Shown: positions 1-64,000 of the stretch, one piece after another
How the letters are laid out: each line of letters begins with the position of its first letter
Numbering within the stretch: the stretch's first letter is position 1
Origin: Rebecca billardiae RCC1528
Taxonomy: Eukaryota > Protista > Haptophyta
NCBI GenBank assembly: GCA_965240325.2
Contig: OZ251244.1
Coordinates: forward strand, 372,001 to 436,000
DNA length: 64,000 nt
Reading direction: 5' to 3'
The notes under the pieces: model-generated
What the model saw: only the letters and a program-made list of their open reading frames with translations
Database searches by the model: none
What the model was told of the DNA's origin: nothing
Made by a program: the position numbers and the translations under genes

Positions 1-834
1 CAGATAGCGCTGGGCGAGGTCGATTGGTGCGTCAGATATTCGGCAACGACCAGCCCCGCTCGTGTGCCGCCGCTCGTGCTACTCTTGACGACCACCTCTG
101 GCTCGGTCGCGCGCACGAGGCTGCTCGCGGGCCCAATCGTGCCGTGTACCGTCAAGCTGTACCGTGCGCAGCGAGGCGCACTCAGACGTCCGCATGGGCT
201 CGCATGCGAGGGCCCGGCAGTGCGACGCGTCGATGGAGCATGCTCCGGATACGCTTCGGCGCACTTTCCGACGCGCACGAGCCGCTCGAAGGCGCGGAAG
301 GGCGCCCAAACGGGGCAACCGCCATTTTGCGCCACTTCGGCCCGGATGGCGGTCAAGGGAAATTGCTGGTGCGCTATCCTCAGAAAAGTTTAATCATATA
401 TATACGCGTCGTGAATGATTAAGTGCCGTGTGACCGCGCCGACCGCGAGAGTTCGGATGCCCGACACGGATGGTACGGTAGGACCGCGTGTACTCAGTAC
501 TGCCACGGCTGGCAATACCGATTACCGCGTGGCTCAGATCGGGAATTAATAGCGTAACCGTATGATACTTCTGTCCTGGGACTCACTGTCGTCATACCGC
601 GCGCGGACCGGGTCTCACGGGTCTGAGGCCCGTGCGCCAAGCCGCCTCCGAGCCGAGCCGGAGCCGTCGCCGGCGGTCACGGCTGCCGGACTCTTGGCCC
701 GCCCGGGACTCTGCTCCGGGTAGCTCACTGCAGCGTGCCAATCAAGCGGCGGCGGATTCACATTCGTGGTCATGTCCGCCAGCATATCGTAGTCGTCGCT
801 GCTTTCACTTTCGGTGGCTGCTATGCAAGTAGAC

Positions 835-1462
835 TTACTCAAGCACGAAGGTCACCTTGTTCATGAAGCCGGAAATGTCGCCATCTACTCCGTAAACGGA
901 CGCGTTGCCCGAGTTGACGACGGCCTTGTTGAAGCCGATGAACGGATTGTCTGTGGTGAGGGAGTAGTTCTCGCCGGCGTCCTGTAACGGACGCGCGCGC
1001 CGATGCGCATGCATTGCCAGCACTCAGCGATGACACCGTGAGCGCACGCACGCGGTGCTTGAACACACGCAAATGCGCGCGGGGGAGACGCGCGCGTACG
1101 GATGCATACGACACCGAGCAAGCCGCCGATCCGCCCATGCCCGATCGGACAGAATACTGGCCCCACGCAGTCGAAGACCCAACGCCTGCGAGGCTTGGTG
1201 GCGCCGCGGACGCGAAATGCCCAGCAGCGCAGCTTGTTCCCGTCAGCGTGACAGCGTGCGAACTCTTGTTGACGATGTTGACATCCGTGCCACGGTCGCC
1301 GAGCGGTCCGCCGTCAGACGACACCCAGTAGCCAACGGCGAACGCGGCGAGTGGAACGGCGATTTTGGCGGCGAGGGAGGTACCGCCCGCCACTGCGGGT
1401 GGTATTGGGGCACCGTCGGCCCCGATCTCGTAGAAGACACCGACCGGCGGCTCCCAGGCCAT
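835..1462 (-). CDS. Small secreted or membrane-anchored protein, aegerolysin/Cry34-like beta-sandwich (paralogue A). Exons 1462-1100 and 981-835
   Basis: A phase-0 GT..AG intron (1099-982) joins ...CSVSYAS to DAGENYSLTTDNPFIGFNK...VLE*. Hydrophobic N-terminal segment. Similar to the gene at 1836-2428. Confidence 0.6.
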
Positions 1463-1835
1463 TGTCGTGAGTGGTTGGTTGTCGCTCCAAGCTACCGCGG
1501 AGATCGCGCAAGGTAGTCACGGCTTGATGAGTTGAGAATGTACATACACATATGGGTAGTCGCGCCACGTCTGGTCTAGTACGTACTCAGAAACCGGGAC
1601 CTTGGACCGGTACTTGAGCGACCAATCATGATATTCATCCATGATCGTCGTGATCATGATTGGAGGATCAAAATATTCGTCAATGCAACAGCGCCAATAC
1701 TTCACTGTAGCTGGGTGAAGGGATGAAGCCAGCTGTAAAGTCATCAGTGAACGAACCCTTCCAACCGGAAGCCGGAACGACGACCCTGCAACTTCCAGCC
1801 GGCCTGCTCTCGCGCACAATTGCACGTACTCGCAC

Positions 1836-2428
1836 ATGCCCGTTCTCGTGACCTTGGGCGGCATCGCCCTCGGCGCGGGCATCGGCGGGGCTTGGCTGAC
1901 GACGAGGGGTGGTCCCCTCGGGATGTTTGGCGGCCGCGGGACCAACATTCTCGTCGCCAACAACACGGGCGAGGACATCACGTTTGACCAAGGCTCTGCG
2001 GCCTGCGAGTGGGGGCGCTACGACCCTGCCGCGCCCACCACTCCCCTACCAGGGAAGGCAGAAGACGGCACCATGTCCTGGTACAAGTTTGGCACGGACA
2101 GCAACGGCGCCTCCGCGTCCTGTGGTGGCAAGTTCGTGTCTTCGGTACGTTGCATCAATCACCGGCTCACCGCTTGCGCGAATGCTGTGCGCTATAGTGC
2201 GCAAACGCGTGCTGACATGATGGCTGCTGTGCTCGCCGCGTCCGTGTTGCGGATGGCGAATAGGGTGGCACGGAGTACTCGTTCTACTCGTACAACCCCT
2301 ACGTGGGTAACAACCACGTGAACCACAGTCCCAACGTGTCGGTCTTTGACGCTTTGGGTCACCCCGAAGGCTCTGAGCAGTATGACATCGGTGGATTCGT
2401 GAACGTGGTTCAGCTCCGACTCGACTAA
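1836..2428 (+). CDS. Small secreted or membrane-anchored protein, aegerolysin/Cry34-like beta-sandwich (paralogue B). Exons 1836-2144 and 2264-2428
   Basis: A phase-0 GT..AG intron (2145-2263) joins ...CGGKFVSS to GGTEYSFYSYNPYVGNNH...LRLD*. Shares GGPLG..RGT, NP(F/Y)xGxN and DIxGFxN with paralogue A. Confidence 0.6.
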
Positions 2429-4238
2429 GTTCGGTCTAGCAGTGGAGACGACAGTCATCTCCACTTGCTGCGGCGGCGTGCTCGAGGAGCCGTTGGCCGG
2501 CCAAGTCCCTCTGGCCCGAGTCCCGCGACCGCGGCGCGGACCCGCGCCCAAGGCTGGGCGTGTGTGACGCGTCATGCCACGTGACGTCACGTCATGACGT
2601 CATGACGTGACGCGAGGAATGGCGTAACGTGACGCCCGGACAGCGCTCTGCCCACGCCTGGCACACCCGGACTCACAGTAGTGCCACAGGCGTCAGGCGG
2701 CTGCGCGCGCGCGCGCGGGCGCGCGGCGCCGCCGTCGGCCCGGCCGCCGCGGTGCTCGGGGCGGCGGTGCAGCCCTGGCCCCAACTCCAGCTCCACTGCC
2801 ACATGGGTGCGGGAGCGGGAGCCCTCGCCTTTGGGCGACGAGCCCACCTCCTCTGTGCGGTCTGGCCAGCAGCCGGAACCCGGCGCACTCCCGCCTACGG
2901 GAAGGGACTACTGTACCCCTGAAACGTCACCAGTGACTCATCATTTATTGCGTTATGAACTATCACCAGCGCCAATTACAAGAATACATACGTAACGCGG
3001 ACGAAACGGTACCCGCCAAAAGACGTGTTGCTATGACGCGTGAATTACGCGCGTAAAACGCGTGCTGACGTCATGACGTGACGCGCTGGAAACTGGGCGT
3101 ACGGTCATGACGCGTCATAGGCCAGACATATATAGCCCACGCCTGCCCGCGCCGTCCTGCGCGCGCCGGGGCCGCGCGGGACCCGCGGTGGCTACCGTAC
3201 GGCCGAGCAGTCTCAGCACTCACTGCTGCACAACTCGACAGTATCTATATATGGGCCGGCGGGGCCGCCGTCGGTGTCGCGCCCGGGGGCCTGAGCCCTG
3301 ACCGGTTACCGCGGGGTTCCTGCTGCCACCAGTTAGAGTTGGCGGGCCGCTATATACTATATATAATAATATACTGAGTACTCAGATGGCCAGTGACACG
3401 GGCTCAACAGTGACACCGGGTCCGGGGCTGACATCAGATATATTATAACCGCGTATTATTATAATATGAATCGCAGAATTCGGCATCAGCAAATCCGTGA
3501 CAACGGATGCCACAATCACCCGGTCACGGTCCGGCCGCCGTACCGTAGTCCGCGCGTACAGTACGGCCGATACCGAGCAGAGAGTACTGCGTGCGATGAA
3601 GGATGGCGCGGCCGAACCTGCGTCCTGCCACTGCGTGAGCCTTACGCACGTTTAAATAAAACTCAACTGATAAATATAATGATCTCGCCTGCCTGAGCTG
3701 TGTGCGTCTTAGTAAACTGTACCGCGACTGGCAGTTACCGGGATTCTGAGTGAGCAGAGTGCGGCCCGGAAGTCCGCGTGTGAATGAAGTGAGAGTTCCG
3801 GGCGCCGACCCGGACACCGCGTATCCGGTCAAGCCGAGCCGCTGGCGCGGAAGCCTGACGTCCGTGAGTGACTGATTGTGCCGGCCGGGCGGTTCGTCAT
3901 CGCAGACCGCATATTCAGTCCGCGTGACTTGACGTGACTTCGGGAGCCCAGTTACCTGGCGGCTCAGATATAGATATACTATAGATAGACCGGATGAGGC
4001 GCCGGCCGGGCGCCGGCCGCCCGGCGCGGGCCGGCGGCGTCGCCGCGCATGGCGGCATCGCCCCGCGGACACGAGTCACGGTGACTCGCGCGCCGGCAGG
4101 CCCGCAAGGGCAACGCCGGCTGCATCCGGGCCACCGCGGCGGCCGCCGGGCGCTCGGGAGCCGCGCTGGACCGGTATAGTCCGTCACTCCGTCACTCTCA
4201 GAGCAGTGTCTCGGCTGCTGGTTTCTTTTATAAATAAA

Positions 4239-4249
4239 GAGAGAGCGAG

Positions 4250-4289
<40 letters not shown>

Positions 4290-4334
4290 CGAGAGAGAGA
4301 GTAAGAGAGAGCTGAGAGAGAGATCGAGAGAGAG

Positions 4335-4372
<38 letters not shown>
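4239..4372. repeat. (GA)n microsatellite
   Basis: Directly visible imperfect GA dinucleotide tract. Confidence 0.95.
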
Positions 4373-4373
<1 letters not shown>

Positions 4374-4442
4374 CTATAAATATATAGTGGGACTGTGCGG
4401 TCGTATAGCGAACCAGCCTGATTATCAGAATATCGTCCGTAA

Positions 4443-5776
4443 CGTCAATATATGCCGGCCCCCCATTAATCAAATTTTCGCAGCAGTTTTTTCGGCCTGG
4501 CGTCAGTCTGAAAGGGCCTGGGACCAAGCTAAGTGGCTCGATAGAGAGCCCAGGTACACCCCAACATGCGCCTGGGGCGTTGGCGCCCGAGCCCATCGGC
4601 ATCACCGCTCCAGCCGCTCTCGCACACGCGCGCGTAGCACGTGTCCTACACGGACGAAAGGGACCCCATTGATCAAAATCACAGTGATGACGAGGCTCAT
4701 GAGGGCTGCCACGGCGTCCCTTTCGCTATCGAAGCCATCCTTGGCGTACCGCAAGTGTATACCAATGTGCTCGCACGGCTCCTGCGCGGAGTTGACGCCA
4801 TAGGCTGCTCGTCATACCTCACGGTTGCGACACGCGTGTAGCTTGCGACGTTGCTAGTGCAGTCGTCGGGCACGCCGCCGCTCGCGTCACTGCTTCGGAT
4901 GGGCACATATTTGCGCTCTCGATCTCGAGCACTTACACGGTCACAAATAGTCGATCCATTGCCCCAGCGTCGGCGTTCGAGTCTGAGTCGTCGATCAGCC
5001 AGGCACCTGTTGCGAGTCGCGCATCCTGTCGTGCATGCCGTGCCGCCGCTGGCATCCCGGACACCTTGATCGCGCGAGCTTCCATGGGACCTCGGCGGGT
5101 GAGACGAGCCCTGCGCGGCAGCCGAGATAACCAGCGCTACCATTCACCCCCGTCTCGCGATTCGCCGCCGCGTGCCCATTCTCATCCATGGGATCACCTG
5201 CTGATGCGCCGCAACCGATCCGTCTGATGCGTGGATGAGCACTCAGAGCAGCTGCAGACGATCACTCCTGCTTCACGTCATCATCTTCTTGGGCCTGGGT
5301 GCCCATCTGATCCATCCGCCGTCGCTCCCAACGCCGTCATGGGTTGCCCGGCTTGCGGCCGCCTCTCCTGGGCCCAAGCACCCAAAGTGCTGGGTTCCTG
5401 GTGACTTTTGGCAGCCATGCATCGCTCGGCGAGGCATTGGCCTGGCGAGCTTCCGGCTTGGTCGTCGATTCCCCGGCACGTCTTGGCGGGTTGTCCGATG
5501 GAAGCTTCGGCCACGGCGAGGTTTTGTTCGGCGGCTAGAGGCCAGAAACTTCCGAGTTTTTGCTCTGAAACCTCAGATCTGCTCACAAAAATGGCGGGCT
5601 CACGGCCGATGGCGGCGGAGTTGGCGGTGGCGCTACGGGGCTTTCTGAAGCGCCTATGCGTGGGGCATCTAGCGCTCACTGGGGACCAGGTAGCTGCAGT
5701 GACCCCCTCGCCTACTATGCACGCAGAAGTGCAGAATTTGATCAATGGGGTCCTTTGATTAATGGGGGTTTTGACG
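4443..5776. mobile_element. Candidate non-autonomous TIR element (about 1.3 kb)
   Basis: cccccattaatcaaa (4460-4474) and ggaccccattgatcaaa (4661-4677) reappear reverse-complemented and adjacent at 5737-5768. cgtcaa/ttgacg mark the outer ends. No convincing ORF inside. Confidence 0.45.
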
Positions 5777-5789
5777 CTATCTAGAGTAT

Positions 5790-6341
5790 CTACGCGAGGA
5801 AGCCGAGCTGCGCGCCGTTTTGCTTGGCGAGCTTGATAAGGTTGGTGCGCAGGGTTTTGGGCGCTTCGCTCGTGAACTCGTCATAGTCGAGTGCACCGTT
5901 CTCGTCGGCGTCCGCGCGCGCAAAGATCTGCTCGATCTGCCCCTCGCTCAGGTGGCTGAAGCCGAGGCGGCGCAGCGCATCTTTCAACTCCTCCGGCTCG
6001 AGCGAGCCGTTCTGGTTCGCGTCCGCGAGCTCGAAGAGCTTGTTAAGCGCCTCGCGGCCGAGCGGCGTGTCGTGCGTGCCCACAAACGACGTGATGACGT
6101 TGGTGTGCGCCGCGATCGCCTTCCCTCGGAGCTTGTTCAGCTCTGGAACTCCCATCACCTCCTTGGCCGCCATAACAAGCGGCGCGAACGGGCCGGTGGC
6201 CGGGTGCTTGACGGTGGACATGGTCGAGGGCAAGCCGCCGCGCGGCATCTGCGTTCGTGCGAGGCGAGATGCGTGCGGGCCGAACGTCGTGGCCGTCGGC
6301 AGGGCGAGGAGCGCGAGGAAGGCGGCGGTGCGCGAGAACAT
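5790..6341 (-). CDS. EF-hand calcium-binding protein, probably plastid-targeted
   Basis: MFSRTAAFLALLALPTATTFGP resembles a signal plus transit peptide. Two canonical EF loops: DANQNGSLEPEE and DADENGALDYDE. Confidence 0.85.
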   Translation of the reverse strand: MFSRTAAFLALLALPTATTFGPHASRLARTQMPRGGLPSTMSTVKHPATGPFAPLVMAAKEVMGVPELNKLRGKAIAAHTNVITSFVGTHDTPLGREALNKLFELADANQNGSLEPEELKDALRRLGFSHLSEGQIEQIFARADADENGALDYDEFTSEAPKTLRTNLIKLAKQNGAQLGFLA

Positions 6342-6760
6342 CGTGTCGAGAGAGTGGACGCGGTTGCGGACTTGCTGTGCGTTGGTGCGGTGCAGCACTT
6401 GGTCGGCGAAGCCTCCCGAAGCTCTCCAGCCGTTCGCGCGCTTCCGATCCTGCTTTGCGCGGGTGCTCGTCCGGGTGTAACCAAGCCCTTGAACCAAGGG
6501 AGGTCCGGGCCGGGAGCTCCCAAGCGAGCGGCCAGCGCGACATCACTCCGAAGTTTTGAGTTTTCCCTCAGCCGAAGCCCGCCTCCGCCGTGCATGGCGT
6601 CGACGGTGACCAATGCGACGGAAGCGCAGCGCCAACGGCGTACGACGCGCAGCGGACGCACCTCCCGGGTCTGTCGCCGTGGCAGCAACCGAATCTTCGC
6701 GAGTTGGCGACCCTCGCCGCAGCGCGACACAGACAAGCCAGTGATGCCATCCGCAGAGAG

Positions 6761-7200
6761 ATGAAACGTCGAGCATGCAACATCGCCGGGCCATCCTCGT
6801 CCATGGCGCAGGCGCTGCGGGACGAGGCAGAAGTCGTCACGCCGGTGACGGATGCGCTGCGATTCGTGTGCCTGCGTGAGCAGCTCGTGCCCACTCTCGA
6901 TCGCGAGTGGCACACGCTGTCGCTGGGCGCGCGCGCGCGCACAACCAACAGCTCCTCGTGCCGCCAATAAAACACGCGGGCGCCAGACCTGTCGAAGAGG
7001 CGAAGAGCGACGACCGCGTGAACGTCAAAGCGCTCGTGCTCAGCGTGGCGGCCGTGTACGATGTCAACGCGACCTGCGCCGAGCCCATCATGCCCGGAGC
7101 GGACATCGGCAAGCGTCCTCGCGACGACCGCTCTCGGCTGGCGGCAGGAGGACATCTTGAGACTGCGCTGAGAGGTCTCAGAGGCTGCCGAATCGCTTAG
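6761..7200 (+). CDS. Hypothetical protein, probably two exons
   Basis: Two plausible coding segments (MKRRACNIAG... and LLVPPIKHAG...RIA*) separated by a GC-run intron-like stretch ending in CAG near 6951. No recognisable domain. Confidence 0.3.
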
Positions 7201-7475
7201 ATCTCGCATAAGTATGTATGTGATCTCGCAAGCGCAGCGGCAAAACAATAATAATGAGATTGCCAGATTGGGACGAATCTCCAATGTAAGTATGTAACCG
7301 ACCGGGACGGTAATAATACCGGCGCCCAGCCGCCGCGCGCGCGCCCGCCGCTCGCTCGTCAAGTCGTCAGCGGCGGCAAGGCGGCGCGGACCGGCCCATC
7401 GGAGTGGCGAGCAGGACCAAGGAGCGGGTGGGCACGGCTTCAACCGCGGGGCCACGCGCTCGCTGCTCGCGCCGC

Positions 7476-9518
7476 ATGCGTGCCGTGCTCATCGTCGTCG
7501 CGCTCGCCGCCGGCGGCGTCGACGCTGCGTGCCCGTGCCTCGGCTCCTCCGAGACGCTGAGCGCCCTCGCGCCGTACATCAGCAGCGGCGACCTGCAGTA
7601 TCTCGGGGTCACGTACCCCGACTCGTATGGCGCCGACGCGTGCGCGGCGTTCGACAGCAGCCTCGAGCCGTACTGCGCGAATTCGACGGGCGCGCCGCTC
7701 GACACCCGCCCCGAGTGGTGCGACGACCAGTGGTGCTTCGTCGACCCCGACAACTGCGACCTGCCCATCGCGTTCAAGTCGACGTATTTCCCGGACTCTG
7801 ACCTGTCGTACTCGTACATGGCGTGCGGCAACAACGCGACGTTCAGCGCGTGGTTCAACGCGACGGGCGCGGGGCGCACGATCGACGAGGTGGCCGGGCT
7901 CGTCGAGTCGTACGTCTACGCCATCCGCGACCACGTCGAGACCGAAATCGCCAACTTTGCGGCGGGCGGGTGCGAGGTGCCGGGCTGCACGTGCCCGACG
8001 TGCAACGCAAGCGGCGTCACGTGGGGCGACACGAGCGTCGAGCTGAGCGCGACGATCTTCAAGGAGGCGGCGGGCACGAGCGCGTCCTCCCAGTCCACCT
8101 GCATCGCGCACACCATGGGCGCCGCCTTCTCGCGCATCGCCGGCTCGGTGTTTGACGAGCCGACGAGCATCGGCTACATGTACGGCGCGACGCAGGCCGA
8201 CGGGGCGTACGCGCAATGGCCGGCGCTCGAGTGGTGCGACGACTTCAACCCGCGGCTGCGGCCGTGGTACGCGATGGCGGCTTCGGGCCCCAAGCGCGTC
8301 GTCATCGTCGCCGACACCTCCGGCTCGATGGCCGAGCTCGAGCGCATCACGATCGCGCGCGAGGCGGTGCAGCGCGTGATCGACACGTTCACCTGGCGCG
8401 ACTCGGCCTCGCTCGTCGAGTTCGCGAGCACCGCGGAGGTGTACTCGGAGACGCTGCTGCAGATGACGGACGCGAACAAGGAGGCGATGAAGGCGCAGGC
8501 CGCGAGCATGACCGCGGTCGGCACGACCAACTTCGTCGCGGCGCTCAGCGCGGCGCTCGACATCCTTGAGGGCGGCTCGGAGTACGGCTGCATCAACGCG
8601 ATTCTCTTCATGACTGACGGGCACGCCGACTTCAGCGACAGCGACTACGCGAGCTTCATCTCGCGCGCGGAGGCGCTCGGCCTGATCGTCTTCTCGTACG
8701 CGCTCGGCTCCGACGCCGACGGCACCGTGCCCAAGCAGGTCGCGTGCGGCACCGAGGGCGTGTTCCACACGGTCGCGGACGGCGGCGACCTGACGGGCGC
8801 GATGACTTCCTACTACTCCTACTACATCGCCGCGACTGGCGCGCGGCAGGCGCGGTGGGTGCAGTACAACGACCTGATCACGGGGGTCGAGATGCTCGCC
8901 TCGTGCGCGCCGGTGTACAACCCCGCGCTCTCCGCCACCGACGGGCTCAACGAGCTGCTCGCCGTCGTGTGCATGGACGTGAACGTGTTTGTTGAGCTCG
9001 AGGTGCTGAGCGCGCGCAACGACTACCAGGACTTCATCACGCGCGTGACGAACAAGACGGACGTGTGCCTGCCCGTGTGGGAAGGGCTCGAGGCGGAGGG
9101 GCAGACGCGGGACAACACGTTCGAGGCGGTGCGGCTGCGCCTCGACAACGTCGGCGCGCAGTCGTGCGTGCCCACGCTCGTGGTGGACACGGGCAGCGAC
9201 GAGGATGAGGACGACGACGGCGGCGGCGACGAGGAGACGACGCTCACCGGCGCGTGCGTCGGGGCGGACTGCCCTGGGGAGCGGTGGTGGAGCCCGGCGT
9301 GGGTGATCCCCACGATGGTCGGCGCGCCGATCGGCCTGATACTTCTCGCGTCCGCCGTGGTCGCGATCGCGAAGGGCTGGCTGGCTGTACCGTGCTGCGG
9401 CTGGTGCGCGGCCGCCGCGGCCGCCCTCCCGACGGCCCCGCCGCCGTTGCCAAAAGGGCCAGCCCAGCTCAAAGAGTTCAACTCGATCGCCGACTTGAGC
9501 GCCGCGAACGACGCGTAG
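7476..9518 (+). CDS. Type I membrane VWA/Cache protein, voltage-gated Ca-channel alpha2delta/CACHD1-like
   Basis: Signal peptide, Cys-rich N-terminal module, FNPRLRPWY...SGPKRVVIVADTSGSM (alpha2delta-type Cache-VWA junction with MIDAS DxSxS), MTDG, and a C-terminal TM helix. Intronless. Confidence 0.8.
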   Translation: MRAVLIVVALAAGGVDAACPCLGSSETLSALAPYISSGDLQYLGVTYPDSYGADACAAFDSSLEPYCANSTGAPLDTRPEWCDDQWCFVDPDNCDLPIAFKSTYFPDSDLSYSYMACGNNATFSAWFNATGAGRTIDEVAGLVESYVYAIRDHVETEIANFAAGGCEVPGCTCPTCNASGVTWGDTSVELSATIFKEAAGTSASSQSTCIAHTMGAAFSRIAGSVFDEPTSIGYMYGATQADGAYAQWPALEWCDDFNPRLRPWYAMAASGPKRVVIVADTSGSMAELERITIAREAVQRVIDTFTWRDSASLVEFASTAEVYSETLLQMTDANKEAMKAQAASMTAVGTTNFVAALSAALDILEGGSEYGCINAILFMTDGHADFSDSDYASFISRAEALGLIVFSYALGSDADGTVPKQVACGTEGVFHTVADGGDLTGAMTSYYSYYIAATGARQARWVQYNDLITGVEMLASCAPVYNPALSATDGLNELLAVVCMDVNVFVELEVLSARNDYQDFITRVTNKTDVCLPVWEGLEAEGQTRDNTFEAVRLRLDNVGAQSCVPTLVVDTGSDEDEDDDGGGDEETTLTGACVGADCPGERWWSPAWVIPTMVGAPIGLILLASAVVAIAKGWLAVPCCGWCAAAAAALPTAPPPLPKGPAQLKEFNSIADLSAANDA

Positions 9519-9980
9519 CCGCTCGAGCGGCGGCGCTGCGCAGCCAGTGTCGGCGCGCATGGCCGTCCCGTATCGCTGTTGACAGGCTAGGTCGCGCGCG
9601 GCGGCGCCGCACCCGATGTCTGCCGCCGGCACCGTCGAGTGACTCCTGAGAGAGACTCAGTGACTCAGTCACGATGACGAGTGCGGCATGCCGCATGGCA
9701 AGCGCGCGCCGTTCCAGCCCGTTCGTCAGCGGCGCTGGCGTCTCAGCCTGCCGTCTCTGGCTGCAGGAGTTCTGGAGCTGAGCACATAATTCTGGTGAAC
9801 ACAGCTTTAAACAATTTTAATTCGTGACAAAGCCCTGGGAGACCCAGCTCCGACCCCCTTTAATTGTGTGTCACCTACTGCTGGGGAAAGTAATACCGGA
9901 GTAGGAATACGAAGAATGGGGCCTCAAACGTTTTTTGATTAGGCACGCCTCGGGAATCGAGAACGCATGTCGTTACCTTT

Positions 9981-11171
9981 TTGAGCGCGCGCCATAGGGA
10001 TGTCGTTGCGATTCCCACCTATTTGTTGACGCTTTTCTCGACCATCCGCTCCCCAGTCGAGCAGAACCGCGACGCACAAGGCCCACAAGTGCTTTCGCCG
10101 CCGCGCCGCGTGACCTCGGCACACACGATTGAGTATGACGAACGAGCGCGCTGCTGCAGGAGGCGAAGGCCGCGCGCGACACGCAGAATGGCGCTCAGCC
10201 GGCGTGGCTCGACTCGCACACACGTGCGCGACCGAGGAACAGCTCCGCGGGCCTCCGCCGCCAACCCAGCGCCGGATGCCATCGTCGGCGTCGCGAGGAA
10301 CTGCGCCGATCTGGCGGAGATCCAGCGGCACGTGGCGGCGATCAAGCAGCCGCGACCGCATCAGATGACGTGCACGAACGGCCTCATGGAGAAGCTCGTA
10401 CCACAAGCCTACCATAAGCCACCCGCTCGCCGACTAGTGCCCGACTACTACTACTCGCCCCGCTGGCTCGTCATCAACAGGCGCGGCCGTCGAGCCGTCA
10501 CCCGCGCCGCGCGCGGCTCACGGCGCCATTGCGGAGGTGCGTGCCCGCCGGCACGAGCTGCACGAAACAACATGCACACCGACGCGAGCCGCTCGTACCA
10601 TGTCGTGCCCGACGGGCCGTGCTCAGCGACAGCTTAGCAGGATTGTCTACGCCGTGCAGTCGCGCCAGTTGTGCCCTGCCGGCCTGCGCCGCTCGCCCCG
10701 CACCTACAGCCAGTGGGCCATCCGCGGTGCGTGCCGTTGCCGTGCCGTCGTGCCCGAGCGGCCGTGCGCAGCGACGACTGCATCGACGCGCGCCTCGCCG
10801 TGCGCCTCGATGGGCCTTGCAGAACCGCGGCACCGCCGACCGCGCGCGCGCGCCGTGCGGCGCGCCACCGGATGATAGTTGATACCGGTACGGGTAGTCA
10901 GCGCTGAACGGCCAACTCGTCCCATCGTCGTCGGGTCTGCTGGCCCTGGGAAGCTTCTCCGTCGCGTCCTACACGCGCTGTGTTCGACCAGCCCCACCGG
11001 GACAAGGCCGCAAGGCCCCCGCTGTTTAACTGGCTGCGCCGCGACGGAGTCATGCCCGGTAGCTTCGACGCCTTGCCCGACATCATCGGCAGTCGCTGCC
11101 AACAGTGCTGGCGCGGAGTCGGCGGAGTGTGTCAGTGTGGCGCCATTCGTGGTTTTCCGTTTTTCCTATGA
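9981..11171 (+). CDS. Possible multi-exon hypothetical gene (boundaries unresolved)
   Basis: Coding-like segments (PDAIVGVARNCADLAEIQRH...YYYSPRWLVINR; LSRIVYAVQSRQLC) alternate with GC-run intron-like stretches. I could not build a complete model. Confidence 0.25.
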
Positions 11172-11282
11172 TGAAACCATTGCGCCCAGCAATGGTAAAC
11201 CGGCCCGGGCAGCGTCGCGACGGCGTCGACTCACGCCCGCGCGTCTCGACCCCGTGGCGGTTGGCCGCACGTGATCGCGACG

Positions 11283-12332
11283 ATGGAGTGGACACCGGAG
11301 CAGCTCGCGCTGTGGACAGAGACGGACGAGGCGGCGTGCACCAAATGGCGTGACGAGAAGCTCGCATCGGTGCGCTGCCGCCCGGAGCGCCGCTCGCGGC
11401 GTACCTCGAGTGCCGCCCGCTGTGCGCCGCGCGCGCGCGCACTTGTTGCATCGCGCTCGCGGCTCGCGCGCCTGCGCTCGCGCGCGCGCGCACTGCGGTG
11501 TGGCTGTGCGAGGCACGCACCTCACAACGTGCGCGGCGCGCGCGGCTGTCGCACGTGCGCACTGGCTGGTGGCCCCGCGCAGTGGAACAAGGAGGGCTCG
11601 ACGCTCAAGGAGAAGTACCCGGAGCGCGAGGCCCTGGACGCGTGGATGCAGAAGCAGTGCGACGGCATGCGCGACAAGACCCTCGCGCTGCGCACCAACC
11701 CGAGGGTGTTCTTCGACATCACGATCGGCGGGGAGGCGGCGGGGCGGATCGTGATGCAGCTGCGGAAAGACAAGGTCCCGAAGACGTACGTCCGCCCCCG
11801 CAGCCGCCACTGGCTCGCGCGCGCGTGGCGCTCGCCCGCAGCCGCCCTCATGCGAGCACGCGCGCGCGCACCCGCCCGCGAACGCTGCCTGCCGCCTCAC
11901 GCCAGGGCCGAGAACTTCCGCGCGCTCTGCACGGGCGAGAAGGGCTTCGGGTACAAAGACTCAAAGTTCCACCGCGTGATCCCCGACTTCATGTGCCAGG
12001 GCGGCGACTTTACGAACGGCGACGGCACGGGCGGCAAGTCGATTTACGGCGATAAATTCGCGGACGAGAATTTCGAGCTGAAGCACACGGGCCCGGGCGT
12101 GCTCTCGATGGCGAACGCCGGGCCGGGGACGAACGGCAGCCAGTTCTTCCTGTGCACGGTGAAGACCCCGTGGCTCGACGGCAAGCACGTCGTCTTCGGC
12201 AAGGTGGTCGAGGGGATGGACATCGTGAAAACGATCGAGGGCGTGGGCTCGCAGTCGGGGACCACCTCCAAGGAGGTGCTCGTTGCGGACTGCGGCGAGA
12301 TCCCGCTGAGCGAGTTCAAGCCGCTCAAGTGA
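11283..12332 (+). CDS. Cyclophilin-type peptidyl-prolyl isomerase with N-terminal extension. Exons 11283-11369, 11583-11785, 11906-12332
   Basis: Motifs [16 protein letters not shown]|[38 protein letters not shown] and [10 protein letters not shown]. Two GT-AG introns. Confidence 0.95.
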
Positions 12333-12968
12333 CGGGCGCGCGGCGCGTGCGGGAAAGCACTTGCCGCCGTCAGCTGGCCGCCGAGAGCGCCGATGCACGC
12401 GCGCGCCGGCTTGCACACTGCTTGCGCGGTCTTGGCCGTGCGGCCGGCCGGCCGTGTCGTCACACTGACACACAGACACTCACTGCCGCCTGTCGCCGGG
12501 CAGCACGCCGCCCGCGGCGTGCTGGCGGCACGAGTGAGCTCGTGCCGCCGTTGTAGTCCAGCAGCATCTGCCCCATAGAATAGTGATCCATCGGTTATGT
12601 CAGTGGCAGGGCTGTCGAGTGTCGCACTCGGACGTCTCATCATGTCATCGGGGCGGTGCCCTGAGCGGGCCTGACGCCTCAGCCTGGCTGGGCGAAGAAG
12701 ACAACGACGGTTGGCTCGCCGCTCGCGAGCACATGATTACTATCCCGGCACGTAGCTTCAGAAGCAGCAGAAGCGCATGTTGAGCGGGTACTGAACTACA
12801 CTAACCGGGAATGAGCCAGGCTCTCGTCGTCCAATCGATTTCGCGGACTAGGGGCCACGTGAATAGAGTTTCGTCGTTTCCTCATTACGTCCTAGCCTAG
12901 GTAAATGAAAAACCGTCAGGAATTTGCGTCGCCCGTCGCCCGACATCGCCGCGTGGCCGTCGTGCACC

Positions 12969-15345
12969 ATGTTTGCGTCCATCGCAGTGCTCTCGCTGCT
13001 CAGCCTGCACGGTGCGCCCGACGCGGCGCGCGCCCGCCCTCGTGCGTCTCCCAACGTGGCCCGTGCGCACGCCCGCACGCGTTTCTCAGCCGCGCCCATC
13101 GTGCTTCCGCGACCGGCGGCGGCGGCACGCGCGCGCGCCGTGCAGGCGGCATGCATGTGAGGGGAGGGACCGACAGGCCATCACGCACCTCGCACAGCGC
13201 GCTGCGAGCAACGCAGACGCCGCCGAGCTCGGGGATCGGCTGGGACACCATCCCCCTCGACGACGTGCCCAAGACGCTCTGCCGCCCCGACGACGCCAAC
13301 GCCAACACCGCGATGCGCGCCAAGATGGAGAAGATGCTCCGCGAGGCTCAGCTCTCGATCTGCGGCGCGATCGAGGAGCTGGACGGCGGCGCGAAGTTCA
13401 AGGAGGACGCGTGGACGCGTGACGGTGCGCGCGCGCGCCTGCCCCCGCGCGCACCGCGCGCGCGCTCCGCCGGCCCCCCGCGCCCTGCGTGCTCGCGCGC
13501 GCGCGCGCGCGCGCGCTCACGGATGCGCGCGCGCGCGCCGCGCCGCGGCCACGCGCAGGCGGCGGTGGCGGCATCTCGCGCGTGCTGGCGGACGGCAAGG
13601 TGTTCGAGAAGGCGGGGTGCTCGCTCTCCGTCGTGTACGGCAACATGCCCGTCGAGGCGCTCGCCTCGGCCACCGAGCGCGGCGTCGACCGGGCCAAGGG
13701 CTACCAGGCAGGCGACCGCGTGCCGTTCTTTGCGTGCGGTCTCTCGTCTGTGATGCACCCGCGCAACCCGATGGCGCCGACGATGCACTTCAACTACCGG
13801 TACTTCGAGACGGACGGCGGCGTGTGGTGGTTCGGCGGCGGGACGGACATCACCCCCGCCTACCTCTTCGAGGAGGACATGAAGCACTTTCACGGCACTT
13901 ACAAGGTGTGCGGCGCGGTGCGGCGGTGTGCGGCGCGGCCGCGCGGGGCGCGAAGCGAGGCTGCGCGCGCCGGCGGGGCAGGCGCAGGCTGCCCCACCGA
14001 CCAGCGCTTGCGGGCGGATCGCGGCCGGGGCGGCGCGGACGGCTGCGGGGGCCGCGAGGGGCGGCGGCGCCCGGGGGCGGAGGGTCGTCGCCGGCTGCGG
14101 CGCAGCCGCCCCTGCCTGTGCCTGCCGGCTTGTGAGGCGCCATGCCCCGCCGCACGGCGCGTCGCCCGCCGTGTGCGCTGCCGCGCACACGCGCCTCTCC
14201 GCGCGCGCGCTGACCCCGCCCGACGACTACTCGCCGCCGCCCCGCCCGCCCGGCCGCGCGCGCGCGCGCGCTCGCGCGCAGGCGGCGTGCGACAAGCACG
14301 ACAAGGAGTTCTATCCAAAGTTTAAAAAGTGGGCTGACGACTACTTCCTGATCAAGCACCGCGGCGAGCGGCGCGGGCTGGGCGGCATCTTCTTCGACGA
14401 CCTCAACGACCGCCCGGCAGACGACATCTTCGCGTTCGCCACGGTGCGCGCGGGCCGCGCGCGTGATGGCTGGCTCACTGCCGAGCGACCATGGGTCGCT
14501 CCGCGGATGGATGCCTGTGTGGCTTCCCCTCCGCGCGTGCCATGCAGCCAGCCGCGCGATGGGAGAGGGAGGGAAGAGGGGGAGGGGCCGGGAGGCCTGT
14601 GCGCGTGCGCTTGCTCGCCTCCTCCGCCAGCCATGCCCGCCCCGGCGCCGCGCCGAGCGCTGTCGTCAGCACCAGCCTGCACGCGCAGGGCAGCGCCGCG
14701 CGCACGCCGCTCGGGCAGCGCCGCGCGCCTCGCTCAGCCGAGTGCACGCGCCCGTCCCGCCTCCCGCCCGCCCGCCCGCCCGCCGCGGCCGCGCGCGCAG
14801 GACTGCGCGAACTCGGTGGTGGACGCGTACGTGCCCATCGTGGCCAAGCGCAAGGACGAGCCGTACACGCAGCAGCAGAAGGAGTGGCAGCAGATGCGGC
14901 GCGGCCGCTACGTCGAGTTCAACCTCGTGTACGACCGCGGCACCATCTTCGGTGCGTGCGCACGCGTGCAGATGCGTGCGCGTGTGCGCGTACACTGGCG
15001 CACGCGGCGCACGACGCGCGGGCGCCGCGCGAGTCGTGCAGGTGTTGGCTGGCTGGGCGGCTCGTCGCTCGCTCGGGGAAGAGAGGGGGCGGGGTTGGGC
15101 GGAGGGTGGGCGGGCGGGCTATGGGCTGACTGTCGGGCGCGGTGCGCGGGCCGCGCTCGCGCGTGCGCGATCTGAGCCGCCCCGCTCCCGCGCGCCGCGC
15201 AGGCCTCAAGACGGGCGGGCGCATCGAGTCCATCCTCATGTCGCTGCCCGAGACCGCGCGGTGGGAGTACTGCCACGCGCCCGAGCCGGGCTCCAAGGAG
15301 GAGGAGATCATGAAGCTGTACAAGGAGCCCAAGGACTGGGTCTGA
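12969..15345 (+). CDS. hemF: Oxygen-dependent coproporphyrinogen III oxidase, probably plastid-targeted. Introns 13425-13558, 13906-14281, 14444-14800, 14952-15202; the donor of the first intron is uncertain
   Basis: Motifs [68 protein letters not shown] and [11 protein letters not shown]. Confidence 0.95.
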
Positions 15346-15893
15346 GACAGTCTGAGACAGTCTGAGACCGCGAGCACGACGCACGCACAATGCACGCGCG
15401 CCGCACGGCTGGGCGCGGGGCGCCGTGCTCCGAAGACGCCGGCCGCCAATCGGGCGCCGGGGTCGTCACTACTCACTGAGGAGTGAGGGCGTCACTCGTC
15501 AGCGCGGCCTGGCCATCAGTCGGCGGGCACCGCGGGCGCGCCGACACCGTGTCCGTTGCCGCACGGCCGGTCGGTGACGACGAATCATCGGCGACGAGTG
15601 ACACGAGTACGACGAGGCACGCGAGAACTCGACCGGACGACGAGTTGCTGATATGCGGGGCTGACGAATGACGATGGCAAAGCACTACGACTAGAATCAT
15701 ATATGGGGGTACACGCGAGTCCCGCGTTTACTGACACGACCGACGACGTGACGCCGGGCGACGGTGCGCCTGCTGCCTGCTCGGCATAGTAGTCACGGTA
15801 GCGGGCGCTACCTAGTACTTACCTTGCCAGTGGCGCTTATTGAGTGTCGGTGGTGTCGGGCTGCTTACAAGGCACAAGGCCCTTGCCACTGCA

Positions 15894-16792
15894 ATTGACA
15901 CTGCGCCACAAGGGGGGGTTCCAAAATTGTCCCCGCCGACGGCTCGATGGCTGCCGCACGTGCGTGCCCCGCGTGCCTTGCGCGTGTACGTGCACGGTAG
16001 GGCATCCCGACAGCGAGGGCGGGGTGGCGTAGATGGTCTCATGGGAGGTGTGCCCGTGTGCCGGAGACGCTTCGACACCTTGGTGGCGTGCGCACACTTC
16101 TCCTTGCCGCCGCTTGCCTGCTGCAGTGCTCGGCCAGCCGTGTTGAGAGCACGCCTGCGCGTGCATGGCCAATGTCGGGCGGATCGAGCCGTAGTGAGTG
16201 CGCGTGCGGGTACTCCTACCCGATGCGTCTCCCTACCACTGTCGCAAGCCCTCGTGCGCGTCGTGAAGCCTGTCGAATCCAGTCGGGCACATGCCCAACA
16301 TGCTCGCGAACAATGGCCGAGGAATGGCGTCAAATGCGCTATTTGAAAATAAAACTGGCCAGCATGTCGCATACCACCATGATAACGTTGACACGTCGTG
16401 GGTTCGAGTGCACGGCTTAGGGTTGACGTACAAGAGCTACTGCGACAGTGGTAGAGAGACGCATCGGGTAGGAGTACCCGCACGCGCACTCACTACGGCT
16501 CGATCCGCCCGACATTGGCCATGCACGCGCAGGCGTGCTCTCAACACGGCTGGCCGAGCACGCAGCAGGCAAGCGGCGGCAACGAGAGGTGTGGGCACGC
16601 CACCAAGGTGTCGAAGCGTCTCCGGCACACGGGCACACCTCCCATGAGACCATCTACGCCACCCCGCCCTCGCTGTCGGGACGCCCTACCGTGCACGTAC
16701 ACGCGCAAGGCACGCGGGGCACGCACGTGCGGCAGCCATCGAGCCGTCGGCGGGGACAATTTTGGACCCCCCCCTTGTGGCGCAGTGTCAAT
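15894..16792. mobile_element. Foldback/MITE-like element with about 350-bp inverted arms
   Basis: 15894-16246 is a near-identical reverse complement of 16441-16792, around a roughly 194-bp spacer. Confidence 0.8.
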
Positions 16793-16801
16793 ACTTGTAC
16801 T

Positions 16802-16880
16802 TTTTAAATTCCCCTTTATAACGGGCTCCGGGTGATCAGACTGGCGGCCGAAGCCTCCAGCCCTACCCTGGCCAGCCCCC
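16802..16880 (+). repeat. 79-bp inverted repeat, left copy
   Basis: Reverse complement of 22849-22927. Confidence 0.9.
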
Positions 16881-17079
16881 TGCTCAAGACGAATCAAGAT
16901 ACCGGGACAAACGATACGGTACGACACGCGCGCCCGCGTCAAATTGCTTGCCGCGAGTTGACGAGCTCAGCAGAATCGAGCATCGAGATTCGAGAGTTCG
17001 AGACGGCCAGCCGGCCGGGGCTGACAATTGCGGCCTCGTTGCTGCTCGAGGCGCCGCTGCCGCGCCTGCCGACGTGAGG

Positions 17080-20000
17080 ATGCCAACGTCGAACGACCTG
17101 TCAGCTGTGAGCCAGACTAGCCCCAGCACGATCCCCGCCGACAACCCGCCCGCCGATCCCTCGCGCTCGCTCGTGCGCGAGGTGCGCGCGGGCGGGCTGC
17201 CCGACGTCGAGGCCGACCGCGTGGCGCGGCGCACGCGGCTCAAGGGCGCGCCGACGCTCCGCGAGTACACGGCTGCCGCGAATGTGTCCGCCCTAGCCAT
17301 CTCGTCCGACGGAGCGCACCTCGCCGTGGGCAGCAAGGACGGCAAGGTGGCGCTGTACAACACGTCGACGGGGCAGCAGCTGCACACGCTACGGTACGGC
17401 AGTTGGGTTCGCTCGGTGGCCTTCTCGCCCGACGGCAAGCGCGTCGTGATCGGGGGCCACGAGAAGACGGCGGCCGTGTACGGCGTGCTCAAGGGCGCGC
17501 TGGAGCACGCGCTGCAGCACAGCAGCTGGGTCCGGTCGGTGGCATTCTCACCAGACGGCAGCCGCATCGCCTTTGGCGGCAAAGGCTCGCAGGCGGCCGG
17601 GGAGCTGGTCGTCCACGACGCGTCGAGCGGCGAGCGGCTGTACACGCGGGCGCGTGGCGGGCTAGTCTTCTCGGTCGCCTTCTCGCCCGACGGCGCGCGC
17701 CTCGCCGTGGGCGGGGAGGACCAGCGCGTGGCCGTGTACGACGCGCGCGCGGGCGAGCTGCAGAGCGAGTGGTCGCACGGCCTCCAGGTGAGCTGCGTGG
17801 CCTTCTCGCCCGATGGCTCGCGGCTCGCTGCGCTTGGGCTGTCGAAGGGGACCGTGTACGACGCGCTAACGGGCGCGCCGTCGAAGGAGCTGGCGCAGCC
17901 CAAGTACGGCCTCTTCTCGCTGGCCTTCTCGCCCGACGGCACGCGCATCGCGCTCGGCGGGGGCGGCGGCATGGGCGGCGGCGTGCGTCTCATTGACGCG
18001 TGGACCGGCGAGCTGCTGGCGGAGCCGCTGCGGGGGCGTGAGATCATCCGCGCGGTGGTCTTCTCGCCCGAGGGCTCGCGCGTCCTCGCGGGTGGGGACG
18101 ACCGGAGGGCGGCCGTGCTCGACGTCTCGGCGGGCGAGCAGCTGCACGAGCTGCGGCGCGAGAACAAGGTCTTCACAGTCGCGTACTCACCCGACGGCAG
18201 CTGCGTCGCCGTCGGCGGCGAGGACCGCAAGGTGGGCGTGTACGACCCGTCGTCGGGCGAGCTGCGGTACGAGCTGCGGCGCGAGGCCCTGATCCGGCGG
18301 CTGGCGTACTCGCCCGACGGCGCCCAGCTCCTCGTGGCGGGGGGCGCCAAGGCCGCCGTGTACAGCACGTCGACGCGCAAGGTGGTGCGAGAGCTCGCGC
18401 GCGGCGGAGAGATTATCTCAGTCGCGTTCGCGGCCGACTGCTCCCGTGTCGCGCTCGGGGGGCGCGACATGAAGGCGGGCGTGTACGACGCGTCCACGGG
18501 CGAGCTGCAGTACGAGCTGACGCGGGGCGACCAGGTCTGGTCCGTCGCCTTCTCGCCCGACGGCGCGCACCTCGCGGTGGGCGGACGCGACAGGAGGGTG
18601 GGCGTCTACAACACGACATCGCGCACCCTCATCTACACACTGTCGCGCGCCGACGCGGTCGAGCCGGTCGCCTTCTCGCCCGACGGCGCGCAGCTCGCGG
18701 TCGGGGGGCTGGACAGGAAGCTGGCGATGTACGACGCCTCGAGCGGCGAGCTCAAGTACGAGCTGACGCGCGGCGACGCCCTCATGTCGCTGGCCTTCTC
18801 GCCAGACGGCACGCAGCTCATGGCAGGCGGCTGGGACAAGAAGGCTGCGCTGTACGACGCGTGCACGGGCGAGCTCCGGTACGAGCTGATGCGCGGCGAC
18901 CTTGCGAATACGGTGGCCTTCTCGCCCGACGGGACGCAGCTCGCGTTCGTCTCGTACGACCGAGTCGTCCTCGCCCGCGCAGGGCTCCCCGTGCTCAGCC
19001 TGCTCCCGCGCTCCGCAGCCGCGCTCACGCACGCGGTGCGGTGCGCGGCGGCGCATGCGGAGCCGGCGAGTGGGCAGACGCTTGCCGAGATGCTGGTCGA
19101 GGAGGGGGAGACGGCGGTGCTCAGGCAGCTCGTGCGGCCGAAGGAGCGGCCGCCCGTGCTCCCGCCCGTCGCGTTCGGCCCGGGCTCGTTCGCCCTCGCC
19201 GTCGAGCACAACAACGTCGCCGGAGCCGAGCTGCTTTTCGAGGCGGCGCTGCGGCCCACCGTGCCAACCACATCGGCGGTACGGACAGCGACGGCGCTGG
19301 CTATCCCCGCGCTCGTCGCGGACGGGCAGGCGCGGCTCGTCGCGCGGGTGATGAGCCGGCTCGTGGTGTGGCGGCAGGACGCCCCGCCCTTCCAGGCGCG
19401 CGCGCTGCACGACCCGACGAGCGCCGACGGCTCGGCCGCGGCGCAGTCGACGGCGGTGCCCCAACTGTCCACGGTGCTCCACGCCGGCAGCACCGATTGG
19501 TTCAGCACTCGCGTGTGGCGCGCGCACGTGGTGGCGCACCCGCACGGCGCGCGCGCGGTGGCGCACACGCTGCCGATGCCGTGCATCACGTGCGGCGTGA
19601 CGCTGCGCGCGCTCGTCCGCGTCGACAGCGGCGCGATGTGGGGCGGCGAGGCGCTGCGCGCCGCGTGCGAGGCCGTCTGGCTCGGGCACCTGCGAGCGTT
19701 CCACCTCACGCTGTGCGCCGCGCTGCTGCTCGAAGCGGCGCTCTTCTCCGCGGCGTGCGCGGAGGTCGTCTGGCCCGACGTGGCCGCCGCCGTCGCTGTC
19801 GGTGGCACGCGCTCCGCCGCTGCGCTCGGCGTGAACCTCGCGCTCGCGCTCGTGGCGCTGAGCCTGCTGGGCGTCGAAGCGCGACAGGCGTGGGCAGTAC
19901 GCAGCCGCGCGGCGCGCGCGGCAGCGGCGCGCGCGGCAGCAGCGCCGCCGAGCGGCGCGCCCGCGGCGCTGCCAACGTCAGCGGCCGGCGCGATGAGCGC

Positions 20001-21327
20001 CAGCAGCCGGCCGTTGGACGCGGCCGTCGTGCCCACCGAGCAGCGGCCGTCGACGGCCGCGGCCAACGAGCCGCCCGCCGAGCAGCGCCGCCGCAGCCGC
20101 TCGGCATCCAGGTCCGCTGCGCCGCACGGCGAGCAGGGCATGAGCGCGCCGCCGCCGCGGCCGCAGACGCCGCTGGCTGCGGCCGCGCGGCGTGCGGCAC
20201 GCGGCCTGGTGGCCGTGCGTCGGCTGGACCCGCTGGCGGTGATCGACTGGGTGAGCCAGCTGCTCGTGCTCGCGTGCGCGCTCTACGCTCTCGCGCTGCC
20301 CGCCGCGGCGCGCTCGCCGCCGCTCCCGGCGCTGCTGCACGCACTCGCGCTCGCATCGCTCGGGCTCCTCGGACGCTCGCTCAAGGCGATGCGCGGCTTC
20401 GAGCGGCTCACGCACTTTGTGGACGTGCTCGCGCAGTCGTTCAGGGACATGGCGCCGCTGCTCTTCATCTGCGGCGTGCTCATCTTCTTCTTCGCGCTCG
20501 CCTTCGCCGCGCAGTTCGAGCCGGTGGCGCACAACGCGGACGACCCGTTGGCCGACGGGATGGCGGCGCTGCTCACGCGGCCGCAGTGGTTTCTGCTCGG
20601 CGCGTTCAACATGGGCATGCTCGGCGACTTCTCGGTGGGGCCGTTCGAGGAGGCGGCGTCGCCCACGCTGACGACCGTGATGTTCGTCGCGCAGATGATC
20701 TTCCTGATGGTCGTCGCGCTCAACGCGCTGATCGCGCTGCTCGGCGACACGTGCGCGCACTGCCGCGCACCGCCGCGCGGGACGCCCTCAGCCGCCGCCG
20801 CTGCGAGTGCCCGGCCCCGCGCCGCCCATGATGACGCCGCGCCGCGCCCGCTGCGCCGCAGGTACGACCGCGTGACCGAGCTGCAGGACGCGTCGCGGAA
20901 CAAGCAGCGCGCGCGGCTCATCCTCGAGTACTATGACCTGCTGCCCTACGCGTGGGTGGAGGACATCGAGGTGGCGACCACGTGGCTGCACCGGCTCGCG
21001 CCGGTCGCGCTCGTGGGCGAGGGCGACGACGGCGCGCCCAACGAGGACGAGACGTGGCGCGGCCGGCTCACCGCCATCTCGCACAAGCTGGAAGAGTCTC
21101 TCGAGAAGCAGCAGCAGAGGCTCAAGCAGGAGCTCAAGCACAGCCAGCACGAGCTCAGGCAGCAGCTCGAGCAGGGCCAGCGCCAGCTCGAGCGGAAGCT
21201 CGAGCAGAGCCAGCAGAGGCTCGAGGCGAAGCTCGAGGCGGTGAGCGAGGCCGTGCAGGCACTCACGAGGCACCTCGCTCCGGCTGGGGTGCGCGCAGGC
21301 CGTAGTGACGGCGGCTATGACGCGTGA
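17080..21327 (+). CDS. WD40-repeat plus TRP-like cation channel with C-terminal coiled coil. Intron 20751-20861
   Basis: About 14-15 VxSVAFSPDG WD40 repeats, multiple TM helices, the pore/S6 region LGDF...FLMVVALNALIALLGDT|YDRV, and an 11-residue-periodic coiled coil. Confidence 0.8.
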   Translation: MPTSNDLSAVSQTSPSTIPADNPPADPSRSLVREVRAGGLPDVEADRVARRTRLKGAPTLREYTAAANVSALAISSDGAHLAVGSKDGKVALYNTSTGQQLHTLRYGSWVRSVAFSPDGKRVVIGGHEKTAAVYGVLKGALEHALQHSSWVRSVAFSPDGSRIAFGGKGSQAAGELVVHDASSGERLYTRARGGLVFSVAFSPDGARLAVGGEDQRVAVYDARAGELQSEWSHGLQVSCVAFSPDGSRLAALGLSKGTVYDALTGAPSKELAQPKYGLFSLAFSPDGTRIALGGGGGMGGGVRLIDAWTGELLAEPLRGREIIRAVVFSPEGSRVLAGGDDRRAAVLDVSAGEQLHELRRENKVFTVAYSPDGSCVAVGGEDRKVGVYDPSSGELRYELRREALIRRLAYSPDGAQLLVAGGAKAAVYSTSTRKVVRELARGGEIISVAFAADCSRVALGGRDMKAGVYDASTGELQYELTRGDQVWSVAFSPDGAHLAVGGRDRRVGVYNTTSRTLIYTLSRADAVEPVAFSPDGAQLAVGGLDRKLAMYDASSGELKYELTRGDALMSLAFSPDGTQLMAGGWDKKAALYDACTGELRYELMRGDLANTVAFSPDGTQLAFVSYDRVVLARAGLPVLSLLPRSAAALTHAVRCAAAHAEPASGQTLAEMLVEEGETAVLRQLVRPKERPPVLPPVAFGPGSFALAVEHNNVAGAELLFEAALRPTVPTTSAVRTATALAIPALVADGQARLVARVMSRLVVWRQDAPPFQARALHDPTSADGSAAAQSTAVPQLSTVLHAGSTDWFSTRVWRAHVVAHPHGARAVAHTLPMPCITCGVTLRALVRVDSGAMWGGEALRAACEAVWLGHLRAFHLTLCAALLLEAALFSAACAEVVWPDVAAAVAVGGTRSAAALGVNLALALVALSLLGVEARQAWAVRSRAARAAAARAAAAPPSGAPAALPTSAAGAMSASSRPLDAAVVPTEQRPSTAAANEPPAEQRRRSRSASRSAAPHGEQGMSAPPPRPQTPLAAAARRAARGLVAVRRLDPLAVIDWVSQLLVLACALYALALPAAARSPPLPALLHALALASLGLLGRSLKAMRGFERLTHFVDVLAQSFRDMAPLLFICGVLIFFFALAFAAQFEPVAHNADDPLADGMAALLTRPQWFLLGAFNMGMLGDFSVGPFEEAASPTLTTVMFVAQMIFLMVVALNALIALLGDTCAHCRAPPRGTPSAAAAASARPRAAHDDAAPRPLRRRYDRVTELQDASRNKQRARLILEYYDLLPYAWVEDIEVATTWLHRLAPVALVGEGDDGAPNEDETWRGRLTAISHKLEESLEKQQQRLKQELKHSQHELRQQLEQGQRQLERKLEQSQQRLEAKLEAVSEAVQALTRHLAPAGVRAGRSDGGYDA

Positions 21328-21559
21328 TGACGAGTGATAGTCTGATACGACTCGCGTCTACTCACTCAGACTTCAGAGACTACTGCTGATGACGATTGAC
21401 GACGACTACGAGCTACGCGATGTGACTGATGTCGTAGTAATGAGCTATATATATAGTGTCGTAGTAGTCGTCGTCACGAGACGACGACATATCTAACGAC
21501 TACGACCAGTCATCAGTGCCAGTGGACAGTAGTAGACGTAGTGCTGGCAGTCGTGTCAA

Positions 21560-22696
21560 TCAGACGCGGTCTGACGCGCGGCGGCACCTGCGGAAGAAGA
21601 AGCTGCTGCTGTCGCTGCTTCCGCTGCTGCTCGTCGTCTTCGATGACGCGTTTGCGGCCATCAGCCGCTGCTGCGAGCCGTACCGCGGGTCCACCTCCTC
21701 CGGCAGCAGCTGCAGGAAGCGCTCAGCCTGCTGCGAGAGCAGGTCGGGGCTCGCGCCCGGCTGCAGCTCGGGGTGCTGCGCTGCCAGCTGGGCGGCCGCA
21801 CGCGCCACGGCCTGCTGCGGGCTGGAGTCGGCGCTTGTGCCGCCCGGTGCTGCCGCCGAGCCCACGCGCTCGCAGGGAGCAAGCTGGCTGGCGTCCTTCG
21901 TCTGCGCGCAGTACGCCTCCCCTTCCCGTGTGAGGTGCCTCTTCACGTCCCGCATGGGCCACGGCGGGCGCTGAGTCCGGGATGCCCACGGCTGTCGTAG
22001 ACGCTTGGTGTACTCAGCCACGTCCACCCCTGCCGGGGCAAAGCACGGGTTCCGCCTCGCCTGCGCGGCGGTGAGCTCGGTGAGCGCGCGGTTCGCTTCG
22101 GCGTACAGGACGTAGTCGTCCGCGAGGGCGGCGTGTATGCGCGCCCACACCGCGGAGGAGTCGTTGGCCGCGGCCATCTCGGACGCGTGCCGCTCGACCA
22201 GGACCGCGCGCGCGGCAGCCGAACTCAGCTGCCGCTGCCGCCACTCGCCGGACATCTTGAGCCGGGCCCTCTCAGGCGGCTTGAGCGAGCCTGCAAGGCC
22301 GTGGAGCGGGATGCCGAGCGCCGACGAGAGCGTCGCCGTCCACTCCTCGAGCCGCTCGAGGACGCCCACGTACACGTGCGAGCGGCGCGCGTCAAGGCGC
22401 GGGCGCACGTCCAGAGCGGTGAGCGCGCGCTGCCCTGATGCCGCCATCAGCTCTGGGAAGATCCAGTAGACCTGCAGGACGCACTGACCTCCGCCTCCGC
22501 CTACCCCGGAGTGATGGCTGGCGCGCATGGCCTCGATGCATGGAAGCCGGCCGTGCAGCCACGAGCGCTCCTGCTGCTGGCCGGCGAAGAAGGTCCAGAA
22601 CGCAACGGACCACTTGAACGGCTCACGCACGACCGTGATGGTGGCGACTCGGCAGCGCGGCCACCACGCGGAGAGCGCCGGGAGCGCCCGCCTCGT
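21560..22696 (-). pseudogene. Sulfotransferase-like gene fragment, apparently 5'-truncated
   Basis: ITVVREP (3'-PB-like), VGVLERLEE and DYVLYAEA motifs. No ATG or 5'-PSB motif upstream, where the sequence turns into repeats and the inverted-repeat copy. Confidence 0.5.
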
Positions 22697-22848
22697 ACGC
22701 TCGGAAGCCCTCCCCCCTTGCTCGGAAGCCCTCCCGAGCGGGGTCAAAATGTATTTGAATTTTGATATGGCGGTAGTCCTTTACCGCGTCAATCAAGGTT
22801 CAAAAATCAACCCCCTTGTTTGAGGTTGGGTGAGGGTGGTGGTTGGTT

Positions 22849-22927
22849 GGGGGCTGGCCAGGGTAGGGCTGGAGGCTTCGGCCGCCAGTCTGATCACCCG
22901 GAGCCCGTTATAAAGGGGAATTTAAAA
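22849..22927 (-). repeat. 79-bp inverted repeat, right copy
   Basis: Reverse complement of 16802-16880. Confidence 0.9.
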
Positions 22928-22943
22928 GCTGGCGCATCAGTGA

Positions 22944-23080
22944 TCTCGCCTGCCCGGGCTGTGTGCGACTACGTGCGTCTCTTATTCTTTTACCGTATAG
23001 TAAACTGTAGTACGTCAATAGACGACTAAGCCATACAGTTTACTAAGAATAAGAGACGCACACAGCTCAGGCAGGCGACG
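22944..23080. repeat. Small hairpin/MITE remnant; a related single arm lies at about 3683-3721
   Basis: tcgcctgcc..gctgtgtgcg..gtctcttattctt..tagtaaactgta pairs with tacagtttactaagaataagagacgcacacagctcaggcaggcga. Confidence 0.6.
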
Positions 23081-23714
23081 AGATTGTATTACTGCTGCGC
23101 TACCCTTTTTTAATTACGCTGCCAAAAAGAAAACTGCGTGCCCTGGCGCCTGGCGGGCGGGTCAGCGGGCCGTGCCCGAGTGCTTGTCGCAATATATGTT
23201 TCCTCTGCGCGGGTTCGCGTCTCCACAGCATTCCGGCTCGCGTGGCCGTGGGTCGGACGGACAGTCGGACCTGACAGTGACTGACCTGTTAGCGGATTCC
23301 TGTGTGAACTTCTCCGACGTAGTGACGCGGTGCGGTACGCGTCCGTGCGCATCAGCAGAGGCCCATTACACCCACTCTCAGGAGGGAACGTAGTGCGCAG
23401 CACGCGCGGGGCGCGGGCCGCGGGGCGGGTAGCCGCGTTGCGTGTGAGCCGCCGTCAGCCACTACTCAGCCGGCGCGGAGTCGGACCGTATCGGGCGTAT
23501 ATATATATATATACGCGCCGTGTGCATGAATGCCGGTATATGCCGGCATCTCACGACAGCGATGGCGTATATATAATCGAGCGCCTCGCCGCCGACGTGA
23601 AGCCGCCACGGAGTAGATCCGGGCGTGTGCACTCGAATTCCATTTCCTACACGGACCTCCTGCCGCTCGTCTCACGGTCAGCATCATCAGCGCAGATGCG
23701 TGACTCCGATATAA

Positions 23715-25358
23715 CTATGATGCTGACGACGCCGACGAAGCGTAGTCGTCGTAGCAGCAGTCATCGCGAGTCGTTGTCCGTGAGATGGGCGGGCTGCTGA
23801 GCGAGCCGTTGCTCAACAACAAGTCGCGCAGGTGGACAGCGTGCGGCAGCACGTGCTCGACCCAAACGTCCACCAGCGCGCGCCCGCCACAGTCTGACGC
23901 ACCACCGCCGCCCGCGGCGGCGGCGGCACCACCGCCCGGCGACGCGCCGTCGCGCTCGCGCGCCGTCCGCGCGCCCCGGCGCAGCCGCCCCAGCCGCGCC
24001 GAGCGCGCGAGCTGGTAGCCGATGGTGAGCAACTGCGCGACGCGCGCGCGCGCGGCGCGAGGCCACAGGTGGTGGCGCTCGCGCGACCATGGCCTCGAGG
24101 CGGCGAGCACGACGGCCGCGGTGGCGTGCGCCTGCGTGCCGCGCGCGCTTGTGGCGTACAGCGCGCCCGCGATGCTCGCGGGCGTGGGCGCGCCCGGCGC
24201 GCCGTCGCCCGCATGCACATCCGCCCCGGTCCGCACGATTTCGTCAATCGCCTCCGCCTCGGTCAGCGCCGCGAGGTGGTGGAGGGGCGTGGTCCAGCGC
24301 GCGGTGGCGCGGAGCCACGCGCCCACCGCCTCGGCCCACGCGGGCCGCGCCTCCTCCACCACCGCCGCGAGCTCCTCGCGCCCGAGCTCGCCGAGCAGCG
24401 TGCGGTGGTTGAACCGACAGCCGCCCGGCGGGAGCGCACACGCCGCGCCGTGCGCGCCGAGCAGAGACAGCAGCGCGATGCGCTCGTCAGCGCGCGCGGC
24501 CGAGCCGGCGCCGAGGTAGGCCGCCATGGCGAGCACGCCGCCGGCGCCCGCCGCCGCGGTGAAGAGCGGCGGCGCGAGCCCGTCGTGCGAGAAGTCGACC
24601 GCCGCGCGCGCGCGCAGCAGCAGCCGCGCGCACTCGACCGCGGCGCTCGCGCACGCCATCTGAAGCGGGGTGGCGCGCATGCGCTCCATCGGGCGGTTCA
24701 CGTCCGCGCCCGCGTCGACGAGCAGCCGGACGGATGCGGCGTCGCCGCGGCGGCACGCGCTGAGCAGATACTTCTCGAGCTCGCCGTCGCCCCACTCCTC
24801 GGCGGAGGGCGGCTGCGCACCGGCTCTGAGCAGCAGCGCCGCGCACTGGCCGTGGGACCGATCGAGCGCGGCGCGGAGCGGCGTGATCACGTCCGCGGCC
24901 ACCGGGTCGTACGCGCCGACGTCGACGTACGCGCCGGCGCGGATGAGGAGCTCGACGCTGTTCGCGCTGCCTCGGCGGCACGCGATGTGCAGCGGCGTGA
25001 GGCTGCCCGCGCCCGCGGCGTTCACGTCCGCTCTCGCGTTGATGAGCAATCGCGACGCTCGCACGTGCCCGTTCGCGCACGTGTGCGCGAGCGGGCGATG
25101 GCCGCACTTGGTGTGGACGGCGTTGACGCCCGCGCCCGCGTCAATGAGCAGCATCATGCACGCCTCGCGGCCCTTCACCAGCGCGCAGAAGAGTGCGTCC
25201 GACACCTCAGCCGCCGTGTGCGCGCGCGACGCGAGGAGCGCAGCGACCGCGTGGGCATCGCCCGCCTCGCAGGCGGCGGCGAGCTTCTTCGGCGCGGCTC
25301 GCGGCGCGGCTGGCGTGGTCGCGCTGCGGCTCGGCCAGCACCGCGCGCCGGAAAGCAT
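23715..25358 (-). CDS. Ankyrin-repeat protein
   Basis: Repeats TPLHIAC, TPLRAAL, TPLQMAC and LLxxGAxVN. C-terminal WTTPLHHL...GADVHA...PWSxERHHLWP module. Confidence 0.85.
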   Translation of the reverse strand: MLSGARCWPSRSATTPAAPRAAPKKLAAACEAGDAHAVAALLASRAHTAAEVSDALFCALVKGREACMMLLIDAGAGVNAVHTKCGHRPLAHTCANGHVRASRLLINARADVNAAGAGSLTPLHIACRRGSANSVELLIRAGAYVDVGAYDPVAADVITPLRAALDRSHGQCAALLLRAGAQPPSAEEWGDGELEKYLLSACRRGDAASVRLLVDAGADVNRPMERMRATPLQMACASAAVECARLLLRARAAVDFSHDGLAPPLFTAAAGAGGVLAMAAYLGAGSAARADERIALLSLLGAHGAACALPPGGCRFNHRTLLGELGREELAAVVEEARPAWAEAVGAWLRATARWTTPLHHLAALTEAEAIDEIVRTGADVHAGDGAPGAPTPASIAGALYATSARGTQAHATAAVVLAASRPWSRERHHLWPRAARARVAQLLTIGYQLARSARLGRLRRGARTARERDGASPGGGAAAAAGGGGASDCGGRALVDVWVEHVLPHAVHLRDLLLSNGSLSSPPISRTTTRDDCCYDDYASSASSAS

Positions 25359-25650
25359 GGCACGGTTGATGAGGACGCCCCACGCGCGGCTATCACTCGG
25401 CGGTCGCCGCCCACAACGTCTTGCCGGCCGCCGGATGCTGCGGGAACGCGATTAATATTCGCGGCCGCGCGGTCGCCGCATTTTCTGAACTTGATGATCA
25501 GGCTTCCTACTAGCACTACTGTGGCTCTTACATGACCGCTCGTCAAGCCGAACCCAACTCGATCGAACCCTGCAGGGAGAATTATAATGATGTCATTCGA
25601 CCGACGACGACGGCGTCGGCGAGCCGCGAGATTCACGTCGGCGGGGCTCA

Positions 25651-28600
25651 TCACTTGCTGGCCGGCGCAGCCGCCGCAGCTGCGGGCGAGGCGCGCGGCG
25701 GCGGGGCGAACTCTCGGACCGCGGTCGTCTCACCGTACGTCATCTCGAGCACGAGCCTGAGGTCGTCGCCCGACCCGCGCACGTATCGTCGCCTGCGCAG
25801 GCAGTGGCCGCGGCAGTGCAGCGGCGCGGGCAGCGCGTCAGGTTGCGCGCACGCATGCGCACTCTTCGCGACGCACGGGAGCGCGTGGGCAGCCAGGAGG
25901 CGCGCGCAAGCGCACATGATGAGCGGCTCGAGCGCCTTCTTTGCCGCCTCGTCGGCGGGCGAGACGCTCGTGATGAGCGCGCCTCCCTCATAGTAGGTGC
26001 GCTTGCGCACGCGCACGCCCTCGAGCAGCTCCTCCGCGTCGCCTGCGTGCGCCAATGCGTCGCGCGGCACACACCGCAGCGTGGGCGCCGCGTGAGCCGG
26101 CGCGCCCGGCGTGGTGCGCATGGCGCGGCGCGGCCGCACGGCGGTGCGCGGCGCGCGTCGAGCTGGCTCGCGGCGCGCACCCTCGACGACCAGCTCGACC
26201 TGAGGCGTGAGCGGGTTGGCTGAGCCGCGCGTCTCGACGCGCCAGCCGGTCTCGCCGTACGGCCGCCACGTCTGCTCGGGCTTGGTCTGCAGCGCCGCGC
26301 GCCGCTTGGCCCAGCTCACACCCATCGCCGCGAGGTACTCGTCAAAGTTGGACGAGCCGACTAGCACCCACACGCCCGCAAAGTCTGCGCGCGCGTCCGC
26401 GCCGCCGAGTGCGCGCTCGCGCTCCGCGCGGCTTCGCGTGTACACCCGCCCGGTCTTCGGAGTGGGCGAGCCCTGGGGGTCCGGCGTCTTGGGCTCCGCC
26501 AGGTCCGTGACGGGCAGCGACGCCGCCGCGCCCGCGCTGCCGCCACCAAACGCCTTGTCGAGCTCGATCTCCCTCTCCGACTTGCGGCGCACGTACTCGC
26601 GCCCAGTCTTTGGCGTGCGCCCGCCCTTGGGGTCCGGGACCTTGGGCACCTCCAGGTCCGAGACGGGCAGCGACGCCGCCTCTTTGCGCTCGCGCTCCGC
26701 GCGGCTTCGCGTATACTCGCGCCCAGTCTTTGGCGTGCGCCCGCCCTTGGGGTCCGGGGACTTGGGCACCGCCAGGTCCGTGACGGGCAGCGACGCCGCC
26801 GCGCCCGCGCCGCCACCGCCAAACGCCGCGTCGTGCTCGGTCTCCCTCTCCGACTTGCGGCGCACGTACTCGCGCCCGGTCTTTGGGGTGCGCCCGCCCT
26901 TGGGGTCCGGGACCTTGGGCACCTCCAGGTCCGAGACGGGCAGCGACGCCGCCTCTTTGCGCTCGCGCTCCGCGCGGCTTCGCGTGTACTCGCGCCCAGT
27001 CTTTGGCGTGCGCCCGCCCTTGGGGTCCGGGACCTTGGGCACCTCGAGGTCCGAGACGGGCAGCGACGCCGCCGCCGCGTGCGCACCGCCCGGCCCGGGC
27101 GACGGGGGCACACTCTCCGAGCCGTCGGCGATCGAGGGCAGCGACTCGCGAGACACCGTCCCGGTGTGCGTCCGAGACTTGAGCGGCGGGCTGTGCGCGC
27201 CCGGCGCGACCGAGCCGACGCCGGCGTCGTCTGTGATGGCGAGCGGCGCGGCCGCAGCGGCGGCGCCCGCGCCCGCGCCGTGCGTCGGGGCGGGCCCAGC
27301 GTACCGGTGGAAGATGCGCGTGCAGCTGTGCACGCGAGAATCGATCTCGGCGTCTATCTGCACCACGAGCTCGCTCGCGCCGTCTGCGCCGCGCTGCACC
27401 GTGCGGCTCAGCGTGAGGTCGGACGCAAGAAGCCCGTGCGCCGACGCGTCGGGCACGTGCGCGCGCGTGACGAGCGCGCCCTTCTCCCAGCCGCTGCGCT
27501 TCGTCAGGTGCACGCCGTCCACCTCGTCGCTCAGCGTCCGGTCTGGCCGCGGCGGCGGCGGCGGCGGCGGCCGCACGCGTGGCGGGCGCGGGCTCGTGAG
27601 CGCGGCGCGGGCGGCGGCGCAGTGCTCTGCCGGCCTGCGGCGCGCGCCGCGTATCGTCCGCGCTCGCGGGCCTCGCCTGGCGCGCGCGCCGCGCACGCAC
27701 CGACGGCAAGGTGCTCCGTCTTGGGCCCGTGCGGCGTGTCGACTGTGAACGTCCACTCGCCCGACGGCAGCCGCTCCCAAGCCTGCACCGAGCGGTGCGA
27801 GGCGGCGAGCTTGCGCTTGAGCGGGCCGACGCCGAGCGCGCGGAGAAACTCGTCCTGCCCGCGCGAGCTGCTCAGCTGCCAGCTGCCCCGGAAGTCGCCC
27901 GCGCCGCCGCCGTCCGAGCCGTCCGCGCCCGTCGGCCCGGCAGTGGACTTGCGCGACGAGAGCTGCAGCGTCGGCAGCGAGGCGACGCCTCTGAACGCGT
28001 CGCTCGCCTTGTGTCGCTCCACCTCCGAGGGCGTCATGATGTGCACGAGCACCTGCGCCGATGCGCGGGAGGCGCACGGCGCGCGCGCAGAGGGCGCGGT
28101 CGCAGAGGCGGCCCGGTGAGCGCGGCAGCCGCAGGGCGCTGTGTGCGCGCGGCGCTCGCGCGAGCCGAGCGCACACCTCGCGCCTCAGCAGCAACTCGCC
28201 GCCGTGCCCGACGACCGCGAATTGATTGGAGAGCTCGCGGCGCCGCTGCCCGAGCGCCTCCGCCCGCTGCTGTCCGAACGAGCCCGCCCCGCCCGCGCCC
28301 GCGCCGCCGCGCGCCGACTCCTCCTCCGCCAGCCCGCCCTCCAGCGCCAGCATGCGCTCGACCAAGTCCTGCCGGACGCGCTCGGCGCGCCGCAGGCTGA
28401 GCTCTTCGTTGAACGCGCGCGGCTCGCGGTTCGCCGTGTGCCCCTCGAGCGAGATGAAGAGCGGCTCGGCGCGGCGGCTCGCGAGCACGCGGTTGCACGC
28501 GCTCAGCGTCGCCGCGAGCTGCTCGAGCACCGGCGCCTCCGCCACCGCGTCGACGTACTCCGCCTCGTCGCCTGCGGGTCAGGGTCAGGGTAGGGTTGGG

Positions 28601-31600
28601 GGTGAACAGGGGTGGGGAGGCGCGGCAGGGTGTGGGCTCGGTGCGCGCGCGCGCTCGCCGAGGCGCGCGTGGGGCGCCCTTGCCACAGCACAGCCGCGCT
28701 GCGCGCGCACACAGCCGCGCGCGCGCGCGCGTGCGCGCGCCTTTGAACTCGAACTGGCGCTTGAGCCCGACAGAGAGCGCGCCCAGCTGCAGCTGCACGA
28801 GCGGCGTGCTGCCGCCCAGCTCCTCCTCTGCACACCGGCGTGGGCGCGCGCGCGGGGGCGCGCGGGGTGCTCAGTGCGGCGCGGCGGCACGCGCTCCGCT
28901 CCGGCGCGCGGCTGGCCGCGCGCGCCACGGCTGGCGGCCCAGCACCGCTGCACGCGGCTGGCTTCAAAGCCCGCGCGTGCGCGCTGCGCCGCACCGCGCC
29001 GCGCGCGCCGCGCCCAGCCCGCGCCCAGCCCGCACCCAGCCCGCGCGGCGCGCGCCCATCGCCGTACCGATCTCTCGCTGCACCGTCGCCAAGTGCTGCG
29101 CGTGCATAGAGCGCTCAGCCTCGAGCGCGCGCGCTCGCTCCTCCTCCGCCCTCTCCGCGGCCGCGCGCGCGGCGGTGGGCGAGAGCACGCGCAGCTCGAG
29201 CGTGCCCGCCGGGCGGCCCGGCGCGCCGCGCAGCGCGCTCGCCAGCAGCCGCCGATCCGCCTCCGCGCGCCGCGTCAGCACCCCCGAGGGCGTGCGCAGC
29301 AGCAGCTCTGCAAGCTCGGCGCGCGCGCGCGCGGCGCGCGCGGCGGCGCGCGCGAGCGCCTGGGGCTCGGAGGCGTCGGCCGGGTCGGCGTGCACCTCGA
29401 CCGCGACGGTGGCCGGCTCGAGCCCGCGCTCGGCGCACGCGGCGTGCACGCAGCCGATCGCCGCCGCCGCCGCCTCGAGCGTCGCGCGCGCGGCCTCGGG
29501 CTCGGCAAAGCGCGTGCCATGCGATTCGAACACTACAGGCCGGAGCAGGCTCAGTCGGAGGCCTGATAGGTCAATCTCGACGACGTCGGCGGGGTGCTCG
29601 GCGGAGCCGGCGAGGCGCGCGTGCGCACGCAGCCGGCGGCGAGACGCCTGCTGCACGTCCCGCAGCGAGGTCGCGTAGCTCTGCTGCTCGGCGGCGAGCG
29701 CGGCCGTGTCGGCGGTCAGCCGCGCGCGCTCGGCCGCGGCCGCGCGCGCGCTCGCGGACGAGGCCGCTTGGTGCGCGCGCGCCTCGGCGGGCGTCATGAT
29801 GCGCACGTCGACGCGGCGCTCGAGGCGCACCGAGCCGCCCAGCCCCTTCACGCTCAGCCGCGCCTCCACGTCGCGCCGCGTCAGCCGGTTCGTCCCGTCG
29901 CGCAGCAGCGCGTCCTCCAGGTCCGCGGCGACGCGCGCCGCGCGCTGCTTGGAGAGCGCTTCGTTGTACTCGGCTGGCTCGCGGTTGGCGGTGTGCCCCT
30001 CGAGGGAGAGGTAGAGCGGCGAGAGGTCGTGCTCGGCGAGCAGCCCGTTGCAGCACGCCACCGCGCGCGCCAGCTGCGTCACCGTCTCGAGCCCCGCCTC
30101 GAGCGCGAGGTACTCCGCCGCGTCGCCCTCGAACTCAAAATGGCGCGTGAGAGACAAGCGCAGCGCGCCGAGCTCGGGTGCAATCAGCGGCGTCGACGCG
30201 CCGAGCCGGCGCTCGAGCTCGGGCTGCAGCGCGTCGAGGCGCCGCGCGTACGCGGCGGCCTCCTCCGCGTCCGCCCTCGGCGTCCGCGCCGCCGCGCCCT
30301 CGCCCTCGGCGTCGTGCTCGGCCGCGGCGGCCGAGCCCACGTCCTCCTCGTCCGCGCCGGCAGCGTCAATGACTTCCCCGCGCGAGACGGCGGCGCGGTG
30401 CGCGGCGGTCTCGCGCGGCGTCATGAGCACGACGCGCACCTCCTCGGACACGTCGTTCGCCGGCCCCGCCATCAACGCCACGCTCGTCCGCGGCGACGCG
30501 CGCGTCGCCATCGCGCGCATCGTCGCACCGTCCGGCGGCTGCGTTGCCCTGGAGGCGCCCACCAGAGACTCGGCCTCAGCGGGCGGCAGCGAGCGCGCCG
30601 GCGAGGCGAGGACGAGGTGGCGGACGAGCAGCGCGCGCAGCGCGGAGGCGCGGCGCCGCGCGAGCACGAGCGCGTGCCCGCCCGCCGTCTCCACCTCCTC
30701 GCCCTCCTCCGCCGCCGGCGCCACCTCCAGCCGCACCGACACAGTCCCGATCTCGGGGTGCATCTCGGCGAGGGAGATATTGAGGAGCAGGAGTGCGCGC
30801 GCCACGCTGTGCATGGTGCGCTCGGCGGCGGGCGGGTTGAGCAGCTCGGCGCGGCCGCGCACGAAGGCGGGCACGGCGGCGCGGCGCAGCCCGAGCTGCA
30901 GCGCGCCGAGCTGCGAGAGCGACACCGCGCTCTGTATCCCCTCCGCGTCGGTCTGACGGCCGACCGCGAAGCGCAGCAGCGACTGCTTCGTGCCCAGCTC
31001 GCGCCCAAAGCGCGCGCGCTCCTCGGCGGCGCGGCGCGCCTCGTCGAGCTCGAGCGTGCGGCGCACCTCCTCGTCACGCAGCCCGTGCTCGCGGTCGAAC
31101 GCCAGCCGGTCCTCCAGCGACGCGCGCAGCGCCGAGGCGAAGCTGGAGACGTCGAGCAGCGGCTCAGGCTTGGCGTCCGCGGCCGCGCCCGCCGCCGTCG
31201 GCCCCGGCTGCACGACGGCGGCGGTGCGCCCGAGCGCGGCGAAGAGCGCGTCGGTGCGCGAGGCGAGCGACTCGCCGCCCACGCGCGCGAGCGCGCGGCG
31301 CACGTCCGTCGCCGGCAGCCGCCCGTCCCGGTCCTCGTCGTACATGGAAAAGGCGTGCTGCACCGACGTCTCGAGCGACATGCCGGTCGCGCACATGCGG
31401 AGGTAGATCTGGAGGAAGTCGGCGCGGGAGAGCTTGATCGAGCGGAGCACGCGCGGGTCCACCAGGTCGACGAGCTCCTCCTCGCTCACGGTGAAGCCGC
31501 ACACCGAGAGCGCGCTCGGCAGCTCGGCCGTGTGCAGCACGCCCTGCTTCTCGATCACCTGCCACGCAGCCTCGAACTCGGCCTCGAGCTCGGGCGGCAT

Positions 31601-31690
31601 CGTGCCGTCGGGGAGGAGCTCGTCGTACGGCGCGATCGGCCCGCGCGCGAGCGGGCGCTGCGACCGCGACGAGCCGGTGCCGCGGCGCAT
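25651..31690 (-). CDS. About 1695-aa multidomain protein: calmodulin-like EF-hand region, 4 OmpA-C-like repeats, FABP-like domain, Pro/Lys repeat linker, second FABP-like domain. Exons 31690-29068, 28827-28741, 28571-28177, 28052-27701, 27542-26181, 26042-25916, 25792-25651
   Basis: The exons sum to 5088 nt with consistent phases. Motifs: FSMYDEDRDGRL; SLEGHTAN....(Y/F)NE.LS..RA.RV twice; FRGSWQL..SRGQDEFLRALGV...CTRIF; FAGVWVL..SSNFDEYLAAMGV. Confidence 0.75.
26413..27072 (-). repeat. Five coding tandem repeats (120/153 bp alternating), consensus SLPVSDLEVPKVPDPKGGRTPKTGREY
   Basis: Directly visible A-B-A-B-A arrangement within exon 5. Confidence 0.9.
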
Positions 31691-32135
31691 GGCTCCGCGC
31701 GCTGCGCCGCGCAGTGGGGTGCCGCCGCCACAGGCCACAGCCGCCTGATTGTCTCAGCGAGCAGCCAGCCCTGCTGCAGGAGTGCTCGGCTGCTTGTCAG
31801 GAGCTTTTTGCGGGGGTATTTCGAGCGAGGATTTCTCGCGAGACGTGAAAACTGGTCGCTCGCGGCTCGGGACGCACGCACGGCAGCGGCGGGCGGCCCC
31901 CCCGGCCGCGCACCCTTGGCATCTTTCTCCCAACCTCATGAACTGTCAAGTGCCGTTTTCTCCGATGATCGCGAGAATCCAAGAATTCCAGCCCTCTTGC
32001 GCATGCTGGATCTCCAGAAAATGATGATCATGACCGACGAAACAAACCAGAAGGAGCTGTCTTGAAAAGCAGGCCAAGGCCGTCATCGTGGCAGCAAGTT
32101 GAAGTGGCAGGCAGGCAGGAGCGCCACCAGCGCAA

Positions 32136-33885
32136 ATGATGCGGGGGGGCTCGCCCGGCGAGCCCACGGACGGCCCGTCGCCACCGCCCGGGCCGTTGCG
32201 GCGGGACAGCGAGCCGCCGCGCCGCCCGCCACTCCCGCCGGCGATCCGTCCGCCCGCCAGAGGCCCGGAGGCCAACGGCAGCCACGCGGTGCCTTTGGGC
32301 GTGCGCGCGCTCTCGCATCCGGAGTCGCCTGTCATCTCGCCCGAGGTGCTGCGGGCAGCGCAGCAGCCGCTCAACGGGCCGCACCTGACGATCACGGCGC
32401 CACTCTCGCAGCTGCAGCTCAACCGCTCGGGCTCCGCCTCGCCCTCCGCGACGCTCCGCCCACCCGGCTTCGACGAATCCCCGCGCACGAGCGTCGCGTC
32501 GGGCTCGCAAGGCGGCTCGTACTATGGCGCCGACTCTCCGACGTACCGGCCGATCCAGCCGTACGACTGGGCGTCGCCAGCCGGCTCGGCCCGATCGTAC
32601 CCGCCCTCCGGCCCGCCCTCGGGCCCGCCCTCCGGCCCGCCCTCGGGCCCGCCCTCGCGCATCCCCACGCAGCGCTCCATCGAGGAGTTCACGTCAGAGC
32701 CGGGGCAGCAGTTCGCGCCGCGCTCGCCGGCGCACAGGCGACCGCCGTACGACGACGGCGGCGAGGTCGTCATAGATATCAGCCCGACGTACAACCCGTA
32801 CATCAACCACTTCGCCAGGTGCGCGCGCTGCGGCGCGTTTGTGCGCGCCCGCACCCGCCTCCTCACGCGCTCTCGGCCGCCCGCCCGCCCGCGCTGTCGC
32901 CCGCGCGCCGCCGCGCAGCCCCGCGCCAAACGACGGTCGCGTGGTGCGCTGCACCGTGGTGCGCACGCGTGGCAAGAAGAAGCAGGTCACGTACCGCCTC
33001 CTCACCGAGAGCGGCGACGAGCTGCTCACCGCCGTGCGCAAGTACGACGACTTCGCCATCGGCATGACGTCGTCAGAGAGCCTCATCGGCAGCGTCGACC
33101 GGAGCGCGGGTACGCCGGGCGGCGGCGGCAGCAGCGGCGGACATCCGGACTACAAGAAGTGGCAGAAGCAGTGCTTCTCGCTGCTGCGCTGCCCCGCCGA
33201 CGACGCCGAGTCGCGCGTCTACCTCGCGTACAACGCCGCGCACAACGGCAAGGAGCTCGCGCCGACAGGCGAGCCTCTGATGGCCCTCACGCACGGCACG
33301 CTGGTCGCGTCGATGCATCTGCCCCAGGTGAACACGATGCGCGTCGCTTTCCCCGACCCGGATGCGGGCTCGCCGCTGTGCAGCGCGAGCTACCTCACCG
33401 CGTCGCTGCACAGCATGGAGGAGGCCGAAGCCGAGGCGGCGGGCGACGTCGGCGGCTCGGGCAGCCGCGCGAGCACGCCGCCCTCCGACAGCCGGCGCGG
33501 CAGGCGGCCGCACTCGGTCGGCAACTTGCAGCAGGCGGTGGCCGGTGGGCTGGTCCTGCTCGAGAGCAGGGTACCCGTGTGGAACCAGCGGACCGAGTCG
33601 TACGTGCTCAACTTCCACGGGCGCGCGACGCTCGCCTCGTCCAAAAACCTGCAGCTCACGCCGTGGAAGCTCACGGAGACGCCGCTGCCCTCGCCGGCGC
33701 TCAGCGCGCACGACGAGGGCGAGGGCGACGGCAGCGCGTCGCGCCGCGCGCCCGGCCGCAGCGGCAACCGGATGCCCACGCTGCTGTATGGCAAGGTGGA
33801 CAAAGACACGTACAACCTCGACTACCAGTACCCGCTCTCGCCGTACCACGCGTTCCTCATCGCCGTCTCGGTCGCGGATTGGTGA
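32136..33885 (+). CDS. Tubby-like protein. Intron 32819-32918
   Basis: PAP..G.VVRC, PVWNQRTESYVLNFHGRATLASSKNLQL and YNLDYQYPLSPYHAF match the tubby C-terminal domain. Confidence 0.9.
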
Positions 33886-35061
33886 CGCTGGTGACGTACG
33901 GTCTAATGCAGGACGCAGGAGTGACCCGGACCGCAGATTGGCCCGCCTTAGTTGCCCCTTAAACTTTAAAGGCCCCTACTTAGGCTTATTAGTAACGCGG
34001 CGCCGCCGCAATAATAAATACAATATGTATACTAGTTATTAATCAAGAATTACCCGACTCCCTGGAGGGCGAGGGCGGCTTAATATAGACTATATAGTTA
34101 ATAATATATATATAGTTAATATATATATTAACTATAGTCAATCCGATCTAGCGAAGCTGAACGGCGCGGCTCGTATTGGGTTTTCGACGGAATCTTACCT
34201 GTAAAGAGTGTTTCCAATAGTGTCCGCCACGCCGCCAATAGTGTCCGCCACGCCGCCGCCGTGAAGAAGGTAAGCGGCGCTTACCTTCTTCACGGCGGCG
34301 GCGTGGCGGACACTATTGGAAACACTCTTTACAGGTAAGATTCCGTCGGAAACCCAATACGAGCCGCGCCGTTCTCCTTATACCTTCTTCACGGCGGCGG
34401 CGTGGCGGACACTATTGGAAACACGCTTCACAGGTAAGATTCCGTCGGAAACCCATACCAGCCGCGCCGTTTGCGGCCTACCGGAAAGTATTCACAGCCG
34501 CTCAGAAGTCCTAGTCTCAAAAATGACCCGAAGCCCCAGAAGGCGCCGCGTGAATAGTGCAATGCGACCAGGTGGGTACAGCTCTTCTTAAGGGAAACGG
34601 TTCGGTGCTCGCCGTCTCGCCTTAAGTCGAAATGTCCGAATCCCGGTGGCTGAAAATCCACCAGGTACCCGACTCCCTGGAGGGCGAGGGCGGCTTAATA
34701 TAGTTAATATATATAGTTAATATATATATTAACTATAGTCAATCCGATCTAGCGAGACACGTACAACCTCGACTACCAGTACCCGCTCTCGCCGTACCAC
34801 GCGTTCCTCATCGCCGTCTCGGTCGCGGATTGGTGACGCTGGTGACGCACGGTCTAATGCAGGACGCAGGAGTGACCCGGACCGCAGATTGGCCCGCCTT
34901 AGTTGCCCCTTAAACTTTAAAGGCCCCTACTTAGGCTTATTAGTAACGCGGCCGCCGCAATAATAAATACAATATGTATACTAGTTATTAATCAAGAATT
35001 ACCCGACTCCCTGGAGGGCGAGGGCGGCTTAATATAGACTATAGTTAATAATAATATATAT

Positions 35062-38000
35062 TATTGGGATTACCGCAAGCTCCGAGCGTCTCGAGCCCTG
35101 CTAAAAGCTCACCGCGCACGACAGGACGGACGCCACCGCGAGGATCACATGCCTCGCGATCTCATCAGCTCTCAAGCCTCTGAACCTGGCCCTTATTTCC
35201 GGCGCTCTTGCGCCGGGCCAAAACAGCGATCGAGCTCCGATCGCTCCTGGGCTCGGGGCGGTAGTATCATCGCCGTGCCGACTTACCCAGATTTTGCCGC
35301 GATCAGCCAATCGGCGATCGCACCGTCCGTCCTGTTGCCGCTCAACTTTGTACCACTGCTTCTCGTCCATGTCCGGTGCTGCTCACCTGCTTTCCTTGGA
35401 CAAATCCAGTGTACCAGCATGACGCCCGCGCTGCTCCGCGCTGCTCCGCGCTGCTCCGCGCTGCTCCGCGCTGCTCCGCGCTGCTCCGCGCGCTCCGCGC
35501 TGCTCCGCGCTGCTCCGCGCTGCTCCGCGCTGCTCCGCGCTGCTCCGCGCTGCTCCGCGCTGCTCCGCGCTGCTCCGCGCTGCTCCGCGCTGCTCCGCGC
35601 TGCTCCGCGCTGCTCCGCGCGCCCCGCGCTGCTCCGCGCTCCCGCGCCGCTGCGCCCGCGCTGCTCCGCGCTCGCGCGTCTGCTGCCGCGCGCGTCCTGG
35701 ACGCGCGCGCTGCCAGCCACTGCTCCGCAGCAGCTGCTGCCGCCGGCCCGCCTGATGCGGCGCCAGCCCTGACACCCCAGCGGCAACGCCATCTGCTGAG
35801 ATGCGTGCCCCAGACTGTGCCAGTTCATCCGCACTGCTGCTCTGCAGCAGCTGCGCCGCCGGTCTGCCTGCTGCAGCACCGGCCCTGACTCACCGCCGGC
35901 GACGCCATCTGCTGAGATGCGCGCCCCTGGCCTCGTCAGCTCAACACCCCCCCTCGACAGCCATAGCCGCGAGCGAGTAGCACCGCTCATCGCGCGCGCG
36001 TCGGGTGTCGCACACCATGATGGCGTCGACGTGCCACTCAAACGTAGCAGCGTCGTCCGTCGCCTTCGTCATGATGTCGGCGTGGTACATTGACCTCACG
36101 CCACGTACTCCGCCTCCGTCGAGCTCAGCTGGGCCATAACCTGCAGCCCGCTGCTGTGCCACGACACCGGCGATCCATTGTAGAAGACAATGATGCAGCC
36201 ACCCGTCGACCTCCACCCGGATTCCCCTGGGTTGTTAGACCAAACAGAGTCACCCAAAGTGAGCAAGTCGTCGAGCTCGTCAATCTCCGCGCGCTGGACC
36301 AACGCCTTGTCCGCGTCGGTCAGCCTCGCGCGCGCCGCTGCCTCTGGCAGCCGTATCCGCGTGCTCGCGTTCGTGCCGAATCGCTCGAGCCCGCCATCGA
36401 TCGCCTCTGCGACCCGCGGCAACCCGCCCGCATCTGCGCGGCGGTCCCGCGCCAAAGTTGCGCCGGTGGTATCTCATACCACCAGTGCGACTGCGCCCAT
36501 GGCGCGCCCGCACCGCCCCGATCGCCGGCCTGCGGCATCGGCGGCTGTGCGCCCGTGCGCCCGCGCTGCTGCGCCCGCGCTGACCCGCGCCCGCGCTGCT
36601 GCGCCCGCGCACCTGTGCTACGCGGCGACCCGCCAGCATCTGCTGCGGCCCCGCGCCGGGATTCCGTCGGCGGGATCCGACCCTGCCGACCCAGGCTGTG
36701 TCGCTGACGCGCCTGCTCCGCCACGCCCGCCCTGCGGCGTCGGCGTCGACGGCTGTGCGCACGCGCTGCTGCGCCCGCGCGCTGTTCCGCGCCTGCGCTG
36801 CCGCGCCCGTGCGCTGTTCCGCACCTGCGCTGCCGCGCCTGCGCGCTCCGCGCCCGCGCTGCTGCGCTCGCGCGCTGTTCCGCGCCCGCGCTGCTGCGCC
36901 CGCGCGCTGTTCCGCGCCCGCGCTGCCGCGCCCGCGCGCTGTTCCGCGTCCGCGCTGCCGCGCTCGCGCGCCGACGCCGACGCATCTGCGTCGCCGTCGT
37001 TCCTGACGTCGAACTCCGTCGCGTCGTCGTCACCGGCGTCGGCCGGCGGCTCGCCGCCGTCGCCGTCATCGTCCTGCGCCGCGCGGCGGCCCGCCAGCAT
37101 CTGCTGCGGCCCCGCGCCGTGATTCCGCCGGCGGTATCTGACCCTGCCGACCCGGCTGCGTCATCGACGCGCCTGTCCCGCCACGCCCGCCCTGCGGCGT
37201 CGGCGTCGACGGCTGTGCGCCCGCGCTGCTGCACCCGCGCTGTCCCGCGTCCACGCTGCTGCGCCCGCGCCCCGACGTTGACGCATCTGCGTCGTCGTCG
37301 TACCCGACGTCGAACTCTGTCGCGTCGTCATTCCCGGCGTCGGCTGGCTGCTCGCCGCAGTCGCCGTCATCCGCGCCCGCGCTGCTGCACCCGCGCTGTC
37401 CCGCGTCCACGCTGCTGCGCCCGCGCCCCGACGTTGACGCATCTGCGTCGTCGTCGTACCCGACGTCGAACTCTGTCGCGTCGTCATTCCCGGCGTCGGC
37501 TGGCTGCTCGCCGCCGTCGCCGTCCTCGTCCTCACCGTCGGCGTCACCGCCGACTGGACGATGTCCGCCGCTTACCGCGGCGCCGTCACCATCACCCACG
37601 TACGCGCCACCGTCAGGTGCGCCCAGCGACGAGTGCCCCCCCTCGACCAGGTCGGTCTCGTCGATGCGTACGTCACGCAAGTGAAGAGACGTCCGTCGTC
37701 TACACGACATACGTACCAGAGTACGTTGAAGCCACGGAGCTGCTCCGCGCGCGGCGCGCGCTGATCGCCGCCGCCGCTGCCTCCTCCGCCCTCGCAGCCA
37801 GTCGGTATCTCTCCGCCGTCTTGGCCGCCGCCACGATCCCCGCCGTCGCCACCGCCGCCTGAGCCAGGCGATGAGCTTCGTGCGTGGACGTGTGGGTGCC
37901 GCCGCCACCACCGGGCGTACGACCACCTGGTTCGGTGCGCCCAGCGCCGCCGAGCCACTGCCGCGCGCTGCTGCGCGCACACACGCCGCACCGGCGTCCT

Positions 38001-39949
38001 GCGCCGTGCGTGTGCTTCCGACGCCTCAGCGTCGGGTCCCCACCTGCCGCCGAATGATCTCGGCCCGCAGCATGGAATCGAGCTGAACCTCCCGGCGTGG
38101 GCCGAGTGCCATGCACTGCCCCGCCGTCACCCCGCACTCGCGCCTTGCGCGCGCGCGGATACCGCGACTCAAAGATCGCGCCAGCGCCGCCGTCTCGGCG
38201 GCACTGCCAGCTGCGCCTCGCGTCAGCTGCAGACGTAGTCTCGGCACCGCTGCGCCGCCCCGTCATGATCCCGCGCTCGCGCCTCGCGCGCGCGCGATTC
38301 CCGCGACTCAACAGTCGCGCCAGCGCCGCCATCTCGGTGGCACTGCCAGCTGCGCCTCGCGTCAGCTGCCGGCGTAGGACCAGTGCCAAGCACTGCCCGC
38401 CGCCGTAACGGCGCTCGTGTCGCCAGATTCCACCCGGACGATTCCGATAGATCCGGGTGTGCCAACCGCCGGACCTGTGTCCAGTCCGGTCGTGCCAGCC
38501 GTGCCAGCCGGACCGCAAAACCCAGTCCAGCTGCCAGCCGCCATCCGGTGCCCTAGACCACCGGACAGGTTGATGAGCCAGCCCCTCCGAGTAGATCGCC
38601 GAGCCCGCCGTCGCCGCCGTCAGCTGCCGTGCAGCCACCCGGCGCTCGGGGTGCGTGCTCGCGCCGATCGTGCCAGTAGCGCTGCTCAGTCATCCGCCGC
38701 TGCACGCAGTAGTTCTCCTGCACCAGCTGCATCCGCTCAGATCCAATCGTGAGCTTCCGGGAGGCTGTCGTGTCGGGCTCATCACCGACAGGTACTGTTC
38801 CTCCCAATCGACGCGAAGTTCCGCGTCCGGGCCATGCGCGGAGATGATGCCGATGATCCCTGGCATCGTAGCGCCATGCCCCATCGAGAGCGTCGCCAGT
38901 TTGCCCGCGCTCTCGGCCAGGAACCTCTGCTGCATTCCATGCGACGCCAGAGTTCCTCGTTCCGCCCATCCTGCAACCGCGGCCGCTCGTGCCCATCAGC
39001 CCAATCGATGAGAAAGGACAGTGCGGACAACTCCCTCCCTGGGGTTGCTGCGCGCATATTGGGATTACCGCAAGCTCCGAGCGTCTCGAGCCCTGCTAAA
39101 AGCTCACCGCGCACGACAGGACGGACGCCACCGCGAGGATCACATGCCTCGCGATCTCATCAGCTCTCAAGCCTCTGAACCTGGCCCTTATTTCCGGCGC
39201 TCTTGCGCCGGGCCAAAACAGCGATCGAGCTCCGATCGCTCCTGGGCTCGGGGCGGTAGTATCATCGCCGTGCCGACTTACCCAGATTTTGCCGCGATCA
39301 GCCAATCGGCGATCGCACCGTCCGTCCTGTTGCCGCTCAACTTTGTACCACTGCTTCTCGTCCATGTCCGGTGCTGCTCACCTGCTTTCCTTGGACAAAT
39401 CCAGTGTACCAGCATGACGCCCGCGCTGCTCCGCGCTGCTCCGCGCTGCTCCGCGCTGCTCCGCGCTGCTCCGCGCTGCTCCGCGCGCTCCGCGCTGCTC
39501 CGCGCTGCTCCGCGCTGCTCCGCGCTGCTCCGCGCTGCTCCGCGCTGCTCCGCGCTGCTCCGCGCTGCTCCGCGCTGCTCCGCGCTGCTCCGCGCTGGCG
39601 CGCTGCTCCGCGCTGCTCCGCGCGCCCCGCGCTGCTCCGCGCTCCCGCGCCGCTGCGCCCGCGCTGCTCCGCGCTCGCGCGTCTGCTGCCGCGCGCGTCC
39701 TGGACGCGCGCGCTGCCAGCCACTGCTCCGCAGCAGCTGCTGCCGCCGGCCCGCCTGATGCGGCGCCAGCCCTGACACCCCAGCGGCAACGCCATCTGCT
39801 GAGATGCGTGCCCCAGACTGTGCCAGTTCATCCGCACTGCTGCTCTGCAGCAGCTGCGCCGCCGGTCTGCCTGCTGCAGCACCGGCCCTGACTCACCGCC
39901 GGCGACGCCATCTGCTGAGATGCGCGCCCCTGGCCTCGTCAGCTCAACA
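35062..39949 (-). mobile_element. Internally deleted, non-autonomous Ty1/copia LTR retrotransposon
   Basis: Near-identical LTRs at 35062-35946 and 39057-39949 (TGTTG...CAATA on minus). Polypurine tract GAGGGGGGG abuts the 3' LTR. 5-bp TSD TATAT. RNase H remnants RSTGG...PVSW...LSSTEAEYVA and ADIMTKA, plus an RDVRIDE remnant. Confidence 0.9.
35426..35640. repeat. (CTGCTCCGCG)n 10-bp minisatellite within the LTR (second copy at about 39421-39645)
   Basis: Directly visible. Confidence 0.95.
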
Positions 39950-42082
39950 TATATATAGTTAATATATATATTAACTATAGTCAATCCGATCTAGCGAAGC
40001 TGAACGGCGCGGCTCGTAGTCGTATTGGGTTTTCGACGGAATCTTACCTGTAAAGAGTGTTTCCAATAGTGTCCGCCACGCCGCCAACAGTGTCCGCCAC
40101 GCCGCCGCCGTGAAGAAGGTAAGCGGAGCTTACCTTCTTCACGGCGGCGGCGTGGCGGACACTATTGGAAACACTCTTTACAGGTAAGATTCCGTCGGAA
40201 ACCCAATACGAGCCGCGCCGTTCTCCTTATACCTTCTTCACGGCGGCGGCGTGGCGGACACTATTGGAAACACGCTTCACAGGTAAGATTCCGTCGGAAA
40301 CCCATACCAGCCGCGCCGTTTACGGCCTACCGGAAAGTATTCACAGCCGCTCAGAAGTCCTAGTCTCAAAAATGACCCGAAGCCCCAGAAGGCGCCGCGT
40401 GAATAGTGCAATGCGACCAGGTGGGTACAGCTCTTCTTAAGGGAAACGGTTCGGTGCTCGCCGTCTCGCCTTAAGTCGAAATGTCCGAATCCCGGTGGCT
40501 GAAAATCCACCAGGTACCCGACTCCCTGGAGGGCGAGGGCGGCTTAATATAGTTAATATATATATAGTTAATATATATATTAACTATAGTCAATCCGATC
40601 TAGCGAGACACGTACAACCTCGACTACCAGTACCCGCTCTCGCCGTACCACGCGTTCCTCATCGCCGTCTCGGTCGCGGATTGGTGACGCTGGTGACGCA
40701 CGGTCTAATGCAGGACGCAGGAGTGACCCGGACCGCAGATTGGCCCGCCTTAGTTGCCCCTTAAACTTTAAAGGCCCCTACTTAGGCTTATTAGTAACGC
40801 GGCCGCCGCAATAATAAATACAATATGTATACTAGTTATTAATCAAGAATTACCCGACTCCCTGGAGGGCGAGGGCGGCTTAATATAGACTATAGTTAAT
40901 AATAATATATATATAGTTAATATATATATTAACTATAGTCAATCCGATCTAGCGAAGCTGAACGGCGCGGCTCGTAGTCGTATTGGGTTTTCGACGGAAT
41001 CTTACCTGTAAAGAGTGTTTCCAATAGTGTCCGCCACGCCGCCAACAGTGTCCGCCACGCCGCCGCCGTGAAGAAGGTAAGCGGAGCTTACCTTCTTCAC
41101 GGCGGCGGCGTGGCGGACACTATTGGAAACACTCTTTACAGGTAAGATTCCGTCGGAAACCCAATACGAGCCGCGCCGTTCTCCTTATACCTTCTTCACG
41201 GCGGCGGCGTGGCGGACACTATTGGAAACACGCTTCACAGGTAAGATTCCGTCGGAAACCCATACCAGCCGCGCCGTTTGCGGCCTACCGGAAAGTATTC
41301 ACAGCCGCTCAGAAGTCCTAGTCTCAAAAATGACCCGAAGCCCCAGAAGGCGCCGCGTGAATAGTGCAATGCGACCAGGTGGGTACAGCTCTTCTTAAGG
41401 GAAACGGTTCGGTGCTCGCCGTCTCGCCTTAAGTCGAAATGTCCGAATCCCGGTGGCTGAAAATCCACCAGGTACCCGACTCCCTGGAGGGCGAGGGCGG
41501 CTTAATATAGTTAATATATATATATATATATATAGTTAATATATATATTAACTATAGTCAATCCGATCTAGCGAGACACGTACAACCTCGACTACCAGTA
41601 CCCGCTCTCGCCGTACCACGCGTTCCTCATCGCCGTCTCGGTCGCGGATTGGTGACGCTGGTGACGTACGGTCTAATGCAGGACGCAGGAGTGACCCGCG
41701 GACCGCAGATTGGCCCGCCTTAGTTGCCCCTTAAACTTTAAAGGCCCCTACTTAGGCTTATTAGTAACGCGGCCGCCGCAATAATAAATACAATATGTAT
41801 ACTAGTTATTTCAAGAATGACCCGACTCCCTGGAGGGCGAGGGCGGCTTAATATATACTATATATATAGTTAATAATATATATAGTTAATATATATATAT
41901 TAACTATAGTCAATCCGATCTAGCGTGACTCTGAAGCCGCCGCATCACACTCACTGTCACACTGCATAACTCCGGGGCCACCGTCGGCTGCCAGCCTGAC
42001 TGAGCGGCCTGCGAGCCCGGTGCCAGCAAGGGTCACGCCGTCCGCGGAATTCAGCACTCGGGCTCGCTGTGCGTCTGGGATG

Positions 42083-42544
42083 TCACGCGTTGCTTGGTGC
42101 TCGCTCATCGCCAGTGCCAGACTTCGCAACCGATCCTGCCCGCGAGCTCCCACGAGACCTCGCACTCGCGGCCCCACTCTTGCCTTTCATCGCATCCCGC
42201 TGGCGCTTGATGTCCTCGCGTGCTGCGCGCTCGGCCTCGATGCTTGCTCGGAGCTGCTTCTCGTAATCTTTCAGCAACTGCACCTCGGGCTTCGCTTTAT
42301 CAGCTGACTGCTTCTGCATCACAATCGGCGCGTCGTCACGCAGCAGGTTCGCCGTGGGCTGCCCGTACAGGCCGACGTCGATCGTCGGCCGCCTCGGGTT
42401 GAGGTACGTCCCGCCCGCCTTCCACGCCTCGTGCGCCACGTCCTCGCGCACCATCATCTCCTTGAGGAAGGAGGAGTTGCGGTTGTTGTACGGGATGTGC
42501 GCGACGCCCGGGTAGTACCGGTTGACGTGCTCCTGCGGGTCCAT
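42083..42544 (-). CDS. Hypothetical protein (153 aa) with C-terminal coiled coil
   Basis: ATG-initiated ORF with strong GC3 codon bias and non-repetitive composition (MDPQEHVNRYYPG...). Confidence 0.65.
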   Translation of the reverse strand: MDPQEHVNRYYPGVAHIPYNNRNSSFLKEMMVREDVAHEAWKAGGTYLNPRRPTIDVGLYGQPTANLLRDDAPIVMQKQSADKAKPEVQLLKDYEKQLRASIEAERAAREDIKRQRDAMKGKSGAASARSRGSSRAGSVAKSGTGDERAPSNA

Positions 42545-43819
42545 TGGCCCGTCACGCGGTGCGTCGAGCGCCGCTAACTGGCCGCGCCCGAGGGCGATGG
42601 GGTGAACCTGGCTGTCGAAACGACAGCCGGACCCGAAGAAACCGTCAGAAAGAAAAGAAATCGTCGCCCGCCGGCCGCCGCGTCTCCGCGAAAATGGAAA
42701 AATCATCGGGAGCGTTCTTTATTTAGCACCAACAGTCCAACTCCGCCAAGGCGCCAACAGCTCGACGGGTGAGGGGGCACATGCACGACGCTACCCTAGC
42801 CTTTCGTTCGATCTGGACAGTAGCTGACCCGTGATAGACGACTGCAAGCCCACGAAGGCAGCAGTCGTGTGATTGTGGAACATGTTCACTGCGAGTGCGA
42901 CGCGGCGCGAGTCGGTCCGATTGCATCGGATCGACAACTGAATCCGGCGGCGCGGGCAGTGTCACTCCGCCGAGGCGTTCCACACGGCTAATACGGCCTG
43001 AGAACGCGACGTGCGCCCAGATAAGGAAGTCTGACGAGCAGAGCCAGTCCATTCGGTCGCGTCCGTGCCAGACTATAAGCTGAGTGAGGAGCACGATAAA
43101 ACGGGCCAACTACTACAGTCGAGGAGCTCCGCCCCGGGTCGCCGGCAAGTTGACCGCAGCGTAAGAGTAGGCCTATCTGACTGCCTGCGCGGAGAAATGG
43201 GGGCCTTCGCCGGCTCACACTTGACGCTCATCTCCGCAGTCCGCACCTGGCCTAGTCCGCAAGGCAAGCTTTATTCTCTACGCCCGCCCGAGTGCCCGAG
43301 CCGCCGTTGTTGCCAGATGGACACTGACAACAAATCGGCACCAACGGTGCGGACGTTCCGCCCTGACGAGTGCCAACTGCCAACAAGAGCGGTCACCACC
43401 CGCGTGCAATCGCCGATGCGCAGCACCATGGAGCGGGTCACGCATCCAAGTGCGCGACGAGCCCACGTCGGCGCGGTGGTCACGGGCGGATACAGGTCGT
43501 CGTCGTAAATATGACTGATACTAATACTACGACAATATTTTGAAGACGTCTCGAATGATCCAAACACCGCTTGTAGAGCGATCTGGGCCCAGATTGCTCT
43601 GCAATTGCACCGCATCGCGTACCATCCCCAGCAAAGGAGTACCGGCTTATGCGTGTAAAATGCGATCGAGATTCGATATCGAAAGAGCTTCCATTATTGA
43701 ACGGGCGCGCAACTTGACGACGCGATCTATCAAAAGTGCGCGAAACTTTTACGATAGCTAGTATGCTGGTATCGTCGTTCGGACGTGAGCAGATCCTCGG
43801 TCGCTTCGAGGGTGGGGCG

Positions 43820-46800
43820 ATGACCTCACCAACGCCTGCTGCGCGCGCGGCGGGCGCTAAACGCAGCGCCGTGCAGCCCGAGCCTGCCGACGACTTGGAG
43901 GCGTCTACGGCCGATGACATTCGCACAGCCACTATCACCGCCTGGGGCGCCATCGCGCCGGCGCGCCTCGAGGCGGCGTATTGCGCGCGCGCGTCGCGGC
44001 CGCAGCTGCACGCCGGACTGCAGCAGCTTGCGGCCGCGCTCTCGGCGGCTTTCCTCGTGCTCGTGGCGTTCGCCGCGGCGGAGCTGCGTACGTCGGGCGT
44101 GCTTCCTCTGGCCGCCTCGCTCTTCCTGCTCTGCGTCGCCGCAGCGAGTTGGGTGTACGCCATCGTCGCGCAGCGCGTCGGCACACTCCCTCTCGCCGCG
44201 AGCGAAGCGTGCGTGTCGATGCTCGTGGTGAGCGTGGTGTGCGCGCTGTTCGCGCTGGAGTACGCGTGGCAGTCGGCGACCCTCGCACACCCGCCCGCCG
44301 CCGCGCCCGGCGCCACGCTCCAGCCCTCCGCCAAGGCGCTCTGCATCGGTCTGCTGTTTCTGCTGCTGCCCTGTGCGACGCGCGTGCGGCCGGCGCTGTG
44401 CGCGGCGGCCGGGGGCGGGGCCGTGCTGCTGGGGACGGTGGCGCGGCTCGTGCTCTCGCCCGCCGAGCTGATCCCCGGGCGTGGCGCCGAGGTCGCGCTG
44501 CACGCCATCATCGTCGCCGCGGCCGTGCACGCGTGCGTGCGCGCGGCCGCGAACGACCGCGAGCGCTGGCTGCTGCACGCGCAGCTGGCGGAGTCGGAGC
44601 GCCGGCTCAGCGCGGGCTCGCCGGCGGGGTCGCCGACGACGACGGTCGCGCGTGCCTCTGGTGGCGCGCCCGCCGTCGACGCCACGCGCCCCGCCGCGCA
44701 CGCGCGTGACACGCAGCGCGCGCGGCACGAGGCGGTGCTCCGCGTCGCCGTGCACGACCTGCGCGACCCACTGCTGTCCTCGGCCGCGCTCGTCGCCTCG
44801 CTGCGCGCGCTGCCGTCGAGCACGGCGCTGAGCCACCCGACGGTGGACCTCTCGCTCGACGCGATCGCATGTGCGCGCGCGCGCGCGCGGACACCGCGCC
44901 CGGCGCGCGGGCAGCGCAGTGGCGCGAGCGCGCCCGGTGCGCTGACTCGCCCCTCCCTGGCCCGGCATGCCGCCGGCCGCGGCGGCGCGCGCACCGTGCC
45001 GCGGCGCGCGCAGCGTGCATGCATCTCGTGGAGGGTGCGGTGAGCGACCTGCTCGACGCGGAGCGCGTGGGGCAGCACGGCGTCAAGCTCGAGCTCGACA
45101 CCGCCCTCCGCTTCCCGCACCTCCTCGACCTGATCGAGACGGCCTTCTCAGCGGCCGCGCAGCTGCGGCGCGTCGAGCTGGCCATCACGCCGCCGAGTGC
45201 GGAGCTGGCCGGGAGGGTGTTCGAGGCGGACTACGCGCAGCTGCAGCAGAGCGTCGCGGCGTGCGTCGCCACGGCGGTGCGTGCGCGTCGCCCCAGCCGA
45301 CCAGCACGCGCGCGCGCCGTGCGCCCGCCCGTCGCGTGCACCCGAGCGCGCGCCGCGCGCGGCCACTCGCCGTCAGGCACGCCACTGCTCAGCGTGCACA
45401 GCACTCTCACACACTCGGCGCCGCCGTGCCTCTGCGCCGCCGCCGCCGCCGCCGCCGCGCGCAGGTGGAGCTCGCGGACGTGGGCGCCTGTGTGAGCGTG
45501 AGCGCCGTGCTCGTCGACGACACGCCCGCGGCGGCCGCCGACGCCCTCGGCGGCAGCAGCAGCCGCGCAGACGGTCAGGCTTCCGAAAACGGGCCGGGCG
45601 CGGCGGAGGGCGAGGCTGCGGCGGACGGCGCGGCGGACGGCGCGCGCTCGGCGCCGGGCGGCGCGCAGGCCGTGCTGCTACGGGTGCAGACGGAGTCGTC
45701 GGCAGTTGGCGTGGAGGACGAAGTGAGCCTGAACACGTCGGAACCGTCTAGCTCCGGCGCGCAGCGCATCTCCGCGCTGCGCGCCGCCTCGCTCCGCCTG
45801 CCCGCCGCGCGCGCCGTGCTCGCAGCCCACAACGGCTCCACGGTGCGAGCGCGCATCACGCTCAAGCCACCGGCCGCCAACGCGCGCGCGGCGGCGGCGG
45901 CGGCGATGTTCGACCAGCAGATGCTGAGCGGCGGTGGAGCGGAAGGCGGGGCCCCCGTCCGTGCGTCGCTGGAGCTGTGGCTGCGGCTCGCCCCCGCCAA
46001 GGATCAGGGCACCGAGCGGCGCGCGCCACCGCCGCAGGAGCTGAGTCTGCTGCGCAGGGGCGTCAGCAGAATGGTCACCCCGCCGCCGCCACCGAGTCAC
46101 ATCGAGCCAGCAGGGGCAGCGGACGCGCGGCCGAGCGCGGCGGGTGGCACGTGCCGCGGCGGCGGCTTGCGCGCGTCGTCGGGCGGGACAGAGGAGGGGC
46201 TGCTCACCCGCGCCACCTCCGCGCCCGCGATGCCCCACCGCGCCGCCCTCCTCGGCCTCGACCCAAAGGTGGCGGGCGCGGTCGAGGCGCGCGCGCGCGG
46301 CCGGCTCGCGTCTGCGCTGCGCGCGCTGTCCGCGTCCAACACGGAGCGGCTGCAGGCGAGCGCGGCGCTCGAGCGCGCACGCGCGGACGCCGCCGTGCCC
46401 GCCGACACGCCCCCGGGCACGCCGCCGCGCGCCGCCTTCGCCTGCCTCCACGCCGAGGACGACGCCCTGCTCCGGCTGGCGCTGCCGGGGCAAACGTTTG
46501 AACGCGTGGGCGGCGCGAGTTACGAGCAGGTGGTCGACGGGAAGCAAGCCCTGCTCAGGCTGCTCGGGCGCGAGGGCGAGGGGAGGCCCGCGTTCGCGCT
46601 GGCGGTGCTCGACCAGCACATGCCCGTGATGGACGGCGCGACCTGCGCCGCCGAGATGCGCGCCCTCGGCTTCGCCGGCATGATCATCGGCATGTCAAGC
46701 GAGCCGCCAGGCTCGGCCTCGCGCCGCGCGTTTGAAAAGTCCGGGCTGGACGAGTGCGTGGACAAGGACTGGGTCGGGCTGCTCCGGCTGCTCGACGTGC

Positions 46801-46958
46801 TGCACGCGCTCGCCGCCGGCGTGAACCCGCGCAAGCCGCGCAGGAGCCGCCCGGTGGGGCCGTCGCAGCCGCCCGCGTGCGCGCGGCCGGACATGTTCGA
46901 GGTGGCGGCGGCCAAGCGCGCCTTCGACGAGGCGGCGGCGGCCGGCAAGTTCAGATGA
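43820..46958 (+). CDS. Membrane hybrid histidine-kinase-like protein with receiver domain and degenerate ATPase domain. Introns 44871-45013 and 45277-45464
   Basis: N-terminal TM helices, H-box VHDLRDPL, DLLDAER, and receiver motifs AEDD...LDQHMPVMDG...IIGMS...VDK. Confidence 0.75.
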
Positions 46959-47668
46959 CATGTCTCAGTCGTGTGCGCATGCATGATTTGCATCTGATTC
47001 ATCTGGACTCGCAGGCGCTGGTCCACTGACCGAGTGTCCGAAGAGTGCGATGCTGTGATTAGCAGTCATTAATACTAATACTAAATAATACATATAATAT
47101 ATATACGATGACTGACGGGCGACGCGCGTTGCCAGCGCAGAATGACGGCTGCTATATAAATAACGGGTCGTATATAGTCACAGTGAATGATACAGCGTGA
47201 TTGATGGCCGCGCCCGCCGTGCGAATCAACCGCGTAGTGTTTCGCTGATGATCGGACCGCAACGACGACACATCTGACTCGAATCTGAGTTTGACATCAG
47301 CGTGCGCCGCCCTGACGCGGTCCGTGTCGTCGGATCGCGAGTCGCTGCCGCCGCACGAACATATCGTCGAGCAGCGGCACCACGCCACGCCGTGTACGAG
47401 CCATTGCCCACGCACGCACGACTCGCGTGGTCGTCCTTGTCCGCTTGACCCGCCGAGCGCGTCTCCGACGACCGAGTGGCAGCGACCGCGCCGCTCCCGA
47501 CTCCCGCGCTGCCGCGCTGCCGCGCTGCCGCGCTGCCGCGCTGCCGCGCTGCCGCTGCCTGCGGTGTGCGACCGTTGTCCAAGCGACGCAGCGAGGCTGC
47601 TGCAGAGCCGCTGCCTGCGCACGCCCCCGTGCCCGCGTGCGCGCTCAAACGGGCACGCGGCAGGCCGG

Positions 47669-48316
47669 CTAGCTCTCTTGTTGCGCCTCCTCCTCCTCCT
47701 CCTCCACGCCGCGCAGGTAGAGCACGTTGTTACATCTGCGCGCGGCGCGGGCGGCGCGCGGGGCGGCACGCGACGCGGCGCACATGGCCGTGCGCGGTTG
47801 AGTGGCCGCGGCGCGAGGGCACGGTGCCGTGGCGAGCGCGGGGCCCGCGCGGTGGCTCGCACGGCGCACACCTGATGAGCACCTCGCCCAGGTTGCCGGC
47901 AAACTGCCCGTCGATCCATTCCTCTGCACTCGCCAGCTGCGGGGGCGTGCAGAACGGCGAGCACGCGGGCGGATGTGGCGGCCGGCCGGTACGAGCGTGA
48001 GCGCGTGGGCGTGCACGCGCGCGCGACGGTCTGGGCGGAGCGATCGCATCGACTCGCGCGCGGGCGCGCGCGCCTGCAAGTTCATGTACGAGTCCACTGA
48101 CACGAGGTACCCTGCACAAGCACGCGTTGCGCACGGGCGCGCACGCACCCAGGCGCGCGTGAGGGCACAGCCCGGCCTGTGGCGCGCCGAGAGGGCGCGG
48201 GGCGTGAGCCGCGGGGCACCTTTGTACTCCATCCCCCACTTCAGCTTGCAGATCACGGGCTTGCCCGTCAAGTCTGCGAGGAAGGGCTTAGGGTTCACCG
48301 GCACGAGCGACGACAT
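47669..48316 (-). CDS. SNRPF: Small nuclear ribonucleoprotein Sm F. Introns 48219-48112, 48073-47937 (GC-AG), 47871-47736
   Basis: [22 protein letters not shown]|[13 protein letters not shown]|[10 protein letters not shown]...GEVLIR|CNNVLY. Confidence 0.95.
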
Positions 48317-48428
48317 GACGAGACGCTCGACTGCGGGCCGACCGCGTGGAGAGAGGTACACGATGGCGGACGTGGGGCCTTTTTCTGGCCAGCCACCCCA
48401 CACACCTTCGAAGTGCCCGTGGCGGGAG

Positions 48429-50650
48429 ATGGCGGTCGACGGGGACGCGGCGGAGGGAGTGCCGATCGACCCGCGCCTGCTGCCGCGCAGCCGGCTGGGC
48501 GGGCTGCACGATGTCACGGTGGACGAGGACCGGGCGATCCCACCGCCAGGCCCGCTCAGTGCCTCCGCCTCCTCGCCCACAAAGCGCGCGGGTGCGCGCT
48601 CGTCGCCGTCGGCCAAGGGCGCAGCGCCCTCGCCGAGCGTCAAGCGCGCAGCCACCAGCAAGGGCCCGACCGAGGTGCGCTCCGCCCGCTCGGTGCCTGC
48701 CTCGCCTGCCAAACCCGAGCCGCGCGCCCCGCCGCCCTCGGCGCTCACGACGGCCGAGCTGCTTGCCCTGCTTCGGAAGAGCCTGCCAGGAGGCGACGCG
48801 CTGCCGCTGCTGCTTGGCGTGGACGGTGCGTACGCCGCGCCCGCGCTGCTGCTGTCCGTGCCCGTGACGTTCGTGGTGACCAGCAGCATGCTGGCGGGCT
48901 GCGAGGCCGCGGCGGCCGTGTTCGGCGCCAATGGCACGGGCCGGTCGAGCGGCGACGACGGCGGCGGCCATGGCGCAGAGCCGCCGGCGGGTGCCGACGC
49001 CGGCGCGGCGCAGAGCGAGGCGTTCGGTGTGCCGCTGCCGCCGCTGGTGAAGGCACGCCGGCGCTCGATCGACGTGGCGCGGCGCTCCGACGCCGAGCTC
49101 GACCCGTCGCGCCTCGTCGGCGCGCCGAGCGAGCCCTCGTCCTCCGGGTCGCACAGTCAGGAGCTGTCGCATGCGGGCTCAAGTGCAGGCACGCCCGCGC
49201 GCCGCAGCAGCGTGGCGGACGCGCAGCGCAGCGCGGCCCTCGCCGCGCGGCTGCAGCAGCTGGCGGTAGCGCCGACGCTGCAGCTCGAGTTCCTGCGCGC
49301 GGGGCCGCTCGGCCGCGTCGTGCTCTACCCGGCGACGGACGCGGACGCGGACGCGCTTGAGCAGTGCTGGGCGTTCGCCGCCGCGCTGCGGGCTTCGGGC
49401 CGTGCGGCGCACGTGCACGTGCTGGCGGAGGGGGCGACGGCGCTGCTGCGCGAGCTGCCGCTCCTCAGCGTGCACGCGTTCGAGGCCGCGCGCGAGGAGG
49501 GCCGGCTCGACGGCCGCGCGTGGGCGCCCGCCGCGCCCGAGGCCGCGCCCGCCCCCGAACCTTTTGTAGACGCCGCGCGCACTTACTCCTACTCACCAGT
49601 TGAGGAGGTGCTGCCTGGCCGGTTGTTTATCGGGAACTACCTCGCCGCCGAGGACCACGCGATGTGCGCGCGCCGCGCGGCGGGCCCCGCGGGCTGCTGC
49701 ACGCGCCCCGGCGCATCCCGCCCACGCCCACCGCCGCCCGCCGCGCGCGCGTTGCCGCGCATGGCCGCGCGCTGCTGCTATGCAGGCTCCAGAAAGCGGG
49801 TGTTACTCACGTGCTCACCGTGGCTGACAACCTGGAGGACATCAAGCCGCTGCCGCCCGGCGTGGTGCACTCCGTGCTGAGCGTGGGCGACGACGACCCC
49901 GACGTCTCGAGGGCGTTCCGGCCCGCGTGGGAGTTCATGGCCGCAGCGCTCGGGGCACGCGCAAGGTCGCTGTCGCCGCGCGCCGCTCCGCACTCGCCCG
50001 GCGGCCGCATGCCGCCCTCGCCGAGTCGGGGCCGCAGCGGCGGCGGCGGCGCACCGCCGCACTCGCCGGGGCACAAGGCGCCGAGCTCGCCCGCCGGCGC
50101 GCGCGCGCAGCCCTCGCCATCCAAGCAGCCGCGCGCCGCGTCCACCACCGGCTCTCTCGCCGTCCCGCGCGGCGGCGGCGGCGGCGGCGGCGCGGGCGGC
50201 GCGGCCCCGGGCCGGGTGCTCGTGCACTGCGCGGCGGGTGCGAACCGCTCCGCCACCATCGTGCTCTCGTGGCTGGTGAAGCACGAGCGGATGAGCCTGC
50301 GCGCGGCGTGGCAGCACCTGTACACGCGCCGCCCCATCATCGGCCCGCACCTGCCGCTGTGCCTCAAGCTGCTCGAGCTCGACGCGAAAGTGCATGCGCG
50401 GCCGTCGATACTTCTGCGCGAGCTGGAGCCCAGTCTGCAGGAGGCCAGCCTGCGCGCTCGGCACGCGCTGGCACTCATGCTGCCGGCGGCGGCGGGCCCG
50501 GGGCCGGCGGGCGGCGGCGCGGAGGCGAGCGCGGCAGAGGGGCGCGCCGCGCCGCCCGCGCGCGGTGCCGCGGCCGCGGGGCGGGGCGGACCGGCCTCTG
50601 CAGGCCGGGTAGGCGCTGGGTCGCACCGGGGCGTGCCGGTGCGCCCATAG
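48429..50650 (+). CDS. Dual-specificity protein phosphatase (MKP-like). Intron 49664-49785; alternative ATG at 48363
   Basis: [19 protein letters not shown], catalytic [20 protein letters not shown] and RRPIIGP. Confidence 0.85.
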
Positions 50651-51526
50651 CGTCGTTAGCTGCATGGGGCTTGGCGGCGGCGAGTCACAGCCGTGCTGCC
50701 GCGGAGCTGTGCGATGGCGTGCGCGCACTGTGCAGGCTGTGCGAAGCGGCGTCGTGGGCGTGTGCTGCGGGCCGATGGACTCTGCCAGGCCGACAATACC
50801 GCCACCGAACGGGGCGCGGCGCCGGCGCGGGCGGCGGCGCGGTCGTCACCGGCCTGGCGGCCCGTGACGACCGTGTAGCAGTAACACAGTAGTAGTGGGG
50901 CGCTCTGGCCCCTCGTCTAGACGTCACCGCGAGCCAGTACTCAAGGCTGCTGCACTCACTCATCGTCATCATCATCACTATCATGCAGCATCAAATTATT
51001 CACTTTATTGCGTCCGGTCGAGACTCCGGACGAGTCACACTATAACTAGTACGGCACGGCAGACTGTAAGTGAACCCCGGCCCCCGGGGGCCTTGCGCCA
51101 GCAGTTGCGGCCCGCGATGCCGTGCTGCGCGCTACTGCTGCTATAATATAAGCAGTCGCGCGTGCTATATGACGACGACATATCTACGACGACACGACAG
51201 TAGTCGACTCAGAGTCAGACGAAGTCCGAGAGCTAGATCGACGAGCTCTAGGGAGAGCAGTCAGTAGTCAGTACGCAGCCCGTGTAGAATATATACAGGA
51301 TTACAGGGCCGCCGCAGGATTATTCGTACACGCCCTCACGACGGACGACCACTGTGTGAATCACGACTGACTCGGACGACGCATGAGTCGTCAGCACATC
51401 ATCATTATTATTTACATCATCAGACATATTATTGCCAGCAGCATATATCGGCATGATGATTGATGGCGGGCCGCCCGCCAATCGGATTCTGATGACCGAT
51501 ATCGGACGCTGCTGCTGCTGCTGCTG

Positions 51527-51753
<227 letters not shown>

Positions 51754-51802
51754 TCAGATTATAAGATAGTACGTATCACATCAGACATCAGTTCATCATC
51801 AG

Positions 51803-53520
51803 TAGGGGGGCCAAACCGCCCATTTAAAAATGAAAAGCAAAGTCGCGTCGCATTTTCGCTCCGCCCTCGGCCTTTTAGGGTGGCGCGGAGCCTTTTTCTC
51901 GGACCCCGCTCGAAAATCGAGCTCCGACGCCGTCGGACGCTCAGAGCTCGGTTCCGCTCCAGCGCGAGCGGCCGGAGGCAGTGGACCGCCGCGCGCTCGC
52001 GACCTTTGAGACGCCGAGATGGTCTCGGGTGCGCGCGCGCGTGACGCTGGTGTGCGCTACTGACCCGTGCCTTTGCGCCACCAGCGGCTCACCACCCGCT
52101 TCTTGGCCATCTCGCGCCGTGCGCGGCGCGCGTCGGCCGGCTTGAATTGGCGCGCTGCGTGCGCCCGTCACGCTACCGCACGGTGTGGCTCATGATCAAC
52201 TCGCACAGTTGAGATCGATGCTCGCACCAAGTGCCCATGTATGTATGTGGATGCCCAGCTCGCCTAACCTGCCCTGCTGCGCCGGAATCGCCGTCAGCAG
52301 ACCGGCGCGAGCTCGCGCGCAACACCTCCGCGGAGCTCGCAACTGTCATGTTCCGCTTGTAGGGCCCGTGTTTGCACCTGCCGTGGCACTTGCGATGGTC
52401 AGTACGTTGGGTATGGGTCACGTGTGCCCTCTGATGGCGTCTGGGCGCCTCCCATTCGCCTCTCAGGACGTCGCGGGGCGTGCTCGCAGGCAGCGGTTGG
52501 CTCATTCGACAGGTCCGACGTGCACTCGACCGTGCCTGCAAGCGCGCCCCTGTGACGCTCATGCCTGCAGAAGCAGATGCAGATGGGCCCTCATGCACCC
52601 TGGTGCGCCCAAGACCGGCGGGAGCGTCAGAGACCGTCTCAATCTTGACACCTTGCACACGCCGGCGCTTGCCGGTGGGCTCCGCGCAGCCAGCCAGGAG
52701 CGCCGAACAGCGCCGGATCAGCCTCTGTAGGCCGAATATCCGCCCCTAAGCCCAGAAATAGCGCGGAACAGGGTAGTGCGTACCTATATGGACCAATCCC
52801 ATCCAGCCTGGTTTGGTGCAGACACGCCAGCCACCGCCTGGAGCAGACGTTTGCTGCCGAATCGCATGCTCGGCACTGTGCCGCACTGCGACGACGACAG
52901 ATTTGACCTGCCTCGTAGGTCTCGGCCAGGGAGCGGTGACGGTTGGCTCGAGTCACTTTAAACCTTGACTATGACCGAGAGCACTCCCGGGCTAAGGACG
53001 TGGGGCCGGTGCTTTGGGTCTACTATGTCTGCAATACGCCGTACGCGTGGCCGTATACACAGTCTGAAAACGTATCTCGCAGCTCGAGATCAGACGAGGC
53101 TGTATTCATCAGCATGGCGCCTATATACACAGTGGGTATGTAACGATCGGTGGCTTCTAGGAAACTACATATTTGACAGCCTGCCAGTACACAGCCTATA
53201 TCGCATGTTGGGACCTGCTGCTGCTGGGGACTCAGAACGATCTCGCTGAGATGCTCTATCAAAGTGAGGTCGACATGGTCTATATGTCACATATAGGACG
53301 ACCGTTACATACCGTTTCCAATAAGTTCAGGCTCATTCTAATAAGTAAATATGCTAGCCGTTACGCCCTATATTCAGGGTATGTGCACCTGATTTTTTTA
53401 CATGGCCGGCCCAGACCCCTCCAGAGGGCAAATGATCCAGCCCGAAATCAGCTCTAAACACTCGCTAGGACCCGCGCTCGTGGCCGTCAGTAACGCTACA
53501 GTGCCACTTTGGCCCCCCTA
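51803..53520. mobile_element. hAT-like non-autonomous DNA transposon (about 1.7 kb)
   Basis: 13-bp TIR TAGGGGGGCCAAA / TTTGGCCCCCCTA. Flanking direct repeat TCATCAG at 51796-51802 and 53521-53527 (ATCATCAG if the terminal A is counted). No recognisable transposase. Confidence 0.8.
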
Positions 53521-53709
53521 TCATCAGCAGACAGCACACTCTGGGCCCGCGTCGCCGAGTCACGACAGCCGATCGGATGCCGCCGCCGCTACGGTCCCCA
53601 TATGCATCTGCCATGATGCAGACAACATCTCACAATAGCCAGGTGGCCATTATTAGTATTATCATGCATGCTGATCATGATGTCGATGAAAGTTCTGCCA
53701 GCGTCGTCG

Positions 53710-55883
53710 TCACGCGTCGTCGTCGGCGGCGGCCGCGGCGGCGTCACTGCTCGGCCCTGCGTGTGCGCCCTCCGCCTCGGCCGCCGCCTCGGCCTCCGCG
53801 CGGCTCTTCACGTGGCACAGCCTCCCGTCGGGCAGCTGCACGGCGTCGCGCACCAGCCACGCGTCCGCGTCGGTGTCGTAGTACACATCGAGTGGCTCGC
53901 CTGAGAGCGCGCACGTCAGCTCCGTGAGCTCAGCGCCCGGCGGAACGGGGACGGCGATGGCTGCCGAGCGCGCGGCGCGTGCCCCGCCGGAGCTGGCGTC
54001 CGCGCCGCCGCCGAGCGCGGGCGCGTCGGGCCCGTGCGCGCCGCCGCCGCCGCCACCCTGCCCGCCGCCCGCCGCGCCACCGCCGCCGTCTTGGAGGAAC
54101 AGGTTTGTCGGGGCGCTGGCGGTCGGCTCCTGCGCTGTGCCAAACGTGGCCCGCCACGCGCCGGGCTCTCGCAGCCAGGCGCGCGAGGGCGGCGGGCCGC
54201 CTTGCTTCCTGCGACGCAGCGCGGCGCGTCGTTGGGGCCGGGCGCACACGCGCACACGCGGAAATCAGCAGCCGCGTGCCGCGCGCGCAGCCGGGGGCAC
54301 CTGCGCCCAACGCGCCTCCCAGCGACCCCCTTGGGGCATGCTCGCTCCGCGCGCCGCCGCGCGCATGCGCGCCTGGCGGGCGCGCCGCCACCGCTGCGTG
54401 CGGTGCCGGCTGAGCGGAGCGGAGCGGCTGGCCGGCGGGCCGCGCGGCGCGGGCTGCGGGCGAACACAGCGCCAGCGCACCCTCAACCCCCTACCCCTAC
54501 CCCTACCCCTACCCCTACCACCCCGAACCCCGAACCCCTCACTCATCCAACGCACTTGCGCACACACGGCACTTCACACACGCGCGCGCACCTGTTCGTT
54601 CGGGCGAAGTGGGCGTCGATGTGCGCGCGCAGCTGCTTCTCCGCCCCGGCGGGGAAGCGCACGCCCGAGCGCGGGCACTGCAGCGGCTGCGCCTCGTACA
54701 GCCTGAACACCGCCGAGCGCCGCTCGAACGGCCGCGCGACGCGAGGCGCGAGGGACGCAAGCGCGCCGCCGCCGCCCGCGCCAATTGGGAGCGCCTGAGG
54801 CGCGGGCAGCAGCTCGTGCGAGGCGAGCGCGGCGTACAGCTCGAAGATGTTGGAGCACGGGCCGGGTGGGAAGGCGGGCTTGCTGCCGCCGCCGCCGCCG
54901 CCGCTGCCGCCGCCGCCCGCCGCGGACGGCGGCGGCTGCGACGGCGGCGGCGGTGGCTGCTGCTGCTGCTGCTGCAGCGGCGGCGGCGGCGCGCGGCGCT
55001 GCGCGGGCGGCGCCGCTGTGTGCCCCTGCCGCCACGACTTGAGCTCGGCGAGCTCGGCGACGAGGCTCGAGCGCCCGGCGATGATCGCGCCGTCGCCCTC
55101 GAGCGCGAGCAGGTACTCGTACATCCGGATCAGCTCGTCCGCGTCGGCGAGCAGCTCCGGGTTCGGCGCAGCCGTCCCGACGTGCCGCGCCACCTCGCGC
55201 CTCAGGGAGGCCATCTGTGGCGGCAGCCGCGGGCCGGCGGAGGTGCGGAGGGCGGGGCGCGGCGGCGGCGGCGCGGGCTGCTGCTGGCGCGTGTACGCGG
55301 GCGGCGCGGTGGGCGGCGCCGAGCCGCCGGCCGCCGCCGAGCTCGGCGCGGTGGGCGCGGGCGCGGCCGGCGGCGGCGTGGGCGCCCGGACCGCGCCGCC
55401 CGCCGCCGCGCCGCCCGCACCGTCGGTGCGCGCGCGCTTGGCGGCGCTGGGCGCCGGCGGCGGCGGCGGCGCGGCGGTGCCGCGCGTCTTACGCAGCAGC
55501 TCCTCCAGCACCGGCCGCGGGTACGCGCCCGCCGCCTCCCACACGTTGAAGAGCTTCAGCAAGTTGGTCTGCGTCGAGCTGCTCGCGCGCAAAAACGCCG
55601 GGACCATCACGCCGAGCAGGCGCTTGGCGAGGTGCTCGCGGTACGCGGAGGCGAGGGTCTGCGTGAGCGAGTCCCACAGGTAGATCACCGTGAGCATGCG
55701 CTCGGGCGCCGCCGTCGCGATCTTGCGCGCGAGCAGGTCGACAATTCTGGGCGCGGAGCGCGCGTTCTCCTGCGCAATCATCGTGAGGGAGAGGATGGCG
55801 GGCTTGCAGTTGGCCTTGGTGAGGCGCTGGAGCTCGTCGAGCTCGGCGTCGAAGGAGATGAGCATGTCCTCGTCCGCTGGCAT
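53710..55883 (-). CDS. PCF11: Pre-mRNA cleavage/polyadenylation factor PCF11-like. Intron 54591-54209
   Basis: N-terminal CID (NCKPAILSLTMIAQEN...IYLWDS), then LYE..P.QC..SGVRF...H.D.HF, SR.W and C.LSGE..D.YYD...DAWL..DAV. Confidence 0.85.
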
Positions 55884-56036
55884 GGCGCCGGCCGACGCCG
55901 CCGCGCGGCGGGGTGCGTCCGCGGCCACGCGCAGCGAGCGAGCGAGGCGCCGCCCTGCTGCCTGCTGCCACTGGCGCTGGCGTCCGGTCGGGGCACTCCG
56001 CCACTCCGGTGCTCCTTCGAGGAGTCGCAGCGAGCA

Positions 56037-58478
56037 ATGTGGCGGCATGGCGGCCGGAGCGCGCGGCTGGGCTCGCCTCGCGCGCACGGCGCGGGCGCGC
56101 GCGCGCGGCGCTGGCCCTGGCGCGTCGTGCTCTGCGCCGCGGCGCTCTGCAGCCTCGCGCCCGGCCTGCTCTGGCTCAACCACGGCCGCACCGCACCCGC
56201 GCGGCGCGGCGCGGCGCGCGGCGGCGACGGCGGCCCGACCATCGCGCCGGCGAGCGCGCTTGCGCTCTCGCTGCCGGCGTTCGTCGAGGGCAAGGCGGCG
56301 GGCGCGGACGTGAGCGGGCGGCTGCCGCGCTCGCTGCGCGCCGCCGACGTCCTCGTCGGCGTGATGAGCTGCGCGCGCTACCACCGCACGCGCGCGCGCG
56401 CGCAGCATGGCGCGTGGGCGGCAACGTTTCGTCGGCTCGTTCTCTTCACCGACGCCGTCGACGAGGGCGCGCGCGAGCTGCGCGTGCCCGTGCGCGCGCA
56501 CGGGTTCGTGCGCCGCGCGGGCGAGCGCACCTACCTCACCGGCGCGTGGCGCGCGCTGCCGCTCGTGCGCGAGCTCGCGGAGGCGGTGCTGCGCATGCCG
56601 GAGCGCCACCGGCCCAAGTGGGTATTTACTTGCGACGACGACAGTTACGTGCTCGCGCCGAATCTGTTACGCACGCTGGCGGCGTACAACGCGTCCGAGC
56701 CGGTGTACATCGGCGCGGCGACGCTCTCGCCGCCCGAGCTCGCCGGCATCACGCCCGGCGCGTACCAGCCCCACTTTGCCAACGGTGGGCCGGGCTTTGC
56801 GATGAGCGTGCCCGCGCTGCGGCTGTTTGCGTCGCGCGCGCGCGCGTGCGAGCAGGAGCTGGCGAGCGATTGGATGGGCGACATGCGCGTCTCGCGCTGC
56901 TTCGCCGAGCTCGGCGTGCCGGTGACGTACGAGCGCGGGCTGCACACCGAGGGCCCCACCGAGATGCTCGCGCGCGGCGCGCTCTCCACGCCGGCCATCG
57001 CCTTCCACCACCTGAGCGCCGAGCAGAGCGCTCTGCTGGGCGCGGCCGGCGCGCATCAGCTGGTCGAGCGCAGGGCGGGCGCGCTCTCCACGCCGGCCAT
57101 CGCCTTCCACCACCTGAGCGCCGAGCAGAGCGCTCTGCTGGGCGCGGCCGGCGCGCATCAGCTGGTCGAGCGCAGGGCGGGCGCGCGGCGGCGCGGCGCG
57201 CGCGCGGCGGGTGGGGCCGGCGGGGGCGAGGCGTGGGCGCGCGAGGAGGCGTGGGGGCCGCTGCCCGAGGCCCTGGAGTGGGACTTTGGCGCGCTTGCCT
57301 TCCGGCGCGTCGAGGGCACCTACCACAGCATCTGGCTGAACCTCACACTGGGATGGGAGGGCTCGGCGCGCCGGCTGGGCGCGGCGCCGCTCGCGGGGGG
57401 CGCGCGGCGCGCGCCGGCGGCTGCGCTGCCCGTGGTGCGCGCGCACGAGCTCGAGAGCTTCTCGCGCGCGCGGCTCGGGCGCGGCGGCGCAGGCCTACGC
57501 TTCGTGCAGCGGCTGCGCGGAGGCGCGTGCTACTCAGAGCAGGGCGAGATCCTCCGCGGCCACGCCATCTCGATCGAATTTGCATGCGCCCCGGGCAGCT
57601 GGCAGCCGGCGGGCGGCGGGGGCGCCGACGCGGCCGCGGCCGCGGCGGCGGCGGCGGTGGCGAGGTCTGGGTGCACCCCGGTGCCACACACCCACGGCCT
57701 CATCGCGGTGTGCGCCGCGCGCGCCGACCGCTGCACCGCGGCTGTGGACCTCTCAGTGCCGTGCCCGCGCGCGCGCGCACGCACGCGCGCCGGGCTAGAC
57801 ATCGGCACAGCGCCGGGCGGCGCGGACGTGGCGGCGGATGGCGTCGCCGTGGGAGCGTGGCGGGGCGGCGTGGACGGCGCGTGCGGGCTCGAGGCGTCGC
57901 GTGGCGCGGCGCCGCGCGCCGCCCGGCCCTCCTGCGCGACACTCGGCGCGCCAGCCCTGGACCTTCACCTCCAGCTGGCAGTTGGCGAGCAGCAGCTGAC
58001 GGCACCGGTGCTGAGCGTAGTCACGCCGAGTGGCGGCGGCGGCGGCGGCGGCGCGGGCGCGCGGCTCACGGCCTCGGCCACGGTGGAGGGCAGCGATGGC
58101 GCGCTGCACGCGGCGGCGAGCACGCGAAGCACGGGCGGCGCGCGCGCGCCCGCGCACCGCCCCGCCTTTGTGCTGCAGGCCGGCGCGCCGCCGGCCGACG
58201 ACGGCGACGCGGCCGGTGCGGGGGCAGCCGATGGCGACGAGTTGGGCCTGAGCACGGGCGCAGCGTGGGCGTGGCCTGCGGGCGTGCACGCGCGGCCGCT
58301 GCTCATCCGCGTGCATCACGAGTGCGCGTCACCGCCAGCGGGTGGCAGCGCGTCGCAGAGCAGCGCGCACGTCGTCCGGCTCTCCCTGGGCGTCCCGGGC
58401 TACGCGAGCGTGCGGCTGGCCTGGATGTTCGACTGCGCCGCCTCGTCGGCGGATGCAGATGCTGTCGTCAGCAGATGA
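56037..58478 (+). CDS. Type II membrane GT31/Fringe-like beta-1,3-glycosyltransferase with long Cys-containing C-terminal extension
   Basis: N-terminal TM, KWVFTCDDDSYV (DxD), PVYIG, GGPGFAMS, DMRVSRC and FHHL. Confidence 0.85.
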   Translation: MWRHGGRSARLGSPRAHGAGARARRWPWRVVLCAAALCSLAPGLLWLNHGRTAPARRGAARGGDGGPTIAPASALALSLPAFVEGKAAGADVSGRLPRSLRAADVLVGVMSCARYHRTRARAQHGAWAATFRRLVLFTDAVDEGARELRVPVRAHGFVRRAGERTYLTGAWRALPLVRELAEAVLRMPERHRPKWVFTCDDDSYVLAPNLLRTLAAYNASEPVYIGAATLSPPELAGITPGAYQPHFANGGPGFAMSVPALRLFASRARACEQELASDWMGDMRVSRCFAELGVPVTYERGLHTEGPTEMLARGALSTPAIAFHHLSAEQSALLGAAGAHQLVERRAGALSTPAIAFHHLSAEQSALLGAAGAHQLVERRAGARRRGARAAGGAGGGEAWAREEAWGPLPEALEWDFGALAFRRVEGTYHSIWLNLTLGWEGSARRLGAAPLAGGARRAPAAALPVVRAHELESFSRARLGRGGAGLRFVQRLRGGACYSEQGEILRGHAISIEFACAPGSWQPAGGGGADAAAAAAAAAVARSGCTPVPHTHGLIAVCAARADRCTAAVDLSVPCPRARARTRAGLDIGTAPGGADVAADGVAVGAWRGGVDGACGLEASRGAAPRAARPSCATLGAPALDLHLQLAVGEQQLTAPVLSVVTPSGGGGGGGAGARLTASATVEGSDGALHAAASTRSTGGARAPAHRPAFVLQAGAPPADDGDAAGAGAADGDELGLSTGAAWAWPAGVHARPLLIRVHHECASPPAGGSASQSSAHVVRLSLGVPGYASVRLAWMFDCAASSADADAVVSR

Positions 58479-58570
58479 GCCGCCCGCCGGCCGTGAGCAC
58501 TGAGCCGCGATGAGGCGCAGGCGCGCGCGCTGCCCGATACTCGGTAGTAGTATATCTATTTATATATATA

Positions 58571-59958
58571 TGGGTCAATTTTTTGGGCTTCGGCGCACGG
58601 GAGGGCTGGTAGCGCCGATGCCGATGGGCGCCCATGGCGCCCGTCCGCCCCAGTGGCGCTCCACTGTGTCAAACGCGAGCTCCTGCGCTGCCCTACGCGG
58701 ATGCCGTTGGTCGCGCGCTGGTCGAGCGACCTTGGGCACATGACTGCTCCTCGTGGCGCGCGTCTTGACCGTCGACTGAGCGCGCACTCCTGCCCACGAG
58801 CACGCCGCACCGACCGCGTCGCGTCAGTCGAACCGGTGGGCCGCGCAAACATGCGCGTGGGTAGGCATGGGTGAGGTGAGCGCGCTCAAAAGCTTGCTTG
58901 CCTGGAAGGGAAGCTCCGTATCGATGAGTCTCGCACGCGTTTGCCTCGCGTCGAGCCCATCTGGGAGCAGTCACTGCACGCGCAGACACGCGTTGCGAAA
59001 GGATGATCAGCCGGCCACGCGTGCAGAGCAAAGCAGATGACTGCCCGTGCGTCAAACCGCATCAGGCGGGTATCCGACGCTGCGCAGCATGCGAGCCGTA
59101 CCCAGGCGCGATTGCACAGCCAGCAGGCGCCGCTCCCAACGCCGTCACAGAGCGTACGCACCGCCTGTTGTCATCCTCGTGGATTGCTCGGAGCCGACGA
59201 TCGCCGCACGCGGATAGCAAATAAGCTGTGGCCAACGTTTGAAGCCAGTAACGATGCCGAGCTGCGCTGTGCGTGTGTAGTCTGGGTCGATCGCGTGCGC
59301 GCCACAGCTACGGCACGCACCCCAACTCCACTGTGGGCCCATGCTGCGTGCGTACCAACCAGCAGTCAAAAACACACCGCCGAGCACCGTCGACACGTTG
59401 ACCGTGCACACACTCAAGGCGAGTGCGAGCACAGCCGGGTGCAGGTGGCTGGCCGTGACAGCTGGGGAGAGCGCTGCGCCATGCTAGCCGCCGCTCGCCT
59501 CGATGGCCTCGCAGAGGAGCAGCAGCTTCATTTTTCTAAGCTCACCTGCGCGGAGAGCACGTGATGCGTGTAGCGCGCGCAGGTGGGGCGTCATGCGGTT
59601 AGGTCTTCCAGTTCCTGTCACAACATCATCTGAACCATCTCAAACTGCCAAACCTAACCGCATGACGCTTTTTCTCGTCCCGCAACGTGGCGCGCAAGCA
59701 TGCGCAAGAATGCAACATCCAAATGCAATCGCCGCGCGTGCGCGAGGCAGACGCGGAGAGGGGCGTGGCGGCGCGCGAGATGGCGCACCTGGGTGTCCTC
59801 GTCACCGCCGACCAGCGCCAGGGGCCGCGCGCCCTTCGCCCGCGTCGCACGACCGCGGCAGCGCGAGCCCCCGCAAACGCAGCTTTCGCGCGCTTTCACG
59901 ATGGCCGCTCGTTGACGAGATCGGCGCTCCGTGCGCCGAAGCCAAAAAAAGCGACCCA
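58571..59958. mobile_element. Non-autonomous TIR element (about 1.4 kb) inserted in a TA tract
   Basis: Imperfect TIR of about 30 bp, tgggtc..tttttt(g)ggcttcggcgcacgg versus ccgtgcgccgaagccaaaaaaagcgaccca, with (TA)n on both flanks. Confidence 0.7.
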
Positions 59959-60026
59959 TATATATTTATTTATTTATTTGCGCAGCGCGGATCATCTGCT
60001 AACCGAACTACCTCCCAGGATTGTCA

Positions 60027-61740
60027 TCACCACGTGCCGCCGAGCGACGCTCCGAGCGAGCCGCCCGACTTGGCTTTGCTCGCAGCGGCCTTTTCGCGCA
60101 GCGCCGCGCGTGTCGCGGCGCGCCGGTCGTCCATGCCCGCGGCCTCGATGGTGCGCAGCAGCGCGGCGTTCATCTGCGTCTCTGCAAGCGGCAGCGTGTA
60201 CCCGATCATCTGCTTGCGCACCTGCGATCCCGTCGCGGGGCGCGGCGGGGAGCGGAGCGGCGCCGAACGCGCGCGCCGGGGCGCGGAGGTGCCAGCCAGC
60301 AGCATGAGCGCACGGCAGCCGGCGGCACGGTCGCGCCGCCGCGCCGGCGGCGCGCGCCGCGGGCGCGCCCTCTCCGTTGGGAGCGCGCGCGAGGCGGGCG
60401 GGCGGCGGCGCGCACCCGGTCCGTCTTGATCTGCTCCGACAGCGAGTCGTGGTACCTGCGCACGAACGCCGCGCGCTTGTCCTTCTCCGCCGCGTCCTTG
60501 GCCGCCGCGTCCGAGTTGAACCTCGCCTCCAGTTGCACAATGGCCGCCTCCTCGCGCTGCGTGCGCACGGAGGCCTTCTTGCGCTCGGAGACCTGGAGCG
60601 CGAGCACGCGGTTGCACTCGGCCTGCAGCGCCTTGCGCGTCTCGTCGCGCATCGCCAGCTCCGCGTCGCGCGCCTCCGCGTCGCGCCGCTGCCGCTCGAG
60701 CGCGCGCGCCTCGTCGCGCGCGCCCTCCGTGCGAACCTGGTCGTGCAGGAAGTTTGCGTGCACGGCCTGCTTCGCCATGCGCGAGTACGTGGCGGCGAGC
60801 TGCTCCTCGCGGTCGCGCTCCTGCCGGTCGAGGATCTTCTTGTACTCGATGCCCACCTGCGCGCCGGCGTGCGCCGTCGACGCCGGCCAGGGGTGAGCGC
60901 GCGGCGGCGCGCGGGGCGGGCGCGCGCGCGGGCGCGGGCGCGAGGCGCCGGCTCGCGGCGCGCGGCAATCGGCGCAACGCGCGCGGCGCGCGCGCCTTCT
61001 GCCCCTCGAGGAACTGGCGGTGGCGGATCTCGGCGGCCATCTCGAGGTTGCGCTCGTTCTGCTCCACCACCTTGCGCATGTTCTCCGCCTCCTCGTACCG
61101 CCGCGTCAGCGCCGCGATCCGCTCCTCGCGAAGCTCGCCGCGGATGCGCTGGAGCGACGCGCGGTCGGCGTCGGCCGCCTGCTGCTTCGCGGCCGCCTTG
61201 CGCGCCTCGACCTCTCGCACCTGCGCGTCGCGCGCGAACTTCTGCGCGGCCTCCTTCTCCTTCATCTCCCGCCGCTTCGCCGCGTCGATGCCGTTCCAGC
61301 GCTCTCGCCGCTCGCGCTCGAACGCCTCGTACTTATGCTCGTCCGCCTTCACGCGGTCCGCGGCCTCGCGCTGCAGCCGCACCTGCTCGTCGAGGAAGAT
61401 GCGCTGCTGGCGCTGGTCCTCGCGCAGCTTGTCCTTCCGCTCCTGCTCCTTTCGCTCCGACTCGTGCAGCAGGTACTCGTTGATCTCCGTGTAGCGGTCG
61501 ACGAAGACGACTGCGCGCGGCGCGTGCGCGCGCGCCACCCACCCCCACACGCACGCATGCGACGCGCGTGCCCGCCGGCTCAGCGCGAGGGCCACGGCGC
61601 GGCAGTCGATGCTCGCACGCGCACACGCGCGACGGTGTCTGCGCTCCACGCCGCGCACGGCGCCGTCTCGCAGGCCGCCACGGCGCGCGCGCGCGCGCAC
61701 GATCCGGGTCGCGCACGAGGGTGCGGCTGGCCGACGCCAT
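60027..61740 (-). CDS. Long coiled-coil protein, trichohyalin-plectin-homology/ciliary type. Introns 61700-61511, 60995-60857 (GC-AG), 60415-60222
   Basis: The spliced model is E/R/K/Q-rich with LDEQ, LDRQ, LALQ and LSEQI LxxQ motifs, typical of ciliary coiled-coil proteins. Confidence 0.7.
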
Positions 61741-62395
61741 GGTGCTCGCCGCCCGTAGGAGTCAGCACGTGTAACTACTATTACCAGTAGCCGATTCCGG
61801 GCGTAACAGCTGTCCCTGGTCCGGGCTCAAGTCGATCCCGGTGGCCTTCCCGGGGAAAGAAATGCACTGCCCCCATGGAGGAAAATGGGATGAATCGGCT
61901 GATTACAGCGGTTATTAACTCCATTCAGTACTTCGACAGACGAATCAGGAGAGCTGCGCCCTCGTGCCTGTGTCTTTAAATCATAGAATTGGTCCCCCGC
62001 CAAATATTTGTCGACACCACGCAGTTCCTCGAAAGTCCCGGGTGATCCGCCTCAAGAAGACAAGAACTGATCCATCAAAACGGGTTTCCTCGTGTTCACG
62101 AGCTGAAGAGTCTTTTTGTCGTCAGGTAGATGCGAGATGCACAAGAAAGTGGGTGAGGGAGGTTCGCACGAATCACGACAAACTCCAAGATCGGGAGTTC
62201 GAGATGCACTCCAGATACAGACGATCACACGAGATCGCTCGTGGTTGTATGAAGGGAGATGGCTATCTCCCTTGGTTGTATATGCCATCCCCTCGACGCG
62301 GCCCACCCGAACGCGCCTGCGAGCTGAACCCATCTTACCCAAATCCAACACCTCAGCAACCTCCACCCCGGCCGACGACGGCACGTGCGGCTGGA

Positions 62396-63703
62396 ATGGC
62401 GCTCCTAGACGTGCTCTCAACGGACGAGCACCTGCGGCTGGTGATCGACGTCCTCGACGAGGACGATGCCTTCTGTGCGGCGCTCTGCTGCACGGCGATG
62501 CGCGACGCCGTCTTCTCGCGCTTCCCCGCCGGCGTGCGCACGCGATTCGGCGCGGCCTGCGCCTCGAGCGCTCGCGCGTGCTGGGCGATGCGCCTCGGCG
62601 ACGAGCACGCGCCGGCAGCGGCGGAGTTGTGCGCCGCTGCGGCATGCCTGAATAGACCGGCCATTTTGCGCAAGCTCGGCGACCTCGGCGCCATCCCCGA
62701 CAGCCGCGCGCTCTGCATGGCCGCGCGCAACCGCTCGGTGCTGAGCGCTGAGTGGTTGCTGCTCCACTGCATGCTGATGCCCGGGCCGCTCGCGGTGGAG
62801 GCCGCGGCGGAGGGCGCGCACTCGCGCATCCTCGAACGCTTCCTCACGCTCGCCCGCGGCGACTGGAGCGCCTCGGCGTACGTCGCCGCGGCGCGCGGCG
62901 GCAGCGTCGACTGCCTTCGGCTGCTTGTCTCCGCAGACGACGACGACGACGACGACATGCTGCCGGACGAGCAGCTCGAGGCGGTGCTCATCGAGGCGGA
63001 GATGCACGCGCTGCGCGCACGCGCGCTCGCCGAGTGCGCGAAGCGCGAGCCGGCGCCCGCGCCGCCCGCCGCCACGCCGCCCGAGGCGAGGGGCGGGCTG
63101 ATCAGCAGCGGCCTCGCGTGGCTGCGGCCGTCACGCTCCGTGGAGCCGGCGCCGGCGCGCGGCCGGCTGTGGCCGGGCGGCCGGCGGTCCGCCTCGCCGA
63201 CACTGCCCGCCCCACGGCAGGAGCTGCCGGCCGAGCCGGCCGACATCCCGCTCCCGGCGCCGCTCGGGTGGCGGCGGCACACCGCCGAGCTGACGCCGCA
63301 GCGGCCAACCGGCCGGCGCTGGGACGAGCGCGCGTGCGAGGCCGCGGCCGCGGCGGGCCACTGGGACGCGCTCAAGTTCCTGCTCGTCGCCGGCGCGCCG
63401 TGCGACTGGACGTCGGTGCGCGCCGCCGCGTGCCGCGGTGATGTCACGATGGCCAACTGGATCGCGCAGCAGGGCTGCGCGTGGCTGCCCGGCGCCGACG
63501 AGATTGCGGCCGCGGCCGCGCGCTGCGGACACGTCAAGGTGCTCCGGTGGATGCGGCAGCGCGGCTGGGAGTGGCACGACTGCGCCTCGCCCGCGCTGGT
63601 GGTGGACGAGGCGCTGCGCGCCGGGCAGCACGAGCTGCTCGGCTGGCTCGTCGACAAGGGCTTCCCCGTCGACCACGGCGCGCTCGAGGCGGCCGCGGCC
63701 TAA
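62396..63703 (+). CDS. Atypical ankyrin-repeat protein with an F-box-like N-terminus
   Basis: Short repeats WDERACEAAAAAGHWDALKFL, AAARCGHVKVLRWMRQRGWEW and AGQHELLGWL. Confidence 0.75.
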   Translation: MALLDVLSTDEHLRLVIDVLDEDDAFCAALCCTAMRDAVFSRFPAGVRTRFGAACASSARACWAMRLGDEHAPAAAELCAAAACLNRPAILRKLGDLGAIPDSRALCMAARNRSVLSAEWLLLHCMLMPGPLAVEAAAEGAHSRILERFLTLARGDWSASAYVAAARGGSVDCLRLLVSADDDDDDDMLPDEQLEAVLIEAEMHALRARALAECAKREPAPAPPAATPPEARGGLISSGLAWLRPSRSVEPAPARGRLWPGGRRSASPTLPAPRQELPAEPADIPLPAPLGWRRHTAELTPQRPTGRRWDERACEAAAAAGHWDALKFLLVAGAPCDWTSVRAAACRGDVTMANWIAQQGCAWLPGADEIAAAAARCGHVKVLRWMRQRGWEWHDCASPALVVDEALRAGQHELLGWLVDKGFPVDHGALEAAAA

Positions 63704-64000
63704 TAAGGCGCGAGCGGCTGCCGCGCTCGTGGGCGTGTGAGCGCACGACGCACGCGCGCGCGCAACGGCGCACCTACTTCTGTACCCCACCCACGGCCTT
63801 GCAGGCTCGTGGGCTTCAGCCAGCCCAAGCCACTCCCGAGGCTATGCACACCCGACCTCCGACGGCGCCCACGATCGCCCCCGCCCAAGCCCATTACGCA
63901 CCTTGGGCGGCCGCGACGGCACCAGACGGCCCGACAGCACGTTTGACTCTGTATGACTTTGCACATCCACGCTCCGCGCGACGGCTCCCGCTGATGCATT

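Follow-up and report, generated by a model that had tools for sequence, protein, structure and literature searches.

The locus described here raises the question of whether calmodulin-like EF-hands, OmpA-C-like repeats and barrels of the fatty-acid-binding type (iLBP/FABP) reside in one eukaryotic protein and, if so, what a murein-anchor fold would bind instead when, in the cytosol of an organism that makes no murein, it stays under constraint but is without exactly one of the two residues that hold its ligand. Each of the three domain families is familiar, and it is the setting in which they occur that is unusual. The DNA analyzed (the window) comprises 64,000 nt from Rebecca billardiae RCC1528, a pavlovophyte haptophyte (assembly GCA_965240325.2, contig OZ251244.1, positions 372,001-436,000).

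Gene structure and coding evidence

A reading of the sequence alone had joined four ORFs into one gene of 7 exons and 5,088 nt. Independent rebuilding from the sequence reproduced this model exactly, with 1,695 codons followed by TGA and 0 internal stops, and all repeat and FABP start and end motifs quoted in that reading are present in the rebuilt translation. The gene is organized as follows.

25651..31690, minus strand: whole gene, 7 exons, 5,088-nt CDS, 1,695 aa; ortholog of Diacronema lutheri KAG8460366.1
31690-29068, minus strand: exon 1, aa 1-874, with the calmodulin-like head, OmpA-like units R1-R3 and helical spacers
28828..29067, minus strand: intron 1, 240 nt, GT-AG, donor GTACGG
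28827-28741, minus strand: exon 2 of the rebuilt model
28572..28740, minus strand: intron 2, 169 nt, GC-AG, donor GCGCGC; a GT-AG intron occupies the matching position and phase in pavlovophyte contig L002
28571-28177, minus strand: exon 3 of the rebuilt model
28053..28176, minus strand: intron 3, 124 nt, GT-AG, donor GTGTGC
28052-27701, minus strand: exon 4, with the end of R4 and the start of FABP1
27543..27700, minus strand: intron 4, 158 nt, donor GTGCGT; position and phase as in the D. lutheri intron at aa 1289
27542-26181, minus strand: exon 5, with the end of FABP1 and the start of FABP2
26043..26180, minus strand: intron 5, 138 nt, donor GTGCGC; position and phase as in the D. lutheri intron at aa 1571
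26042-25916, minus strand: exon 6 of the rebuilt model
25793..25915, minus strand: intron 6, 123 nt, donor GTGCGC; position and phase (..AT|G) as in the D. lutheri intron at aa 1614
25792-25651, minus strand: exon 7 of the rebuilt model

Codon-position GC is informative at this locus because DNA of 76% GC gives chance long ORFs in all six frames. Over the whole CDS, GC at codon positions 1/2/3 is 0.77/0.56/0.94, and the low-GC2, high-GC3 pattern recurs in each exon; the introns have a GC of 0.76-0.87 and are devoid of codon periodicity. The splice sites follow a GTGCGC/CAG consensus, with CAG at 6/6 acceptors and intron 2 as the single GC-AG intron. Junctions 1-4 align gap-free to both D. lutheri KAG8460366.1 and Pavlovales sp. 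CCMP2436 protein P0006, and junctions 5-6 align gap-free to the former. All junctions fall within domains or directly 5' of the first strand of R4, and the orthologs are collinear across them. Three intron positions are common to D. lutheri and a fourth to contig L002. Exon 1 of the D. lutheri gene is a single 3,864-nt ORF (aa 1-1288) that runs uninterrupted from the EF-hand head into FABP1, so that the fusion is independent of splicing.

These observations bear on the alternative that the model falsely joins neighbouring genes, or describes a decaying pseudogene with ORFs owed to the 76% GC content. Chance long ORFs do occur in all frames of such DNA, and in the CCMP2436 annotation two or more models (KAJ1635222, KAJ1635221) cover the homologous locus; but boundaries between domains sit inside single exons, one D. 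lutheri exon spans the EF head to FABP1, the junctions restore collinear alignment with orthologs, and strong GC3 periodicity is accompanied by conserved intron positions. We regard this alternative as scarcely credible and largely refuted. Collectively, codon-position GC, splice consensus and ortholog alignment agree and, at the level of sequence comparison, support the predicted junctions; the locus is one genuine spliced nuclear gene.

Bacterial contamination was ruled out by the spliceosomal introns, a GC content equal to that of eukaryotic neighbours and the presence of orthologs in two Pavlovales genomes. The neighbouring eukaryotic genes, ankyrin and Tubby genes, have the same GC as the locus.

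The OmpA-like modules

Four OmpA-C-like repeats had been proposed, two of them degenerate, and all four are upheld here: R2 by structure prediction and Foldseek, R4 by Pfam, and R1 and R3 by hhalign.

30398..30898, minus strand: OmpA-like R1, aa 265-431; degenerate, GHT motif lost, RRA Arg kept
29771..30184, minus strand: OmpA-like R2, aa 503-640, core LEGHTANREPAEYNEALSKQRA; Pfam OmpA 22.7 bits
29159..29578, minus strand: OmpA-like R3, aa 705-844; degenerate
28011..28798, minus strand: OmpA-like R4, aa ~885-1049, core LEGHTANREPRAFNEELSLRRA; divided by introns 2 and 3

From R1 to R4, the repeats start with LGALQLGL, LGALRLSL, LSGLRLSL and LGALSVGL and end with VRVVLMTP, VDVRIMTP, LELRVLSP and VLVHIMTP, respectively; R2 and R4 carry the motif LEGHTANREP...N..LS..RA. 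The AlphaFold2 model of R2 (pLDDT 93.2, pTM 0.88) was compared with the PDB by Foldseek, where the best 50 matches were all OmpA-like (prob 1.00, TM 0.5-0.7) and included YfiB, OmpA, Pal, OprF, MotB and TssL. The ten matches listed from the ESM-Atlas all belong to PF00691 clusters (TM 0.65-0.71, rmsd 2.2-2.7 Å). As modeled, R2 adopts the expected OmpA-C alpha/beta fold. The expectation that PF00691 would be found four times was borne out in R4, which is marginally above the gathering cut-off (exon 3 alone, 27.4 versus 27.2 bits), but not in R2, which stays below it, nor in R1 and R3, for which the Pfam scan returned no OmpA match. The latter two have lost most of the motif; their profiles align with canonical units in hhalign (R1-type, 99.3%, E 9.1e-21, 137 columns; R3-type, 99.8%, E 3.7e-29, 139 columns). 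A profile built from 21 OmpA-like units gave 24 PDB matches, all OmpA-like (best E 5.2e-6), and the D. lutheri protein scores 80.1 bits with Pfam OmpA over 4 stretches. At its junctions, R4 aligns without gaps to D. lutheri R5 and to P0006. Each module follows a conserved helix (AY...L..VQ......LG), with long helical spacers between modules. Prediction of a two-copy complex of R2 gave a score of 0.01, which is neutral on self-association.

The two residues of Acinetobacter baumannii OmpA that bind diaminopimelate (DAP) are Asp271 and Arg286 (PMC5974059). At the Asp271 position, R2 and R4 have Ala, R1 and R3 have no equivalent residue, and 0/21 aligned units have Asp, whereas the Arg286 equivalent is invariant (21/21). 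The residue that follows the lost Asp, Asn in the window protein (GHTAN) and Asp in some units (GHTAD), might take over part of its role in ligand binding. Features that would place the modules outside the cytoplasm beside a murein sacculus, namely a signal peptide, a lipobox or a membrane anchor, were not found, and PBP transpeptidase and Mur ligase domains (PF00905, PF01225) had no match in the 72-Mb genome. The same Asp-less OmpA-like unit is also carried by proteins with a hydrophobic N-terminus (P0008, P0016) and lies within a cyclophilin (L014, P0012).

Of the 'cell-wall-binding fold' put forward by the sequence-only reading, the OmpA fold stands; the wall-binding part is called into question by the missing Asp271 equivalent, the predicted cytosolic location and the lack of murein genes among those sought. 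In an idea built on that reading, the modules would still bind peptidoglycan or muropeptides, and the protein would be a cytosolic pattern-recognition protein that senses or handles wall material of bacterial prey or symbionts and couples this to Ca2+ and lipid binding. The confident OmpA-C fold would suit such a role, and the core motif (GHTxN..P...N..LSL.RA..V) is otherwise strikingly kept, with the DAP-carboxylate-binding Arg in every one of the 21 units; the alga, judged by the two domains sought in its genome, has no murein of its own, so any murein ligand would be foreign. Yet the Asp is missing from all units and most of the motif from R1 and R3, the lack of a signal peptide would deny the protein access to the phagosome or to periplasm-like lumina, and the insertion of an OmpA-like unit in a cyclophilin suggests a general eukaryotic module. 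We consider peptidoglycan recognition quite improbable. With the DAP-binding Asp lost and a host without murein, the OmpA-like modules are probably not peptidoglycan anchors and more likely serve as docking or spacing units, their targets being partner proteins or a different ligand that may be anionic.

The FABP/iLBP domains and their linker

27304..27902, minus strand: iLBP/FABP domain 1 (FABP1), aa ~1086-1232; divided by intron 4, with its start in exon 4 together with the end of R4
26413..27075, minus strand: 273-nt unit repeated in tandem and in frame (2.4 copies, 92% identity); Pro/Lys/Arg-rich linker between FABP1 and FABP2
25699..26385, minus strand: iLBP/FABP domain 2 (FABP2), aa 1539-1680; divided by introns 5 and 6

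The two domains start with FRGSWQLSSS..DEFLRALGV and FAGVWVLVGSSNFDEYLAAMGV and end with CTRIF and AVREF, respectively. Searched against the PDB, the exon-4 piece of FABP1 matched CRABP1 (E 9.7e-5), with all matches being iLBPs, and the exon-5 piece of FABP2 matched heart FABP (E 3.5e-7); the corresponding D. lutheri domains matched PDB iLBPs with E values of 3e-10 (FABP2 versus CRABP2) and 2.5e-7. A family profile that includes the window pieces yielded 227 PDB matches at E<=0.001, of which the best 60 of 227 are all iLBPs; the best match (E 2.6e-16) extends over positions 2-143 of 145. This full-length homology to solved iLBPs supports the proposal of two FABP/iLBP domains and marks both as true members of the family, as judged by alignment; from the same alignment we infer a ten-stranded barrel with a helix-turn-helix lid. 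The two PF00061 matches that had been expected did not materialize: in a piecewise scan only the N-terminal piece of FABP2 scored, with 16.8 bits against a gathering cut-off of 23, and the contiguous D. lutheri protein KAG8460366.1 gave no PF00061 match at E<=1.

The carboxylate-binding set of iLBPs consists of an Arg in beta-H/I and an Arg-x-Tyr in the last strand. Both window domains retain the equivalents of Arg111 and Arg132 (CRABP2 numbering) in the segments LSRT...CTRIF of FABP1 and MRRY...AVREF of FABP2. The Tyr of the last-strand Arg-x-Tyr is replaced by Phe in both, as in squid ReP1-NCXSQ (CTRIF). With this Arg...Arg-x-Phe set retained, the two barrels would bind lipids that bear a carboxylate, free long-chain fatty acids being the most plausible. 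The basic linker between them has been amplified recently.

The iLBP/FABP family of R. billardiae comprises at least 6 loci, including fusions to a sulfotransferase, a coiled-coil protein and an OmpA-like protein; in the sulfotransferase and the coiled-coil protein the FABP-like domains are C-terminal, and a tandem triple is also present. The FABP literature holds that the family arose after the animal–fungus/plant split (PMC3796463). Haptophyte iLBP/FABP domains bear on this question, since they would make the family older than that view allows or point to horizontal transfer.

The calmodulin-like head and the N-terminus

31091..31642, minus strand: calmodulin-like domain, aa 17-200, four EF-hand positions; PDB calmodulin match
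31304..31339, minus strand: EF3, the sole canonical EF loop, aa 118-129, DEDRDGRLPATD, as read from the sequence

The proposed calmodulin-like EF-hands were recovered by phmmer as a match to PDB calmodulin (E 4.1e-6; query 18-129 versus CaM 7-120). The head aligns full-length with calmodulin-like proteins of ~150 aa and contains two EF-hand helix-loop-helix pairs. Its score with Pfam EF-hand_6 (24.7 bits) is just under the cut-off of 25. The further claim that the protein is 'Ca2+-regulated' fared poorly: only 1/4 EF loops is canonical, position 12 of EF3 is Asp (not Glu) in the window protein and K/A/A/T/T in five orthologs, and the Pfam EF-hand score falls short. The head more likely mediates protein interactions than acts as a conserved Ca2+ switch. 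A domain search of the 72-Mb genome with the head gave a single match, the window gene itself.

No signal peptide or TM segment is found at the hydrophilic N-terminus, in agreement with the initial reading; this N-terminus is conserved in four species, and its short non-hydrophobic stretch before 'APYDEL' recurs in five homologs besides the window protein. Plastid or secretory targeting was ruled out, the N-terminus having no hydrophobic segment. On the basis of this conserved N-terminus, the protein is predicted to be cytosolic.

Conservation in Pavlovales

The architecture recurs in another alga, as had been sought: D. lutheri KAG8460366.1 aligns with the window protein in the head (55% identity in the aligned core, model aa 19-130), from R4 to FABP1 (model aa 867-1235 versus aa 1041-1367; 39% identity, E 4e-55) and in FABP2 (model aa 1539-1678 versus aa 1505-1642; 42% identity, E 6e-29). 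A phmmer search with exon 1 against 1.84 billion representatives produced 19 matches, the best with 37% identity, and those with names are from Pavlovales. The protein is, by these sequence matches, conserved across Pavlovales. In a metagenomic relative (L022), direct translation shows that the ORF ends ahead of degenerate FABP-like remnants, so that such a protein can do without its FABP part. An IMG metagenome protein bears the automatic name 'OmpA-like ... / Ca2+-binding EF-hand'. The statement that no protein with this architecture has been described holds insofar as no paper on this protein was found in the literature, but the ortholog is public as KAG8460366.1.

Proposed role

The reading that we favour, with modest confidence, is that one nuclear gene encodes a cytosolic beads-on-a-string protein in which lipid-carrying FABP barrels are tethered by OmpA-like modules that probably do not bind murein, with a head that acts more as an interaction module than as a switch. 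Judged by domain content, its most likely role would be that of a cytosolic tethered lipid-chaperone or scaffold, and docking by the OmpA-like modules would hold the lipid carriers at one fixed place in the cell.

An alternative that we think unlikely is a protein with a purely structural or cytoskeletal function, such as a part of the flagellar or haptonemal apparatus, in which the OmpA-like and FABP-like folds would be repurposed as rigid blocks without small-molecule ligand. It would accord with the long confident spacer helix (H114-176; 10-residue block-mean pLDDT 69-98, and >=84 from about residue 121), which comes from a single-sequence model started after strand 1 of R2 (mean pLDDT 60) in which only the helix is confident and which is uninformative on the fold. 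The tolerance of degenerate repeats, the variable repetitive linker and the differing count of OmpA-like units (4 here versus 5 in D. lutheri) point the same way. However, the Arg pair that corresponds to the lipid-carboxylate site persists in the two FABP domains of each species and in those paralogs that were examined, and constraint is clear on the OmpA-core Arg and the motif around it; conservation of this kind is seen more typically at ligand sites and argues against a purely structural role.

A bolder version, which we hold to be very improbable, is that pavlovophytes domesticated the murein-binding fold as a cytosolic sensor, either of a non-murein ligand or of a muropeptide bound in a new mode, and coupled it physically to two fatty-acid carriers of a family regarded as animal-specific. 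If true, a recognition fold of bacterial type would be linked, in a way not known before, to eukaryotic lipid handling or signalling, and the 'animal invention' view would underrate the age or the mobility of iLBPs.

For the tethered lipid carrier that we favour, the biological context is of interest. Pavlovales serve as models for the biosynthesis of EPA/DHA lipids in algae (PMC8379373), which makes a large conserved protein with two barrels of the fatty-acid-binding type a concrete candidate for the trafficking of fatty acids inside their cells.

Comparison with known systems

The closest counterpart, D. lutheri KFE25_011857 (KAG8460366.1, UniRef100_A0A8J5X7U7; P0021, 1,644 aa), is publicly annotated as 'hypothetical protein' and has the same domain order with two FABP domains, as well as a short N-terminus without signal peptide. 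It differs in having five OmpA-like units rather than four, in lacking the 273-nt tandem linker repeat, and in one extra intron in FABP1; its R5, the counterpart of window R4, is intronless, and its EF3 loop is without the position-12 acid.

Compared with bacterial OmpA-C domains (PF00691; A. baumannii OmpA 3TD3, YfiB, Pal, MotB), the algal modules have the same alpha/beta fold and the common core GHT-x-N...N..LS..RA with the Arg286 equivalent. Unlike them, they are without the Asp271 equivalent, are preceded by a conserved helix, and lie in tandem within an intron-bearing eukaryotic protein, predicted to be cytosolic, of a host in whose genome no murein synthesis genes were found.

The head is collinear with calmodulin over about 115 residues, and its third EF loop is canonical in R. 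billardiae. In contrast to calmodulin, it has degeneration or deletions in EF1, EF2 and EF4, a position-12 ligand of EF3 that is variable among orthologs, and a fused tail of 1,500 aa.

With animal iLBPs (FABP, CRABP, CRBP; squid ReP1-NCXSQ 3PP6) the algal domains share full-length homology, the N-terminal F-x-G-x-W plus helix-turn-helix signature and the equivalents of the two carboxylate-binding Arg residues, and the C-T-R-I-F ending of window FABP1 is identical to that of squid ReP1-NCXSQ. Whereas the animal proteins are stand-alone domains of ~15 kDa, the haptophyte domains are C-terminal modules of large proteins.

Gene model and coding signal

The region has a GC content of ~76% and contains long ORFs in all six frames, so ORF length alone is no proof of coding. 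The gene model was rebuilt from a three-frame translation of the minus strand and direct reading of the sequence, which yielded seven exons:

31690-29068, minus strand, exon 1
28827-28741, minus strand, exon 2
28571-28177, minus strand, exon 3
28052-27701, minus strand, exon 4 (last strand of OmpA-like unit R4 and start of FABP1)
27542-26181, minus strand, exon 5 (end of FABP1, linker and start of FABP2)
26042-25916, minus strand, exon 6
25792-25651, minus strand, exon 7

The resulting CDS comprises 5,088 nt (1,695 residues) with no internal stops. This independent rebuild arrives at the same seven-exon, 5,088-nt gene that had been proposed in a sequence-only reading, and all of the sequence motifs quoted there were found in the model. 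Five of the six introns have GT-AG borders, with donors that uniformly resemble GTGCGC and CAG as the acceptor. Intron 2 is of the GC-AG type (AAAG/GCGCGC). GC contents at codon positions 1, 2 and 3 are 0.77, 0.56 and 0.94 over the CDS, a pattern common to every exon, and no codon periodicity was seen in the six introns (0.76-0.87 GC).

Orthologs and shared introns

With exon 1 as the query, phmmer yielded only 19 matches among 1.84 billion representative proteins, with a top identity of 37%. Relatives named by exact look-up were KAJ1635222 and KAJ1635221 of Pavlovales sp. CCMP2436, which are adjacent models on one scaffold; KAG8460366.1 of Diacronema lutheri (P0021; 1,644 residues), public as a 'hypothetical protein'; and P0020, a 1,204-residue IMG metagenome protein with the automatic name 'OmpA-like peptidoglycan-associated protein / Ca2+-binding EF-hand'. 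These relatives place the window in a pavlovophyte haptophyte other than D. lutheri. In the 72-Mb assembly of the window's species (41 contigs; the D. lutheri assembly has 43.5 Mb, PMC8379373), the calmodulin-like head matches only once, at the gene under study, so that P0021 has this gene as its only ortholog. The two proteins have the same domain order. Blastp aligned residues 867-1235 of the spliced model with 1041-1367 of P0021 (39% identity, E 4e-55), across junctions 1-4, and residues 1539-1678 with 1505-1642 (42% identity, E 6e-29), across junctions 5-6; a MAFFT alignment revealed no indels at any splice junction.

P0021 maps onto its locus in five exons. The first is a single ORF of 3,864 nt (residues 1-1288) that encodes the EF head, five OmpA-like units and the first half of FABP1, so that the fusion in D. 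lutheri is independent of any splicing assumption. At residues 1289, 1571 and 1614, D. lutheri has introns that correspond in position and phase to window introns 4, 5 and 6, and share with them the donor GTGCGC; the D. lutheri annotation was produced by BRAKER2 with RNA-seq (PMC8379373). The unusual GC donor of window intron 2 is supported by a counterpart on contig L002, a 135-nt GT-AG intron of the same codon phase that the ORF caller had read through. We consider it nearly certain that the gene and its domains are real; mis-joining of separate genes, or a pseudogene, is largely excluded and very improbable.

The CCMP2436 locus (MU631373.1:192865-215043) is collinear, with OmpA-like units followed by FABP1 and FABP2 pieces over ~16 kb. 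It is annotated as several models, including KAJ1635222.1 (466 residues) and KAJ1635221.1 (371 residues), a splitting that we take to be an annotation error and that gaps may explain, because 9,200 of its 22,179 bases are N. In the metagenomic pavlovophyte homolog P0020 (contig JGI 3300036591, 4,561 nt; positions 3694-4300), the ORF ends directly behind its fifth OmpA-like unit and is followed by degenerate but recognisable FABP-like sequence, in the same frame and then in another; this suggests either that the FABP part has been lost or that an intron or frameshift went unresolved.

In the window, the gene is flanked on one side by an ankyrin-repeat protein (23715-25358, minus strand; Ank_2, E 6e-32) and on the other by a protein with a Tubby domain (32839-33885, plus strand; Tub, E 8e-29). 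As these are ordinary eukaryotic genes, they speak against the locus being a bacterial contaminant.

Calmodulin-like head

Residues 18-129 align to calmodulin 7-120 (E 4e-6), in agreement with the calmodulin-like EF-hands proposed earlier; Pfam scores are slightly under the cut-off. Judged by this alignment, the assignment of a calmodulin-like fold is sound. The Ca2+ regulation proposed with it found no such backing as a conserved trait: only the third EF loop is canonical (DEDRDGRLPATD), and the five orthologs have K, A, A, T and T at position 12 of this loop. The N-terminus is short and hydrophilic, and its …APYDEL… stretch is conserved in five homologs besides the window, in keeping with the lack of an evident signal peptide already pointed out. 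From these features we conclude that the protein is cytosolic.

OmpA-like modules

The modules are set apart by long helices. The R4 core scores 27.4 bits against Pfam OmpA (cut-off 27.2) and R2 22.7 bits, and R1 and R3 gave no match; the expectation of four PF00691 matches thus held for R4, with R2 below the cut-off. P0021 reaches 80.1 bits over four stretches. A profile was built from 21 units, taken from the window, P0021 and P0020 as well as from four further relatives and one paralog; it matched 24 PDB sequences, all of them OmpA-like domains (top E 5.2e-6). The fold check suggested beforehand was run on R2: AlphaFold2 with the 21-unit alignment gave a predicted structure with a pLDDT of 93.2 and a pTM of 0.88, and the best 50 Foldseek matches in the PDB were all OmpA-like (YfiB, OmpA, Pal, OprF, MotB, TssL, ArfA). 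Among the ten ESM-Atlas matches listed, all belonged to PF00691 clusters (TM 0.65-0.71). By hhalign, the R1-type and R3-type profiles matched the canonical units with 99.3% (E 9e-21) and 99.8% (E 4e-29), respectively; on this profile comparison, degenerate and canonical units are homologs of each other. The four repeats of the sequence-only reading are thereby borne out for the window protein; D. lutheri and P0020 each have five.

Asp-less OmpA-like units with the conserved leading helix also occur in cyclophilin-like proteins, namely at locus L014 of the same genome and in P0012, and on proteins with a hydrophobic N-terminus, of which one comes from an MMETSP transcriptome. L014 is a single ORF (G000:C24:825042-828554, ORF 832-2316, plus strand; 494 residues), with the core VEGHTKYD...LSQRRA. 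The flanks of its unit resemble P0012, an IMG protein named cyclophilin-family isomerase, and the Pfam scan covered the inserted unit; a protein like cyclophilin appears to have received the unit as an insertion.

FABP domains

The window's FABP exon pieces matched heart FABP (E 3.5e-7) and CRABP1 (E 9.7e-5) in the PDB, and the matches listed were all iLBPs. Full-length matches were obtained for D. lutheri FABP2 with CRABP2 (E 3e-10) and for D. lutheri FABP1 with ReP1-NCXSQ and CRBP1 (E 2.5e-7). A family profile that includes five pieces of the window's domains retrieved 227 PDB sequences at E<=0.001, of which the best 60 were all iLBPs; the top match (E 2.6e-16) covered positions 2-143 of 145. 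The two FABP domains recognised previously are confirmed by these matches, and the two PF00061 matches predicted for them did not materialise, as Pfam gave only 16.8 bits, under the cut-off. The linker between FABP1 and FABP2 contains an in-frame 273-nt tandem repeat (26413-27075; 2.4 copies, 92% identical) that encodes AASLPVSDLEVPKVPDPKGGRTPKTGREY(T/V)R... units with abundant S/T-P sites. It is absent from D. lutheri and is a recent, species-specific expansion.

FABP-like domains gave at least 14 matches at six loci in the genome. At L004 (G000:C11:2671140-2674478), ORF 13-2025 on the plus strand encodes 670 residues with a Sulfotransfer_2 domain (PF03567, E 4.9e-16) and, at the end, the N-terminal two thirds of a FABP-like domain, the rest of which lies past an apparent intron (match C11:2673089-2673202). 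L007 (G000:C7:1197225-1200638, ORF 1483-2649, minus strand) encodes a single-exon protein of 388 residues. It has a coiled coil at the N-terminus, a long low-complexity stretch rich in Pro and Gln and, at the C-terminus, a complete FABP-like domain that is 44% identical to D. lutheri FABP2 and ends in CSRIFERQRAAK. A tandem triple of FABP-like domains, each split by introns, lies at G000:C19:1664145-1665922 (plus strand; L005, L008 and L009).

Proposed function and comparison with known systems

The earlier statement that no protein of this architecture had been described stands as regards the literature, in which our search found no paper on the fusion protein or its ortholog, but KAG8460366.1 is public with the same domain order. 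The orthologous sequence is thus already available, though unnamed; the architecture and context are new, and the kinds of domain are known. The real interest lies in iLBP domains outside animals, the family being held to postdate the point at which animals separated from fungi and plants (PMC3796463), and in an OmpA fold that lacks the Asp, is under constraint and resides in the cytosol of an alga without murein.

From the observed architecture and its conservation, we infer the function and lean slightly towards a cytosolic tethered lipid chaperone or scaffold. More tentatively, the domain content may point to a mechanism in which the FABP barrels would act as carriers of carboxylate lipids, the OmpA-like modules without the Asp would serve for docking or spacing the protein on a partner other than murein, and the calmodulin-like head would make protein contacts. 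A purely structural role is a less probable rival, though one to be reckoned with. Both FABP domains retain the equivalents of the carboxylate-binding residues Arg111 and Arg132 of CRABP2.

In Acinetobacter baumannii OmpA, diaminopimelate is bound by Asp271 and Arg286 (PMC5974059). HMMER alignments to 3TD3 place the window's GHT-A-N...R on GHT-D271-N...R286; the equivalent of Arg286 is invariant (21 of 21 units), and none of the 21 units has Asp at the position of Asp271. No PBP transpeptidase or Mur ligase domain was matched in the genome, with bacterial controls positive. The handling of murein, as envisaged in the sequence-only reading, is possible but unlikely, because the Asp is missing from the OmpA-like units and the protein is cytosolic.

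Compared with known systems, the FABP domains have Phe in place of the Tyr of the carboxylate-binding set, as does a solved squid FABP, whose C-terminal end CTRIF is also that of FABP1. The OmpA-like modules differ from their bacterial counterpart: whereas A. baumannii OmpA has both Asp271 and Arg286, R2 and R4 keep the Arg and carry Ala at the position of the Asp.

Follow-up and report, generated by a model that had tools for sequence, protein, structure and literature searches.

At the 3' end of a tubby-like gene of the haptophyte alga Rebecca billardiae RCC1528, the last codons of the gene, a short AT-rich spacer and a truncated transposon are repeated side by side. This array is probably a local and very young segmental rearrangement that began with a foldback DNA transposon and grew by unequal crossing-over. 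It lies in the spacer of ~0.4 kb that separates two convergent genes of this GC-rich alga, and it was analyzed in a window of 64,000 nucleotides (contig OZ251244.1, positions 372,001 to 436,000), to which all positions below refer. The event is of an ordinary kind and has one curious detail, a breakpoint that was used twice.

Layout of the array

Once a 4,888-bp LTR-element insertion is subtracted, positions 33804-41925 read as three T-P-E-P units followed by T-P, in which T is the tubby tail, P the spacer (subtypes Pa and Pb), E a truncated copy of the foldback transposon FB, and D the unique DNA downstream. The preliminary description had given the same order; the modules lie where it placed them, but the order holds only after removal of the LTR element, which splits the third P. 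The features are:

32839..33888, + strand: tubby-like gene, final coding stretch, frame open to the TGA stop (Pfam Tub PF01167, E 8e-29, profile positions 151-255 of 256; tail translation)
33804..34051, + strand: T1, native tubby tail (~27 codons) with ~165 bp of 3' flank, ending at the TA target site
34052..34153, + strand: Pa1, subtype-a P with the 26-bp AT palindrome at 34111-34136
34154..34666, + strand: E1, right 513 bp of FB (centre and right arm), truncated inside the element on the left, true terminus on the right
34667..34754, + strand: Pb1, subtype-b P with a shorter AT tract
34755..35000, + strand: T2, tubby-tail copy
35001..35061, + strand: left part of Pa2, its final 5 nt (TATAT) being the left target site duplication (TSD) of the LTR insertion
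35062..39949, no strand assigned: non-coding LTR element within Pa2, LTRs at 35062-35946 and 39057-39949
39950..39996, + strand: right part of Pa2, opening with the right TSD TATAT
39997..40515, + strand: E2, truncated FB copy
40516..40605, + strand: Pb2
40606..40851, + strand: T3, without substitutions relative to T2
40852..40954, + strand: Pa3, uninterrupted, which represents the empty site of the LTR element
40955..41473, + strand: E3, truncated FB copy
41474..41573, + strand: Pb3
41574..41819, + strand: T4, outermost tail copy with private changes
41820..41925, + strand: Pa4, final P with a 28-bp palindrome variant, running into unique downstream DNA
41926..42706, - strand: D and the convergent open frame 42083-42706, which has no Pfam match

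The units measure 951, 958 (insertion excluded) and 968 bp and are arranged head-to-tail, with the same P-to-T and P-to-E junctions in 3/3 units. Module copies are 97-100% identical across 250-520 bp, far above chance. T includes the final 26-27 tubby codons, and Pfam Tub matches the native frame and the isolated 26-aa piece alike. The first copy of the gene is intact and nothing suggests a functional effect of the array on it. D is probably the 3' flank of the convergent frame, and no known RNA family was found within 33-43 kb.

The seven copies of P are 88-106 bp long, and the Pa and Pb subtypes are consistent from unit to unit. Their end points, described at first as nearly fixed, are in fact exactly fixed, with two left and three right partners as reported. 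The palindrome attributed to every copy is present in its exact 26-bp form in six of them; Pa4 carries a 28-bp version with one extra TA. In the 72-Mb assembly, BLAST and two pattern searches (up to 3 mismatches) revealed no P beyond the seven local copies, the 26-bp palindrome is confined to the array locus, T was not found outside it, and D was not found elsewhere. A metagenome scan gave no match to the left end of P. Mapping P across the genome had been proposed from the outset, and its absence elsewhere is the outcome that the preliminary description had itself named as speaking against its reading. P is thus not a dispersed mobile or recombination module, and its restriction to a single locus also rules out P-E-P as a TRIM-like terminal-repeat retroelement.

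The LTR element is flanked by the 5-bp TSD TATAT, and Pa3 is the exact empty site of its insertion. Between its direct LTRs (885 and 893 bp) there are 0 substitutions and a single microsatellite indel of 8 bp. In its LTRs, TSD and empty site the insert conforms to an LTR retrotransposon, but it is non-autonomous: none of its eight open reading frames of 91-312 aa gave a Pfam hit, to gag, pol or any other family. A clean TSD together with an empty site kept in the sister unit indicates that these units are not one collapsed or duplicated by the assembly. We consider it very improbable that haplotypes with and without the LTR insertion were assembled one after the other, the true array being one unit shorter, even though units 2 and 3 differ only by that insertion, one substitution in E and the lengths of AT tracts, and palindrome-rich DNA is reported to be prone to long-read artefacts (PMC12870357). 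Private variants in units 1 and 4 imply that T-Pa-E-Pb-T-Pa, at the minimum, is real; contig 14 carries a comparable array of three copies; and the assembly is highly contiguous (41 contigs, 72 Mb), with a region of 8 kb being easily crossed by long reads.

The foldback transposon and the left end of P

E corresponds to the right 513 bp of FB, a non-coding foldback transposon of ~800 bp that forms a near-perfect palindrome with internal subrepeats of ~99 bp. The few copies of FB are 97-100% identical; contigs 23, 17, 13 and 37 carry full palindromic copies, and contig 14 has another three. In 5/5 full copies a TA adjoins each end, and the outer flanks are unrelated. With its terminal inverted repeats, its 2-bp TA duplication and its independent insertions, the parent of E fits a TA-targeting DNA transposon of the foldback or MITE type. 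TA-duplicating elements of this type are Stowaway or Tc1-mariner-like, and the Drosophila FB elements are the archetype of foldback transposons. Like them, the algal element is non-coding and palindromic, has TA on both sides and exists in few near-identical copies. Its terminus found no match in a metagenome scan and, as far as searched, the family is specific to the host genome.

The three E copies of the window have in common a private 3-nt insertion, which indicates descent from a single FB insertion. Neither an intact FB nor a left FB junction was found at the array locus. It had been proposed that E and P together form the end of a larger element. This is ruled out, because E is a truncated copy of the ~800-bp FB and the other FB copies run via TA straight into unrelated flanks. 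Capture of a host exon, which had also been suggested, found no support either: T occurs at this locus only, the other FB copies contain neither T nor P, and there is no sign of mobilization. Transduplication would place host fragments within copies of an element at sites other than the parent gene, and no such fragments were observed.

The junction from E to P consists of the right terminus of FB, then TA, then P, and it abuts each Pb, whereas the T-to-P junctions read as the matching unoccupied TA site. The seemingly fixed left end of P is therefore the insertion site of FB, and what had been taken for a recombination end point is the TA target of the abutting transposon. No excision footprint was detected at the empty T-to-P sites.

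The right end of P

At its right end, 17 nt past the palindrome, P joins FB-internal sequence and the interior of the tubby exon from one identical nucleotide, and three different right partners follow this nucleotide in the array. Microhomology was found neither at the P-to-E nor at the P-to-T join, so that replication restart of the MMBIR type fits poorly. Of the idea that P acts as a recombination or replication-switch site, the half concerning the right end survives, since this end was reused by two illegitimate joins; the left end is a TA site. Such reuse suggests a site-specific 3' end on the top strand, arising from a nick or from collapse of a fork or D-loop, 17 nt past the AT palindrome. 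D as the end of a transposon whose excision fixed the right end of P was considered as well and rejected, because D is unique and has no TA at the boundary.

The 3' terminus of Helitrons is formed by a hairpin located 10-12 nt upstream of a CTRR motif. The right end of P looks similar, with the palindrome, 11 nt and CTAG in succession, and it acts as a fixed 3' end, the constant boundary lying 2 nt further on. It is thus conceivable, although we regard it as unlikely, that the adjacent AT palindrome makes the right end of P a site for a specific nick or strand switch (through a hairpin-recognizing HUH nuclease such as Helitron Rep, or as a fixed point of fork collapse), the entire array arising as this 3' end was used again and again, with FB being a bystander that supplied template. 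One nucleotide joined to three sequences without microhomology speaks for this explanation, and the genome does contain at least five Helitron_like_N matches in uninterrupted frames of 2,600-3,640 aa. However, the boundary lies beyond CTAG and not at it, the hairpin of P is pure AT, the A|T insertion context is absent, and P has no other genomic copy. The units begin with AGAC or AAGC and lack both a 5' TC and any further conserved 5' motif; neither multiple copies nor insertion between A and T without a TSD was seen. Moreover, the FB insertion site fully accounts for the left end of P.

Palindromic AT-rich repeats (PATRRs) are known from human translocations, in which the breakpoints lie at the centre of the palindrome. 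As in PATRRs, a perfect AT-rich palindrome adjoins recurrent illegitimate junctions in the array; unlike in PATRRs, no copy has a broken palindrome and the junction is found 17 nt beyond it. A bolder proposal, to which we give rather little credence, is that the perfect AT palindrome between the convergent genes determines where a site-specific 3' end forms, 17 nt downstream of it, by a hairpin-guided nick (perhaps made by an intact Helitron-type Rep protein of this genome) or by fixed collapse of a fork or D-loop, and that this end was used at least two times for illegitimate joins. Two independent joins at one nucleotide of P are not expected from random breakage, and the model set out below needs the added assumption of a site-specific lesion.

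Origin and growth of the array

Origin from a foldback insertion would probably have proceeded in five steps. A ~800-bp FB would have inserted at the TA where the tubby 3' flank (T) meets the AT-rich spacer P; the FB-P junction can be read directly, and a whole FB would once have resided at the locus. A break at or in FB, caused by transposase excision or by breakage of the palindrome, may then have been repaired illegitimately. This repair would have left the right 513 bp of FB between two spacer copies of ~100 bp, giving P-E-P, and may also have restored the empty TA site on the tubby side. Before or after this step, end-joining without microhomology would have connected the same right end of P to the interior of the tubby exon. 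The P-to-exon junction is present in the array, and its formation would have given rise to a 0.96-kb unit, T-Pa-E-Pb, with T-Pa after it. Unequal exchange between sister chromatids or homologues would have raised the number to three E and four T copies, as judged from shared variants. The last event would be the entry of the non-coding LTR element into the AT tract of one P, an insertion that is directly visible.

The variants record how the array grew. T2 and T3 are 0 substitutions apart and have a derived C in common, E2 and E3 have a 6-bp insertion in common, and T1 and T4 retain the ancestral base and bear private changes. Units 2 and 3 are sisters in this pattern and the outer copies are older. 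Shared and nested variants, with the inner copies most alike, point to later growth by unequal crossing-over, in agreement with the unequal exchange proposed at the outset. The near-identity of units 2 and 3 would also agree with a 0.96-kb extrachromosomal circle (E-Pb-T-Pa) that multiplied by rolling-circle replication and returned to T-Pa through homology, several units at once, and T-Pa followed by n copies of E-Pb-T-Pa is the form expected from integration of a circle or concatemer. We consider this improbable: a circle with both novel junctions needs a pre-existing chromosomal duplication and leaves the origin unexplained, and the derived changes that set units 2 and 3 apart from unit 1 fit stepwise unequal exchange at least equally well. 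A circular intermediate is not needed for the array.

The second array, on contig 14, comprises three copies with a period of 1,198 bp and starts 25 codons before the stop of a gene. Every unit includes a complete FB flanked by TA duplications, and the outer copy shows an empty site. Each junction bears the first 207 bp of another transposon with terminal inverted repeats (TIRs; at least 16 copies); its terminus lies within a TA tract, and its truncated side has a microhomology of 2 nt. Symmetric TIRs of 29-34 nt directly at both ends rule out that this junction filler is a Helitron2-type element. A truncated transposon with an intact terminus at each duplication junction mirrors the P-E-P step proposed for the tubby locus.

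Small tandem duplications started by fractured transposons have been documented in maize, in a study of alternative and reversed-ends transposition of Ac/Ds and other hAT elements (Zhang, Zuo and Peterson, 2013; PMC3744419), whose third genomic example consists of 116-118-bp repeats started by 288-bp fractured elements. Both algal arrays resemble these cases in that a broken DNA transposon, of which one terminus is intact, lies where the repeats join (P-E-P and the 207-bp fragment on contig 14), and the repeat starts precisely at a transposon terminus, as the right end of FB with TA abuts each Pb. Several features of the tubby array differ. FB is a TA-targeting foldback and not a hAT element, and the truncated side of E joins the right end of P by plain end-joining, with no TA there. 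The array has no intact partner element and no TSD pair, matching or non-matching; with no intact FB at the locus, the maize pattern of a first element with both TSDs, a middle one with one and a new TSD at the breakpoint is not seen. Its copy number exceeds two, and its P-to-tubby-exon junction involves no transposon end. McGurk and Barbash (2018; PMC5932611) likewise described tandem arrays that begin with transposon insertions and expand by unequal exchange; the dimers in their study contain nothing but element sequence and arise when two insertions hit the same site. The amplification of a transposon-containing unit to a short head-to-tail array corresponds to the first stage of satellite birth in that scheme, the difference being that the unit is here mostly host DNA with half an element.

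The locus offers a clean, datable snapshot of a short tandem array, possibly a proto-satellite, at its birth from host DNA and a fragmented DNA transposon, in an algal lineage that has received little study. All of its junctions are preserved, together with an empty site and the LTR element that entered later. The breakpoint that was used twice, next to the perfect AT palindrome, is a place to test whether hairpins set strand breaks or template switches in vivo. If the palindrome does set a site-specific 3' end, P would be a natural, sequence-defined hotspot of tandem duplication and, together with the array on contig 14, it would suggest that palindromic elements of this alga repeatedly spawn kilobase arrays starting ~25 codons before the stop of a gene.

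Layout of the array

The window corresponds to positions 372001-436000 of contig 27 in a 72-Mb assembly of 41 contigs and has a GC content of 60-78%. The array sits between two convergent open frames, a tubby-like gene that ends at 33888 (Pfam Tub, E 8e-29) and a second, unnamed frame on the minus strand that ends at 42083. The module map rests on repeat detection, on reading of the sequence itself and on BLAST searches of the window with the modules. T denotes a copy of the tubby-gene tail, P an AT-palindrome spacer of about 100 bp (subtypes Pa and Pb), E a truncated piece of the foldback transposon FB and D the unique DNA 3' of the array.

Module map of the array (window coordinates)
33804-34051: T1
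34052-34153: Pa1
34154-34666: E1
34667-34754: Pb1
34755-35000: T2
35001-35061: Pa2, left part
35062-39949: LTR-flanked insert, 4,888 bp
39950-39996: Pa2, right part
39997-40515: E2
40516-40605: Pb2
40606-40851: T3
40852-40954: Pa3
40955-41473: E3
41474-41573: Pb3
41574-41819: T4
41820-41925: Pa4
from 41926 onward: D, unique DNA

After removal of the 4,888-bp insert, the order T-P-E-P, repeated three times and followed by T-P, holds, and what the preliminary description had observed is confirmed as a whole. The units measure 951, 958 and 968 bp with the insert left out. T begins within the tubby exon, 26-27 codons upstream of the stop, and its isolated coding piece alone still matches the end of the Tub domain in Pfam. 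The suggestion that the array represents host exon capture in progress found no support: T copies occur at this locus only, in a non-coding context, and none is attached to a mobile FB copy.

Elsewhere in the window, self-comparison revealed a 353-bp inverted repeat (16246-15894 / 16441-16792, 98% identity) just upstream of a WD40-TRP gene region. A direct repeat of about 400 bp (26413-27090, 92% identity, offset 273 bp) lies within the calmodulin-OmpA-FABP gene region and probably reflects internal domain repeats of this gene.

The element FB and the two ends of P

E is the right-hand 513 bp of FB, a non-coding, nearly perfect palindromic element of about 800 bp composed of ~99-bp subrepeats and a 183-bp unique arm. 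Full copies are present on contigs 23, 17, 13 and 37, with three more in tandem on contig 14 and decayed pieces on contigs 30, 1, 5 and 7; the arms are 97-100% identical between loci. Both termini of every full copy adjoin TA and then unrelated sequence, as is characteristic of cut-and-paste elements that target TA. A private 3-nt insertion common to all three E copies in the window traces them back to one local copy. On contig 30 (~823-825 kb; L050:1072-2922), a complex local duplication of 205-bp and ~300-bp segments, spaced 722-1,113 bp apart, extends to a TA-rich tract that lies some 400 bp away from a decayed FB arm.

A perfect 26-bp palindrome is present in six of the seven P copies and a 28-bp version in the seventh. 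The end points of P, described earlier as nearly fixed, are constant to the nucleotide across all copies. Searches of the whole assembly with complete P, with the GC-rich 27-mer from its left side, with the 25-mer from its right side and with the palindrome led to this locus only, as did searches with the non-coding part of T and with D, so that P is local spacer DNA and not a dispersed element. In the window, TA and then P come after the right terminus of FB, and the sequence at the T-to-P junctions, ...aat-TA-ccc..., is the unoccupied form of this FB target site. The left boundary of P is therefore the FB insertion point and not a recombination end.

The FB insertion site does not explain the right end. 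P terminates in ...gatctagcg, 17 nt beyond the palindrome, and continues into FB-internal sequence three times, into a point in the tubby exon three times and into D once. D is the native continuation; the other two are distinct illegitimate joins, neither of which displays microhomology with the native sequence preceding the right partner. Regardless of the order of events, one and the same 3' end of the top strand served in at least two joins. Since D is non-repetitive and the boundary lacks a TA, the right end is not accounted for by excision of a transposon. The proposal that P acts as a recombination or replication-switch site is supported by the reuse of the right end but not by the left end or by the single-locus status of P; the preliminary interpretation overall is partly supported.

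As single-stranded DNA, P forms the hairpin predicted for it, with only a modest advantage over shuffled sequences (z -2.2). A rival reading, a hairpin-guided nick at the right end, would account for the reuse of this end, which consists of the palindrome, 11 nt and CTAG. The genome contains at least five Helitron_like_N matches (C39:342498, C7:282420, C13:616682, C23:65118 and C33:783174, four with identical scores), whose uninterrupted frames of 2,600-3,640 aa suggest intact rolling-circle transposase genes. However, the actual boundary lies 2 nt beyond CTAG, and P, confined to one locus in the genome, has neither the 5' motif nor the target between A and T.

Growth of the array and the later LTR insertion

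T2 and T3 differ by no substitution and have a derived C in common, whereas T1 and T4 retain the ancestral T and each carry private indels. Relative to E1, E2 and E3 have a common 6-bp insertion and two substitutions, and E1 agrees with other FB copies at the sites where they differ. The Pa and Pb subtypes are distinguished by AT-tract slippage differences that are consistent across units. This pattern fits two rounds of enlargement of an initial T-Pa-E-Pb-T-Pa through unequal exchange, in which units 2 and 3 arose last. These two units may alternatively be two haplotypes joined in a partial assembly artefact, but the outer units carry private variants, so that the core structure is real. Circle integration can explain the amplification as a source of extra units but leaves the origin unexplained.

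The LTR element (35062-39949) inserted after the array had grown. Over 885 bp its LTRs differ by no substitution and by a single indel, of 8 bp, in a microsatellite. The TSD on either side of the element is TATAT, and Pa3 provides the exact empty site. The element is non-autonomous; a Pfam scan of eight of its ORFs (91-312 aa) gave no match. Its interior is packed with tandem repeats of 10, 14, 16, 32, 156 and 457 bp.

A second array and the origin of the tubby array

A three-copy tandem array with a period of 1,198 bp is found on contig 14 (~1984.0-1987.4 kb; L045:3027-6400). Its unit has three parts: the final 25 codons of an open frame of 498 aa together with 37 bp, a complete FB with TA on both sides, and an 85-bp stretch of downstream DNA that terminates in a TA tract. 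Both junctions hold the first 207 bp of another TIR transposon of about 1.39 kb, with the terminus joined to the TA tract and the truncated end joined to the gene tail via 2-nt microhomology. Behind the last unit this fragment is absent and the TA tract simply continues, which leaves the outer site empty. The arrangement mirrors P-E-P in its duplicated flank, in the transposon fragment with one terminus that sits at the junction and in the unoccupied site on the outside. The ~1.39-kb family is non-coding, with at least 16 copies of 96-99% identity, always in TA-rich sites, and TIRs of 29-34 nt beginning GGGTCGATTTTTTT (e.g. L060:1503-2889); the window contains an end of one copy at ~59753-59959 (-).

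In the best-supported reading of the tubby array, a formerly full FB copy would have inserted at the TA adjoining P and then suffered a break, by excision or palindrome breakage. Repair could have started at the terminus of the sister's element, copied the element partway inward and rejoined out of register. Alternatively, a small tandem duplication could have arisen, one of its breakpoints lying within the element, and the intact copy could have been lost afterwards. Both routes would give P-E-P. A second end-joining, presumably later, of the same right end of P to the tubby exon would have given rise to the 0.96-kb unit, of which unequal exchange would have supplied further copies.

In maize, fractured transposons start tandem repeats of 116-118 bp, attributed to alternative transposition (PMC3744419). 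Another paper describes re-replication and aborted forks that are joined with or without microhomology (PMC4270019). An intact partner element with paired TSDs, one of the features that define the maize model, is missing from the tubby locus, which makes that model the nearest analogue and not a class to which the locus belongs. Events of this kind, in which a transposon seeds a local tandem duplication and unequal exchange expands it, are known, and the locus adds a new example. Worth following up are the breakpoint used twice, 17 nt past a perfect AT palindrome, and the start of both arrays 25-27 codons upstream of a stop codon, which with two cases could well be chance.
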